IMG/VR virus record: IMGVR_UViG_3300045242_000062
Coordinates: 1-41,868 of that record
DNA: 41,868 nucleotides
Strand: one strand, 5' to 3'
DNA from: a virus
Taxonomy: Duplodnaviria > Caudoviricetes
Shown: positions 1 through 41,868 of the stretch, in pieces
How the letters are laid out: each line of letters starts with the position of its first letter
Numbering within the stretch: the first letter of the stretch is position 1
Program-made: the position numbers and the translations under genes
The notes under the pieces: generated by a model
What the model was told of the DNA's origin: nothing
What the model saw: only the letters and a program-made list of their open reading frames with translations
The model's database searches: none

Positions 1-69
1 TTCTGTGACAAGGAGTCCACTCGTCAAGGTCATGCTTGCAGTGTGGGACAAAATGTCCCACTCTTGACA
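1..69. promoter_or_regulatory. cI/cro intergenic switch: operators and divergent promoters
   Basis: Palindrome GTGGGACA-AAA-TGTCCCAC at 43-61; related TGAC-N5-GTCC at 6-18; minus-strand TTGACG-N16-CAGAAT pointing at the cro-like gene; plus-strand TTGACA at 64-69. Confidence 0.65.
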
Positions 70-127
70 CCACAAATGGCAATCGGAATTAGCGGCCTTG
101 CCTCCTACACCATACGAGACGCAAAAG
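1..127. repeat. Exact terminal direct repeat (copy 1); indicates a circular assembly
   Basis: Bases 1-127 are identical to 41742-41868; 127 is a common assembler k-mer length. Confidence 0.95.
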
Positions 128-496
128 TAGGAAGCTCAGCGGATTGGCGAGCGAGTCCGGTGGGCACGCGAGTTGGTCAGCGAGACCGCGACCAATCTCG
201 CAGCATTCCTGGGCGTTGACACTTCCGCCATTCGCCACATCGAACGCGGCGCGCAGCTACCCTCGATCCATATGCTGATGTCACTTTGCCACGCACTACG
301 GATTTCGCCGCAATATCTGATGTGGGGTAGTCTCGAAGGCGTTGATCCAGAACTCGCAGCCCGACTGAAATCGGCACATCCGGAGCTAAGCTGGCCATCA
401 TCGCCGCCTGCTCCTGGCAATACGCGCAATTCCCTACGCGGCAACAACGCGAAGCCCAGGACACGGTCCCGGTATTACGGAGCCGGGGCGAGATAA
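98..496 (+). CDS. XRE-family HTH repressor (CI-like); in-frame TAG at 128-130 (ORF track starts it at 173)
   Basis: Frame reads IGERVRWARELVSETATNLAAFLGVDTSAIRHIERGAQLPSIHMLMSLCHALRISPQYLMWG, an HTH_3 pattern; divergent from a cro-like gene; helix 1 lies upstream of 173; start at TTG 98 is inferred. Confidence 0.75.
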
Positions 497-512
497 TCTC
501 CCCCCTTTTTTG

Positions 513-541
513 TTGACAAACAGGACTATCTGTCCTTACAT
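513..541 (+). promoter_or_regulatory. Sigma70-type early promoter with operator in the spacer
   Basis: TTGACA(513-518)-N17-TTACAT(536-541); spacer holds AGGAC-TATCT-GTCCT, the same GGAC-N5-GTCC core as 43-61. Confidence 0.75.
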
Positions 542-846
542 CCGGACCTGACACCCAGGCACCGGAGCACGGGACGTGCGTCATCTTTTCGGACTCCCCA
601 ACGACTTGGCTTTGCCCACGGCCGGCGGCAACCCACGCCCGGAGATCGGCGCCTGCGACGCAGGGTGTCTCGACTCTGATGCGTCATTTTACCGCAACGC
701 AAGCCAAATTCGTTCGGACAAAACCGGCATTCCCATACCGTTTGGTGATGATGCGCCGCATCAAGCGTTAATCCAGCGTGACAAGCCGCAGAATCCCGCC
801 ATCGTTGCCAAAGTAAACGCGCGTCAAAAAAGTTTTGGAGAGCCAT

Positions 847-1038
847 ATGCCTCGCACACCCCCAACCAGGCGGGGCGTGCCCTACCAGGACGCGATCGAT
901 GCTCTGCACCGGATAAACTTGATGCTTATCAAAATATCAGCCATGCCACGGCTGCCGGGGGCGGCAAGAGCGGAACTACAGGAAGCGATGGTGTTCCTCG
1001 CACTGCTCTTGGCCTCGGACAACGGCCGCAGTCGCTAG
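847..1038 (+). CDS. Hypothetical early protein
   Basis: GGAGAG RBS before ATG 847; 63-aa helical ORF. Confidence 0.55.
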   Translation: MPRTPPTRRGVPYQDAIDALHRINLMLIKISAMPRLPGAARAELQEAMVFLALLLASDNGRSR

Positions 1039-1116
1039 CCGACGCCCCACAACTCATTCCGCCGCCGCGGTTTCCCGTGCCGCTCCCGCCCGGCTACCTG
1101 CCAGGAGTGGTCTAGG

Positions 1117-1308
1117 ATGCGCGCGCAATTACTCCGCGACATGCTCGCCGCCATCGAGGAGCATCGCCACGCCACCGGCGCTGACCGCGACTACTGGCGC
1201 GGCATCGCGCTCGACCAGATCCGCGAGTTCCGCCGCCGCTACCTCCGGCCGGAAAGGCTGGCATTCGAGGCGGCGATCGCACGCAACCAAGTCAGGAGGG
1301 CAGCATGA
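1117..1308 (+). CDS. Hypothetical protein
   Basis: High GC3; ATGA coupling to next gene. Confidence 0.7.
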   Translation: MRAQLLRDMLAAIEEHRHATGADRDYWRGIALDQIREFRRRYLRPERLAFEAAIARNQVRRAA

Positions 1309-1538
1309 TCGATGCCGCGAGGATCGTAGCCGAGCTACGCGCGCAGGAGTTGCTGACCGCACTCCAGGCCGCCGTGAACGGCGACAGCCACTGGCGCCAC
1401 CGTGCGAGCGCGCTGCTGCGCTCGATCGCCGACCTGGAACTGCCCGAGCAGGTGACCGACGCAATGCGCGCGATCGACGCTCGCCAGCGCGCCGCCGAGG
1501 TGATGCAGGATGTCATGTGGAGCGACTGTAGTGGCTGA
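1305..1538 (+). CDS. Hypothetical protein
   Basis: AGGAGG RBS; coupled start. Confidence 0.7.
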   Translation: MIDAARIVAELRAQELLTALQAAVNGDSHWRHRASALLRSIADLELPEQVTDAMRAIDARQRAAEVMQDVMWSDCSG

Positions 1539-1995
1539 CATATCCCCGTACAAGCTCGAACGCGCCATGGCTGCCGTATCGCGCCTCAAGGCCGAGTTGG
1601 CCGAGCAGGACGCCGACATGATCCTGGCCAGCATCGAGAGCGAAACCAATGCGCTGGAGATGATGGACAAGGTGCTTGAGGCGGTCGTTGCCGACGAACT
1701 GCTGGTTGAGCAGGGATCTGCGCGGCTGAAACGCATCGAGGCCCGCGCCAATCGGCACCGCCTGATCCTGCGCGCGATGATGGAAGAAATCGCCGAGAAG
1801 GTCGAGCGGCCGCTTGGCACGCTGTCGATCAGCTATCGCACGAAGCCCATCGTGACGGACGCCAGCCTATTGCCCACGACGTTGCTGCGCACCGCCCCCG
1901 ACATGCAGGCCATCGCCAAGGCGCTGAAGGTCGGCCCGGTGGCTGGCATTGAGGCGTCGAACCCGGCGCCGGTGCTCACTCTGAGGATAAGCTGA
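1531..1995 (+). CDS. Siphovirus Gp157-like protein
   Basis: Coiled-coil N-terminus (SIESETNALEMMDKVL), C-terminal APDMQAIAKALKVGPVAG...LTLR; adjacent to annealase. Confidence 0.7.
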   Translation: MADISPYKLERAMAAVSRLKAELAEQDADMILASIESETNALEMMDKVLEAVVADELLVEQGSARLKRIEARANRHRLILRAMMEEIAEKVERPLGTLSISYRTKPIVTDASLLPTTLLRTAPDMQAIAKALKVGPVAGIEASNPAPVLTLRIS

Positions 1996-2921
1996 TGAAC
2001 GCTCTCACCACCCAGATGCCGCTCGCCTATGGCGACATTGAACGCCTCGCCAGCAGCATCGCACAGAGCGGGCTGTTCGGCATCAAGACCAAAGACCAGG
2101 CCATCGTCCTGATGATGATCGCTCATGCCGAGGGCCGGCATCCGGCCCTGGCAGCGCGTGATTACGATATCATCAACGGCCGCCCCGCGAAGAAGGCCGA
2201 GGCTATGATGCGCGACTTTCTGGAAGCCGGCGGCAAGGTCGAGTGGCACCAGCTATCGGACACCATCGCCGATGCGACATTCACCCACCCACAGACCGGC
2301 TCGGTGCGCATCGACTGGGACATGGAGCGGGCCAGGACCGCGTTCGGAACCAAGGATATGTACAAGAAGTTCCCGCGCCAGATGTTGCGAAGCCGGGTGA
2401 TATCCGAGGGCGTCAGAACACTCTGGCCGCTCGCCACCAGCGGGTTCTACGAACCTGGCGAGGCTGCCGATATCCCCGCCAAGGATGAGCACAACGGCCC
2501 GACGATCGAGCCGGACACCCGTGACACGCTGAACGCCGAGGTGCCATTGAAAGCTGTGGCATCTACCACGCCGCGCGCCCCAGTCAAGCGAGCCCCGCGC
2601 GCCCCAGTCAAGCGAGCCCCGGTGGACGCCAGCGATGCCTACCAAGCGCCGCCGGAGCCACCGCCCACGGGTCGCCGCACGGCCGGTCAGTTGCTGGACG
2701 GCATCGAAATCGCGCTTCGTGATGCAACCAGCCGCGTCGAGGTCGATCGCATCCTCGATGTCGAGGAGGTGTTCAGGCTGCGCGAGCACTTTGCGGATGA
2801 CACCCCCGCTATCCTGCGCCTGAACGCCATGCGTGATGCTGCCCTGGAGCGTCACCCACCATTGTCCCGCGAGGACGACGGCACCGAGGCGCACGAGCCG
2901 GCGACGGAGGGTGTGGCGTGA
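1995..2921 (+). CDS. RecT/Red-beta-like single-strand annealing protein
   Basis: Motifs IINGRPAKKAEAM, YKKFPRQMLRSRVISEGVR and GFYEPGE, followed by a Pro-rich linker and a C-terminal domain. Confidence 0.7.
   Translation: MNALTTQMPLAYGDIERLASSIAQSGLFGIKTKDQAIVLMMIAHAEGRHPALAARDYDIINGRPAKKAEAMMRDFLEAGGKVEWHQLSDTIADATFTHPQTGSVRIDWDMERARTAFGTKDMYKKFPRQMLRSRVISEGVRTLWPLATSGFYEPGEAADIPAKDEHNGPTIEPDTRDTLNAEVPLKAVASTTPRAPVKRAPRAPVKRAPVDASDAYQAPPEPPPTGRRTAGQLLDGIEIALRDATSRVEVDRILDVEEVFRLREHFADDTPAILRLNAMRDAALERHPPLSREDDGTEAHEPATEGVA
2571..2620 (+). repeat. 24-bp perfect tandem duplication (PRAPVKRA x2) in the annealase linker
   Basis: ccgcgcgccccagtcaagcgagcc occurs twice in tandem. Confidence 0.9.
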
Positions 2922-3139
2922 AAGCATCAATCATTGTCGCCAGCACCTTAACCGCCATTCTGGTGCTACCTCAGTTGGTGTTCGTCACACTCACAGGGGC
3001 GGAGGCTATCGTCGCGACGATTCACTCGTTCTGTGCCGCCTTTCTGGTGATGATCTTTGCACCACAACTTGCGCAATTCGTGCCTCACGGGGTGCCGTCA
3101 GGCGGCGGGAATGATCCTTTGGACAGGCTGATGCGATGA
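2918..3139 (+). CDS. Small membrane protein (2 predicted TM helices)
   Basis: GGAGG RBS, GTGA coupling, two hydrophobic segments. Confidence 0.6.
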   Translation: MKASIIVASTLTAILVLPQLVFVTLTGAEAIVATIHSFCAAFLVMIFAPQLAQFVPHGVPSGGGNDPLDRLMR

Positions 3140-3447
3140 ACTGGAACATGGCCGTTTGGCTATCGTGTGGCGGCCTGATGCTCGCAGTTGTCGCCGGCAT
3201 GTCAGCGCTGATTGCGTGGGTCATCCGGGGCGGCAATGTCTATACGATCCGTCCGAGATTTGGATCCATGAGCCTGTGGTGGTGTGACGACTGCAAGATC
3301 GCCTATGCCCCAGGCCCGTCCTGCCCACGCTGCGGCAAGGGTGGTATCTGGCAACGCTGGCTTATGGACGTTTGCAGAGGTGGCCGATGGACCAGAAATC
3401 GTTGCATGACAGGTTGCTACCCGCTGCCCGAAATGATGTGTTTGTAG
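3136..3447 (+). CDS. Hypothetical protein: TM helix plus CxxC-CxxC Zn ribbon
   Basis: ATGA coupling; WCDDC...CPRCG motif; the 3' end overlaps the next gene and is uncertain. Confidence 0.5.
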   Translation: MNWNMAVWLSCGGLMLAVVAGMSALIAWVIRGGNVYTIRPRFGSMSLWWCDDCKIAYAPGPSCPRCGKGGIWQRWLMDVCRGGRWTRNRCMTGCYPLPEMMCL

Positions 3448-3572
3448 CAATTCAAGCTGCGATGCTCGCCGTCACGAATGGCGATCCTGCGGCGACTAAG
3501 CAGTGCCTGGAAATTGCTCTAAGTGAACTGAAAAGCTGGCAGACTGCCCGCACCGTGCCGCCGGTCAGGTGA
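3387..3572 (+). CDS. Hypothetical protein
   Basis: GAGG RBS; coupled to next gene (TGATG). Confidence 0.6.
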   Translation: MDQKSLHDRLLPAARNDVFVAIQAAMLAVTNGDPAATKQCLEIALSELKSWQTARTVPPVR

Positions 3573-4183
3573 TGATCGCTGCGCTCTATGTTGAAGCGGA
3601 CGGTGTATATGCGGGGCTTCCCGGCGTCGATCTCTGGGATAAGGTACGCGATGCGCGAACCTATGCCGGGCCGCATTCCGTCGTGGCGCATCCGCCATGC
3701 CAGAGGTGGTGCAGATTGGCTCCGGTCAATCTAGCTCGATACGGCCAAGCGATCGGCGATGATGCCGGTTGCTTCACAGCGGCACTAGCATCGGTGCGCC
3801 GCTGGGGCGGTGTGTTGGAACATCCGGCATACAGCCGCGCGTGGCTCGCGCATCATATACCATGGCCTGGGGAAGCCGGGGGCTGGCAACGTGATGCCGA
3901 TGGCGGTTGGTGTTGCTACGTCGAGCAGATCAGTTATGGCCACCAGGCGCGCAAACCAACGTGGCTTTATGCCGTTGGCGTCGATCTACCAGAACTCAGA
4001 TGGGGACGTGGGTCGGACCCAGCGGCGTGGATAGGAACGAGCCAAGCCAGGAATAGAGCAGCGCTCGGCGTGCGCGGGATAGCACAACTTAGCGGACGCG
4101 CATCTAGCGAGACGCCGCTGGAGTTCCGCGATCTGCTGATCTCGATCGCCGCGACGGCGCAGCGGCAGGCGGTTGCAGCATGA
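3572..4183 (+). CDS. Short DNA cytosine-C5 methyltransferase-like protein
   Basis: VVAHPPCQ (motif IV-like), GVLEHP (motif VI-like), YGHQARKPTWLY (motif VIII-like); canonical motif I not evident. Confidence 0.6.
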   Translation: MIAALYVEADGVYAGLPGVDLWDKVRDARTYAGPHSVVAHPPCQRWCRLAPVNLARYGQAIGDDAGCFTAALASVRRWGGVLEHPAYSRAWLAHHIPWPGEAGGWQRDADGGWCCYVEQISYGHQARKPTWLYAVGVDLPELRWGRGSDPAAWIGTSQARNRAALGVRGIAQLSGRASSETPLEFRDLLISIAATAQRQAVAA

Positions 4184-4334
4184 GCCGCATCGCCACCCTA
4201 GCCGGACCTGGCACGCCGCGGTCGCCGGACTCCCACATCTGCACCGTGCGCAGCGTGCATTCCAGCGCGTCGGCGAACTGCTGGCGCGTCATGCCGAGCC
4301 GTTCGCGCGCCGCCGCCACATCAGCGGGCGACAC
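4104..4334 (-). CDS. XRE-family HTH regulator
   Basis: SPADVAAARERLGMTRQQFADALECTLRTVQMWESGDRGVPGP. Confidence 0.8.
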   Translation of the reverse strand: MSPADVAAARERLGMTRQQFADALECTLRTVQMWESGDRGVPGPARVAMRLMLQPPAAAPSRRSRSADRGTPAASR

Positions 4335-4524
4335 GACGACGCTTCGGCGTGTGGGTGGCAACGACCATGCCGTCGAGCAGGATGCGGTGGGCGTGGTCGC
4401 TATAGGCGTAGAGGCTGATCTGCGCCGCTGCCTGCTCGGTCGTGGCCGTCACGGCGCCCTCGGAGCGAAGCTCCCAGCCAGCGCCCCGGTCCATCTCGAT
4501 CCGCATGGTGTGGGTGTTTTCCAT
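4321..4524 (-). CDS. Small hypothetical protein co-transcribed with the HTH gene
   Basis: ATG 6 nt after a -10 box; overlaps the HTH start. Confidence 0.65.
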   Translation of the reverse strand: MENTHTMRIEMDRGAGWELRSEGAVTATTEQAAAQISLYAYSDHAHRILLDGMVVATHTPKRRRVAR

Positions 4525-4530
4525 ACCCAC

Positions 4531-4571
4531 CTTATAGCGAATAATGTTCGTGGGTGCAAGAACAATGTTCG
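4531..4571 (-). promoter_or_regulatory. Promoter TTGCAC-N17-TATAAG with two palindromic operators
   Basis: -35 at 4554-4559, -10 at 4531-4536; CGAATAATGTTCG (4538-4550) and AGAACAATGTTCG (4559-4571). Confidence 0.7.
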
Positions 4572-4781
4572 CGCGCTAGCGGATATACAGAATGCTAAAG
4601 TCCCCGTAAACGCTGGTATGCAGAAGTTGGTTACATTCGCGGACGGCACGAAAAGCCTCTGGCGCAGCGGTATCCGTGATGCCGCCGATGCCGAAACCGG
4701 GCGGCACAGCGAGCGCCGCATTGCTTACCGCGCGTTATGGATTAGTGCCACAATTTGCTGCCACAATGGTATAACCCTCTG

Positions 4782-5636
4782 ATGGACAGAGATAAATCTG
4801 AGCCATTCCACATTGAAGGCCCGGCCATCGTCAGCTTCAGCGGCGGCCGGACCTCTGGCTACATGCTATGGCGCATTCTGCAGGCACACGACGGCACGCT
4901 GCCTGAGGGCGTGACCGTATGCTTCGCCAACACCGGCCGCGAGATGCCGGCCACGCTCGACTTCGTGCGGGACTGCGCGGCGCAATGGAGCGTGCCGATC
5001 CGCTGGCTGGAATACCGATGGGAGCCGGGCCGGCATAGCTACGCCGAAGTTTCGCACAACAGCGCCAGCCGGGACGGCGAACCCTTCGAGCAACTGTTAA
5101 CGGCACGGCCGGCGCTGCCCAACCCCGTGCAGCGGTCATGCACAGCCGAGCTAAAGATCAGAACCATGAAGCGGCTTGTGCAGGCCGAGTTCCACTGGGA
5201 GCACTGGACGAATATCGTCGGACTCCGCGCCGACGAAGCTGGCCGGGTGTTCCGCGCCACGCGCGACACGAAGGACCGCTGGACCGTCATCTGTCCGCTG
5301 CATACCGCTGGCGTGGTGCATGACGACGTGATGCAGTTCTGGAAGCGGCAACCCTTCGATCTGAGGTTGGCCGGCCCGTGGGAGGGCAACTGCGACGGCT
5401 GCTTCCTGAAAAGCCGTGGCGCTGTCACCCGCATGCTCGAAGATCACCCGGCCCGCATGGCGTGGTGGCGACGCATGGAGGCGATGCCGAGAGGCGGTCC
5501 TGGCGTCAATCGGCTGTTCCGGTCTGACCGGGAAAGCTATGCGCAACTGACTGAGATCGTCGCGCGCCAGGGAAAGCTGCCGTTCAACGTGTTCGAGCCA
5601 GAACCCGGCTGCACGGAATGGGCATGCACCGACTGA
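4782..5636 (+). CDS. Phosphoadenosine phosphosulfate (PAPS) reductase family protein
   Basis: PP-loop VSFSGGRTSG, FANTGRE, CTAELKI, VGLRADE, GNCDGCFLK. Confidence 0.85.
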   Translation: MDRDKSEPFHIEGPAIVSFSGGRTSGYMLWRILQAHDGTLPEGVTVCFANTGREMPATLDFVRDCAAQWSVPIRWLEYRWEPGRHSYAEVSHNSASRDGEPFEQLLTARPALPNPVQRSCTAELKIRTMKRLVQAEFHWEHWTNIVGLRADEAGRVFRATRDTKDRWTVICPLHTAGVVHDDVMQFWKRQPFDLRLAGPWEGNCDGCFLKSRGAVTRMLEDHPARMAWWRRMEAMPRGGPGVNRLFRSDRESYAQLTEIVARQGKLPFNVFEPEPGCTEWACTD

Positions 5637-5729
5637 GCGATCTGTCAACGGCAGGTAAGACGTTGAGAACGCCCAATACACAGTTGGGTAACGAGCAGAT
5701 TAGCAAACCCTCGTTTGCAGGAGTGGCCG

Positions 5730-5897
5730 ATGTCAACCCGCTATAACGTCGTGGTTGAACGCGAGGAATACGACGAGGCCACCGGCAAGGTGACCGGGCG
5801 TGCCGAATACCGCATCGACGCCTATGGCCTGCTCCAAGAGGCGTGGGACGCCGTGCAGGAACAGGTCGAAAAGTTAGGCTGGTTCGATGACAGATGA
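5730..5897 (+). CDS. Small acidic hypothetical protein
   Basis: AGGAG RBS before ATG 5730. Confidence 0.7.
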   Translation: MSTRYNVVVEREEYDEATGKVTGRAEYRIDAYGLLQEAWDAVQEQVEKLGWFDDR

Positions 5898-5933
5898 GCT
5901 ACATCCGATAATCGACGTTGTGAAAGGTAGCCG

Positions 5934-6164
5934 ATGACCGAGCCGCGCGTCGGGGACATGTTAGACTGGCGGATGCACGCTCTCGCCGCCGCTGTATGCG
6001 CCTTCGCTGCGGTCGCGGATGTGGCTGTGGGCTATCCGTGGATCGCCCTGATCCCGGCCCTCGCCGCAGGCTCGTGCTCTATGACCGCCGTTGATTGCTG
6101 GTATCGCCGAAAGTCTTTCGGCTACGGCTACCGATGCCGACCTACCATCGACAAGACCAGTTAG
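5934..6164 (+). CDS. Small membrane protein
   Basis: Two hydrophobic helices; AAAGG upstream. Confidence 0.6.
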   Translation: MTEPRVGDMLDWRMHALAAAVCAFAAVADVAVGYPWIALIPALAAGSCSMTAVDCWYRRKSFGYGYRCRPTIDKTS

Positions 6165-6176
6165 CGGAGGAACCTG

Positions 6177-6296
6177 ATGGCGCTTGCTCTCTGCCTCGCC
6201 GTCCTCGGTGCTGGCGGTGCCATGCTGGCCGCGCTGGTGCTGATCCACATCGCGTCCCAAAACGCACTTAGCGGACGGAATGACGCAGACGTGTGA
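6177..6296 (+). CDS. 39-aa single-TM peptide (MALALCLAVLGAGGAMLAALVLIHIASQNALSGRNDADV)
   Basis: GGAGG RBS 6 nt before ATG; hand-translated, below the ORF-track cutoff. Confidence 0.55.
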   Translation: MALALCLAVLGAGGAMLAALVLIHIASQNALSGRNDADV

Positions 6297-6364
6297 CACG
6301 ACTGAATCACGACTGAATCTGCTTACCACGCCTTTGTAGGAGCCGCCTTATTTACCCCGAGGCC

Positions 6365-6399
6365 AAAGAAAAGGCCCCGGCTTTGGGGGCGCCGGGGCC
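6365..6399 (-). terminator. Rho-independent terminator of the leftward late transcript
   Basis: GGCCCCGGC/GCCGGGGCC stem (6373-6399) followed on the minus strand by TTTTCTTT. Confidence 0.85.
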
Positions 6400-6458
6400 G
6401 AGGAAGGTTCGAACGGAGTGAAAGTCTGTGCCGCACTATGCCATGGCGGCAGCGCGCC

Positions 6459-7103
6459 TCATAGGGTTTTGCGACGCACCAGACCAAGGCCGAGCAGCCC
6501 GACGCCGAGCGCCGCCATGCTCACCGGCTCCGGCACCGCGGTGGCCGAGAAATCGCCCGAGACGGAAGCGCCGAAGCTGGCCAGGGTATCCCCGTCGATG
6601 CCAATGGCCGGCGACACGTTGGCGAAGGAGAGGGATACCGCGCGCGGCAGCGCCAGGACGTTGATCACATCGGACGTGAATGAGATGCTATCCGGCGGCG
6701 CGCCAGAGGACAGGACCGCCGAGGCGCCGGTCCCCAGCACCACGTCGGAGAAAGTGCCGCTCAGGAAGTTCGTTCCCGTTCCCCCGGCCCCCGAGGTCAG
6801 CGAGAAGCTGCCGGCGTAGTGCTGGAACCCGCCGGCGCCGAGCGGCGTCACCGCGTCCGTGGACGTGATGTTGAGGTCGAAGTCCGCCGAGGTCGGTGCA
6901 CCGCCGAGGATCTGCGTAATGCTGACCGGGACATCGGCAGCGGTGATCGTCGTCGCAGTGCCGCCGGCGTTCGCAGTCGCCGTGATGGTATTGCCGGCAC
7001 CGATTTGGCCGAAGGTCAGGATGACGGCGCCCTGTGCAGGCAGGGCGAGCAGGGCAGCAGCAGAGGCAGCGAGCAGGGCGCGCAGCATGGTGGGCTCTTT
7101 CAT
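6459..7103 (-). CDS. PEP-CTERM sorting-domain surface protein
   Basis: Signal peptide MLRALLAASAAALLALPAQG; Ser/Thr/Gly-rich body; C-terminal VPEPVSMAALGVGLLGLGLVRRK. Confidence 0.9.
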   Translation of the reverse strand: MKEPTMLRALLAASAAALLALPAQGAVILTFGQIGAGNTITATANAGGTATTITAADVPVSITQILGGAPTSADFDLNITSTDAVTPLGAGGFQHYAGSFSLTSGAGGTGTNFLSGTFSDVVLGTGASAVLSSGAPPDSISFTSDVINVLALPRAVSLSFANVSPAIGIDGDTLASFGASVSGDFSATAVPEPVSMAALGVGLLGLGLVRRKTL

Positions 7104-7126
7104 ATTGGAGGGGCAGGCACGGCTCG

Positions 7127-7324
7127 TCAGGGCTTAACCAGGCAGCCCTCCACGATTCTTGTCAGCAATACGTTTCTGTTTTCTGCCGCGTGATCAAAGA
7201 TCCACGCGATCACCCCGATGAACATGATATTGACCAGCAGCAGGGCGATGAAGGCAGGCGGCAACACGCGCAGCAGCTTCTCGCTGACCGACAGCAGAAC
7301 GCCACTACGCTGCTCGTCTGTCAT
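7127..7324 (-). CDS. Small membrane protein, holin candidate
   Basis: 65 aa with one strong TM helix (FIALLLVNIMFIGVIAWIF) at the end of the late operon; holin role is inference. Confidence 0.55.
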   Translation of the reverse strand: MTDEQRSGVLLSVSEKLLRVLPPAFIALLLVNIMFIGVIAWIFDHAAENRNVLLTRIVEGCLVKP

Positions 7325-7325
7325 C

Positions 7326-9038
7326 TCACGTCTTCGACGCGGCGAACGACCATTTGCGGTCGCTGTAATTTTGACTGGTGCTGTTCGCGGCGATCTGCCC
7401 GCGCAGCCAGGTATAGCAATCGGCGGCACCGACGCAGCCCAGCGTGGCCGCGGTCGCCAGCGCGCTCATGCAGTAGGACGCATAGGTCAGGCTGTCGGCG
7501 GCAGGGATCACCAGCGGGTCATCACACGCCATCGCATCAGGTTGCATCCGCACATTGATAGCCCAGCACTCCGCCCAATCCTGGACATAGGGCGCCTTAT
7601 CAGCCTCCCGCATGACCATGTTGTAAGGCGAGGGCTTTGCAGGCACCCATCCCGACGTGCCGCTGGTCCGCGCGATGCAGTGCTGGATTTTCCACTCCAG
7701 GATCGGCCGCCAGTCCTCATGCCCCATCTGCACCACATGCCCCAGCACCGCGGCCTCAAAGTCCTCCATCCACGGACTGATGTAACTACCGAACGGCAGC
7801 GTGCTGGAGGCCGGCGAACCATCCGCATCGGCAAGGCAGTTAAACACCGTGTAAGGGATTTCCGTGTAGGGCGCCACGGTCGGATGCACGAAGGTCGAGA
7901 GCATCCAGTCGCGCTCGCGGTCAAGCCAGTCTTTCCAATAGGTGCGCGGCAACATCCACGCGCAGCCGCTCTCGGGGGTGATCCAGGCGCAGCGCGCGAG
8001 ACCGCGCAGCTGCCAGGCGTGTGCCCTGACCGCCTTGCCGATCGAGAACATCTCGCGGCTCTGCGGCGGTGAGCTGATGATATCGTAGGTGCTGGAGAAA
8101 TGCTGCTCCTCGAGGAAATACACGTCCCCGGTCAGCAGGTAGGCGACGTAACAAAGCGCCGGCGTGTGCGCGACATCCAGCGTCACCGGTGTGGCGATCC
8201 ACGGGATGGTCGGGCCATACAAGGTGGCGTCGGAATGCGTGTTGACGTCGAAGATGCCGCCACCATCCTCGTTGCGGTAGTGCCAGGGGAAGGTGCCGCT
8301 CGCTTCGGCCTGTGCGAGCAGCGAATCGGCCGAGGCATCGCCGCGCAGATATTCCGCCTGCGCCTCGGTCACCAATCCAATCTCGTCACGCTCGCCGGTC
8401 GATGGCACGTACGCCGTCAATCCCGCCAACCCCATCGGCTCATAGACGCGCAACGGCGACAGCGGGCGCGTGGTTGACAGCGCCATATCGAAGCGCGGCA
8501 GCAGGCCGTCCGCCTGCAGCTCCTCGATCGTGATGACGAACGGGCGCGGCGACGACTGCCAGCGCCAGCGCGAATACCAGTAGTGCTCGGGGATCTCGAC
8601 CGTGGCCAGCACGTCCTCGCCCCGGTAGATCGTCGCGGTGTATGCCCCCATGTTGAACGCCGCGGTGCCCACGGTGGTGTCGCCCAATTCAAACACGACC
8701 TCCACGCGGCCGCCCTCGCGATCACAGCGAAACTGCACGGTAAACGCCGGCAATTCGCTATTCGTCACATCGAGCCGGTTCTGCACAAAGGCACCACGCT
8801 GGTCGATCCAGTCGCCGCGATCGAGACCGCCATCCGCGTGAAACCAGATCTGCGCGCCGTTGTAGTCGATGCAGACCGACAGGTCGCCCGGCGCTGGATC
8901 GGGGCCGGGGTCAGGTGGGTCAGGTGGCTCTGGCGTCACAGGCTCCAGCGTCACAACAGCCGACACGTCGAGCGGCACGAACCCGTCCAGCGTGCCGGTT
9001 ACCGTCAGCGTGATCTCGTTGGTGATGGGATCGGGCAC
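7326..9038 (-). CDS. 570-aa protein, predicted beta N-domain plus helical-barrel domain; possible carbohydrate-active enzyme
   Basis: Long high-GC3 ORF with GAGG RBS; aromatic/acidic helical motifs (HTPALCYVAYLLTGDVYFLEE, RAHAWQLRGLAR); function inferred. Confidence 0.6.
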   Translation of the reverse strand: MPDPITNEITLTVTGTLDGFVPLDVSAVVTLEPVTPEPPDPPDPGPDPAPGDLSVCIDYNGAQIWFHADGGLDRGDWIDQRGAFVQNRLDVTNSELPAFTVQFRCDREGGRVEVVFELGDTTVGTAAFNMGAYTATIYRGEDVLATVEIPEHYWYSRWRWQSSPRPFVITIEELQADGLLPRFDMALSTTRPLSPLRVYEPMGLAGLTAYVPSTGERDEIGLVTEAQAEYLRGDASADSLLAQAEASGTFPWHYRNEDGGGIFDVNTHSDATLYGPTIPWIATPVTLDVAHTPALCYVAYLLTGDVYFLEEQHFSSTYDIISSPPQSREMFSIGKAVRAHAWQLRGLARCAWITPESGCAWMLPRTYWKDWLDRERDWMLSTFVHPTVAPYTEIPYTVFNCLADADGSPASSTLPFGSYISPWMEDFEAAVLGHVVQMGHEDWRPILEWKIQHCIARTSGTSGWVPAKPSPYNMVMREADKAPYVQDWAECWAINVRMQPDAMACDDPLVIPAADSLTYASYCMSALATAATLGCVGAADCYTWLRGQIAANSTSQNYSDRKWSFAASKT

Positions 9039-9063
9039 TCGGCCACCTCAGTGCAGATTGTCA

Positions 9064-9099
9064 TTGACAAGCGACGCTATTCCGACGCACAGTCGCGTT
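9064..9099 (+). promoter_or_regulatory. Promoter of the antisense cassette, probably leaderless
   Basis: TTGACA(9064-9069)-N18-CACAGT, then ATG at 9100; CGACGC repeated in the spacer. Confidence 0.5.
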
Positions 9100-9234
9100 A
9101 TGCCAAACACACGCATCAACATCGTCGTCACCAAGCCTCAGCAGGTATGGCTGGAGCGTGAGGCCGAGCGCCTCGGCATCCGCATCGGCGAGGTTATCCG
9201 CCGCATTCTGGACGCTGTGAGGACCGGCAAATGA
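9100..9234 (+). CDS. Ribbon-helix-helix (CopG/Arc-like) regulator
   Basis: MPNTRINIVVTKPQQVWLEREAERLGIRIGEVIRRILD: alternating beta strand plus two helices. Confidence 0.75.
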   Translation: MPNTRINIVVTKPQQVWLEREAERLGIRIGEVIRRILDAVRTGK

Positions 9235-9464
9235 GCGACATCACGGTCAACGACCACGCCCCGCGCCTCGCGGTGTTGGAAGAAATCGCGCGCGGCACCA
9301 AGGCAGCGCTGGAACGGATCGAGCGGCGGCTGGACGCTATCGAGCGCAACGCCCGCTCGGATTTCCGCTGGCTGCTCGGCATTATGCTCAGTGGCTTCGG
9401 CCTGACGTTGGGCGGCTTCGTCGCCCTACTAGGCGTTATCGCGCACACCCAGCACTGGATATGA
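9231..9464 (+). CDS. Coiled-coil protein with C-terminal TM helix
   Basis: RLAVLEE...RLDAIERNARSDFRWLLGIML; ATGA coupling. Confidence 0.75.
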   Translation: MSDITVNDHAPRLAVLEEIARGTKAALERIERRLDAIERNARSDFRWLLGIMLSGFGLTLGGFVALLGVIAHTQHWI

Positions 9465-9576
9465 AACCCATCGCAGACTACGAGCCGTGGAAGCTGACGC
9501 TCACAGCGCCTTCTGTGCAGGTGCCGCGCTGGTGCTGGCGCTCGTCGGTCTGCTCTCGCTGATACTAAGACACTGA
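9461..9576 (+). pseudogene. Small TM peptide gene with apparent frameshift near 9506
   Basis: MKPIADYEPWKLTLT continues in another frame as AFCAGAALVLALVGLLSLILRH-stop; removing 2 nt of ACA-GC-GCC restores one ORF. Confidence 0.5.
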
Positions 9577-9619
9577 ACACGGCGCCGGTTCGCACTGGCG
9601 CCCCGCATTGGAGACTGAC

Positions 9620-9835
9620 ATGAGCGACGAACCGACGATCGATCTGAGCTATATCGGTCGCTCGCTGCAGCGGCTGACCACCGACGTAAGCGGGATGCGC
9701 GCCGACATGACAGTGCTGACCGCGATCGTCATGCGCCAGGACGCGACACTTACCGCCCTGCTCACCGAGGTCCGCGCCATGCACTCCCGCCACACCCACC
9801 TGGAACGCCGCGTCGAGACGCTGGAGAAGCTGTGA
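9620..9835 (+). CDS. Small coiled-coil protein
   Basis: GGAGA RBS; heptad pattern; preceded by hairpin GGCGCCGGT-TCGC-ACTGGCGCC (9581-9602). Confidence 0.75.
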   Translation: MSDEPTIDLSYIGRSLQRLTTDVSGMRADMTVLTAIVMRQDATLTALLTEVRAMHSRHTHLERRVETLEKL

Positions 9836-10005
9836 TGCTACATTTCCTAGCCACTATCGCGCTCTGCATCTTCGTCGGAGAGCGGGTGTGGCATTACTGG
9901 CGCGAGTGGCGATGGCGCATCGGTCAGCGTCGGTATGCGCGCTGGCTCAAAGATGGCATGGCAGGCGCTCCATGGAGTCCCCCGCCAAAGACGCCATATT
10001 CCTAA
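9835..10005 (+). CDS. 56-aa Trp/Arg-rich membrane peptide
   Basis: TGATG coupling; MLHFLATIALCIFVGERVWHYWREWRWRIG... Confidence 0.6.
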   Translation: MLHFLATIALCIFVGERVWHYWREWRWRIGQRRYARWLKDGMAGAPWSPPPKTPYS

Positions 10006-12014
10006 GGTGGCGGCTGCATCAACGGATTGGGCCTGACAGGATACTGCGTCACATCCGGCCTCAGTAGGCGGTTGTGCTCGGCTGTGGCTTGGTTAATTGC
10101 CCGCTGTCCAAAGTAATGATCGACAGCGCTTCTGACCGTCATGCCGGCCGCCGACGCGGCACCTGGCCCCAGAAAGTGCCCCACCACGATACCGGTGCCC
10201 ATACCCGCGAGCGTGCCAACGCTATGGGCGGCAGCACGGCGCGCCATGTCGAACAAGGTCTGAGTCGTATCGGAGCCATTCGCCCTCGCAAGCTCCTCGG
10301 CGCTCGCCGCCCTTTGCAAGTCGTCATGGATCGACTTGAGCCGCGCCATCTGCTCATCCGTCAGAGCCTTATACGGATTGAGCGGCGCCGCCGGATCACG
10401 TCCCGCGACGACATCACCCATCAGCCGACGAAACGGCATATATTTCATATGCCCGAACCCGTCGTACAGCTTCGGTTCGTACGCCTGCAGCGCCTCTCTA
10501 GCATCTATCGCTTGGCGCGCCTTAGCATAGTTGGCATTCGCTTCAGTGAAGCCCGGCGCCGCCGGCTCGATCTGCTTGGTGAGCTCATCCTTGACGCGCG
10601 TCAGCGCCGCCATCACGTCTGGCGCACCATAGCCAGGGTTCGCTAGCCGCCCCTGCTTCGACTGCATGTAGATAATCGCCCGACGGACGGCATTGGCCTG
10701 AAGTGGGCTGGTTTCCAACCCTGAGCCGTCAGACTTCTGCGCGGCGGCGACGATCTCCTGCATCGCAGCTCTTAGCGGCGGTAGCTTGCCAGCCGATCCG
10801 GTCAGTTCAGCATTCGCCGCATTGATAACCGGCTGCAGATCAACCGTCCCGCTATGAGCGTATGCCGCCTGCAGGGCCGTCTCGATCTGGTCGTTCGCCG
10901 CCTTCAGATCAGCCTGTTGGGTCGTGTCAGATCCCGCGATGTTCTGAAATTCATCCTTCCGGATGTCGCTGTGCTCGCTCAATAACGCCCGCTCGTTCTG
11001 CTCGGCCTCCGGTGACAGTCGTCGCAGCACTTTGGAATCCCGCGCCGCGTTAACCGTCTGCTCACGCTGCGCCATCGTCGGTGTAATGCCATCGAGGTAT
11101 TGAATGTCGTTGGCCTCGCCTGGCGTCACGGTCTTGTAGAACCACTGCTTATCGGCAGTAGATCCAGCGGCTGCGGCTTGCGCCGGCGTCAGCCCGGCTT
11201 GTGTCGCTGGCGTGACCTGCGCACCAGCGGCGACGGCCGGTGGCTCGGGTGGCGGCGACGGCGCGGGTTGCGGCTCCTTGGCCGCACCTGGTGGTTCAGG
11301 TGCCGGTGGCGCCGCACCTGGATCCCGCATGGTCACCTGCGCCTCAAAGCCTGGTGCCGGCGCACGACCCTCGGCATAGAGGCGTTCCCAGTACGATTGC
11401 GGCGCCGGCATGGGGATCGCTTCCGGCGGACCAGGCTGTGGTGGAGCCCTTGGCGGCGGCGCTGGCAGCAACAACTGATTCGGTGGCGGCATTGGCGGCA
11501 CGGGCTCACTGAACCGCAGCGGGCTACGCACGCCACCGAGCGCCATCGCTGCCGTCAACGCCTCCGGCGCGACGTTCATCGTGCCGGTATTAGGATCAAT
11601 CGTGGTATTCTCAGCAGGCGTCTGACCCAACGCTCGAAGCGGACCAGGAGCCAGCGCCCATCCCTCATACCAACGCGAGTTCGGATCTTTAATTACGTCC
11701 TCACGGCGCGCGATCGGCAGGATGTCGCTCTGGCGGTAGCCTGGAGTATTGCCGCCAACCACAGGAACGCCAGGCGTTTCCGCTGGCGTAAGGACCTGGC
11801 GGCCGAAGTCATCCAAGATGGGCGTTGGCTCCGGCGCAGGCTTAGTCGGCTCCGGTGGCGCTGGCGAAAACCCGAGCTTGCTTTCCCGCGTCTCAACCAC
11901 ACCGCCTGGTAGGCCGCCGACGTGCTGCTTCACCGCGCCATCGACCACCGCCGGTGGCGTTCCGTCAGGGAACTCCAGCGTCGTGCCGTCAGGCAACTGC
12001 GCCTGGATTGCCAT
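10002..12014 (-). CDS. Internal virion/DNA ejection protein
   Basis: Last of three Ala/Gln/Pro-rich genes after the tail hub (P22 gp7/gp20/gp16 synteny); N-terminal LPDGTTLEFPDGT motif. Confidence 0.7.
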   Translation of the reverse strand: MAIQAQLPDGTTLEFPDGTPPAVVDGAVKQHVGGLPGGVVETRESKLGFSPAPPEPTKPAPEPTPILDDFGRQVLTPAETPGVPVVGGNTPGYRQSDILPIARREDVIKDPNSRWYEGWALAPGPLRALGQTPAENTTIDPNTGTMNVAPEALTAAMALGGVRSPLRFSEPVPPMPPPNQLLLPAPPPRAPPQPGPPEAIPMPAPQSYWERLYAEGRAPAPGFEAQVTMRDPGAAPPAPEPPGAAKEPQPAPSPPPEPPAVAAGAQVTPATQAGLTPAQAAAAGSTADKQWFYKTVTPGEANDIQYLDGITPTMAQREQTVNAARDSKVLRRLSPEAEQNERALLSEHSDIRKDEFQNIAGSDTTQQADLKAANDQIETALQAAYAHSGTVDLQPVINAANAELTGSAGKLPPLRAAMQEIVAAAQKSDGSGLETSPLQANAVRRAIIYMQSKQGRLANPGYGAPDVMAALTRVKDELTKQIEPAAPGFTEANANYAKARQAIDAREALQAYEPKLYDGFGHMKYMPFRRLMGDVVAGRDPAAPLNPYKALTDEQMARLKSIHDDLQRAASAEELARANGSDTTQTLFDMARRAAAHSVGTLAGMGTGIVVGHFLGPGAASAAGMTVRSAVDHYFGQRAINQATAEHNRLLRPDVTQYPVRPNPLMQPPP

Positions 12015-14860
12015 CACTGCACCCGGTTGCCGGTGGCGTCGTAGCGGATCACGGTGTCGCCCGGCTTCGTAGGCGTGCCGCCGGTCACGGCCGTGGGCTG
12101 CATGGAAAAGCGCCCGCTCTTGGTATTGACCACGGCGTCCGGCTTGGCGCGCGAGACGAGTTGCAGTGCCCGGTCATATTCCGAATCGCTCAAGCCCTTT
12201 GTCCATTGTTCCGGCTTCTGCCCGGAGATCGCACCCATCGCTGCGGCATAGACCTGCGGATTGCGCTGGGTGTTCCAATCACGATCGAACTGCGCGAGCG
12301 ACCTATATTGGTGGGTCTGCGAAAACCTCTGCTCATTATCAGCGAAATGAGAAAGCGCCGCTTGCGCGTAATCTGCATTTGCCTGGTTGCTGATGAGCTG
12401 CATATCGAGGATAGATTTGTTCGTCGCGTCCTGAAGATTGACGCCTGGATTGGCGTCCTTGAACAGCTTGATGGCCTGATAACCGCCGCGCGCACCAAGC
12501 ACCGACTGCTCTTGGGTACCGGCGCCCACCAGCGCCAACTTCGCGAACGCCTGCGCGGCATCTGAGCCTGAGAGATTGGCCGACTCCTTTTCCCAGCCGG
12601 TGAGCGCCGATGGCAACCAGCGCTGCAAGAAGGCCGAGGCCGCAGTTCGCCCCTCCGTGCCCGGCCCGGTGCTGAACCGCTGCAACACGTCCTGCATTTC
12701 CTTGATACGGACCTGATCCGCCTGCGACTTACGAACAGCCGTACTGAGATCCTTGCTATCCTCAGCATCGCGTTCGTACTGCTTCTCCGCGACCTTGTAT
12801 GCCGCCGGATCGCGCTCGACCTGCTGCTGTGCCGGCGACAGACCTTGCGTAAGTGGTCGCGCGCCACCGCTACCAGCGGCACCGGGCGGTTGCGGGAACC
12901 CCTCCGGCAGCGGTCGCGACGGCACCTGCACGATCGCCTTGGAAATCGGGTCCGTGACGGTCTTGAAGTCCTGATACGCAATGGCGGCGTTGTTGTAGCG
13001 GTCGGTCTCTTCCTGTGTCGCACCGCCACCGGGCCGCATCTTCGGCGCAAGCTCCTGCAGCGTCCGATAGGCTATCGTCGCCTCTCGCGCGTTCGGCGCC
13101 AGTTCAGGATGCTGCGCTTGCCAGTACTTTAGGTTGGTCTCGGCCTGCGCGTTGCTCAATTGCCCCTGCGACACGGCGAGCTGCTGCTGTTGCATATAGT
13201 CGGAGAACGCCTTCTGGGCGAGTTGGATGTTCTGGTTCACATACGCCTGCTCGGCCGCGATGCGTTGCTGGCCGGTCAAGCGGCCGGTGGCGCCTTGCGC
13301 ATCGAGTATGGCCTGCTGGCGGGTTGTGAGGCCGTTGGCATTCAGCGGCTGCAATTGCGGCGGTGCCGGGCCGCCGGCTGGTGGTGCGGGCGGTTGTGGT
13401 GCCGACGCAGCCCCACCTGGAGCAGGTGCTGCCTGCCCTGGCGCGACGGCCGGGGGAGCCGCTGCGGCAGTCCCTGAGCCGGCCCCAGGCCCAGCCGTGT
13501 CTGTCCCACCCGTCCGCGCCGCAACGCCGCCAGCACCCCCGGGAGAAGGCGTTGTGATGGCCCTCAGAGCGGCATAGCCCTGCGGCGTCGGATGTACTCC
13601 ACCCGCGGTCATCATGCTCGGCGGCAGAGGCACGAAGTCTGCGCCATACTTCTGCGCCAACGCCTGCAACCTGGCATTGGTGCCGGGCGCCTGCGCCTCA
13701 ACGCCAGGACCGACGCCGAGCAGCTTGACGCTGGCCGCACCGCCATCCTTCGCTGCCTGGAGTTGTTCCTCGACCGCGTCGATAGCACCAGGGTTATTCG
13801 ACGCACCCGACGACAACACCACCGGCTGCCCCCGCAGTGTGCCAGCCTGGGCAGCGGCCTTGACGGCATCACGCACCGCTGCCGGCCCTGCGCCCACCAC
13901 ACCAGTCCCGCCGAGGCCGCCGGCACTGGCAAGGCTGTCGCCAAGAATGACGGGCTTTGCCGCGGCAGCTGTGGTGGTTGCGGCACCACCGCCAGGTGCG
14001 GCACCGCCCGTGCCAGGCATGTAGCGGAATACGTTGGACACGTAATTCGGATCGCCGCCAGCGTTGTAGGACCGCAGTGCAATCGCCTGCCCGCCAGGCG
14101 TGCTGAAATCAGCTCCGGCCGCCTTGCCCCGTGCCGCGAGATAATCCGCCCCGAAATTGATGTTGGTGCGGGGATCACGCAGTACGGCGGGGTTTACGCC
14201 AGTCATACCGAAGCCGGGATCAGCGGCGGTACGTGGGTGGATCTGCATGATGCCGACCTCTCCCGCGCCACCCGTCGCGCCGGGATTAAACCCTGACTCC
14301 TGCCGCGCCTGGGCGATGAGCAGATCGACCGGAATGCCGGTGCGCTGCGACGCCTCCTGAAAATACGGCATGTATTCTGGTGGCACAGTGACGTTGCCAG
14401 GGCCGCCGCCATAAGGGGGCGCCGCTGGCGCTGCTGTGCCACCTCCAGCCGCCCCACCGCCCGCCGCGGGCTGCGCCGTTGTGTTACCCGCCGCGGAAAT
14501 CGCCCTATTGGCCGCGATGTTCGCCGCCCACTCGGCCTGCGTTTGGCTCGGCGTGCCCATCCGCGCCAGCGCGTGGGCCACGTCGTCGCCCGGATATGTC
14601 TCTGGCGCATTCTTGAAGTAGCCGGGAGCCGTCTGCCGTGCGTTCGCCAGCAGCGTCGGATATGCCGCAGCACGCGCCTCTGGTGTCGGATACAGCGTAG
14701 GATCTAAAACCGTGTTCGCCAGCCGCGATGCCATCTCCATCTCGTGGCCGCTGATGTCCTGCTGCTGCTGCAGGAGTTGGTTCTGGCCCTCCTGCTGCCT
14801 CAACGCCATCATCGGGTCGAACAGCACGTTCGGAGCGCTGGAAACCTGGGTACCGGACAT
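12014..14860 (-). CDS. Ejection protein with lytic transglycosylase (SLT) and SGNH-like domains
   Basis: QARQESGFNP...GEVGIMQI...YNAG (SLT); ILGDSLA...GVHPTPQGY (SGNH). Confidence 0.85.
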   Translation of the reverse strand: MSGTQVSSAPNVLFDPMMALRQQEGQNQLLQQQQDISGHEMEMASRLANTVLDPTLYPTPEARAAAYPTLLANARQTAPGYFKNAPETYPGDDVAHALARMGTPSQTQAEWAANIAANRAISAAGNTTAQPAAGGGAAGGGTAAPAAPPYGGGPGNVTVPPEYMPYFQEASQRTGIPVDLLIAQARQESGFNPGATGGAGEVGIMQIHPRTAADPGFGMTGVNPAVLRDPRTNINFGADYLAARGKAAGADFSTPGGQAIALRSYNAGGDPNYVSNVFRYMPGTGGAAPGGGAATTTAAAAKPVILGDSLASAGGLGGTGVVGAGPAAVRDAVKAAAQAGTLRGQPVVLSSGASNNPGAIDAVEEQLQAAKDGGAASVKLLGVGPGVEAQAPGTNARLQALAQKYGADFVPLPPSMMTAGGVHPTPQGYAALRAITTPSPGGAGGVAARTGGTDTAGPGAGSGTAAAAPPAVAPGQAAPAPGGAASAPQPPAPPAGGPAPPQLQPLNANGLTTRQQAILDAQGATGRLTGQQRIAAEQAYVNQNIQLAQKAFSDYMQQQQLAVSQGQLSNAQAETNLKYWQAQHPELAPNAREATIAYRTLQELAPKMRPGGGATQEETDRYNNAAIAYQDFKTVTDPISKAIVQVPSRPLPEGFPQPPGAAGSGGARPLTQGLSPAQQQVERDPAAYKVAEKQYERDAEDSKDLSTAVRKSQADQVRIKEMQDVLQRFSTGPGTEGRTAASAFLQRWLPSALTGWEKESANLSGSDAAQAFAKLALVGAGTQEQSVLGARGGYQAIKLFKDANPGVNLQDATNKSILDMQLISNQANADYAQAALSHFADNEQRFSQTHQYRSLAQFDRDWNTQRNPQVYAAAMGAISGQKPEQWTKGLSDSEYDRALQLVSRAKPDAVVNTKSGRFSMQPTAVTGGTPTKPGDTVIRYDATGNRVQ

Positions 14861-15492
14861 CAGAACGTGCCACCGGGCGCAGTATCGGTAAAGGTGCTGG
14901 GCGCGGACGGCCCGCTAATCCAGTTCTGGAAATCCTTATTGCTCAACAGGTTGTTGGCGATACTGCCTAGGCCAGACGCCGTGTTGCCATAGATGCTGGA
15001 CTGCGCGTTGGCACCTTGTATTGCTGCGTTCCCTGCGGCATTGGCTGTGGATGCACCGCCGGCCGCCGCGTTCTCGCCGAGCGTCGAGAGACCCATCAAG
15101 CGGTTGTAGTATGTTCCGAAGTCGGAATTGGCGAGACCCTGGCCAAAGGTTTGCTCTGCTTTAAGCGCCGCCCCGCTGCGCAGCATACCACTGGCTGCCG
15201 CACCAGCATCCACCGCACGAAGGCCCTCGCCCATCTGCCAAGTGTAACCGGGGCTAGTCTGATAGTTGGCCATGGCAGCCGATGCTGCATCAGGCCCATT
15301 CAAGCCAAGAAGGTCAGTTTGAGCATTAAGAGGCGCAAGCCCGGCAGTCCGGTACGGCGCCAGGTCAGCGCGTTGCTGCTCAAACTGTTTTTGAGCTTGC
15401 GCTTGACCGGCTTTCGCCGCCCCAGATTGCATAAGGCCGCCGGCAATCGTGCCAACAGCGCCAATCCCTGCCGCAGCTACCGCGAAGGGCAT
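14860..15492 (-). CDS. DNA transfer/pilot protein (P22 gp7-like)
   Basis: Hydrophobic Gly/Ala N-terminus; LAPYRTAG, SPGYTWQMGEG, GMLRSGAALKA. Confidence 0.75.
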   Translation of the reverse strand: MPFAVAAAGIGAVGTIAGGLMQSGAAKAGQAQAQKQFEQQRADLAPYRTAGLAPLNAQTDLLGLNGPDAASAAMANYQTSPGYTWQMGEGLRAVDAGAAASGMLRSGAALKAEQTFGQGLANSDFGTYYNRLMGLSTLGENAAAGGASTANAAGNAAIQGANAQSSIYGNTASGLGSIANNLLSNKDFQNWISGPSAPSTFTDTAPGGTF

Positions 15493-15494
15493 AG

Positions 15495-15839
15495 TTAGTC
15501 CTCCAACTCAATGTGAGCATACTGCGACACCGCAGGCTCATCGCCGTCGATGTGATCGGCGTTGTGCACACAGGCCAGCGCTACGTCGTTGGTCAGCGTC
15601 AGGAACGTGTGCAGTTCGTTCGCCGGAATGCGAATCACCGCCGGCGCGCGGTAGTCGCCGATCATCTCCTCGCCGCGCCACGCTCGCACCGAGCCGCGCA
15701 TGAGCAGCGTCAGATGCGGAAATGCGTGTGCGTGCTGCGGCAGCAGCGTGCCGGCATCGGCCACGCTCCAGAGCTTAACGAACACACCGGCATAGAGAAC
15801 GAGTTCCACCTGTTCCGGCTGATGCTCTGCGCGTTTCAT
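15495..15839 (-). CDS. Cupin-fold protein
   Basis: PQHAHAFPHLTLLMRGSV...IPANELHTF metal-binding His pattern. Confidence 0.8.
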   Translation of the reverse strand: MKRAEHQPEQVELVLYAGVFVKLWSVADAGTLLPQHAHAFPHLTLLMRGSVRAWRGEEMIGDYRAPAVIRIPANELHTFLTLTNDVALACVHNADHIDGDEPAVSQYAHIELED

Positions 15840-16378
15840 TCGCACCTCATCGACACGATGACTACGATCCTGTCGCAGTCACCGACATTCTCGACCGAAT
15901 GCTGCATTAGGTTATCGAACGTCCAGGTCGAGCATGTCGTGAACGTGGCCACCTCGTCGGCACAGCGCACCAGAGCGGTCCCCGCCAGCGTGAGGTGGCA
16001 CTTCATATTGTAGAACTCCGGCGCCCAGTTCCCTGCATCACTGTGCGGCTCGATCATCTTGCCAGGCGGCAGCTTGGTGATGAGAATCGACCCCAGTTCC
16101 ACCGCGCACACCCGCGACATCAGCGCGAACACCAGTGGCCGCAACGACGGCAGTTCCTGCCAGGCGGGCCAGAACACGTTGCGGTGCTCCAGCCGCCGCG
16201 CCTCCATCGTGACCTGCGCCTCGGGCATATAACGCACGGTGATGTCGGTCATCGCCGCATGGGGCGTGCCTGGATACAGCCGCCGCTCCGGATTACGGTC
16301 CCAGAGGTGACTAGCGCGGTTCAGCTCCAACAGCACCGGCACCACGTCCACCCGATCAGCGAGTTGTACGAACCGCAT
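15836..16378 (-). CDS. Asp/Asn beta-hydroxylase-family 2OG-Fe(II) oxygenase
   Basis: ILITKLPPGKMIEPHSD (HxD), WTFDNLMQHSVEN (distal His), DRIVVIV (2OG Arg). Confidence 0.85.
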   Translation of the reverse strand: MRFVQLADRVDVVPVLLELNRASHLWDRNPERRLYPGTPHAAMTDITVRYMPEAQVTMEARRLEHRNVFWPAWQELPSLRPLVFALMSRVCAVELGSILITKLPPGKMIEPHSDAGNWAPEFYNMKCHLTLAGTALVRCADEVATFTTCSTWTFDNLMQHSVENVGDCDRIVVIVSMRCE

Positions 16379-16430
16379 CACCCCTCCGGGGAAGGGCGCC
16401 AGCCGCCCGCAGGCAGACTGGCGCCCGACC

Positions 16431-16514
16431 CTACCTGCGGCGTATACTGATCGCGATCTTGACGCTGATCGCGACCCGCACCAATATCCGAGGCAGGAGC
16501 TTGAGCTGCTTCAT
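16431..16514 (-). CDS. 27-aa basic peptide MKQLKLLPRILVRVAISVKIAISIRRR in a structured region
   Basis: GAGGAGGGAG upstream of ATG 16514; flanking hairpins. Confidence 0.55.
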   Translation of the reverse strand: MKQLKLLPRILVRVAISVKIAISIRRR

Positions 16515-16587
16515 CAGCTCTCCCTCCTCGGGTTCGGCGGCTGGACCACCCAGCCGCCGTTCCCACATCTAGCACATCGTTGCGCAT

Positions 16588-17103
16588 CTACCGCATCCGT
16601 CGCGCGCGGATATTACCCTGCGCCGTCACCGTGCCGCTGAAGTACGCCTGCGCATTCAGCCACACCGTGGTCGGTGCCGTAACGTTGTAGCGATGCGCCG
16701 ACGTTGGCGCCCGCTGATTGGTGGCACCGGCCGGAAATGTCGCGTTGACGAAAATGTCCGTGCCACCGCCGATCCCCGCACCGAATGCGTTCAGCGTGCC
16801 GCTGCCGGTGACGAAGGTCGCACCACCCGACACGTCCCAGTCACCAGCCGTAAGGGCCAGCGACACGACGTTGACTAAGGTGCCGGTCACCAGCGACACC
16901 GGCCCGGCGCTCGCGGTCAGATACTCGCCGACCTCGCCGGGCTGCGCGTCGGAGCCGTCCACCGAGCCCTTATGCATGGTCAGAGCGATCTGCTGCAGCG
17001 CATCGACCAGATCCTGGTGGTGAGCCTGCCACAGCGGCGCGTGCAACCCGTCGTCGTTCAACGCCGCAGTGTTGACCGGTGGCGATAGCCGCGTGAGATC
17101 CAT
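16588..17103 (-). CDS. Tail-associated structural protein
   Basis: Directly follows the tail hub gene; beta-rich C-domain (SLALTAGDWDVSG). Confidence 0.65.
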   Translation of the reverse strand: MDLTRLSPPVNTAALNDDGLHAPLWQAHHQDLVDALQQIALTMHKGSVDGSDAQPGEVGEYLTASAGPVSLVTGTLVNVVSLALTAGDWDVSGGATFVTGSGTLNAFGAGIGGGTDIFVNATFPAGATNQRAPTSAHRYNVTAPTTVWLNAQAYFSGTVTAQGNIRARRMR

Positions 17104-18596
17104 CAACTCGCCCCGGTGGTGATCTCGGCATCGACCGCGTAAATCGTCGCCGCGCCACTCAGCGTCAGCCTGAACACCCGCTGGCGGAAGCTGCCAAGCC
17201 GCGTGGTAAACACCCGCTGCCGGCGGTTATACGCCCCCAGCCTGGCGGTCATCGTCCGCGGGCCGCCGGTCCACGTAAACCCACCGTCGTCGGACCAGTC
17301 GAGCGTGACCGTGCCGTCCTCGAGCCGTCCGTCGCCGCTTTCCATCTCGACCTCCAGCCGCGCGCAGAAGGCGCGACTTGCCCCGGCCCAGAGCGGCGGA
17401 AATACGATCTGGCGGCTGATCGGCGTGATGTCCTCCAGCCCAGCCAACGGCGAATTAACCTGCGACGTGAAGATGGCGCCCGACTGAACATCGCCGAACC
17501 ACAGCATGGTGCCGGGATGCACAGTGGCATTCGCCCGCCACCGCCCGCCGTCGCTCGCCCGGTCGTGCCATTGCTTGGTCGCGCAGTCATAGACCAGGGT
17601 CCGCGTGCGCCAGTTCATCACATACAGCACATGCCCGACCTCGGTGTAAGTGAACGCCGAAACCAGGTCATACGGATTCAGTTCGCGGATGATCTCCTCG
17701 ACGGCGTGCGTGGACACCCGCACCGCCTGGTAGCCGTTGGTCTTGTAGACCACCTGGTTATGCGCGAGCCAGAATATCGACGCATCGCCTGCCGCCACCG
17801 ACTGCGGCGAGGCCATCGCGAAGGGGATCACGCCACCAGCGCGCCGTCGATACGGGAAGAAGCTCGTGCCGGGGGTCGTCTCGAGTCCCGACGCGCCCGC
17901 TGCGTACCAGATCTCGACGCCGGCTTCGCCCATCATCCACAAATCGGTGCGATACGGGAAAACGCGCCGCAACACGTTGGGCAACGCATCGGTGTAAGCG
18001 AAATCCAGTGCGTCGAAGTTCGACGGATCGAGCAGATGCGAGATGAAGAACCTCGCAGAGTTCTCGTAAGAGACGAAAATATGGTAGCCGTCGTGGAACG
18101 CGACCGACTGCGCGCCGGGCCAGGTATCGCCACTGATCTGGTTCAGCGACGAGCCAGGGTCGTGGCTGCAGGTGAATGCATTCGGCGGCACGCAGACGAC
18201 GGCTGCGGTTGCGCCGCAGGCGATTGTGTACATGGCATCGTAGGCTGGTATCACGTCGGTTGCCGGCGTGCCGATATCGCCAAGATCCTCGACCGTGAAA
18301 TCGGGCGCCGAGCCGATCTGCGGGATCAGCCGGTAGAAGTGCGTGCCGCTGACCACATAGACGCGGCCCGGCAGGTCGTCGTTCATCGCGTGGATCGGCC
18401 CGGCACCGACGAGGCGGTTGACCGACAGTCCGGGCGTCGGTACCAGCGCCACTTGCGACCGCGCATCGTCCGGAGATTTCTCGGCCATGAAGTTCTGCAG
18501 GAACTTCGTTGACAGCGGCTTCGACGGGTGCTGGTAGCTTTCGGTCGGGAACGGTATTCGCCGCATCCCTGGTGGCTGGGGGGCCTGACCGCTCAT
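17103..18596 (-). CDS. Tail hub / packaged DNA stabilisation protein (P22 gp10-like)
   Basis: 497 aa beta-propeller-like; LVPTPGL, RVSTHAVE, TLVYDCATKQWHDR, WSDDGGFTW, RLGSFRQRVFRL. Confidence 0.85.
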   Translation of the reverse strand: MSGQAPQPPGMRRIPFPTESYQHPSKPLSTKFLQNFMAEKSPDDARSQVALVPTPGLSVNRLVGAGPIHAMNDDLPGRVYVVSGTHFYRLIPQIGSAPDFTVEDLGDIGTPATDVIPAYDAMYTIACGATAAVVCVPPNAFTCSHDPGSSLNQISGDTWPGAQSVAFHDGYHIFVSYENSARFFISHLLDPSNFDALDFAYTDALPNVLRRVFPYRTDLWMMGEAGVEIWYAAGASGLETTPGTSFFPYRRRAGGVIPFAMASPQSVAAGDASIFWLAHNQVVYKTNGYQAVRVSTHAVEEIIRELNPYDLVSAFTYTEVGHVLYVMNWRTRTLVYDCATKQWHDRASDGGRWRANATVHPGTMLWFGDVQSGAIFTSQVNSPLAGLEDITPISRQIVFPPLWAGASRAFCARLEVEMESGDGRLEDGTVTLDWSDDGGFTWTGGPRTMTARLGAYNRRQRVFTTRLGSFRQRVFRLTLSGAATIYAVDAEITTGAS

Positions 18597-20182
18597 CAGT
18601 TGATCAACCCGAGCAGCACCGAGAAATTGACCGCTGCCGCTGGCGCAGCGCTAACCTGCACCGTGACGTTTGACGCATCCGCGACGGCCCACCATTGCAA
18701 CGTGGATACTGTCGGCCCGCCGTTCGGCGTCACCAGCGTGATATCCGGCGTCGCACCCAGCAGATGCGGCAACACAACCGAGGTGCCGGCCGCCGGCATC
18801 TGGCCCCTAGTTGCCCACAGGCCCGGTGCTTTCAGGCACTGCCCGCCGGCCAGGATATGCGTAGGGCCGATGGTCGAGAATGCCACCGTTTCTGCATCGG
18901 CGCGGATGATGCTGCCGGCTGCCGATTGCAGGGCGTAGGCGCCGCCATTGAGTTGGTCCCACTGGTGCAAATTGCACGCCGCCAGCCGCACGTGATTGCC
19001 GCTACTCGCAATCCACACGCTGGAATTTCCGGCATTGCCGAGCCAGCACCCGGTCAGCAGCACCACCGAACTGGAGCCGCCGCCCTCGATGGTCAGACAG
19101 CTAGTGGAAACGATCGGCGAGGCGGGACAGCCGAGATTGCACCCAGACAGGAATACCGTATGGCCGCCAGTGGCATCGTTGATGACGAACGGATTGCCGC
19201 ACTCATCAAAATCGCAGTTCGTCAGCCGCGCATTCGACACGTTGCCTGCCGCCGTCGCGGCAAGGTTGACGCCGATCCAGTACCATATGCAAAAGAAGTT
19301 ATCGATCACCGGATCATCGACGCGGCCCAGGTTCAGCGCCCTGCCGTTGGCTTTCTGCCAGGCCAGCACGTTGGCATCGAGCGACCAATACACCCAGAAG
19401 TGCACATCGCGGATGGTCACGATGTCCTGCTGGTTGTCGAGCACGATACCCTGGGTCAGCGGCTGCCCGACGATGCGGTCCAGCACCACCCGACCCGCTG
19501 ACTGCCCGGCCGCACGGATGCCAATGGTTGGATTGAGCAGGCAGAGGTGATGCAGATAGATATCCGATCCGGCTGGGATGTCGATCGCTGGCGGGTAGTT
19601 ATACGGCGCCCAGCTAGGCGCGGGTGCTGGCTGGGTGTGATAGACGCCGAAATGCGACAATTCGACGCCGAGCGCCTGATTGTTCGCCGATGGCGTGCCC
19701 GACGGATTGATGACGAACGCCGAAACGAGATGCGAACCATCGAGCGTGATCCACGTCCCGGCCCCGGTCGGCGGCGTTACCGGCGCAGTGAACAACGCCT
19801 GCGCGGGTTCGACATAGGCGCCGGTAATCCGCACCCCGCGGTTGATGGTCAGCGGTGCCGAGATCAGATATCGCCCGCCGGGGATGTAGAGCGTCTGTTG
19901 CTGGGCAATCGCGGCGTTGATCGCCGCCTGCAGCGCCGCGGTGTCGTCGGCCACGCCGTTGCCCACCGTGCCGTATGATTTCGCTGAGATGCCGGTGGCT
20001 GCGGCCACCCGCGCTGCGGTCTCCGCATCGATCGCGGCCGCCGTGCCGAGACCAGTCGCTACGTAGTTTTTGAGCGCCAGCGCGCCGAACCGGCCGGAAC
20101 CCGAGCGCTCACCGACGACCGAACTGGCATCGGTAACGGTGCCGAGGTCCGGCATCTCCACGATACGGATGCTATCGCTCAT
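18596..20182 (-). CDS. Tailspike with pectate-lyase-3-like beta-helix (putative depolymerase)
   Basis: SAKSYGTVGNGVADDTAALQAAINAA...LYIPGGRYLIS followed by beta-helix repeats. Confidence 0.85.
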   Translation of the reverse strand: MSDSIRIVEMPDLGTVTDASSVVGERSGSGRFGALALKNYVATGLGTAAAIDAETAARVAAATGISAKSYGTVGNGVADDTAALQAAINAAIAQQQTLYIPGGRYLISAPLTINRGVRITGAYVEPAQALFTAPVTPPTGAGTWITLDGSHLVSAFVINPSGTPSANNQALGVELSHFGVYHTQPAPAPSWAPYNYPPAIDIPAGSDIYLHHLCLLNPTIGIRAAGQSAGRVVLDRIVGQPLTQGIVLDNQQDIVTIRDVHFWVYWSLDANVLAWQKANGRALNLGRVDDPVIDNFFCIWYWIGVNLAATAAGNVSNARLTNCDFDECGNPFVINDATGGHTVFLSGCNLGCPASPIVSTSCLTIEGGGSSSVVLLTGCWLGNAGNSSVWIASSGNHVRLAACNLHQWDQLNGGAYALQSAAGSIIRADAETVAFSTIGPTHILAGGQCLKAPGLWATRGQMPAAGTSVVLPHLLGATPDITLVTPNGGPTVSTLQWWAVADASNVTVQVSAAPAAAVNFSVLLGLIN

Positions 20183-20691
20183 GCCAGGACGGGCTCCAGG
20201 ATGTCGGTGGTAATCGGGATTCTATCGTCGGTCAGCAGCGCCGGCGCCGGCAGCATGAACGGCACCCCGCCGGGACGAACATGCAGCCGGCCGGACAGCA
20301 GCACCTCGGCGCCCTGGGCGTCGTAATTGAGCTGCACAGCCCAGCCGCAGCGACGTGGCCAGAGGCTCATCGTGCCGGATAGGAACGCGAAGTCGAACGC
20401 ACCGAGGGCATCGGATGGCACGCCGGCGGCACTCCAAAGGATCTGGCCGCACACCGGCAGCAGCATGCCATAGTCGTCATAGAAGCCCGACGCATCCGGC
20501 CAGACGATAAGCTGCATTGATGGGCCGCCGATGCCGCCGGTGAGATCCAGCGCCTGCGCGCAGGGGTTGTCGCTGTCCACCACGGTGATGCGCAGATAGA
20601 GGCTATCGGCAGCGGCCATCACCAGGTCGCGGCGTGGAATGTGGATGGGTGAGGTGCGCATGTAGGGCACCGTCATGGCCATGGATGGCAT
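20179..20691 (-). CDS. Tail accessory/adaptor protein
   Basis: Coupled ORF in the tail operon; beta-rich. Confidence 0.6.
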   Translation of the reverse strand: MPSMAMTVPYMRTSPIHIPRRDLVMAAADSLYLRITVVDSDNPCAQALDLTGGIGGPSMQLIVWPDASGFYDDYGMLLPVCGQILWSAAGVPSDALGAFDFAFLSGTMSLWPRRCGWAVQLNYDAQGAEVLLSGRLHVRPGGVPFMLPAPALLTDDRIPITTDILEPVLA

Positions 20692-20700
20692 CGGCGGCTC

Positions 20701-21795
20701 CTACGGGGTGACTGAGGGCGTAACCGTGCCGGCGCAGCGCATGTTGCCGGAGGCGTCCACACTCCATTTATCGACGCCCGCCACGACGTAATAGAGTTTG
20801 CCGGAGCGATATTGCAGATATGCGCCGGGAGCACTGTTCAGCGCCGGACCGCCATTCATGTCGATGATCTGTCCGGCGGACATACGAACCGCCGCCACCG
20901 GATCAGTCACGCCGGGCGGTGGTGCCGCACCACGGCTGTCGAGAAAGTTGCGGATCAACGTCGGTTGCCCAGCACCGCCCTGCACGCACAGCAGACTGTC
21001 CACGTAGGCCGACGCCGTGCCGTTGATCCCGGTCCCGAACCAGATGCCGGCGGTGTATTCACTGTTGATCGTGGTTGACATATTCGCGAACACAGCATGC
21101 ACCATCTGGCGAATGCCAATGCCGCCAAACCGGCTGCCGTTCGCGCCGTCATCAGCGCCGGTCGCGTTCAGATCCCATTCCATGCCAGTAAGCTGGCCGG
21201 AAGTTGACGACGGTGTGCCCTGGAAATCCGCAACGTCGGTGATCAGCCCGGTGGTCAGCCCAGTCCCGGCATTGCGCCACGCCTGGATGTAGGCACTGAC
21301 CAACTGACCGCCCGATGTGCTGCTGTTCATGGCTTTGACCAGGAACGGCCATTCCTGGCAGCCATTGCCGGCGGTATTGCCGAACTCGACCTGTAGCGTC
21401 TTGTTGATGTTCGACGGCGTGCCGCCTGTGAATGTGGTTGCCCGCCGGAACCGGAAGTCGCCGCCGTCCGTGGCCGCGAACGCATTGCGCTGAAATATGA
21501 GTTCAGCCGGCGGCTTAAGTGCGGAGATGCCGCCCTGAGACACGATGGGGCCGGGGATGCTGCCAATAGCCCAGCCGATCTGCGACGATGGCACCACATG
21601 CACCCACGCGGCGCTGAGGCGGCCGTAGGCTGTCCCATCCACCGGCGCCTCTTGGAGCCCTCCAGGCGGCCCAGGAGGCCCGGCAGGCCCAGGCGGCCCG
21701 CGCCAGCCCTCGCCGGCGGGATCGCAGGGCACGTCTGGCGGCTGCGGAGATCCCGCGAAACCGGGGCCGCCGGGGATGACGAGGCCGTCGGGCAT
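20701..21795 (-). CDS. Tail fibre protein with collagen-like and foldon-like motifs
   Basis: GPPGPAGPPGPPG then EAPVDGTAYGRLSAAW. Confidence 0.75.
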   Translation of the reverse strand: MPDGLVIPGGPGFAGSPQPPDVPCDPAGEGWRGPPGPAGPPGPPGGLQEAPVDGTAYGRLSAAWVHVVPSSQIGWAIGSIPGPIVSQGGISALKPPAELIFQRNAFAATDGGDFRFRRATTFTGGTPSNINKTLQVEFGNTAGNGCQEWPFLVKAMNSSTSGGQLVSAYIQAWRNAGTGLTTGLITDVADFQGTPSSTSGQLTGMEWDLNATGADDGANGSRFGGIGIRQMVHAVFANMSTTINSEYTAGIWFGTGINGTASAYVDSLLCVQGGAGQPTLIRNFLDSRGAAPPPGVTDPVAAVRMSAGQIIDMNGGPALNSAPGAYLQYRSGKLYYVVAGVDKWSVDASGNMRCAGTVTPSVTP

Positions 21796-21811
21796 CAGTG
21801 CCTCTCAAGCA

Positions 21812-22714
21812 TTATGAGTGCGGAAACACCACGAGGTAGGCATGCACCAGCGTCAGCGTGTCAGCGGCGTTGGCCAGTGTGCCGGTGACGTTGATGTATG
21901 TGTCAGCAGTCGTATCGAATGGCAGCGTGAAAAACGCCGCGCCGCCGGACCCAAAAGGCGTTGTGGGCGTCGGCGAGAATATCACCTGTGAATTCGTCGC
22001 GTTGTTGTTGCGGATGATAACCAGAGTCTGCGCAGTGGCCGTCGTCGTGACAGCAAGGGCGGACCCGACCGAATTGCCGGTAATGCCCGCCGTGGTTGAT
22101 AACCGATGCGTGATCGTTTTGTTATTGGCGTTGTTCGTGTAACTCCAGAGGCATTTTATCTCAGCGGCACCATTGGCGCCCATCGTGTTTCCAGGGATGC
22201 GTAACGCCGCCAGCCCAGTCTCGGTCGTCACGCCGGTGAGCGGCACCTGTCCGGCGGTGGTGGCAACATATGAACCAGACGGCTTCGCATCGACATAGGC
22301 TCTGCTCGCGGCGTGCTGGGCGAGTGTCGGCGACCCCGACAGAGATAGCGGTCCGGTCATCGGGATCGTGCCGTCCAGACGCACATACTGCGCATCAGCC
22401 GTGGCCTGCTGCATGTAGCGCGTGTCACCGTTCACCCAGGCCAGATTACGCCGCACATAGGCATTGCCGTCATTAGCCGCGTCGGGGATGTAGTGCGACG
22501 GGTTGGCGGCGTCGTATGGCGTATAGCCTTGCGCCATCGCCACATCGCCCTGCGTCAGCGTCACCGCCCCGGTGCGGGAATTGAACGACTGCACGGTGCT
22601 CGGAGGCGGCCCGGCAAGCGCCCACTTCACACCATCCCAGCGATAGATGGCGCCGTTGGTGCCCCCGGTTACCATCTGACCAACGGTCGGGCTGGACGGA
22701 AAGTCGAAGGCCAT
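21812..22714 (-). CDS. Tail fibre protein
   Basis: MAFDFPSSPTVGQ...YRWDGVKW; VQSFNSRTGAVTL; YIPDAANDGNAYVRRNLAW; HAASRAYVD. Confidence 0.8.
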   Translation of the reverse strand: MAFDFPSSPTVGQMVTGGTNGAIYRWDGVKWALAGPPPSTVQSFNSRTGAVTLTQGDVAMAQGYTPYDAANPSHYIPDAANDGNAYVRRNLAWVNGDTRYMQQATADAQYVRLDGTIPMTGPLSLSGSPTLAQHAASRAYVDAKPSGSYVATTAGQVPLTGVTTETGLAALRIPGNTMGANGAAEIKCLWSYTNNANNKTITHRLSTTAGITGNSVGSALAVTTTATAQTLVIIRNNNATNSQVIFSPTPTTPFGSGGAAFFTLPFDTTADTYINVTGTLANAADTLTLVHAYLVVFPHS

Positions 22715-24675
22715 TACACGGTCACCGTCTCGACGAAGGGAACCGCCCAGGCGTCGAGCGTTTTCGTGACACTGTTCCAGCCGTTAGGAAACAGCACCGA
22801 ACGCGGGCCGTTCATCACGAGGTTGCCGCCAATGCCAGGATCGGTGCTTGGGTTCGGACCACCCGGCCCGTACCACGCATAGGACACCTCATCGCCCACG
22901 AGCGCCGGAACGCCGATGTCGATTATCACGGTTAGCCCCGAAATGACCGGCGTAGCGATCAAGGGCAGTTCAGTGCCACCTCGGTAGACGTGAAAGCCCT
23001 TCTGCGGCCACTCTTTGACGCCATCCTCGCGGTTGTTCTGCCAGACCATCACGGCGGTCGCGAAGTCTGGCCCGGCCGGTCGGGCGAACGGGATGGTAAA
23101 CGTCGTGCCGCTGCGGGTGATGGCGCCACCAGTCAGCGGGCGCCAGAGCGGAGTCCAGGCGATGCCGAGATCTTCGACCAGATGCTTGATATAGCCTTCC
23201 CACTCACCACCGCGCGCGGTGCCGTAGTCCCCGGTGTGTATCCAGTCGGTGCCGTTGAACTGCCAGGGGTACATCGACGTGCAGAAGAACACGCGACCGG
23301 AGAACTGGCCGCCCTGTCCTGGCGCGTGAGTGCGGCAGAACTGCACAGTGGCGTAATTCGAGACCGTATAGACCGTGCCGTATGAAATCCCGGCCGGCAG
23401 TTGGAAATACCAGTTCAGCGGCGCGGGACCGGGCAGGTTCAGGCTATCGAACATCAAAAGCATATCGGTCAGGTCGTTGACCTTGCTCGCGGCGGTATTG
23501 TCTGCCGCCCCGCCCTGCCAGTAGCCGGCGGAACGATAGGTCGCGTCCAGGTAGCCGCTGCGTGGCGCGAGTTCCGCCACAATGTCGCGGAATGCCATCT
23601 CCAGATCTGGATCTGCCGGGACCGCCTGTGCCAGCACGCGCGCGGCCTGGCGTTCCTCCACGTCGAACTGCATGAAGTCAGCCGGGTCAGCCTCGATCGC
23701 GGGAGGCTCATCCACGCCACGCGCTTCCAACGCAGCATCAACTTCAGCCTGCATCGCAGTCGGTAGCAAAGACGCGATCGCGTTGAGGATCGTGGTCAGG
23801 CCGCGCCAGCTATTTGTTGACGTTGAAAGCGGCCCGCTCGCCACATTGATCGGCGACCCGATCAGCACTTGATACGTCCCAGGCCCACCCGAGGTTCCAG
23901 AGATAAACGACTGGATTGTCGTGGCAGGCGTGCCACCTGGCATGCCGTTGGTGATCGTGTCGCCGACAACGATGGTTCCGCTCTGCACGCTGTCAACGAC
24001 AAGCGTATCGCTCAAAGCGGCAGCACCAACGCGACCAGTAAAGCTGGCGCCCCCCGACGTGGTGAACGGCGTCCCTGGGACCGTGCTGCTACCGACCGCA
24101 ACCCGATACGTCCCGGTTGTGCCGGGATTGGGGCCGTCCAGCACCATCGTGTTCGCCGCAATACCGGGGCCGCTCATCAGCATCTGCCACTGCGAGAGCT
24201 TGCGGCTGCTTACGGCTGTCACGGTCATCGACCCATTGACGATCGACGCCGTAAAGGTCGCGCCGGGACTGAGACCGCCGCCGCCGCCGGTTTCCCAGGT
24301 GCTGCCGGGATACCCCGCGCAGAACTCCAGAATCGGCGGCAGATATGTCGCACCGCCGGCGAGACGCCAAAGCTGCATTGCCGCCACCGCACAGCGCCCA
24401 AGCGCAAACGTGTTGCTTGCCTGATAGCCGGTGACACCGATGATTGTGCCAGGAATGGCAATGCCGGCGCTGTTCGGCATCGGTCCCGGCCCAAGGCCAC
24501 CACCCATCGTGGATGTCTTGAGCGCGAGCAAGGTCTGCGGCTGCGGGTTGAAGCCAAAGGCACCAAAGCTAGGAAAGTCATTGACCCGCCATGACTGGCC
24601 GTAGCTGATATGAACCTCGGGCGCGACCGGCGGGCGTCGGTCAGGTGCGAACAATCTGGCGGGCAGAGCGAACAT
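22714..24675 (-). CDS. Tail-associated protein with split SGNH/O-acetylesterase-like motifs
   Basis: Likely start MFALPARL at 24675 (coupled); YGQS...WQGG...DWIH motifs interrupted by two beta repeats (FTASIVNGSMTVTAV / FTGRVG...TLVVDSV). Confidence 0.65.
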   Translation of the reverse strand: MFALPARLFAPDRRPPVAPEVHISYGQSWRVNDFPSFGAFGFNPQPQTLLALKTSTMGGGLGPGPMPNSAGIAIPGTIIGVTGYQASNTFALGRCAVAAMQLWRLAGGATYLPPILEFCAGYPGSTWETGGGGGLSPGATFTASIVNGSMTVTAVSSRKLSQWQMLMSGPGIAANTMVLDGPNPGTTGTYRVAVGSSTVPGTPFTTSGGASFTGRVGAAALSDTLVVDSVQSGTIVVGDTITNGMPGGTPATTIQSFISGTSGGPGTYQVLIGSPINVASGPLSTSTNSWRGLTTILNAIASLLPTAMQAEVDAALEARGVDEPPAIEADPADFMQFDVEERQAARVLAQAVPADPDLEMAFRDIVAELAPRSGYLDATYRSAGYWQGGAADNTAASKVNDLTDMLLMFDSLNLPGPAPLNWYFQLPAGISYGTVYTVSNYATVQFCRTHAPGQGGQFSGRVFFCTSMYPWQFNGTDWIHTGDYGTARGGEWEGYIKHLVEDLGIAWTPLWRPLTGGAITRSGTTFTIPFARPAGPDFATAVMVWQNNREDGVKEWPQKGFHVYRGGTELPLIATPVISGLTVIIDIGVPALVGDEVSYAWYGPGGPNPSTDPGIGGNLVMNGPRSVLFPNGWNSVTKTLDAWAVPFVETVTV

Positions 24676-25424
24676 CAGAAGCGCAACCTCAAATAACCGT
24701 CGCGCCCATTGCCGCCGTTGTTGTTCCAGCCACCACCGCCGCCGCCGCTGCCACTGCCGACCGTGACCATGGAGCCAACGCTTGGAGCGGCGCCGCCCGC
24801 ACCGCCACGCCCACCGCCACCGAACATGCAGCTTGCACCACCTCCGCCGCTGCCATTCCCGGTGCCGGCAGAGCCACCGCCGCCGACGCCGGCGCCGATG
24901 GCGCCTGCCGCAGCATTGGTACCGCCCGCACCGCCCCCGTTGCCGCCTTGATACCAGGGATTTAACATCGAGGCGTTGGCGCCAGCGCCGCCATTGCCGG
25001 GGGGGCCGCCAGCGCCACCGACACCACCCACGGTCGAACTGACCGGAGCGACGCCGGCAAAGCCACCGATAAGCTGGAAAGTATTCGCCGCTCCCGCGAG
25101 GTTCGCGCCACCCAGCGTGGTTGTTCCGCCGGGTGTCGAGAGGGCGCCCCCAACAATGCCGCCAACACCACCGGTGCCTATGATGATCGTCAGCGTGCTC
25201 TGAGGAACCAGCACGATCGGGTATCCGGTATAGGACGCGCCAGACCCCCCGCCGCCGCCGCCCGATGCTTGTGTGGCGCTTTGCCACCCAGCAGCACCGC
25301 CGCCACCGGCGCCACAGCCATCCAACAACGCGCCGGTCACGTAGGGTGGGACGAGGAACGTATAGGTGCCGGCAGCGATGAACTCGACATAGCGGACGCC
25401 GGTTTGCGGATAGGCGATCGGCAT
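24675..25424 (-). CDS. Glycine-rich virion protein
   Basis: FIAAGTYTFLVPPYVT...GAGGGG...GGNGRDGYLRLRF. Confidence 0.8.
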   Translation of the reverse strand: MPIAYPQTGVRYVEFIAAGTYTFLVPPYVTGALLDGCGAGGGGAAGWQSATQASGGGGGGSGASYTGYPIVLVPQSTLTIIIGTGGVGGIVGGALSTPGGTTTLGGANLAGAANTFQLIGGFAGVAPVSSTVGGVGGAGGPPGNGGAGANASMLNPWYQGGNGGGAGGTNAAAGAIGAGVGGGGSAGTGNGSGGGGASCMFGGGGRGGAGGAAPSVGSMVTVGSGSGGGGGGWNNNGGNGRDGYLRLRF

Positions 25425-25427
25425 CCG

Positions 25428-26018
25428 CTACCACTCCTTGGCGACGAACTGCGCGCCGGTGGCGTCACCGATGATCGACACAGCAGTGACCGACGCTCCG
25501 TTGCTCTCGCTTTCATAGTAGGCACCGGGCGGCAGATAGGTACTGCTGTTCGCCGCCGGATCAGCGCTGCCGCCGAGGTCGTTGAACCACAGATTGGCGG
25601 TCGATTTGTTCTGCAACGACCAGCCGCGCCGCGCAGTGTTCGCGGCCATGAGTTGTTGCGCCTGACCACCCAGCGTGATCGCGCCGGAGCGGTCGTTCTT
25701 GGTGATACCGAACATGAAATCCCCGCCGAGTCCCTGATTGTTCGCCGTCACCCATTGCGTCGAGTTGCCGTCGTAGTAGCCGACGTAAAGCTGCAGCCCG
25801 ACGCTATCGAACCACAGCAGGCCGCTCTGGATCGCCGGCGGCGTATCAGCAACGACCGTCGCACTTCCGCCGCCGCCACTGCCAGGCGGACCCTGTGGCC
25901 CAGCGGGGCCTTGCGGACCCATCGGCCCAGGCGGACCTGGCGGCCCCACCCACCGCTCGGGATCAGGCGGCCCCGTGTCCGTTCCTGGGTAGTCCGAATA
26001 ACGTAACTTGTACGCCAT
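25428..26018 (-). CDS. Collagen-repeat fibre protein
   Basis: GPPGPPGPMGPQGPAGPQGPPG; GLLWFDSVGLQLYV; ANTARRGWSLQN. Confidence 0.75.
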   Translation of the reverse strand: MAYKLRYSDYPGTDTGPPDPERWVGPPGPPGPMGPQGPAGPQGPPGSGGGGSATVVADTPPAIQSGLLWFDSVGLQLYVGYYDGNSTQWVTANNQGLGGDFMFGITKNDRSGAITLGGQAQQLMAANTARRGWSLQNKSTANLWFNDLGGSADPAANSSTYLPPGAYYESESNGASVTAVSIIGDATGAQFVAKEW

Positions 26019-26662
26019 CAGAAATACGTCCCCACCACGGTCTGTCCGCTGGTCGGCAGCGCCACGTATCGGAAGATCGAGAGCATCGCCTCGGCGGTGT
26101 CCTTCGCGTCGGTGTCCATGCCGAACAGCGGCGCCAACGCATCGGCCGCCAGCGTGGCGTAGGGATCACTCAGCGGGTCTGGGATATCGAACACTGTCCA
26201 GCGTGCGATGCCGCGCATGACGAGGTCGTTGTGGACGCTCTGCACCGCTTGCTGGGCGTTGTCGTCGGCACTGAGCACCATGGCGCCCTTGCGAACGCGC
26301 CCTTCCAGCAGCGCCACCACGGCTGGATCTATGGCCTTGCCGAAGCTCGACGCCGCATAGGCTGCCGCGAGCTTGGTGTACTCCTCGGCGAAGGCGCGCG
26401 GCATGGCGGTGCTGTCCCACCACACCACACCCTGCGCATCGAGCGATGCATGCACCGAGGCCACCTTGTCGAGCATCAGCGCCTGGTCGGACGGCGACGG
26501 CGTTTCGTCGGACGCAATCACGCCCAGTTCCACCAGCGCCGCGGTGGCGAGCGTCGCGGCGGGTACCATCTCGGTAAGCGTAGGCGAGTCATCGAGCGGG
26601 ACGACGCGCACGCCGAGCCGACGCAGCGCGACCTGAGCAATCGTCCCGACCGATACCGTCAT
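26018..26662 (-). CDS. Head-tail adaptor (P22 gp4-like) with internal duplication
   Basis: IAQVALRRLGV / LATAALVELGV; position just after the capsid genes. Confidence 0.65.
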   Translation of the reverse strand: MTVSVGTIAQVALRRLGVRVVPLDDSPTLTEMVPAATLATAALVELGVIASDETPSPSDQALMLDKVASVHASLDAQGVVWWDSTAMPRAFAEEYTKLAAAYAASSFGKAIDPAVVALLEGRVRKGAMVLSADDNAQQAVQSVHNDLVMRGIARWTVFDIPDPLSDPYATLAADALAPLFGMDTDAKDTAEAMLSIFRYVALPTSGQTVVGTYF

Positions 26663-27294
26663 GTCACGACGTGTGCGTTGCTGGGCGGCGCTGCCGTCGA
26701 GCCAGCGGCGTTGGTGGCCGTGACCACGCACGTCGCGCTCTTGCCGACATCACCGGCCTGCACTTCGTACGTCGCGGCATCGCTGCCCGCCGCCACGTCA
26801 TCGAGCTTCCACGCATAGGCGTAGGACGTTGGCTCGCCGCCCCACGTCCCCATCGTGCAGTTGAGCGTCGTGCCGGTCTGCGTCACGGCGGGAACCGTGG
26901 TGTTGGTCGGCGCTCCCGGCGTTGCCGCGCCACCAGGCGGCGTCTCGGGATCGGTGGCCTCGCCGCTCGGATCGTGCGGGTTCAACCCCATCTCAATGTA
27001 GCCGGCATCGCGTAGCAGGGTGTTCTCGGCGATCGTCGGATACACACCGACCGCACCGGCGCGTGCCGCACTATCGACCGGCAGCACCACCTGCGCACCG
27101 AGCGTGCCGGCGATATCCTCCGGCGTTGGCGGTGGAATGTCGGCCGCCTTGGCGCCAGCCAGCACCGAAGGCGAGACGGCGGGGAAACGCCGACCACCCG
27201 GCGGCGCTGGCGGCGGCGTAGACCTGGGCGGCGGCGGTGCGTGCTGTGCGTGCTCACGCCGACCGGCGTGGGTCTCGTGTTTGTCGCTTGCCAT
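26659..27294 (-). CDS. Capsid-associated protein with C-terminal Ig-like domain
   Basis: TLNCTMGTW...YAYAW...DVGKSATCVVTATNAAGS; AGGAG RBS. Confidence 0.7.
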   Translation of the reverse strand: MASDKHETHAGRREHAQHAPPPPRSTPPPAPPGGRRFPAVSPSVLAGAKAADIPPPTPEDIAGTLGAQVVLPVDSAARAGAVGVYPTIAENTLLRDAGYIEMGLNPHDPSGEATDPETPPGGAATPGAPTNTTVPAVTQTGTTLNCTMGTWGGEPTSYAYAWKLDDVAAGSDAATYEVQAGDVGKSATCVVTATNAAGSTAAPPSNAHVVT

Positions 27295-27304
27295 ATCGGG
27301 CTCC

Positions 27305-28414
27305 TTATGCGTCGGCCGGCGAGGACGACCAGATCACGAACGACCCGTTATCGACGGGTTTCGTCGTGTCCACGGTCGGATCGGTGCCGAAGCGAAGCTT
27401 CTGCACACCGCGGATTTCTTCCACGCCGACGCCCTGGAAGAAGCCATAATCACGAGTGTTGGTGATAACTTTCGTCCGCTGCGCCCACGCAATGCCAATG
27501 GCCTGCGCGCCGCAGAGATACGACGCCGCGGCATCGCTGCCAGCAGTGCCGACACCGGCGAGCACTGGCAACTCGGGGATTTCACGGATGATCATTCCGT
27601 CGTAGATGATGTCCCCAGCGGTAAACAGCGGATTGTCCGACCCACGGTTCCAGGCATATTGCAGAGCGTTGATGATGACGGGGTCCAACATCAGATCGCG
27701 GAAGCAGAGGGACGGCACAAACACCACGTACCATTCCTCGTCGTTGTTGATCCTGATCGGCCGGATCTTGGGCGTTGCGGTGCGCGCCATGCGCTTGGCG
27801 AGCGTGAGTTGCGCGGCGTTCATCTTGTCCGCCGTGGTATCCACGGTGAGCAGCGCCGTCGCATAGACGCCGGACACCGCGTTGCTCTTGGACGCGCCGA
27901 ACAGCACGCGATCGGCGTTGTTGACGAGCCAGGTATTGCGCTGCGCAGCCGATGCCGCCGCGTAGGACAGCGACACGTTGCCATCCGCAGTGATCGAGCC
28001 AAGTGCGGTGATGATGTCTGTGCGGAGCTTGTTCGCCGCCCAGTTCTTCAGCACCGAGCGGCCGGCCTGCAATAGGTCGATGACGGATTTCTGCTCGTCC
28101 CAGTCGGACACCGCCACCGCGTGGCGTAGCACGCTCACGGTGACGTTCAGGCTGCGGGCGTTAAGGATTTCCTCATTGCCCTCGAGCACCGTGTTGCCGG
28201 TAACGCCAGCGCCCACCAGGTTTCGGACGGTGGGGAACACGACGGTATCGCCGGGTTTGCGCGTGAGATCCGTCTGAAGCTGGATCATCGCGTCCATGCT
28301 CGTACCGAAGTACGGCGTGAACTGGTTTTCACGGAGATATTCGACCCAGAAGTCACTGCTCCATTGGATCGGTGTCAGGCCCGGTCTTGCCGGGGTAGCA
28401 ATCATGTCGGCCAC
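27305..28414 (-). CDS. Major capsid protein (DUF4043/N4-gp56-like)
   Basis: DLTRKPGDTVVF, GVTGNTVLEGNEE, NPLFTAG; follows the scaffold gene; very high GC3. Confidence 0.9.
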   Translation of the reverse strand: MADMIATPARPGLTPIQWSSDFWVEYLRENQFTPYFGTSMDAMIQLQTDLTRKPGDTVVFPTVRNLVGAGVTGNTVLEGNEEILNARSLNVTVSVLRHAVAVSDWDEQKSVIDLLQAGRSVLKNWAANKLRTDIITALGSITADGNVSLSYAAASAAQRNTWLVNNADRVLFGASKSNAVSGVYATALLTVDTTADKMNAAQLTLAKRMARTATPKIRPIRINNDEEWYVVFVPSLCFRDLMLDPVIINALQYAWNRGSDNPLFTAGDIIYDGMIIREIPELPVLAGVGTAGSDAAASYLCGAQAIGIAWAQRTKVITNTRDYGFFQGVGVEEIRGVQKLRFGTDPTVDTTKPVDNGSFVIWSSSPADA

Positions 28415-28457
28415 AGCCGAGCACTCCTATGCTGATCTTTCTCCTTTCGATTTGATC

Positions 28458-28552
28458 GCGCCCGTTAAATGCTCGGCGGCAGCCACTGCGCCCTTTTTCG
28501 GTAGGCGGCACCTGGGTCGGCACTTGCGCCCGGTAGAACCCCGGCGGCGGGT
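28458..28552 (-). ncRNA. Three tandem GCCGCC-N10/11-GGGCGC motifs (putative pseudoknots) in the capsid leader
   Basis: Copies at 28526-28552, 28488-28512 and 28458-28483 with covarying flanking stems. Confidence 0.55.
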
Positions 28553-28559
28553 AGGCACG

Positions 28560-29399
28560 TCAGAACCGGCGGAACTGCCCGTTCTGCGAACGACGATTCT
28601 GCACCGGCGCTAACACCTCTTCGAGGCTCGGCTCGCCGGTCCATGTACTTGCGGTGCGTCCAGCGACGCTGCGCGCGGTGGCGAGCGACGGCTGCATCCC
28701 TGCGGCGGGTGATACCAGGGGCGGCTGCGGCTTCGCTGCCTGTTCTTGCTCCCACTTCGCCCGCGCCTCGGCCTCGATGCGTGCGCGATACGCGGACGGG
28801 TCGTCACCCACCTCACGCAGATGCCGCAGCCGGTCCACCTCGCGCGTCATCCACGCATACGGGTTGGTCTGGCTGTAGAGCTTGCCGAACAGCGTCTGAT
28901 CGCGCTGGGCGAGCTGCTTGAACTCGTTCACGTACTCGTTGAGCTTCTCGTCGCCGATCTTCTCGCGTAGCCGTTCCTCGGAGTTGTTCAGCCGCTCGTT
29001 GAGCAGCACCTGCTGCAACCGCGCGGTGAAGCCGACGGGATCTTGCGCCGGGTCGATCGGCGCCAGCGGCGGCATCTGCTCGGGCTGCGGCTGACGCGCC
29101 TGCTCCTGCTGGGCTTTGTAGGCTGCGAGCTCACCCTCGAGGCGCGCCGCCTTTTCTTTCCAGTCCTGCCTCTTCCGCCGCTCGTCCTCGTAGGCACGGC
29201 GCGGGATGACCGGCTCGCCGTCGAGCGCTTGCGGCGGCTCTGCGTCGTCCTCAGGCGGCTTGGGCTCTGGCTGGCCCTTTGCCTCGGCCTTCGGCTCAGG
29301 CGCCTCCTGGCGTGGCTCTGGGGCCTCGCGCGGGGCGGGTTCCGGGGTTGCCGCCTGCGTCTCGGACGCAAGGAAGCTGTCGAGTGCTTCGTTAGCCAT
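28560..29399 (-). CDS. Scaffolding protein
   Basis: Acidic Pro-rich N-terminus, coiled coil (YEDERRKRQ), lies between portal and capsid genes. Confidence 0.85.
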   Translation of the reverse strand: MANEALDSFLASETQAATPEPAPREAPEPRQEAPEPKAEAKGQPEPKPPEDDAEPPQALDGEPVIPRRAYEDERRKRQDWKEKAARLEGELAAYKAQQEQARQPQPEQMPPLAPIDPAQDPVGFTARLQQVLLNERLNNSEERLREKIGDEKLNEYVNEFKQLAQRDQTLFGKLYSQTNPYAWMTREVDRLRHLREVGDDPSAYRARIEAEARAKWEQEQAAKPQPPLVSPAAGMQPSLATARSVAGRTASTWTGEPSLEEVLAPVQNRRSQNGQFRRF

Positions 29400-29414
29400 A
29401 GTCGTGTCCTTGGA

Positions 29415-31607
29415 TTAGGCCGGCTGTCCCGGCCGTGGGATCGGCGTCTGTGCGAGCCGATTGGTCGTCACCATCGTCTGGTGCGTGTTGGCGATCTCGC
29501 CCACGGTCTGGTGCGGGATCTGCGCCGCCTTCGCCGCGGTCAACGCCGCCTGCGCCTGCGTGTTGCGGATGTCAGCGGCCTTCTTGTGCAAATCCACCAG
29601 GTGGTGCGCGAGCGCCATCTCCGACGTCATCTGCTCGGGATCGGACGGCTGCATGCCCTGCACGCCCGGCGGGTTGTCCGGCGCCACATTCGGCTGGCCA
29701 TAGGGCGGCGCACTGAAGTCGGCATGAATGCCGTGCACCTTGGCCGCCGCGTTGACCTTGCGCTCCTGCGCCAACGCGAAGTCGGAGGCGGCCTTAGCTT
29801 GTTTGCTTTGGATGTCAGCTTGTGCATGTTGCTGCGCAAGCTGGCCCGCTTGCTGCTGTACCTGCCCTTGCTGCTGCTGATGAGCCTGCATCCGCTGGAG
29901 CAGTTGTTCTTTGTCTTGCAGCCCAGAGGCAGCGATCAGAACATCCCCAGGAATAAGCCCAGGTTGCATACCAGCTAGTTGCACTAGTGTCGCAAATTGT
30001 TCTTGCTGGAGACTCGGGATGTCGATCCCTTCCTCGATCGTTATGTCCACATCGAGGTCGGTAATGTCGTTCTCTATCCCCACCACCTGCTGCAACCGAG
30101 GATCGTCGGGCTGCAACTGCATGCGCTGCATCATCTGCATCCGCATCTGCTCAGGCATCGCCGCGAGGCGGTCCATCACCCGGATCGGGCGGTTGATGCC
30201 CACCCACGTCGTGCCGTTGAGCTCGTCGGTGAGCCTCACCCACTTGCCGCCGGACCAGTATTCGCGCGCGGCCATCCAGCAGCTTTCGTAGACCCGGCGT
30301 GACCAGTAGCGCAGCGCGTCGGCCAACGGCTCGTTCTGCGCCGCACCGCCCGCCTGCTGGGCCAGGATCGCCCGCCCGCTGAGTTCGCGCGGATCGGTGC
30401 CCGACATCGCCGCGTTCGGCCCCGATAGCTGCATTTCCGCTGTCGCGTGTTGCAGCAACTGGAACTGCCCGGACGCCAGATCCGCGCTCTGCTCGATCTC
30501 GAACTTGAACCCCGGCATCACCTCGATGTAACCGTCCGGCTTGGCCACCTCGCGGCGGGCCTTGTCCACGTCCTGCACCGCGCCCTGCTCGGCCACCACC
30601 TGGCGCACCGACAGCAGGTGCAGCGCCTTGGAGCGCCGCTTGTTGATCTCGTCCTGCAACGAAATGAGCCCACGCACCATGCCGTAGCGCTGGTTCTCGC
30701 GGTTGATATACGCCGACTGCAACAGCAGGCTGCACGCGCTCTTACCCTTACGATCCTTGAACCGACTGCGCTGCGGATTGGCGAGAATGCCGTTCTTCGT
30801 GATCGTCGCCTGCCACCACGTACCGCGCTCGTCCCAATGGCACTGCACGACACGCACGCGGCGCCGCCGGTTGTCGGTCCAGAACGCGGTTTCCGGCCTG
30901 TCGTTATAGTAGAAATCCGTGGACGAGAACGACGCCTCGATCACGTCGTCGCCCTCGGGATACAGGCCCTCGAGTTGGTCGCGGTCCATCCAAATGACCA
31001 AGCCCTTGTATCGGCAGTCGCTGAAATCCATCGAGCGGGAATGCGGATCGTAGAAAATGCGATCCCACGGAACGTGCGTGATCGTGATGTTCGCACCGCC
31101 CTGTCCGTCGTCCTCGAGGCCGAGTTCCGCGCCGCCCGCGCCCTCGATCAGCATGTTCTCGAACACGGCGCTGCGGACCAGCGAGAACTCGTTGTCGTCG
31201 CTGATGAACCGCAGCGCCTGCGTGGCGGCCAGGGCGCGGTCGTCCTCGGCCGGCGTGCGCGCAAACGCCTTGGGATCGGTGCGTGCCTTGCGCTCCATGC
31301 CGCAGAGCAGCGAGACCTTGTCGTGGATCTTGTTGATGACGATGGCGGGCTGGCCGCGCTTCTTCAGTTCGTCCAGTTCGTCCTTGGTCCACTGGACGTG
31401 GTCGAAATACTCGCGGTCGCGCTGTGCCAGGTTGATCTCGTCCTGGCGCGCGAGTTCGGACTCCTCGAACCAGCGCACCAGCCGGCCGTGCAGATCGTCG
31501 AGATCGCGCGGATACTCGTCGGCGCCGCTGGTGAGGTCAGCGACGGCCGGCGGCGTGGACGGGCCACGCGGCTCGTGGATGTGGACGTGTAGCGCGGTGT
31601 CGCTCAT
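29415..31607 (-). CDS. Portal protein (P22-like)
   Basis: DREYFDHVQWT...RGQPAIVINKI, YDPHSRSMDFSDCRY, QDEINKRRSK, SGRAILAQQ, Gln-rich barrel tail. Confidence 0.92.
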   Translation of the reverse strand: MSDTALHVHIHEPRGPSTPPAVADLTSGADEYPRDLDDLHGRLVRWFEESELARQDEINLAQRDREYFDHVQWTKDELDELKKRGQPAIVINKIHDKVSLLCGMERKARTDPKAFARTPAEDDRALAATQALRFISDDNEFSLVRSAVFENMLIEGAGGAELGLEDDGQGGANITITHVPWDRIFYDPHSRSMDFSDCRYKGLVIWMDRDQLEGLYPEGDDVIEASFSSTDFYYNDRPETAFWTDNRRRRVRVVQCHWDERGTWWQATITKNGILANPQRSRFKDRKGKSACSLLLQSAYINRENQRYGMVRGLISLQDEINKRRSKALHLLSVRQVVAEQGAVQDVDKARREVAKPDGYIEVMPGFKFEIEQSADLASGQFQLLQHATAEMQLSGPNAAMSGTDPRELSGRAILAQQAGGAAQNEPLADALRYWSRRVYESCWMAAREYWSGGKWVRLTDELNGTTWVGINRPIRVMDRLAAMPEQMRMQMMQRMQLQPDDPRLQQVVGIENDITDLDVDITIEEGIDIPSLQQEQFATLVQLAGMQPGLIPGDVLIAASGLQDKEQLLQRMQAHQQQQGQVQQQAGQLAQQHAQADIQSKQAKAASDFALAQERKVNAAAKVHGIHADFSAPPYGQPNVAPDNPPGVQGMQPSDPEQMTSEMALAHHLVDLHKKAADIRNTQAQAALTAAKAAQIPHQTVGEIANTHQTMVTTNRLAQTPIPRPGQPA

Positions 31608-32326
31608 TGCTGCGGTTGCTGGGTTGCTGCCGCACCGGCGCCGCCTGCCATCAGGCCGGCAATGCCGTATTTGCGCAGGATTTCGATGGTGGCGTCGTTG
31701 AACACCACATGCGTCCTGTCAGGGAGAGTGATGCCAGGAACGCCGGCCGCCCGCAGCTTTTCCATAGCGCCAGGATCATTCAGCGCCGCCTGATCCTTCG
31801 CGCTGAGGCTGCCGTAGTCGAGGAAGCTAGCCGGATCGGCCTTGATGTTGACCTCGTACATATGACCGGCTGTGGGATCGGCTTTTGAGCGCCCGGCATA
31901 ATCCTGTGCCAATCGCTCATCCTGCGCGAAGTAGTGGCCGGCCTCGTCAGGATGCAAGAAACGCGCATCGAACCGCTCGAAATCTGCCGGGCTGCCGTGG
32001 TACGCGGTGAAGCCCTTGCCACCCGGTGCGTCGCCCACCATGCCGAGCACCATCGCCGGCGCCTCCTGCATGCCACGCGCCACCTCGGCCCGTGCACGAT
32101 CCATGTCCGTGCCAAGGATCGGCTGGCCACTCGATGTCATCGCCTCGATCGGGTTGAACGGGCCTGACGGCACGCCCACGGACTGCGACGCATAGGGCGA
32201 GGTCGTCTCCGTCCCCACCGGGTTGCGCATAACCTGCTGCGCCAGCGGGCCGAGCTGATTGGCCGGCGCGCTGTAGTCCTGCGGCAGCACCGTGGGATCG
32301 AACAAGCGACTGAGCCAGCCGGACAT
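31604..32326 (-). CDS. Protein with ADP-ribosyltransferase-like (ART-PolyVal type) domain
   Basis: AYHGSPADFERFD...GHYFAQDERLAQDYA...GHMYEVNI...HVVFND. Confidence 0.6.
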   Translation of the reverse strand: MSGWLSRLFDPTVLPQDYSAPANQLGPLAQQVMRNPVGTETTSPYASQSVGVPSGPFNPIEAMTSSGQPILGTDMDRARAEVARGMQEAPAMVLGMVGDAPGGKGFTAYHGSPADFERFDARFLHPDEAGHYFAQDERLAQDYAGRSKADPTAGHMYEVNIKADPASFLDYGSLSAKDQAALNDPGAMEKLRAAGVPGITLPDRTHVVFNDATIEILRKYGIAGLMAGGAGAAATQQPQQ

Positions 32327-32336
32327 TGACGATCAG

Positions 32337-32573
32337 CTATTCGGACGGCCACGCGGGTGCATTCTGAAACACCACCTGTAAGCTCTGCGGCGCGGCTGCC
32401 TTGACCGCGGCGTCCATCGCGTCGCGGAACCAGCTTGCCACAAACGCCTGGCGGTCGGCGTCGGTGCGGACAGCATCAGCGCTCGCGTAGGCGCCGAGAA
32501 ACGCGGCGGCCCACTTGTCGGGATCGTGGCCTACGAGGCGGCTGAACCGCGCGCCGGAGAGGGTTTCGGTCAA
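32337..32573 (-). CDS. Hypothetical protein
   Basis: GGAGG RBS; TTGA overlap with the terminase stop. Confidence 0.65.
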   Translation of the reverse strand: MTETLSGARFSRLVGHDPDKWAAAFLGAYASADAVRTDADRQAFVASWFRDAMDAAVKAAAPQSLQVVFQNAPAWPSE

Positions 32574-33898
32574 GCGATCCTCCAGTTTGCGACATCGGAC
32601 TGCCGGGCACGCTGGAACGCATGGTCCCAGCTATCGACGGGCGGTGGCTGCTTCTCGTCCGGCTGCCGGGCGCCAGCATGCACACCGAGTGAGAGATAGC
32701 GCATCGAGTCCGCACCATGGCTCGCATGGTCGTGCACCGGCTGTGCCCGCCAAGTTTGCGCCGCCTCGTTCCACTCACGCCGATAATGCCGCAGCGCCCG
32801 AATCCCCAGCGCACATCGCTCTGCATCGAACCAACACAGCGGCAAAATCATGCGCACCGCGTTGATGCCATCCGCCACAGACGCCGCATGCAGCACCCGC
32901 GATGGCATGACGCCCATGCCGTGCAGCGTCTCACGCCGGCTGCGCCCCGAGCCGAGGTCACGCACTTCGGCATCGTGCGGCAGAATGTGCATGTGGTAGC
33001 GATAGCCTCGCTCACGCAGCATGTGGACGTAGTGGTCGAGCGCGGCGCCGCTATCCTCGATGTAGTCGATCAACCGCCACTCGCCAGAGCCGGTGATCTG
33101 CAGGCACCAGATCGCAGTGCTGTCGTCTATGCCGAGATCCCAGGATGTCCACACCGGCATCCGTGGATCATATGGCACCGAACCAATGCGCCCTTCGGTC
33201 TCAGCGATGTTCATCAGCTTGCCGTAATAGGAGCCGCTGTTCGGCGCCTCGAATGAACATTGCAGCTCTTGAGCAAATTCCTCCTCGGTCATCTCGCGAC
33301 GTAGCGTTTCGATCGCCTCGTCGGGCAGCGCGTGCGTCTTGGTGTGATCAAGGAGATACGAGGAATAACCTGGCGTCGTCTTGGCGCGGTCATATGCCGC
33401 CTGCAGAATGCCGCGGCCCTTTGGCGTACCTGATCGCACGAGCGTGCCGCCGCGATCGGCAAGCATCGGCTCAATGACCAGCGCAACCAACTGCGGTGGC
33501 ATATCATCAAACTCGTCGGCGATCACCTCGTCCGCATATCCACCGCGCCAAGCATCGGGATTGTCTGCGCCGCCGCATTGATACACGGCGCCGTTGGGAA
33601 ACTTCACGACCAGTTCGCTGCGCATTGCCTCAGCGCCAGGAATGGCATCGGCTGCGCGTGCCACCTGGTCCCAGAGGCCGGTGCGTTTCCACATGACGTT
33701 GTAGGGCAGCAGATGAACGATGCGCGGCAGCGGTTTCTTCTCGGTCAATGCACGCTTGAAGCCGCGCCACATCAACCCGGTGGATTTACCCGCACGACGA
33801 TGCACGACAGCGACGATACGCCGCGCATTGTCTGCGATCAGTGGGCGTTGCCACTCACGCGGGGCGAACGGCAGGGTGATTTGCCGCCGGGTTGGCAT
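32570..33898 (-). CDS. terL: Terminase large subunit
   Basis: VHRRAGKS (Walker A), VIADEFDD (Walker B), SGTPKG, SWDLGIDDSTAIW, HDHASHGADSMRY. Confidence 0.95.
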   Translation of the reverse strand: MPTRRQITLPFAPREWQRPLIADNARRIVAVVHRRAGKSTGLMWRGFKRALTEKKPLPRIVHLLPYNVMWKRTGLWDQVARAADAIPGAEAMRSELVVKFPNGAVYQCGGADNPDAWRGGYADEVIADEFDDMPPQLVALVIEPMLADRGGTLVRSGTPKGRGILQAAYDRAKTTPGYSSYLLDHTKTHALPDEAIETLRREMTEEEFAQELQCSFEAPNSGSYYGKLMNIAETEGRIGSVPYDPRMPVWTSWDLGIDDSTAIWCLQITGSGEWRLIDYIEDSGAALDHYVHMLRERGYRYHMHILPHDAEVRDLGSGRSRRETLHGMGVMPSRVLHAASVADGINAVRMILPLCWFDAERCALGIRALRHYRREWNEAAQTWRAQPVHDHASHGADSMRYLSLGVHAGARQPDEKQPPPVDSWDHAFQRARQSDVANWRIA

Positions 33899-35406
33899 CA
33901 ATCGGCTGCCAGGTCGGCGAACAGATCGGCCATGCGGGCGTCCTCTGGGTCATCCGCCGGCGGGAACGCAGTGAACAGCGGCGCGTCAGCCTGGCAGCGC
34001 TGCATGGCCATCTCGGTGTAGCCGGGGTTCAACTCGATGCCGATGGCGTCGCGTTGCAGCCGGTCGGCAACGAGCAGCGTCGTGCCGGCACCGGCGAACG
34101 GGTCGAGGACGGTATCGCCGAGGCGCGTGCCAGCCTTGATGCACCGCTCGGCCAGGGCGGGCGGGAACGTCGCGAAGTGCGCCTCGCTGAACGGCGCGGT
34201 GGCGATCGTCCAGACGTTGCGCATGTTGCGGTTCCCACCAAAATCCCGCATGCCGACCGGCACCGTGCGGCGGTCGTTAACTGCATCACCGCCAGAAGTG
34301 CCGCTGAATGCGTATCCATAGCGAGACGCGGAACCAACAGGATCAGCGCTTGGCTCCCTTACCGCATCCGCGTCGTAGAAATATTTAGCCGCCTTCGTCA
34401 GCAGGAACACGTGCTCATGCGCCGACGTGGGGCGGTCGGTTACGCTCTCGGGCATCGGGTTGGGCTTGTGCCAGATGATGTCGCTGCGGAGCCACCAGCC
34501 ATCGGCCTGCAACGCCAGGGCGAGGCGGGCGGGCATCATCAGCAGGTCTTTGGGTTTGGGTTCGTGGCTGAACTTGGGTATATTCAGCCATGAGCTACGA
34601 ACGCACTCCCGAGCATCGCGCGAAGATGAGCGCAGCACTGAAAGGCAAGCCCCACAGTTGGCACAGTGCGAGCACGACGCCGAAGGTGGCCAAGAAGATA
34701 CAGGACTGGTGGACGCCTGAGCGACGAGAGGCGCGACGCCTTGAGTCGATGGCCCGTCATCCAGACGCGCGCTATCACGGCCTGTCGTCCAAGCGTGCGG
34801 CAGCGATTGTGAAGGCAGCAGGGAAATGCTCCCAGTGTGGATCAACAAAGCGTCTCGGCATCCATCACAAAGATCGCGACAAGCATAATCAGGCGCCAGA
34901 GAACCACGAGGTGCTGTGTCACCGCTGTCACATGCAAGAACACGCACGGGCAAAGGAGACTGGGTGGGACATTTACCACCGGAAGCGTAAGAGTCTCCGA
35001 TGTTAACAAAGCAGGTGCCGTCGTCACGCAGCACGCGGCGCACGTCGCGGAACACCGCGACCATCGCCGTGAGGTAGTCGCAGGGCGTGGCCTCTAGGCC
35101 TATCTGGCTGTCGATGCGCCTGGCGCCGCACTTGCCGCAGGTGTCGCGGAACTGGATCGCTGGAACGGCACTTCCTGCACCAGTACCCGTGCCGTACATA
35201 GCCGCACGTTCAGCCAACCTATTAGCAGTCACGTCGTTACGCGCCATGCCCTTGACGTGATCGCACGCAACATCCCCGCCATCCCACTGCGCAGTGCCGT
35301 AGTCGCGCAGCCCGTAATACGGCGGCGAGGTCACGACGCATTGCACCGATGCTTCCGGCAGCGTGGCCAGCACGTCGCGGCAGTCACCGGCGAGCAGACG
35401 GATCAT
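33898..35406 (-). CDS. DNA N4-cytosine/N6-adenine methyltransferase (beta class) with a large in-frame insertion
   Basis: VTSPPYY, IIWHKPNPMPES, HFATFPPAL, VLDPFAGAGTT, GIELN. Confidence 0.92.
   Translation of the reverse strand: MIRLLAGDCRDVLATLPEASVQCVVTSPPYYGLRDYGTAQWDGGDVACDHVKGMARNDVTANRLAERAAMYGTGTGAGSAVPAIQFRDTCGKCGARRIDSQIGLEATPCDYLTAMVAVFRDVRRVLRDDGTCFVNIGDSYASGGKCPTQSPLPVRVLACDSGDTAPRGSLAPDYACRDLCDGCRDALLIHTGSISLLPSQSLPHAWTTGRDSARLDDGPSTQGVAPLVAQASTSPVSSWPPSASCSHCANCGACLSVLRSSSRDARECVRSSWLNIPKFSHEPKPKDLLMMPARLALALQADGWWLRSDIIWHKPNPMPESVTDRPTSAHEHVFLLTKAAKYFYDADAVREPSADPVGSASRYGYAFSGTSGGDAVNDRRTVPVGMRDFGGNRNMRNVWTIATAPFSEAHFATFPPALAERCIKAGTRLGDTVLDPFAGAGTTLLVADRLQRDAIGIELNPGYTEMAMQRCQADAPLFTAFPPADDPEDARMADLFADLAAD
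34590..35006 (+). CDS. NUMOD3-HNH homing endonuclease nested antisense in the methyltransferase
   Basis: TPEHRAKMSAALKG (NUMOD3); CSQCG...IHHKDRDKHNQAPENHEVLCHRCHMQEH (HNH). Confidence 0.85.
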   Translation: MSYERTPEHRAKMSAALKGKPHSWHSASTTPKVAKKIQDWWTPERREARRLESMARHPDARYHGLSSKRAAAIVKAAGKCSQCGSTKRLGIHHKDRDKHNQAPENHEVLCHRCHMQEHARAKETGWDIYHRKRKSLRC

Positions 35407-35477
35407 GCTGGGATCATCTCCATACGGTCGTTTGCGGATACATCACGACATTGCACGATGTTAGCGCCAGAAAATAA

Positions 35478-35533
35478 CTGCATCGCAACGCCATTTTGTC
35501 CTTGCAATTCTGCATCCGCAACGCTATTTTGTC
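35478..35533 (+). promoter_or_regulatory. Promoter TTGCAA-N17-TATTTT with a duplicated 23/24-bp operator-like repeat
   Basis: CTGCATCGCAACGCCATTTTGTC (35478-35500) and CTGCATCCGCAACGCTATTTTGTC (35510-35533); -35 at 35502, -10 at 35525. Confidence 0.7.
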
Positions 35534-35557
35534 GTTATCGAAACCGGAGACGGACAG

Positions 35558-35707
35558 ATGACCTACTACCTCAAAGCCGCTGCGATCATTGCCCGCCACC
35601 CGCTGAACGTGGCGCGCCATCCGAAGGCTGGATACATCATCCGCACCATCATCCGCCGCGAGTTCCGCCTGCACTGGCTGCGTGACGTAGCGAAGGGGCA
35701 CAACTGA
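35558..35707 (+). CDS. 49-aa basic hypothetical protein
   Basis: GGAGA RBS; MTYYLKAAAIIARHPLNVARHPKAGYIIRTIIRREFRLHWLRDVAKGHN (hand-translated). Confidence 0.65.
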   Translation: MTYYLKAAAIIARHPLNVARHPKAGYIIRTIIRREFRLHWLRDVAKGHN

Positions 35708-35710
35708 GCC

Positions 35711-35887
35711 ATGAAAGCCTTCCGCATCTTCCGCAACCATTATTTGTGCGACGCCTGCCCGAACGAATGGAGCGACGAAGCGATGGTTGTAGCGCCGGCA
35801 TATTGCCCGTGCTGCGATGCCAAGACCGAGCCTTACGACAGCACCGCGCTGCTTGAGGATGTCACTGTGACCGAGGAGATTGAGTGA
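35711..35887 (+). CDS. 58-aa Zn-ribbon protein
   Basis: YLCDACPNEW...YCPCCD; acidic tail; coupled to next gene. Confidence 0.7.
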   Translation: MKAFRIFRNHYLCDACPNEWSDEAMVVAPAYCPCCDAKTEPYDSTALLEDVTVTEEIE

Positions 35888-36126
35888 TGGACGAGGAGAT
35901 GAAGCGCCATCTGGAAGCTATGGAAGGTCGCCTGATGGCCCGCATCAACGACGTGCTGTTGCGGCTGGTAGATGTGCGAGCCGATGTGCGCAACCTACGC
36001 AGCGAGCACAGCGTAACGCGAGACCTGGTGACAGCTTTGCCGGCAACGGTGCTCGGCGCGATTGAGAAGCCACTACTACAGCGCATCACGGACATTGAGA
36101 CCCGCGTCACGAAACTAGAACCATGA
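35887..36126 (+). CDS. Small coiled-coil protein
   Basis: GAGGAG RBS; heptads; ends RITDIETRVTKLE. Confidence 0.75.
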   Translation: MDEEMKRHLEAMEGRLMARINDVLLRLVDVRADVRNLRSEHSVTRDLVTALPATVLGAIEKPLLQRITDIETRVTKLEP

Positions 36127-36329
36127 CCCCTACTGAGTTCACCGCGGCGCTCGATGTGCTGGGCTGGTCAAAGCGAGAGCTGGTCCGGCACATCAAGTGC
36201 GACACCAACCTGCCACTCGCATGGGAACGCGGTGAGGTTGAGATCCCGCCGCGCATCGAGGCATGGCTTACGAAGCTGGCACAGTTTCATCTGAAACATC
36301 CGCCGCCGACTGACTGGCGCGTGCGGTAG
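36123..36329 (+). CDS. HTH DNA-binding protein
   Basis: MTPTEFTAALDVLGWSKRELVRHI...AWERGEVEIPPRIEAWL. Confidence 0.75.
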   Translation: MTPTEFTAALDVLGWSKRELVRHIKCDTNLPLAWERGEVEIPPRIEAWLTKLAQFHLKHPPPTDWRVR

Positions 36330-36333
36330 GCGA

Positions 36334-36636
36334 TCATTCGTCCACCTCGGCGTCGATCATCAGCAATGCTGGTGATTCCAATGATGGATCGGGCGCATCG
36401 AGCCAGCGGAAGTCGATTGCGAGAGCGCCGCCGTTTTCGCCTGTGAGCTGCATGGGCAGCACTTTGCCGAGCAACGACATGAACGCGACTGGTGTGTCGA
36501 TCGCGCGTGCGGCGAGATATTCGCGTCCACCGGCATCATCGAGGGCGCCAAGGATCATGGCCTTGAGGTCGGCGTTGAGTTTGTTCGGAACGCCGACCTT
36601 GCGACCGGACCCTTCACGCCTTCCACCACGCGGCAT
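36334..36636 (-). CDS. Terminase small subunit (probable)
   Basis: GGRREGSGRKVGVPNK...AFMSLLGKVLP...LTGENGG; upstream of terL. Confidence 0.75.
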   Translation of the reverse strand: MPRGGRREGSGRKVGVPNKLNADLKAMILGALDDAGGREYLAARAIDTPVAFMSLLGKVLPMQLTGENGGALAIDFRWLDAPDPSLESPALLMIDAEVDE

Positions 36637-36670
36637 TGATAGATCAGTCCATTTTTTCAGACAGATGTGG

Positions 36671-37297
36671 TCACTCTCGCGCTATGAGACAGTCGGTTGC
36701 AACCGCAACCTCGCGCATCGCGCCGAAGCACATCACACCGACCAACGTGCGCCCGTCGCGTGTGCCGATCACCACGGCGTCATGACCGCGCATTGGGCCA
36801 GCGGCGAGCCTGCAGGCGGTGCCTGGTGGCCACGACGTGCGCCCGTCATCGACGCTGCGTCGCGCCGCCTGTGTGGCCTGGAGCGCTTCCACAACGCCAT
36901 GGGGCACGGGGTATGGCTGGTGGGTATCGGTGGTGAACAGGCGGAACACTCCTGGGGTATTACGGATTGGCCCCCACTCGGTGGTCGATGCATCGAACCG
37001 GACGAAGCCGTAGGACGGGAACAGTGGCACTTCGACTTCGTGCCAGAGCGACCAGATGACGCGATCACGGCGGCTGACGGTGACGAATGGCAGCCACGCT
37101 TCGTAGCCCTGCTGGAGGAGGTGAGCGGTGGCGCGGCGTTCGGCCTGGGGGTAGGTTGCGAAGACGTGCCAGCGTGGGCCACGACGGCTACCGCTAAGCG
37201 TAGGGGCCACAACGCGGGCTGGCCCCATAGCCTGTGGCCGGGGATCTAACCCGGTATGTGGTTGCCTGTCAACGATGGCGTGAGCGACGGCGTTCAT
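36671..37297 (-). CDS. NusG/RfaH-like antitermination factor
   Basis: WHVFATYPQAE...PLFPSYGFVRFD...IRNTPGV (NGN domain); GPMRGHDAVV (KOW-like). Confidence 0.85.
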   Translation of the reverse strand: MNAVAHAIVDRQPHTGLDPRPQAMGPARVVAPTLSGSRRGPRWHVFATYPQAERRATAHLLQQGYEAWLPFVTVSRRDRVIWSLWHEVEVPLFPSYGFVRFDASTTEWGPIRNTPGVFRLFTTDTHQPYPVPHGVVEALQATQAARRSVDDGRTSWPPGTACRLAAGPMRGHDAVVIGTRDGRTLVGVMCFGAMREVAVATDCLIARE

Positions 37298-37608
37298 TCC
37301 GCGCCGTCCTTTGGCGCCAGGCCAGCGGCCCTGAGAGCGTGCTGAGCGCCGTCTGGGCACATGGCCTGCTCTAGATACCCGAGCGGCTGGTTGCCGGCCT
37401 GTAGCGCGCTCTGACGGGCGGCGTGGGCCTCCCTGAGTTCGCCCTCGACATCGAGTGCGGTGCTGGCGGTCTCGATCTGGCGTGCGAGGCGGTGGGCGTG
37501 GGTTGCGGCGGCGGTATTGGTGTCGGCGGCCTGTGCGTCGGCCATCAGCAGGAGGCTGGCGGCTTCGGCGACGAGGCGGAGGAGGTCGCGTTCGGTGTTG
37601 GTCACCAC
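37294..37608 (-). CDS. Hypothetical protein
   Basis: Coupled ORF within the operon; Ala-rich helical. Confidence 0.6.
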   Translation of the reverse strand: MVTNTERDLLRLVAEAASLLLMADAQAADTNTAAATHAHRLARQIETASTALDVEGELREAHAARQSALQAGNQPLGYLEQAMCPDGAQHALRAAGLAPKDGAE

Positions 37609-37766
37609 ACGCCGCCGCGGAAGATCAGGAACACGATCACGACCAGCAGCACGAGGCCGAGGCCGCCGCCGTAGCCCCAGCCGGGGCCGTAGGCGCCGTG
37701 GAGGTAGTAACCGCCGCCGCCACCGAACAGCAGCAGCAGCACGACCAGGAGCACGATCAGGCCCAT
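37602..37766 (-). CDS. DUF3309-like small membrane protein
   Basis: MGLIVLLVVLLLLFGGGGYYLHGAYGPGWGYGGGLGLVLLVVIVFLIFRGGVW; GGAGA RBS. Confidence 0.75.
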   Translation of the reverse strand: MGLIVLLVVLLLLFGGGGGYYLHGAYGPGWGYGGGLGLVLLVVIVFLIFRGGVW

Positions 37767-38353
37767 CAGGCGGTCTCCCACATCAGCGATAGTTGGACCG
37801 GGACACCAGTAGGGATCAGGCTGTTAGCCTCCCATTCCCGCCAAAACCGCAGCTTCCTGGCCCACATCTCCGGCGAGGAGTCCGACTTCGATTGATTGCA
37901 TGTCTGGCAACACGGCTGGGTGTTTGTTTCGAGGTAAGGTGCCTCGCGTGGGTTGATGATATCCATCGTCACGTCACTTGGGCCATTCCGCATGCTGCTG
38001 TATGGCCTACGGCAATAAATGCAGGTGTTTTCATAGGCGTGGCGCAAGAGATGCGCGACCCGCTCGATATCCCAGCCATACGCCTCGGTCATTTTCGCCG
38101 CGGTGATTTGATACCGCATGGCATGGTGTTTGATTGTGGAACGGGCCTTGGCAATGAAAGGCTCGACCTTCTTCAACCCGTCGCGTGCTGTCTGTTCACA
38201 GCCGATGCAGGTCGAGTGGGTTTCGCCACCAGCTATAGCTAGTGGCAACCGAGAGCGTCTGACGTGGGCTTTTCTAAACGCCACCTCGCGATCGTATCTG
38301 CCTCGGCATTTGATGCACTTCTGCCGAGCCGGATCGTCGCATACGAACCTCAT
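37766..38353 (-). CDS. Cys-rich HNH-like endonuclease
   Basis: CIKC, CIGC, CIYC...DVTMDIINP...NTQPCCQTCNQSK; lower GC than neighbours. Confidence 0.7.
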   Translation of the reverse strand: MRFVCDDPARQKCIKCRGRYDREVAFRKAHVRRSRLPLAIAGGETHSTCIGCEQTARDGLKKVEPFIAKARSTIKHHAMRYQITAAKMTEAYGWDIERVAHLLRHAYENTCIYCRRPYSSMRNGPSDVTMDIINPREAPYLETNTQPCCQTCNQSKSDSSPEMWARKLRFWREWEANSLIPTGVPVQLSLMWETA

Positions 38354-39186
38354 GACACCGGCCCCGTCAGCGCCAACTGCCGGACCATCGACGCGGCGTG
38401 GATCTGCTCGCGGGTCAAGTAAGCCGCCTTGGGACGTGGCCGGTCATCGCACAGCGCGATCTGCTCATGCCGCGACAGCACGGCGGCTCTGGGCGGGTAA
38501 GCTTTCATCCGCAGGGCGTGGCGCATCTCGGCGAACGCCGCCCGCACCGTCGCCGGGTCAACTGGCGCATCGAGCGGGTCGGCCTCGGCCTTGGGGGGCG
38601 TGTAGCTCTGGCCACCACCGGGAGTTGCAACCCCGATAACCGGCGCCTTGGGTGGCTCCGACACCGGAGCGGCGGGCTTGCTTGCCTCTTCTCCTGAATC
38701 TTCAACCTTCGCTTGCTTGCCTTCGCGCGCGCCTACGCGCGTCTTAAGGGTCTCTTCTTGGGTACTAAAAGGGTCGGGGGGACAATTTGCCGGGGTTAGG
38801 GCCACCATTTGCCGGGGTTCGGAGCATGATTTGCCGGGGTTGGTAGGGACAATTTGCCGGGGTGGGGGGAGACTATTTGCCGGTGTACCCTGATACGAAT
38901 TGCCGGGGTGATTTGCCGGGGTGTCGGTGCGCAGGACGTGGTACCGGGTGACAAATCCATCCCTGGTTTCAGCACGTATGAGTTGTAATCCATGCAGCCG
39001 CTGGAGCGACACCCGCACCGTCCTAAGTGCCAGCCCGGTGAACTCCACGATCTTTTCCTGCCCCGGCCAGCAGACCTTTTCTCCGTTCGCCATGTCGGCC
39101 AGGTAGAGCAGCACCAGCCGGTCGGCAGGCTTGAGCTTCAGCGTCGCTCCCCGCTCCATCGCCCACGCAAATGCCGGTGCGCTCAT
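38350..39186 (-). CDS. Phage replication initiator (N-terminal winged HTH)
   Basis: RLVLLYLADMANGEKVCWPGQEKIVEFTGLALRTVRVSLQRL; internal iterons. Confidence 0.85.
   Translation of the reverse strand: MSAPAFAWAMERGATLKLKPADRLVLLYLADMANGEKVCWPGQEKIVEFTGLALRTVRVSLQRLHGLQLIRAETRDGFVTRYHVLRTDTPANHPGNSYQGTPANSLPPPRQIVPTNPGKSCSEPRQMVALTPANCPPDPFSTQEETLKTRVGAREGKQAKVEDSGEEASKPAAPVSEPPKAPVIGVATPGGGQSYTPPKAEADPLDAPVDPATVRAAFAEMRHALRMKAYPPRAAVLSRHEQIALCDDRPRPKAAYLTREQIHAASMVRQLALTGPVS
38785..38922. repeat. Seven iterons A(T/A)TTGCCGG(G/T)GT; probable replication origin
   Basis: Copies start at 38785, 38807, 38829, 38852, 38875, 38898 and 38911 (mostly 22-23 bp period). Confidence 0.85.
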
Positions 39187-39509
39187 GCCGCTATCCTCCG
39201 ACCAGAATGATCCTCACGCAGCCGGGCCAGCAGCCCTGTCGCCGCGTCGGCAAAGTCCCCACCACCCGCAATCAGGCCATCAGCCCGCCGGATGGCGTTC
39301 AAAACCGTCTTGTGATCCCGGTCGCCGAAATGCCGGCCGATCTCGGACAGCGTGTGCAGGGTGGCGTGGCGACACAGCCACATCGCCGCCTGGCGCGGCC
39401 GAGCGCTGGCCACCCCTCGGCGAGCGGACAGCAACTCCAAAACCGTGACGCGGAAGCGCGCGGCCACCGCCGCCTGGATGGCGGCGATCGTGGGACATGC
39501 GGGTGACAT
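39183..39509 (-). CDS. DnaA C-terminal-like HTH protein
   Basis: IQAAVAARFRV...ARPRQAAMWLCR...LSEIGRHFGDRDHKTVLNAIRR. Confidence 0.85.
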   Translation of the reverse strand: MSPACPTIAAIQAAVAARFRVTVLELLSARRGVASARPRQAAMWLCRHATLHTLSEIGRHFGDRDHKTVLNAIRRADGLIAGGGDFADAATGLLARLREDHSGRRIAA

Positions 39510-39676
39510 AGGCACAGCTCTCCTTGACCGGAGCCAGGGGCTGTGAGAAACAGAGGGTGTTCGTTTCCCCGTTTCCTGGCCACCCCTGGCCAGTTGATAC
39601 AGTTTCAACGCCGGTTCGATGTTGACGCATCGGCCGGCGTTTCCATTTTGAACCCGTGCGGGATTCGGCGCAACGG

Positions 39677-39973
39677 TCATGCCGCCTCCCCGTCCGCCGG
39701 GTGGTATGTAACGCTCTCCAGCACTTCGTCCGGGTCACGGGGCTCCTCCCCGTCAATCGCCGGCTGGCGATAGGTCGCGGGCACACCTGGCGCCCGGCCG
39801 ACCTCCTCGAACACTGTGACCTCGACACCATCAGGATGCCGGCGGACCTCGACGCCGTAGCGGTAGGCCCACCACGCGAGCTCGCCGAGGTAGCCGCCAT
39901 CGGGACCGGGCCGCAGCACGTTGTGCGCGATCACACGCCGCCCAGGTGGCGCAGGGGGCTTGCGCGCGGTCAT
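39677..39973 (-). CDS. Hypothetical protein
   Basis: GAGG RBS; ATGA coupling to the VRR-NUC gene. Confidence 0.6.
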   Translation of the reverse strand: MTARKPPAPPGRRVIAHNVLRPGPDGGYLGELAWWAYRYGVEVRRHPDGVEVTVFEEVGRAPGVPATYRQPAIDGEEPRDPDEVLESVTYHPADGEAA

Positions 39974-40374
39974 GACAGCCGGCCTCGCAAGGGAACGCCG
40001 ATTTCCAGCAGCGACGCCTCTACCTGTTCGACGCTGCGACATAGACACACGTCGGCCCCGGCATAGATCAGCCGGCGCTGCGTTTCCCTCTGTGCAGCGC
40101 TGACCACGCCCTTAGCGCTCTTGAGTTCAATGAAGATCGGCCGACCGGAAGCGATCACACACAGATCCGGGATGCCAGCACGAACGGCCTCGCCTTGTGC
40201 CCTGGCCCGCGCGACCTTTGATCGCATCAATCCGTTCGGCACGGCGAAATGCACGGCAGATGCCGGCAACGCGGCGGTGAGGAATTGATGGACCGCGCGC
40301 TGAAGCTGTGACTCGTCCTGTCGCCGCCTAACCCCACGCTCCGGCACCAGCGAGGCGGTGACTACGCCGCTCAT
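39970..40374 (-). CDS. VRR-NUC nuclease (PD-(D/E)xK)
   Basis: ESQLQ...FAVPNG...AGIPDL...FIELKSAKGVVSAAQ. Confidence 0.85.
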   Translation of the reverse strand: MSGVVTASLVPERGVRRRQDESQLQRAVHQFLTAALPASAVHFAVPNGLMRSKVARARAQGEAVRAGIPDLCVIASGRPIFIELKSAKGVVSAAQRETQRRLIYAGADVCLCRSVEQVEASLLEIGVPLRGRLS

Positions 40375-40826
40375 GGCAGCCGCTCCAGAATGGCCAGCTT
40401 GCGCCATTTGGTGACGCCGCAGGTGCGCCAGCCCGCGTGCTTGAAGCAACAGCCTGGATTGGTGCTGCGGATCTTGGCAGGCGCCACATACGTGTAATGC
40501 CGCTCGCCCGGCCATCGCGCATCAGCCAGGGCGTCAGCCTCGCGGATCAGTTGGGATGATAGCTCGGCCCCCTCGTTGCGGAATATCGAGCAATTCACGC
40601 CGGCTTGCCCATCGTCGCTATGGAACTTCCGCCACACGAACAGCGCGCGGGCATCGTGGCGTAGCAACACCAGCTTTTCGCCCGGCCCCACGAACAGAAG
40701 GCGCTTGCGACCGTCAGCGTAGCGATACCGGGAATAGTGGCGGTCAAAGATGGCCCGCGCGCTGTCGTCGCCGTCCAGCGTGACAACCCAGCCGGACAAC
40801 AGCATGAACGGCTGCACCGCGCTCAC
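40371..40826 (-). CDS. Putative Mom-like/GNAT-fold DNA modification protein
   Basis: DRHYS, SSQLIREA, HYTYV, NPGCCFKHAGW pattern; family assignment inferred. Confidence 0.45.
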   Translation of the reverse strand: MSAVQPFMLLSGWVVTLDGDDSARAIFDRHYSRYRYADGRKRLLFVGPGEKLVLLRHDARALFVWRKFHSDDGQAGVNCSIFRNEGAELSSQLIREADALADARWPGERHYTYVAPAKIRSTNPGCCFKHAGWRTCGVTKWRKLAILERLP

Positions 40827-41110
40827 GGCCACAGCCCCGCCGGCCAGGACCGCAGCAGCGGCGCCGTGGCGCGCTCGGCGCGGGCAACGGCTAACTCCCA
40901 CGCCAGCGCCTCGCGAGCCTGCTGCGCCTGGTGCGGCATCGGCACCGGACCTGGCTTCGGACGAGCGCCGCCGCGCTCCTTGAACAGCTTCGCCCGCACC
41001 GCCCGCTCCGTGCGGCCCAGGCCCAGCGCGATGTCCGCGTGCGACATGCCGGCGGCCTCCCGCTTACGCGCGCGGATCACCTCACCGCAGGTCCACGGGC
41101 GGGCGGTCAT
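40823..41110 (-). CDS. Small HTH protein (GcrA/Myb-like N-terminus)
   Basis: PWTCGEV...AGMSHADIALGLGRTERAVRAKL. Confidence 0.7.
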   Translation of the reverse strand: MTARPWTCGEVIRARKREAAGMSHADIALGLGRTERAVRAKLFKERGGARPKPGPVPMPHQAQQAREALAWELAVARAERATAPLLRSWPAGLWP

Positions 41111-41511
41111 GGCACGCGGCACTCCGCGCACGGGCTGAAGAGCGTGCATCTGTCCGCAGCCCATGAGATCAGGCGCGACGGCTTCGGCTTCGGATAGCTG
41201 GGCGCCCATGAAACCAGCGCCGGCAGCGGTTTCGGCGGGGGCGGCTCCTTCGGTGGCTTCAACCCATTGAACTCCGGCGGTTCAATGGTCAGCATCTCAG
41301 CGTCGAACCGGAACCATTCGCCCGTCAGCCTTAGCGCCGCGAAGTGCCGATGCAGCCACCTTTCTCGCTGCCGGCTGCCCTCAATGACGCGGAGTAGATG
41401 AAGCGGCTCAACGTGGTTGCCCTGGAGGTTCTTGCGCCTGACTTCGACGTTGCCCGTCCAGCCGATCTTGACCGGACCTGTATCGCTGACACGTATGAAA
41501 TAGACCGGCAT
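41107..41511 (-). CDS. GIY-YIG (T5orf172/MUG113-like) domain protein
   Basis: VYFI...VKIGWT...ERWLHRHFAALRLTGEWF. Confidence 0.85.
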   Translation of the reverse strand: MPVYFIRVSDTGPVKIGWTGNVEVRRKNLQGNHVEPLHLLRVIEGSRQRERWLHRHFAALRLTGEWFRFDAEMLTIEPPEFNGLKPPKEPPPPKPLPALVSWAPSYPKPKPSRLISWAADRCTLFSPCAECRVP

Positions 41512-41729
41512 CACTCTGCCGCCTCACAGCGACGCTGGACGCCGCGCGGCTTGGTGCGGTCCAGATACTCGGGAGTAAGCTCAGGGGCGAGGGCGATGAT
41601 CCGATGCCAGTGCTGCGCCGGGATGCCCCGCCGCCGCCACTTGCTCACGGTGTTCTCCTTCATGCGCAACAGCATGGCCACCCGCGTAGCCCCCCCGAGA
41701 CCGTCCAGGATTCTAGCATGCCGGTTCAT
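41511..41729 (-). CDS. Cro-like repressor
   Basis: ILDGLGGATRVAMLLRMKENTVSKWRRRGIPAQHW; first gene of the leftward operon. Confidence 0.85.
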   Translation of the reverse strand: MNRHARILDGLGGATRVAMLLRMKENTVSKWRRRGIPAQHWHRIIALAPELTPEYLDRTKPRGVQRRCEAAE

Positions 41730-41741
41730 CAGACTGCCATA

Positions 41742-41868
41742 TTCTGTGACAAGGAGTCCACTCGTCAAGGTCATGCTTGCAGTGTGGGACAAAATGTCCC
41801 ACTCTTGACACCACAAATGGCAATCGGAATTAGCGGCCTTGCCTCCTACACCATACGAGACGCAAAAG
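41742..41868. repeat. Exact terminal direct repeat (copy 2)
   Basis: Identical to 1-127. Confidence 0.95.

Follow-up and report, generated by a model that had tools for sequence, protein, structure and literature searches.

Gene borders in the accessory region of a tailed phage carry sites that match those beside two types of plasmid recombinase gene

In the complete genome of a tailed phage (the window, the whole stretch of 41,868 nt that was analysed), the accessory end of the early operon probably constitutes a series of gene slots, each delimited by sites resembling the ones beside two types of plasmid recombinase gene, and enzymes encoded on plasmids would likely swap, add and delete genes at these sites in trans. 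The array is real, but the dif/Xer identity assigned to it in an earlier note is unsupported. Its six true sites fall into two classes, a serine-recombinase type (S; 3354, 4600 and 5697) and a tyrosine-recombinase type (T; 5901, 6144 and 6251), which speaks against the single tyrosine recombinase that had been proposed for all of them. An extra S site is located beyond the array at 35441 on the opposite strand. The features are listed below; on the window, matrices of bacterial sites place the S sites at ranks 1–4 and the T sites at ranks 1–3 of 83,682, in a partly circular comparison.

1995..2921, plus strand: gene for a RecT-like annealing protein, directly upstream of the array (phrog_561, E 4e-8).
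3354..3381, plus strand: slot A, S site with core GA; its right arm carries the ribosome binding site (RBS) of gene 3387; rank 3 of 83,682 (bacterial S matrix).
3387..3572, plus strand: 61-aa cargo gene following slot A; no family match.
3569..4183, plus strand: cargo gene of phrog_12600; the function of the family is not known.
4104..4530, minus strand: two small ORFs between slots A and B, for an HTH_3 protein and a 69-aa partner.
4600..4627, plus strand: slot B, S site CG-CT-GG; rank 2 of 83,682; can be aligned with the site that precedes the serine recombinase gene upstream in locus L322.
4615..5711, plus strand: B-C block, a module of variable cargo between conserved non-coding ends; in this phage the cargo is a PAPS-reductase-like gene.
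4718..4760, plus strand: G' element, TTACC R CGC..TGCC W YAAT; fails the S and T matrices.
4782..5636, plus strand: PAPS-reductase-like cargo gene (phrog_424, E 1e-52).
5697..5724, plus strand: slot C, S site CC-CT-CG; provides the RBS of gene 5730; rank 1 of 83,682.
5730..5897, plus strand: 55-aa cargo gene; no family match.
5901..5928, plus strand: slot D, T site with spacer TCGACG; RBS of gene 5934; rank 1 of 83,682 (bacterial T matrix).
5918..6160, plus strand: D-E cassette of 243 bp, consisting of right arm, gene 5934–6164, left arm and spacer.
6144..6171, plus strand: slot E, T site with spacer GACCAG; RBS of ORF 6177; rank 2 of 83,682.
6177..6296, plus strand: 39-aa ORF that reads through slot F.
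6251..6278, plus strand: slot F, T site; rank 3 of 83,682.
6316..6355, plus strand: G element, which closes the array 65 nt past slot F; not an 11-6-11 site.
35414..35441, minus strand: separate S site with core AC, preceding DNA methyltransferase and terminase genes; rank 4 of 83,682.

A sequence check of the window recovered all nine 11-6-11 strings of the earlier note at their quoted positions, co-oriented on a single strand and with an arm complementarity of just 3–6 of 11 bases. Six of the nine are of recombination type and show the 11-6-11 layout with inner AA/TT; among these, the string at 4599 is a genuine site whose register was off by one base, since the alignment with relatives places it at 4600. 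The other three do not hold as such sites: the strings at 4718 and 6316 (ranks 358 and 3136 of 41,841) belong to a distinct conserved element, and the weak candidate at 3101 (rank 203 of 41,841) is not conserved in the related phage L001.

For the chance test we used a matrix trained on 14 bacterial sites, which ranks 5901, 6144, 6251, 3354, 5697 and 4600 at 1, 2, 3, 4, 6 and 10 of 41,841 positions and is partly circular, as the training sites were initially located by a phage-derived matrix. The motif remains significant when its Shine-Dalgarno part (right-arm positions 6–11) is masked, with none of 300 shuffles of the region reaching the observed first, third, fifth or sixth best score; the whole-window ranks of the masked matrix drop to 2–47 of 83,682. 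Taken alone, the degenerate left arms show no significance (67–133 of 300 shuffles reach the observed values for k=3–6). A phage-blind palindrome search upstream of 30 Cre-like loci arrived at the same centres in L121, L122, L124, L125, L133, L137 and L149, and a strict symmetric pattern was found in 2 of 201 genomes of the family, compared to 2 in the control.

The S sites follow the Gin-like pattern AAA CG NN CG TTT. In 35 phage S sites, positions 12, 13, 16 and 17 are conserved at 80–100% and the core at 46–51%, and the sites A, B, C and 35441 resemble Gin/Hin-type sites in their conserved positions 6–4 and 3–2 and their variable 2-bp core, which differs between slots that share the flanking positions. 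Conserved flanks around a variable core are described for Gin sites in the relevant part of PMC3985619. Slot A recurs with unrelated left contexts in L020, L024, L085, L115, L116, L117 and L185; an upstream ORF (3136–3447) reads through it. Slot B is preceded by a conserved extension (about 4585–4599) that is also found before plasmid S sites, and at the separate site L002 is near-identical as far as the right arm, with a different gene beyond. A Gin/Hin-type inversion system was considered and rejected, given the direct repeats and the absence of an invertase from the phage.

The counterparts of these sites reside on bacterial plasmids. In genomes of the Acetobacteraceae, the likely host family, 13 matches to the S site were found in 11 of 201 genomes, compared to 1 in the control, and 9 of the 13 loci contain a divergent serine recombinase ORF of the GYARVST type at a distance of 100–109 bp (one at 215; one fragment). 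The protein belongs to PF00239, its best match in the PDB is annotated as 'DNA-invertase' (E 8e-41, compared to 3e-19 for gamma-delta resolvase) and its relatives are encoded on 607 plasmid records. The motif AAA CG NN CG TT(T/A) is located 40–65 bp upstream of the serine gene in all four plasmids that were chosen by protein alone, a set that covers three other genera and in which one plasmid duplicates a locus among the 13. The serine gene adjoins repC in two annotated plasmids, and the S site sits just upstream of this repC-linked gene on alphaproteobacterial plasmids. The fixed link between S site and PF00239 gene is thus seen in bacterial loci and plasmids and is absent from the phage.

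The T sites at slots D, E and F have the inverted arms and the asymmetric, variable spacer of Cre/lox-like sites and correspond to sites upstream of a Cre-like gene. Across 32 distinct T sites of phages, positions 10, 11, 18 and 19 are invariant, both arms and the 6-bp spacing are kept and all six spacer positions vary. A T site is found upstream of a Cre-like integrase in 4 of the 5 plasmid loci fetched; in L151, L154, L155 and L156 it lies between divergent intact and truncated Cre-like genes, the truncated protein having neither the HxxR nor the Tyr motif. Cre is the sole PDB match of the Cre-like protein, whose genes adjoin toxin-antitoxin pairs. The right arm of slot F is identical to Roseomonas plasmid sites, and in L116 all 22 arm bases of this slot are identical to those of L162. 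In the window the inter-arm distance of slot F is one base shorter than in L002 and L116, and the slot may therefore be inactive in this phage.

The assignment of each enzyme to its site class is suggested by adjacency; an exception is L327, where a T site lies beside a serine gene on a contig without a Cre-like gene. Conceivably, all six sites could be served by a single plasmid enzyme, for which the Cre-like tyrosine recombinase is the most likely choice, with the S/T division reflecting ancestry only. The arms of both classes are alike and are detected by one symmetric matrix, the S junctions of L185, L020 and L024 permit a cut at the left edge, and L152, L153 and L168 have truncated Cre-like genes downstream of their S sites. 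We consider a single enzyme very unlikely in light of the S-site distance to the serine gene, which stays fixed both in 9 of the 13 loci and on plasmids from three other genera, the sharply different spacer conservation of the two classes and a hybrid in L001 that requires a central crossover.

The earlier assignment to the host enzymes XerC and XerD, acting on dif-like sites as in pdif modules, is favoured by the geometry and inner AA/TT of the sites, the resemblance of the T left arms to the XerC-side arm and the presence of Xer proteins in every cell. We compared the sites with 13 candidate dif sites from the family likely to contain the host, with spacer GATA(T/C)A and a right arm that is mostly TTATGGAAA. 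The site at 5901 is the genome's top match to the dif matrix, but it scores 13.2 compared to a mean self-score of 35.6, and the remaining five rank 63–3168 of 83,682. The phage sites contain neither an AT-rich spacer nor a XerD-side arm matching the dif of the presumed host family, and their arms are far closer to plasmid sites, with up to 22 of 22 bases identical. Moreover, all array sites are co-oriented direct repeats and none are inversely oriented around modules, whereas for pdif modules an inverse orientation of the sites is described (in a title cited in PMC7399989). We thus regard the action of Xer enzymes as highly improbable. As for other families, no IntI integrase with attI was found, inspection by eye revealed no long imperfect hairpin of the attC type with RYYYAAC/GTTRRRY (the right arms are not GTTRRRY), and an Rfam scan of the window returned nothing.

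The sites bound exchangeable gene modules, as the earlier note had surmised and as gains, losses and swaps in relatives support. We found 70 sites in 20 phage records, on unrelated backbones and at unrelated positions; in related phages the site order is kept and the genes between sites differ. The B-C block has the same ends and other cargo in L002 and L020, and is replaced by a single CG-CT-CG site in L001, L116 and L188. The D-E cassette is cleanly absent in L020 and is replaced by another gene in L002 and in record 5 of contig X1. At 6160|6161, L001 has an additional gene of 0.6 kb that brings along a right arm, a left arm and a spacer of its own; L001 also has a 50-bp deletion with only one end at a site. 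The prediction that breakpoints map to the sites holds in part: of 77 alignment ends, 31 lie within a site, where 6.7 are expected, and 27 are more than 25 nt from any site. The junctions of the HTH_3/69-aa pair are away from sites, and the 55-aa gene occurs in L023 without any site.

Hybrid sites locate the crossovers. In T hybrids these fall after position 16–17 and before 20–21 in three triplets and after 14 and before 17 in another, with one conflict; this agrees with a crossover at the spacer edge, as in Cre/lox-like sites. One S hybrid crossed after 13 and before 16. Among 12 hand-picked triplets, a crossover at the central 2 bp of the S site is required in just one (L001), permitted by L020 and L024, which also permit the left spacer edge, and broken by L185, where two views cross before position 13; two triplets are uninformative and one conflicts. 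Same-slot swaps share the spacer. Unlike spacers are joined in the hybrids D x E of L020 and E x E2 of L001 compared with the window, a pairing that Cre-type enzymes normally disfavour.

These data bear on the main rival explanation, which we consider unlikely, that the sites are remnants of plasmid DNA captured earlier and persist as linkers with an RBS, where the phage RecT-like protein exchanges genes via short shared sequence and no site-specific enzyme now acts. The RecT-like gene directly upstream, the 25–35 nt of near-identity shared in the same-slot swap of X1 record 5, the degenerate left arms, the missing base in slot F, the off-centre junction of L185 and the third or so of junctions away from sites are all consistent with such exchange. 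In contrast, the junctions of D x E and of E x E2 have only 2–3 bases in common at the crossover and yet fall on the spacer/arm edge, and an RBS does not need both arms and the 6-bp spacing, which the T sites keep.

The proposal that each site provides the RBS of the next gene with its right arm is supported. The ATG follows 16 nt past the TT at 3387, 5730, 5934 and 6177, and at 15–22 nt in 45 of 70 phage sites by our own count (47 including two at 12 nt). Since the plasmid arm already holds GAGGT or GGAGG, a gene located some 5 nt past it would be translated. The overlap with the RBS and the truncated Cre-like protein might also suggest that the sites are regulatory operators, for example for this protein or a resolvase acting as repressor, which control translation or transcription of the cargo; junction clustering would then follow indirectly from selection that keeps gene starts intact. 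Slot-specific cores and spacers ordered alike across phages and two-slot hybrids are not expected of operators, and we consider this the least probable of the readings.

G' and G constitute a third element, derived from the same plasmid region as the sites. G' is found 117–118 nt after slot B in L002 and L020 and also in the bacterial locus L156; it is likely a promoter for the cargo gene, and the element at 4718 is absent from the listing of a sigma-70 scan. G, likewise a likely promoter, follows F at 64–66 nt in the window, L001, L002, L085, L113, L115, L116 and L117, and the pair recurs with equal spacing between Cre-like genes in the bacterial locus L157. The order S...T-G mirrors a plasmid-type intergenic region.

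A profile search found neither PF00589 nor PF00239 in this complete phage genome, and 6 of 7 near-complete site-bearing records contain no PF00589. Any enzyme therefore acts in trans, as the earlier note had anticipated, and since the phage sites match those beside plasmid recombinase genes and related phages gain, lose and swap genes at them, the phage likely borrows plasmid enzymes. An ancestor of the phage would have captured a plasmid resolution region. Crossover by the serine enzyme would take place at the two central bases of an S site, and crossover by the Cre-like enzyme where the 6-bp spacer of a T site ends. Sites that have the same core or spacer would allow co-infecting phages to trade the block between two slots, and rarer events with mismatched spacers could delete or insert single genes. 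Action of plasmid resolvases on phage sites is suggested by sequence comparison; no excised circle or backward joint was detected in the contigs of 4 runs, which lose rare forms, and no phage-plasmid cointegrate was seen. A capsid relative is present in 1 of 201 family genomes (62%), with a head-gene remnant that carries no site. More tentatively, and with some doubt, soil phages of acetic-acid-family bacteria may have turned plasmid dimer-resolution sites into an addressable cassette platform of two chemistries (S by 2-bp core, T by 6-bp spacer, with built-in RBS) that is run wholly by plasmid enzymes. These phages, which mostly have no integrase, may also use the sites to enter plasmids as prophages. 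Methyltransferases, the PAPS-reductase-like gene and a Lar-family protein are plausible counter-defence cargo.

Mosaic breaks at gene borders of phages are usually ascribed to random recombination and selection, or to short shared linkers. In this phage, gene borders bear recognizable recombinase sites with named candidate enzymes, which makes the proposal testable with two proteins and six 28-bp sites. If true, it describes a route for plasmids to shape phage accessory genes. It also names candidate targets for two plasmid recombinase families that are common but little studied, and provides natural sets of orthogonal sites.

Our literature searches found no description of such a phage array. 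Lambdoid boundary sequences and the PeSL cassettes of T4-type phages are short conserved gene-border sequences where mosaics differ, explained by homologous recombination; the sites described here have in addition the anatomy of recombinase sites and a plasmid counterpart. Integron cassette arrays, including the integrase-less CALINs, consist of co-oriented single-gene units. The T-type cassettes are similarly co-oriented, beginning at TT and ending with the next left arm and spacer, but the phage has no IntI and its slots keep their order instead of being stacked at a single point of entry. The S sites share with gix and hix the AAA-2-core-2-TTT arrangement and the variable 2-bp core, the central 20 bp of slot C (reverse strand) being identical to the gix core in Table 1 of PMC3985619 at 13 of 20 positions, counted by eye, and the enzyme beside plasmid S sites has a DNA invertase as best PDB match; unlike Gin and Hin systems, the phage has direct repeats around cargo, no invertible segment and no enzyme. 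By its repC neighbourhood, the plasmid serine enzyme is a candidate relative of the repABC-linked invertase/resolvase-family recombinase RinQ, and the Cre-like genes beside toxin-antitoxin pairs resemble plasmid Cre-like resolvases (both as covered in part of PMC10194956). On such plasmids each site occurs once, with multimer resolution as the usual reading, whereas the phage holds several copies with distinct cores. The arrangement in L154–L156 recalls TnpS/TnpT with rst of Tn4651-type transposons, where a tyrosine recombinase and a divergent helper gene flank a site, but the partner is a truncated Cre-like protein and TnpT is described, in the account of PMC7157771 drawn on here, as lacking evident homology with other proteins. 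Finally, the pdif (Xer) modules of Acinetobacter plasmids are, in the relevant part of PMC7399989, recombinase-less gene modules with 28-bp sites and a proposed trans enzyme. The phage modules likewise carry no recombinase of their own, are bounded by 28-bp sites and would depend on an enzyme in trans, but their sites are unlike dif, are all direct repeats in a tailed phage, comprise a serine and a tyrosine class and match plasmids rather than the chromosome.

The window is a complete virus record of 41.9 kb with terminal repeats, in which family searches have identified P22-like portal, capsid and terminase genes together with HTH repressor-like and YdaS-like genes, and the runs that contain this stretch are soil or root metagenomes, two of which may be where this DNA originated. 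The small genes of the array lie after a RecT-like gene. An earlier note had described nine sites in this region, each with 11-bp arms around a 6-bp spacer. Its nine strings and the four offsets between site and ATG are correct and the 11-6-11 layout holds, but the complementarity between the arms is weak, extending to 3–6 of 11 positions. The site placed at 4599 is real but has to be read from 4600, and the sequences at 4718, 6316 and 3101 lie outside this motif.

Features of the window (L-numbers denote loci in viral or bacterial and plasmid records)
1995-2921, RecT-like gene
2571-2622, exact 24-nt tandem duplication in the RecT-like gene, missing from L001 by length
3354, slot A, S site (serine-recombinase type)
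4072-4099, T-like sequence inside gene 3569-4183, rank 5 of 41,841 positions, which could be an old fusion point or a chance match
4104-4560, reverse-strand pair (HTH_3 and a 69-aa ORF) with a variable promoter region, common to L001, L024 and L185, its ends not coinciding with sites
4600, slot B, S site
4718, G element (G')
5697, slot C, S site
5901, slot D, T site (Cre-like tyrosine type)
6144, slot E, T site
6251, slot F, T site
6316, G element (G)
6459-7103, reverse strand, phage-encoded PEP-CTERM protein beside the array, 99% identity in L001
31604-32326, reverse strand, gene with an ART-PolyVal ADP-ribosyltransferase domain between terminase and portal genes
35414-35441, reverse strand, second S site, ahead of methyltransferase and terminase genes, with a different gene there in L002

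The proposed enrichment of the motif is borne out by a matrix of 14 bacterial sites, themselves originally located via a phage matrix, with which six sites rank among the ten best of 41,841 positions. It persists when the right arm is masked over its Shine-Dalgarno half, the region then exceeding 300 of 300 shuffles; taken by itself, the left arm does not differ significantly from shuffles. Since the training set came from the phage matrix, a phage-blind palindrome search was run, which recovered the same centres in 7 of 30 loci.

The sites had also been likened to dif, the target of XerCD. A strict dif pattern was found in 3 of 61 genomes and a looser one in 19 of 41; upon examination of these 19 loci, 13 remained as candidates. 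These candidate dif sites of 13 Acetobacteraceae genomes (L339-L357) share the consensus CGCA(T/G)AA GATA(T/C)A TTATGGAAA, with GATA(T/C)A as spacer. The corresponding matrix assigns the best site, at 5901, a score of 13.2 compared to a self-score of 35.6 and ranks the other five between 63 and 3168, whereas matrices of bacterial S and T sites rank the sites of the window 1–4 and 1–3. The comparison thus speaks against the host dif as model site and lends no support to an identity with dif, which makes XerCD an unlikely acting enzyme, although the left arm of T sites resembles the XerC side. An enzyme encoded by the phage was rejected as well, since a profile search found neither a PF00589 nor a PF00239 gene in the complete window genome. 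Among 19 records searched, PF00589 was found in four, in proteins that do not align to the Cre-like proteins described below (best E 0.25), and PF00239 reached the cut-off in none. Of seven near-complete phage records that bear sites, six (G000, G207, G208, G211, G216 and G220) have no PF00589 integrase, a lack that in the window contrasts with the presence of a repressor-like gene pair.

Candidate enzymes are found next to equivalent sites in bacteria and on plasmids. The S pattern has 13 matches in 11 of 201 genomes (control, 1), and at nine of these 13 loci a divergent serine recombinase reading frame is located 100–109 bp away (215 bp in one case). The adjacent protein belongs to PF00239, with a DNA invertase as its closest solved structure. 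Its relatives are found on 607 plasmid records, in two annotated plasmids adjoining repC, and in all four plasmids picked by protein an AAA CG NN CG TT core is located upstream (one repeats one of the 13 S loci). PMC3985619 gives the gix core and describes positions 6-4 and 3-2 as strict while the core between them is free to vary, a pattern that the S sites show as well. A comparable enzyme may be RinQ, which PMC10194956 assigns to the invertase/resolvase family and places near repABC. Several bacterial loci hold the whole order of serine gene, S site, 180–270 bp (approximately), and a T or T-like site with G, ending in a truncated Cre-like or other gene. At L157, F and G stand at the spacing of the phage. 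The G element recurs upstream of genes and would consist of a -35 box separated by 18 bp from an extended -10 box; the G elements are absent from the output of a sigma-70 scan. As an ATG follows only 3 of the 13 bacterial S sites, the bases resembling a ribosome-binding site belong to the arm, where the phage has likely put them to use.

For the T sites, a strict symmetric palindrome consensus, which served only as a lead, had two matches across 201 genomes from the family to which an Acetobacteraceae assembly belongs (control, 2), one of them adjoining Cre-like genes. A site scoring at least 15 is present in seven of the top 30 loci for that Cre-like gene, a score that any of eight shuffles reached in 2 of 30. 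All seven sites (five T-type, two S-type) precede a truncated Cre-like form without the HxxR and Tyr motifs, and in L151 and L154-L156 the truncated gene and an intact Cre-like gene diverge from each other, with a T site in the gap. A single T site is also located upstream in four of five plasmid loci fetched, from 26 records, for the intact protein. Phage and plasmid sites share sequence identity, as in L162, whose arms match slot F of phage L116 at 22/22 positions. In T spacers, none of the six positions is constant. Members of the truncated family (L119:487-1398, reverse strand; L121-L127, L130, L133) end ahead of both motifs and are often divergent from an intact gene, with the palindrome in between and a gene following that is ScpA-like as judged by eye; the protein is possibly a helper or repressor. 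A HGLRAG subfamily of intact genes (L134, L136, L138, L141, L145) is preceded by a distinct palindrome, ACRCGCGATAA-N7-TTATCGCG, whose spacer is 7 bp long. In L151, L162 and L166, an AbrB/MazE-PIN toxin-antitoxin pair between T site and intact gene echoes the pairs beside res sites in Tn3-family elements (PMC7157771). Cre-like enzymes are described as plasmid maintenance recombinases in PMC10194956.

Relatives gathered by protein and pattern scans bring the collection to 70 sites in 20 phage records, the window included. The order is conserved, with slot A (core GA) followed by B and C (core CT), D (spacer TCG...), E (GACCAG or GCACAG), an extra slot E2, F and finally G 64–66 nt after F, and the genes between slots vary. 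Unrelated genes precede the array, an integrase in L185 and others in L116 and L117, and mini-arrays are found before terminase genes in L194 and L195. In a contig of metagenome run X1, only C, D and E are common with the window, in the same order with other sequence in between, and L023 has the gene at 5730 without a site. Array-type sites follow only four of 18 RecT-related viral loci (L001, L002, L010, L012), and the array is thus not general to RecT relatives. A gapped F-G pattern was too loose in viral contigs (120 stretches), and beyond already-known arrays L303, L310 and L315 alone passed the filter; a PAPS-reductase scan returned one unrelated locus. A more distant phage group (L012:10059-11406, L181) has three direct-repeat S sites with core TC before small genes. 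Slot C of L024 holds an insert of roughly 140 non-coding bp (3502-3645) between two C-type sites, which has no Rfam match and whose fold does not surpass that of shuffles (z 0.11); Rfam scans of seven sources gave no match.

The comparison of relatives that the earlier note had proposed places many breakpoints at the sites. In nine records (L113 left out), 31 of 77 distinct, though not independent, alignment ends are inside a 28-bp site (6.7 expected), 48 are within 10 nt (11.6 expected) and 27 are more than 25 nt away. In L020, the left arm and spacer of D are joined to the right arm of E, with exactly 5918-6160 missing, and L001 contains a 0.6-kb gene whose start is a new right arm at 6160|6161 and whose end is likewise new, a left arm plus spacer. 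L001, L116 and L188 hold a single CG-CT-CG site, whereas in the window, L002 and L020, CG-CT-GG and CC-CT-CG flank a block whose ends are shared but whose cargo differs, which is the pattern that a crossover inside the CT core would be expected to leave. Automatic calling gave only two hybrids. Among 12 triplets picked by hand, three T hybrids have their crossover past 16–17 and ahead of 20–21, and in a fourth it falls past 14 and ahead of 17; two triplets are uninformative and one is conflicting. Of the S hybrids, one requires the centre, two permit either the centre or the left edge, and both views of L185 put the crossover ahead of 13. Exchange driven by RecT at relic sites would account for swaps within the same slot but not for junctions of unlike slots that share 2–3 bases, and we consider it rather unlikely. 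We instead lean towards plasmid resolvases, paired with their sites by adjacency, which would act in trans on resolution sites that the phage had captured and multiplied. Terminase and capsid searches named no host, a prophage remnant in genome record G150 has no site, and the contigs of runs X1-X4 (4 of 24 listed runs) contain no excised-circle joint.

In the literature searched, mostly outside subscription journals, no account of such phage arrays was found. The array works like pdif modules, yet is not a member of that system, and it equally works like a cassette array devoid of an integrase, without being one.

Follow-up and report, generated by a model that had tools for sequence, protein, structure and literature searches.

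A phage-borne cassette of about 200 bp, a probable type I toxin-antitoxin-like module

An element of about 200 bp in the phage genome analyzed here (41,868 bp, referred to throughout as the window) is an optional, autonomous phage cassette, recovered in 53 distinct intact copies, that combines a conserved open reading frame (ORF), covarying hairpins and covariation between the Shine-Dalgarno (SD) region and the 3' tail of the predicted mRNA. We consider it moderately likely that the cassette is a type I toxin-antitoxin-like module, in which RNA folding and an antisense RNA would hold a small basic peptide untranslated. A sequence-only reading of the same DNA had proposed either a type I-like toxin or a regulatory leader; the comparison of copies lends support to the former, with the antisense RNA and the toxicity of the peptide still predicted, and speaks against the latter, as the neighbors of the cassette are many and different and both orientations occur at one junction.

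The phage genome and the setting of the element

The window constitutes a complete virus record and has direct terminal repeats. Its minus strand carries terminase, capsid, head-closure and DNA-ejection genes together with a P22-like portal gene, and the genome also contains a lambda-O-like initiator, a NusG-like antiterminator, divergent HTH genes, and repressor- and cro-like genes; the closest cultured capsids share no more than 43% identity with that of the window. Searches of the window for PF00589 (integrase), PF00239 (resolvase) and PF01656 (ParA-like) gave no match. The complete records of ~42 kb G1004, G1005, G1006, G1015, G1017 and G1019-G1021 are integrase-less like the window, with no match to tyrosine integrases or serine recombinases in any of them or in the window itself, and the window phage and these similar records are possibly extrachromosomal prophages.

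The element (16382-16587) is located between a tail gene (phrog_11393) and an Asp/Asn hydroxylase gene. The latter, a member of the Asp/Asn beta-hydroxylase family, occupies 15495-16381 along with a small cupin-looking gene, the tail genes lying on one side and the ejection genes on the other; in relatives a sulfotransferase-looking gene has been swapped in, and the stretch is possibly a virion-protein modification module. The hydroxylase label comes from a domain search, and the cupin and sulfotransferase labels are presumptive. Elsewhere in the window, the product of a gene at 6459-7103 (minus strand) has a terminal PEP-CTERM motif (Pfam PF07589, barely above the cut-off), and a gene with an ART-PolyVal ADP-ribosyltransferase domain (31604-32326, minus strand) has the terminase on one side and the portal on the other.

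Anatomy of the element

The 221 nt at 16380-16600 (minus strand) have a predicted folding energy of -122.2 kcal/mol (z = -5.36), and none of 200 shuffled sequences is as stable. A sense promoter is predicted at 16566-16574 (minus strand) from an extended -10 box, TG-C-TAGATG, that lacks the -7T, with transcription expected to start at ~16560; the box GTGCTAGAY is retained in most close copies, and diverged copies, read by eye, have TTG-N17-nAnAAn at this site. The perfect 10-bp hairpin CGGCGGCTGG/CCAGCCGCCG (H1, 16535-16559), which can be read directly from the sequence as the earlier reading had it, forms a hairpin at the 5' end of the peptide's mRNA and, when read on the plus strand, a predicted antisense terminator. 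The remaining features of the mRNA lie on the minus strand. Downstream of H1 is the SD region CCGAGGAG (16524-16531), in which GGAG precedes the ATG in 53/53 intact copies, and then the 27-residue ORF at 16514-16431, MKQLKLLPRILVRVAISVKIAISIRRR, with a net charge of +8 and strict alternation from I10 onward. Its L-L-P codons, CUCCUGCC-UCGG (16488-16499), constitute an in-ORF anti-SD predicted to close the SD in the nascent RNA, and the anti-anti-SD GGUAGGG (16429-16435), which spans the stop codon, is predicted to be able to capture CUCCUGCC and so free the SD. The 3' hairpin GGGCGCCAG/CTGGCGCCC (H3, 16394-16426) has a covarying stem, the 5' arm of which also contains the predicted antisense -35 box, and is followed by a 3' tail, CUUCCCCGG (16386-16394), complementary to the SD region. 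The ORF, the internal hairpin TCGCGATC/GATCGCGA and the 3' hairpin had all been described in the sequence-only reading and were found in the sequence as described. The stem CCGAGG..GAGCTG-ATGAAG-CAGCTC..CCTCGG, said there to sequester the ribosome binding site with the AUG in its loop, is likewise present, although at least one other fold competes with it.

A scan of the element for consensus promoters and terminators detected nothing. A longer ORF of 45 amino acids from the ATG at 16568 was set aside, as that ATG falls within the promoter box and just 10/53 copies have any in-frame ATG upstream. A sequencing run (X1) that is labelled RNA-Seq and flagged as probably DNA was not taken as evidence: it provides one 151-nt contig at a depth of 3, confined to the element (16388-16531), ending in the 3' tail and identical to copy L118 at 150/151 letters, and was not counted because it is one read-length, strandless contig from one study.

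An optional and autonomous cassette

Copies were gathered via searches with flanking proteins and DNA patterns, and the matches were screened with either a DNA or a peptide profile. There are 37 distinct close copies (33 intact, three internally deleted and one truncated by the end of its contig) and 20 diverged intact copies, for a total of 53 intact copies, from phage and metagenome contigs, with 51 distinct peptides of 24-29 amino acids. In the search for diverged copies, 21 rows that scored 6.3 or less or were unscored were discarded as chance, and rows already known were counted once; L334 is the HNH-broken locus L033. Homologues in protein collections (34 at E<=0.01 and 42 at E<=0.001) are all unnamed or 'hypothetical', and one of them sits on an 8.3 Mb contig.

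Among the 42 closest flanking-gene loci examined, 22 have no match to the element, and in these the upstream gene is joined to the hydroxylase or the sulfotransferase-like gene, within 10 nt in 21 of the 22, the start estimate being off in the remaining one (L042). Seven other loci carry the full element, two a deleted and two an HNH-interrupted version, and one a scar, with five other inserts and three cases of another neighbor making up the rest. The direct adjacency of the flanking genes in relatives bears out the word 'insert' used in the sequence-only reading. Across copies, the cassette is found next to hydroxylase, HNH, portal, capsid, tail, primosomal and GcrA genes (the last, beside one copy, we take to be alphaproteobacterial), and at a portal/scaffold-like junction four copies run along the operon direction and five opposite to it. 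The many neighbors and the two orientations at one junction imply an autonomous unit and not the leader of a neighboring gene. No terminal repeats are visible in the cassette alignment. The tail junction is often taken by a small unrelated ORF with an RTxxGxRHAV motif (L027-L029, L036, L122 and L144), whether or not the cassette follows it.

Each of the 17 records with a match contains one copy, and a tyrosine integrase is present in 7/17 records with an intact peptide, so that the family includes temperate phages. Of 71 DNA-pattern matches in genome contigs a single one (L221) is genuine, and within the family of genome G001 one of 201 genomes, G001 itself, is positive. In the class (3/401) and the order (7/401) of a Mesorhizobium genome, there were matches at E 0.002-0.01 alone, which were rejected because 0/10 fit the RNA model. 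A tblastn search of phage and plasmid records with a 29-residue member returned no matches, and an ESM Atlas query with P0019 returned no usable match. The contig that carries the G001 copy belongs to an Acidobacteriaceae MAG; the copy sits in a prophage-like stretch (C21:130000-169000, L307-L309) with a weak integrase match, an HTH gene, RecT and a frameshifted portal, and with host-type genes at both ends; chimerism of this contig is possible.

Several loci record the decay of the cassette. The three internally deleted copies (L006, L036, L127) have all lost the SD or the start codon and retained the candidate antisense promoter described below. In L024 (3498-3515), the 3' end alone, TCCCCGGAGGG, is left between the two genes, likely the scar of a cassette that was lost and left the SD of the next gene in place. 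In three cases (L003:2330-2863, L033:2172-2723, L025:3566-4111), an HNH_3 endonuclease gene has taken the place of the cassette or split it. In L025 the HNH gene takes its start from the SD and ATG of the cassette; those of L003 and L033 are antisense and lie behind a common hairpin leader that starts with GGTTAGGGTCG and resembles the cassette's GGTAGGGTCG.

The coding region and the peptide

GGAG is found 6-10 nt upstream of the ATG in 53/53 intact copies, and the stop codon directly follows R or K in all of them. The distance from L-L-P to the stop takes five values, each a multiple of three, a result that is non-trivial in the 33 copies whose anchoring did not rely on the frame, whereas the spacing of H1, H3 and the SD varies in 1-nt steps. 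In the 37 standard cores, the even positions 10-20 are always I, V, L, M or A, and R, K, S or T predominate at positions 15, 17 and 19. The pN/pS ratio of the 37 cores is 0.95, which means that the classical signal of purifying selection is absent; constraint on synonymous sites from the RNA and the promoters may lie behind this value. From these sequence patterns, the ORF is likely a gene. The sequence-only reading had named loss of the ORF from copies that keep the hairpins as an observation that would count against it; the ORF is kept where the hairpins are kept, both being retained in the 53 distinct intact copies.

The 51 peptides have net charges of +4 to +10 and best 15-residue Kyte-Doolittle means of 1.3-2.7. 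At the level of sequence, they have the characters of type I toxins (under 60 amino acids, hydrophobic, with a basic C-terminus, and encoded), being 24-29 residues long with SD, ATG and stop in place and the frame kept. The suggestion that the peptide is a beta-strand was borne out in part: the hydrophobic moment is higher for beta than for alpha periodicity in 51/51 peptides, at p<0.05 against shuffles in 42/51, but AlphaFold2, given the peptide alignment, models a single helix (mean pLDDT 73.7, pTM 0.35). A near-identical copy at a contig end (L004:1-71) has three amino acid changes at the invariant or near-invariant positions P8, I10 and V18, possibly an inactivated allele or a read error.

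RNA folding and the closing of the SD

Compensatory changes are found in 19 of the 35 consensus pairs of H1 and H3, and in the H1 stem both sides have changed in 5/6 pairs; the length of H3 ranges from 21 to 35 nt. When 31 copies were folded, the SD was open (>0.5) in one nascent, 24 tail-less and one full-length RNA, and in 28/31 nascent folds it pairs with the L-L-P anti-SD. With refined ends, the mean SD opening of the nascent, tail-less and full-length RNAs is 0.09, 0.52 and 0.26 in the 33 close copies and 0.06, 0.37 and 0.13 in the 20 diverged ones, and the tail-less RNA is more open than the full-length RNA in 30/33 close and 16/20 diverged copies. Opening of the trimmed RNA exceeds 0.5 in 23/33 close and just 5/20 diverged copies. 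The full-length RNA is predicted in silico to be SD-closed in 30/31 folds, or with refined ends in 28/33 close and 19/20 diverged copies. For the window copy, the values are 0.27 (nascent), 0.63 (trimmed) and 0.42 (full-length). In silico replacement of GGUAGGG lowers the opening from 0.52 to 0.06 in the 33 copies and from 0.37 to 0.05 in the 20 copies. Shuffled tails lower the opening too, to 0.34 in the close and 0.16 in the diverged set, against 0.26 and 0.13 with the real tail.

Duplexes between the SD region and the tail are more stable for cognate partners (mean -9.8 kcal/mol) than for swapped ones (-8.9 kcal/mol), a difference reached in 1/5000 permutations, in 8/5000 for 16 hand-picked divergent types and in 3173/5000 for a downstream control, all of these permutations treating the copies as independent, with relatedness not controlled. 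Covariation is absent between the SD and the in-ORF anti-SD (1561/5000) and between the anti-SD and GGUAGG (1594/5000), both of which are conserved pairs. With refined ends, the predicted SD-locking switch is modest.

A candidate antisense RNA

On the plus strand, the motif C-T(G/A/T)G(C/A)-N17/18-(T/G)AnnnT lies over the end of the ORF in 53/53 copies and in the window corresponds to a predicted promoter, TGGCGC-N18-TATACT (promoter A, 16419-16448, plus strand). Its spacer is constant at 17-18 nt while the -10 box, measured from the stop, shifts by 9, 8, 6 or 2 nt; in one clade, where the -10 box is weak (GATGAT), the -35 is a perfect TTGACG. A 17-bp spacer, TTG in the -35 box and frequent lack of the -7T are features of alphaproteobacterial promoters according to an excerpt of PMC8407463. 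By a promoter score devised post hoc, after the data had been viewed, the minimum found for promoter A is reached by 5.0% of flanks and 6.5% of shuffles, and synonymous recoding attains the observed score in 4.6% of cases for the close set and 15.9% for all copies. The -12T is provided by a rare NTA codon, the fourth before the stop, in 44/53 copies (ATA in 40), and an ATA codon stands at I10 in 40/53; elsewhere, ATA accounts for 2/144 other Ile codons and for 19/281 in 16 phage genes. The conservation of the -35 box may owe to the RNA needs of the H3 arm.

H1 is equally stable on either strand in 53/53 copies and on the antisense strand is followed by a mean of 4.0 T in the next 8 nt, a U-richness that the AT-rich sense promoter of the opposite strand also explains. 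We infer an antisense RNA that would start from promoter A and end at H1 and its short U-rich run; across copies it would be 108-123 nt long and cover the ORF and the SD, and in the window it would have ~115 nt (16455-16569, plus strand), spanning H1, the SD and the greater part of the ORF.

A weaker alternative, promoter B (TTGACG-N17-CAATAT, 16459-16487, plus strand), occurs in 53/53 copies, yet its TTGAC derives from the codons GTC-AAG and cannot be separated from codon bias, with 37-40% of synonymous recodings keeping the promoter. In 42/53 predicted antisense folds its UUGA is unpaired, and an exposed UUGA would suit a U-turn kissing loop.

Interpretation and alternatives

If the cassette is a type I toxin-antitoxin-like module, it would work as follows. 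A sigma70-type promoter would give an mRNA of ~175 nt from ~16560, the L-L-P codons of which would pair with the SD during synthesis. Once the RNA is complete, its 3' tail would keep the SD closed, through base pairing with the SD itself or by occupying GGUAGGG. With the tail trimmed back as far as the base of H3, GGUAGGG would capture the in-ORF anti-SD and leave the SD free, and the trimmed mRNA would then be silenced by the antisense RNA of ~115 nt, which, from a promoter over the end of the ORF to a stop at H1, would pair with the ORF and the SD. After loss of the phage DNA, or a halt in antisense synthesis, the peptide would be made and, as an amphipathic beta-strand, would damage the inner membrane. 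The peptide is probably membrane-toxic, and the cassette likely pays off by maintaining the phage in the lysogen or through abortive defence. That the toxin is a single amphipathic beta-strand forming sheets or barrels in the membrane, in contrast to the helix of the membrane type I toxins described so far, that the antitoxin promoter is embedded in rare toxin codons and that the whole retains integrase-less temperate phages extrachromosomally is a bolder version which we regard as doubtful.

The same RNA anatomy and antisense control could instead serve a non-lethal accessory function in the lysogen, such as superinfection exclusion or the binding of membrane proteins or nucleic acids. The cassette is found nearly always in phage contigs and has its own promoter within a late operon, as is typical of accessory genes expressed in lysogens. 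The peptide also differs from the helical type I toxins described in excerpts of PMC8309996. We nevertheless find an accessory role unlikely, since the predicted multilayer locking of the SD and decay that strikes the toxin first, in 3/3 deletions, are what is expected of a harmful product.

That the element acts as a structured non-coding RNA, or is a small palindromic element that is mobile, and that the ORF arises only incidentally from its hairpins and promoter boxes, would fit the pN/pS of 0.95, the overlap of each of the invariant residues (L-P, I10, K19 and the last Arg) with RNA or promoter motifs, and the persistence of start-less copies. It is very unlikely, however, given the SD, ATG and stop in 53/53 copies, indels that preserve the frame, a two-residue periodicity in hydrophobicity for which hairpins have no need, the use of the cassette's SD and ATG by the HNH gene of L025 and the lack of visible terminal repeats in the alignment. 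It is hardly credible that the ORF is a leader peptide or attenuator for the downstream hydroxylase gene, whose SD, GGAGGG (16387-16382), comes after the tail: hydroxylase genes do follow many close copies, and in the window's clade the CCCUUC of the tail can pair with the SD of the next gene, but downstream genes vary widely, two orientations exist at one junction, many copies have no GGAGGG behind them, and in relatives the same genes are joined without a leader. The toxin-antitoxin-like reading remains the one we prefer. If it is true, type I systems would extend to uncultured phages beyond those of enterobacteria, a non-helical membrane toxin would become possible, a beta-strand toxin being a surprise to specialists, and there would be a reason for the persistence of some complete, lambda-like, integrase-less phages in their hosts. 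The family offers 51 natural variants of the peptide together with the RNA structures that match them, in an easily cloned 200-bp unit, so that toxicity, fold and switch are directly testable.

Comparison with known systems

The family is uncatalogued in the libraries and literature searched. With 30 peptides against Pfam/NCBIfam at E<=1, 0/30 match a catalogued type I family, the sole match being PspG (E 0.02-0.09); neither a PHROGs search with the window peptide nor an Rfam search with the cassette gave any match. Literature searches found no description of the cassette, although a member could be listed in T1TAdb, in paywalled papers or in supplementary material (for instance, Table S7 of PMC2887945). 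By sequence, the cassette belongs to none of aapA, ibs or hok. The published systems are characterized below from excerpts of the cited sources, in which known type I families are described as few and narrow in host range, and the membrane toxins, in a review, as all alpha-helical (PMC8309996; PMC12390103).

The aapA/IsoA system of Helicobacter pylori shares with the cassette a small basic peptide and, as a prediction for the latter, an in-ORF anti-SD hairpin during transcription (PMC6733600). In aapA3, metastable SD hairpins, one of them within the ORF, and a 5'-3' lock are relieved by activating 3' trimming (PMC6733600), and a 5'-3' SD lock, activation by 3' trimming and, as in aapA/IsoA, a cis-overlapping antisense RNA are all predicted for the cassette. 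The best antisense candidate of the cassette spans the ORF too. AapA1, however, is an alpha-helical transmembrane peptide (PMC8309996), whereas the peptide of the cassette is beta-periodic and phage-borne.

In ibs/Sib of E. coli, the antitoxin overlaps the coding sequence as well as the ribosome binding site, as predicted here, and the total size is similar (~140 nt for ibs, ~200 for the cassette; PMC4147584). Ibs is, in contrast, a shorter hydrophobic helix without a basic C-terminus (PMC8309996), ibs loci are chromosomal repeats, and tandem copies are common for ibs and ldr, whereas the cassette is single in each record.

With hok/Sok the cassette shares a predicted switch by 3' processing, the inert hok mRNA being made active in this way (PMC4147584), as well as enrichment in prophages and mostly a single copy per phage (bioRxiv 10.1101/2025.08.07.668861). 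The cassette differs in having no mok-like coupled leader; Sok covers the 5' UTR alone (PMC4147584), and Hok phages, in the excerpted preprint, nearly all infect Enterobacteriaceae (bioRxiv 10.1101/2025.08.07.668861).

Follow-up and report, generated by a model that had tools for sequence, protein, structure and literature searches.

An HNH endonuclease gene that lies antisense within a loop of a DNA methyltransferase (MTase) gene is likely to be a homing cassette that operates without splicing, the host enzyme being translated straight through it. The window, i.e. the whole stretch of 41,868 bp analysed, is a complete virus record with direct terminal repeats, and a phage context is given by Pfam and PHROG matches for a P22-like portal, capsid, and terminase. 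The features of the locus are as follows.

33898-35406, minus strand: ORF of a beta-class N6A/N4C DNA methyltransferase (MTase), 502 aa, without internal stop (PF01555, E = 2e-46)
34590-35006, plus strand: NUMOD3-HNH endonuclease gene, 138 aa (NUMOD3, E = 8.5e-5; PHROG HNH families, best E = 3e-8)
35317-35328, minus strand: catalytic motif IV, SPPY (MTase aa 27-30)
34081-34104, minus strand: SAM-binding motif I, DPFAGAGT (MTase aa 435-442)
34987-35004, minus strand: left flank of the insert, NIGDSY (MTase aa 135-140), overlapped by the 3' end of the HNH gene
34543-34557, minus strand: right flank of the insert, KPKDL (MTase aa 284-288)
34558-34986, minus strand: insert of 143 codons in the MTase frame, standing in place of the native variable loop
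32570-33901, minus strand: terminase large subunit (TerL), its start overlapping the MTase stop by 4 nt

The MTase gene directly precedes the TerL gene. Its frame had been predicted to run unbroken over the antisense HNH gene, and ORF coordinates and translation agree on this point. The same prediction placed the insert between NIGDSY and KPKDL; 143 codons do stand there, but the 3' end of the HNH gene reaches past them and continues antisense to the whole of NIGDSY, its stop falling in the V-N codons beyond. The HNH ORF covers all but 32 nt of the insert. The segment is a variable loop as supposed, the native loop measuring 8-100 aa in 77 of 78 relatives and being absent in the remaining one. 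An assembly artefact was rejected, since the insert is covered by contigs from two public runs with 0 differences, though both possibly represent the source sample; in runs X1 and X3, related alleles carry 165 and 115 other letters at the insert position.

Several other elements were noted in the window. A free-standing second gene of the HNH/endonuclease VII-like type is located at 37766-38353 (minus strand), and an ORF with an ART-PolyVal domain (31604-32326, minus strand; E = 4e-8) lies between the terminase and portal genes. Three small plus-strand ORFs at 35711-36329 (58, 80, and 68 aa) are without family matches, and their 3' neighbour, an ORF of 100 aa at 36334-36636, may encode the small terminase, as judged from its position. 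Within the MTase gene, 35116-35265 (minus strand) encodes an optional, Cys/His-bracketed segment, CDH...CGKCG (aa 48-93), that some relatives lack.

Relatives of the HNH protein numbered 187 among 205 candidates, and none was found in cultured phages of the searched collection. A total of 116 loci were gathered by HNH queries, not by MTase queries, the metagenome part being the best 80 of 161. Eight loci with short or weak matches (L001-L003, L108-L111, and L116) were left out, giving a final set of 108 loci including the window, which form 84 clusters at 90% nucleotide identity.

The same antisense (MTase) frame was free of stops over the HNH match in all 108 loci (84 distinct). Homologous inserts with stops in the MTase frame, named beforehand as the finding that would speak against the original prediction, were thus not encountered. 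Under three null models, 179-290 stops were expected in the 84 distinct loci and 0 were observed, while 2.9-9.7 open frames were expected and 84 were observed; the other two antisense frames of these loci contain 163 and 655 stops. A stop in the MTase frame requires an HNH codon ending in TT, TC, or CT and a next codon starting with A, and the stop-making codon was used in 0 of 731 such at-risk pairs, versus 1289 of 3128 pairs in which the next base is not A. When the same geometry was applied to MTase coding DNA as a control, the frame was open in 1 of 75 stretches. Chance opening by high GC was rejected on the basis of these stop counts. Taken alone, the window has an open frame that is 3-12% likely by chance, but it is non-random because the HNH family keeps the MTase frame open; and since four-fold sites outside one block are only 0.34-0.43 identical, shared ancestry does not explain the open frames.

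In the leader, where nothing is encoded on the HNH strand, the MTase frame has 0 stops versus 72 and 70 in the others among 68 alleles, chosen by an in-frame KxKD, which 81 of the 84 carriers have. Both MTase flanks are within one ORF in 77 of the 84 loci; five of the other seven end at contig edges, and two differ, a stop lying directly before the insert in L045 and the right flank being lost in L025. Loop lengths range from 143 to 230 aa, with 47 distinct lengths among the 77 alleles, every one in frame. Comparison of the loci altogether shows that the MTase frame is under selection against stops over the HNH gene, and the insert is therefore likely translated.

The HNH gene itself retains the residues of a nuclease, all of which are invariant in 70 of 70 aligned homologues:

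34827-34943, plus strand: HNH/zinc core, C80, C83, H92, H93, N105, C110, C113, H114, and H118

Estimation of dN/dS on each strand, proposed as a check of the original prediction, gave divergent results: about 0.15 for HNH (136 non-independent pairs), which shows purifying selection at the level of codons, and about 1.9 for the MTase frame over the whole insert. A PDB search with the HNH profile gave no significant match, and Foldseek of the HNH model gave weak matches, mostly to HNH-fold proteins, none at E of 0.001 or less.

The distribution of the insert is patchy. It was present in none of the nearest MTase relatives (0 of 78 scorable among 80 viral loci collected by the C-half of the window MTase) and, at this site, in none of 120 loci sampled from about 1500 with the GDSY codon pattern. 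On a FastTree tree of MTase C-halves (195 tips, 149 columns), 34 changes of insert state were counted, as compared with a mean of 56 and a minimum of 48 after shuffling. For 25 of 67 carriers the closest tip on the tree is an allele without the insert, and all 21 tips nearest to the window MTase are insert-free, the insert-free set being enriched for its relatives. Identities of HNH and MTase are hardly correlated (rho 0.09), and 42 pairs with HNH identity of at least 75% have MTase C-halves only 49-72% identical. The divergence of the two genes is uncoupled, as expected of a mobile element, and from this pattern we infer homing of the HNH cassette. Vertical inheritance within one MTase subfamily was not supported, in view of the 34 tree changes and the low rho value.

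The same uncoupling bears on the view that HNH and MTase make up a domesticated restriction-modification-like or phage-exclusion pair, in which the HNH would cut unmarked DNA of competing phages. Although the two genes are tightly linked in all loci, the HNH is under purifying selection, and many homologues are labelled 'McrA' by one source, such a pair appears very unlikely, because HNH and MTase do not diverge together, the locus L212 carries a LAGLIDADG gene in the same loop, and NUMOD3 is an established module of homing endonucleases.

Other endonuclease inserts were observed in related MTase genes. In L212, the LAGLIDADG endonuclease gene (826-1500, plus strand) is antisense in the MTase loop after WLNLGSSY, with TTGACA-N17-TATACT and a host frame open over 508 codons. 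A different antisense HNH family occupies a second MTase site, after RNxRxVW, once more leaving the host frame open; both HNH inserts are present in L049, L102, and L106. The second-site genes are located as follows.

L282, 462-1034: second-site antisense HNH
L049, 298-906: second-site antisense HNH
L102, 1900-2493: second-site antisense HNH
L106, 1942-2448: second-site antisense HNH

In L001 (973-3772), a distant HNH (27%) is at the same site as in the window, but there the MTase is divided between two ORFs; its N-half ends soon after NMGSSY and has a long N-terminal extension that we take to be ParB-like, Pfam giving no match.

The original prediction reported neither intein ends nor an intron core, and Rfam, Pfam, folding, and junction comparison all agree. 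Rfam searches were negative for introns in 20 related loci and in the window region, where the one match (E = 2.3) is unrelated; the folding z-score of the insert is 0.14, no better than that of shuffles; no Pfam Hint domain was found in window or loop searches; and the insert junctions vary in sequence and length, without a conserved terminal His-Asn. An RNA intron that escaped recognition and is spliced out would fit the frequent presence of phage HNH genes in group I introns, as described in the examined part of the ShiLan article (PMC11855218). This explanation is nevertheless barely tenable: splicing would lift selection against stops, yet none is made at the at-risk pairs, neither Rfam nor folding gives a sign of an intron, and no more than 32 nt of the window insert are not taken up by the HNH ORF.

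The minus-strand peptide had been described as free of recognizable motifs. This description does not hold, since two conserved cysteine blocks are present in the MTase-frame loop:

34858-34881, minus strand: cysteine block 1 (C176, C180, and C183), antisense to HNH residues 90-97
34603-34674, minus strand: cysteine block 2, C245-x-H-C248-x2-C251-x2-C254-L ... C268, antisense to HNH residues 5-28

Seven cysteines of the loop are kept in the HNH clade of the window, which has 22 members (support 0.83). In block 1, C180 and C183 are each present in 22 of the 22 and C176 in 16; in block 2, C248, C251, and C254 are present in 21, and C245 and C268 in 20. L255 is kept in 21 of 22 via all four CTN codons, the overlapping HNH residue being any of six amino acids, and C248 persists opposite an HNH residue 25 that may be R, S, N, H, or D. 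Four-fold-site identity in this clade is 0.81 over HNH codons 12-30 and 0.36-0.43 elsewhere. A DNA or RNA motif behind the conservation of block 2 is disfavoured, though not excluded for every base, because L255, G252, and five cysteines are kept through synonymous codons. In 22 other carriers, the 50-nt leader, which the HNH ORF does not cover, reads C-x4-C-x-G-[VI]-G-x-C-G-x-C when translated in the MTase frame; the four cysteines are found in 22 of 22, the first touching the HNH start codon, and the Gly and Val/Ile codons vary at third positions. Among the 84 carriers, pattern counts gave 21 with the first motif, 32 with the second, none with both, and 31 with neither.

A profile search with the loop collected 111 proteins, of which 61 have both blocks, separated by 64-69 aa in 41, by 87-95 aa in 19, and by 45 aa in one. 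The shorter spacing in this last protein, P0161, points to an in-frame loss of about 21 aa, by which the HNH would be damaged but the MTase left intact. No known family or structure was found for the loop in the PDB (best E = 0.23), in Pfam (best E = 0.02, single members only), or in an Atlas search (score under 0.8, no significant match), and AlphaFold gave no confident fold for the cysteine blocks. Codon usage across the clade shows that the loop cysteines are selected in the MTase frame, and the cysteine spacing of block 2 marks it as a candidate metal site. The prediction of splicing-free parasitism with a tolerated loop is therefore upheld in part: open frames, a patchy insert, and retained motifs agree with it, but tolerance is not passive, because the cysteine motifs of the loop are selected in the MTase frame.

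Conserved cysteines near the C-terminal end of the insert, together with Ser in place of Asp at the N-terminal flank, might also point to a loop cut from the protein by a cysteine-dependent cleavage or splicing reaction unlike that of inteins. Such excision is highly improbable, however, for the cysteine motifs differ from clade to clade and both are missing from 31 of 84 carriers, and the variable junctions and lengths, the missing terminal His-Asn, and the missing Hint domain do not fit it. A separate observation concerns L043 (497-2996, minus strand), a carrier MTase with a further insertion after RQDIIW that looks intein-like by eye, starting with CLSG and ending with THN before S.

The MTase of carriers retains the marks of an enzyme. 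In the window, Pfam PF01555, the sequence, and the structure model agree on the beta-class fold with motif IV before motif I, and Foldseek of the model matched TTHA0409, CcrM, RsrI, and PvuII (E = 4e-14 to 2e-10), both halves being matched. The AlphaFold model has a core mostly above 90 pLDDT, with values under 50 in the loop at residues 145-182, 190-250, and 252-274. Mean conservation at 93 columns that are conserved among insert-free alleles is 0.933 in carriers versus 0.956, and 82 of the 93 remain conserved. In insert-bearing alleles, S and Y of motif IV are kept in 67 of 67 and 69 of 70, and D, F, and the first G of motif I in 68 of 68; the alignment thus shows that the motifs stay conserved in carrier MTases. 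Of the uncut carrier ORFs, 50 of 56 have both motifs; for insert-free ORFs the figures are 76 of 77 and 64 of 69. One or the other motif is missing in 6 of 56 versus 1 of 77 and 5 of 69 (Fisher p 0.04 and 0.10).

The insert flanks differ between the two kinds of alleles. All 64 unbiased insert-free alleles have the D of GDSY, but 74 of 82 carriers have another residue there, usually S (GSSY); the window keeps D. Because an invariant residue is lost in so many carriers, their enzyme may be altered. All eight carriers that keep D belong to the clade of the window and have G or M three residues after KxKD. In a motif-biased protein set, D was kept in 25 of 61 proteins with block 2 and in 7 of 33 without it. 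The GSSY codon pattern had 19 viral matches, six of them MTases: four with this HNH (three in the existing locus set), one with LAGLIDADG, and one cut off. The GSSY and DxVPIP found in most carriers may represent target immunity or structural compensation.

These properties allow a further explanation to be weighed, namely that the frame is open only for ribosomes to reach the downstream genes (polarity or translational coupling), the carrier MTase being inactive or changed. The 4-nt overlap of the MTase stop with the TerL start in the window, the loss of D from GDSY in most carriers, and slightly more broken ORFs among carriers are in its favour. It is unlikely all the same, considering that motifs IV and I and most of the conserved columns are retained, that specific loop residues are selected where polarity alone needs none, and that a TerL homologue is in the fetched flank of only 2 of 84 carriers, 45 of which had more than 600 nt of downstream DNA. 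A terminase-associated packaging function of the HNH was likewise not supported, this TerL accompanying so few carriers.

The transcription signal predicted for the HNH gene is present in the window exactly as described, in all its parts:

34556-34584, plus strand: candidate HNH promoter TTGGGT-N17-TATATT (TTGGGT, 34556-34561; TATATT, 34579-34584), 5 nt before the ATG

Its -35 element has 3 of 6 consensus bases, and the promoter was absent from the output of a simple scan. It corresponds to a one-base-shorter version of the arrangement of the family, TGGTATAAT followed by 6 nt and ATG. Compared with the form in L014, TATATT plus 5 nt looks like the result of a one-base deletion, compensated in the MTase frame by a second indel, and the promoter of the window itself looks eroded. 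In 63 of 81 carriers, versus 3 of 78 insert-free controls, a -10 box with a score of at least 4 lies no more than 45 nt from the KxKD codons. The distance from this box to the start codon is 6 nt in 30 carriers and 50 nt in 22; the 6-nt layout suggests a leaderless mRNA. An inverted repeat of 11 nt surrounds the -10 box in the window (34562-34593), but its interpretation as an operator was not adopted, most relatives being without it.

The favoured explanation, a homing cassette read through by its host, would operate as follows. The HNH gene would have an antisense promoter of its own, the transcript being leaderless in most cases, and the nuclease would introduce a nick or a cut in insert-free alleles, close to the conserved codons for NxGDSY or KPKDL. 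Repair would then copy the cassette with short flanks, which would account for most carriers having GSSY and DxVPIP. The folded MTase would accommodate a loop of about 140-230 aa, the cysteines of which likely bind metal and make the loop compact, lowering the cost to the enzyme. It is possible, if somewhat short of probable, that the parasite has evolved an antisense metal-binding mini-domain that staples the loop for the host to fold, with at least two origins in this family, marked by different cysteine motifs, and that HNH and LAGLIDADG genes make use of it at two sites of one methylase. If true, this staple makes a third way of sparing a host gene, the insert being folded out instead of spliced out.

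Homing endonucleases are generally taught to spare host genes either by splicing or by an intergenic position. The present loci provide a population-level test of a third route, with 84 divergent copies, near-saturated synonymous sites, and zero stops in the host frame. The region is fully nested and codes in both directions with selection on both strands. Conserved cysteines have been gained in part of the new frame, so that the origin of new protein sequence through antisense overprinting can be followed here in a tractable case. Annotation pipelines restricted to one strand overlook one of the two products, the nuclease or the enzyme.

Searches of the open-access literature found no paper describing a methylase with an antisense insert that does not splice. 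The nearest known system, published in 2025, is the ShiLan domain, a hidden out-of-frame HNH in DNA methylases of mycobacteriophages (PMC11855218; PMC9957025). According to the examined text of PMC11855218, the HNH is on the same strand in frame 3, a read-through loop was proposed without experiments, and the third route was suggested from about ten similar phages; that portion of the text mentions neither antisense, opposite strand, nor promoter. In the ShiLan genome, HNH and gp65 are both on the plus strand, and gp65 matches PF01555. The likeness lies in an HNH ORF nested in another frame of a PF01555 phage methylase gene and, as far as the available text of that article goes, in a stop-free host frame, a patchy distribution, and no intron or intein found. 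The window HNH is different in being antisense with a conserved -10 box, ShiLan being same-strand with no promoter named in the examined text; host subfamily and site also differ, only 51 aa at the N-terminus matching the window MTase, and only the core is shared between the HNH proteins (hhalign probability 18%). Beyond ShiLan, selection for the open frame is quantified here, and host-frame cysteine motifs are selected. In its way of working the element resembles ShiLan, without being one of its members.

Inteins with anti-sense LAGLIDADG or VSR-like endonuclease ORFs have also been described (bioRxiv 10.1101/2025.01.02.630785, in the part consulted). An opposite-strand endonuclease, a read-through host frame, and evidence of continued invasion are common to both systems; by the same portion of that source, the read-through peptide of these inteins is in the splicing domain and presumed to be excised, whereas no splicing domain was found here. 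The free-standing homing endonucleases of T-even phages, i.e. the seg and mob genes, Aeh1 mobE, and T4 mobA (PMC2988022, in the sections examined), resemble the present element in mobility without an intron; for those elements, HNH nickases, cleavage at a distance from the insertion point, and co-conversion of flanks are described there. As far as those sections go, they are intergenic or split the host gene, while the window element leaves its host whole (the distant L001 splits it). The read-through concept is already published for the same-strand ShiLan, and the present insertion is an opposite-strand variant of that kind; new here is the selection on the MTase-frame peptide.
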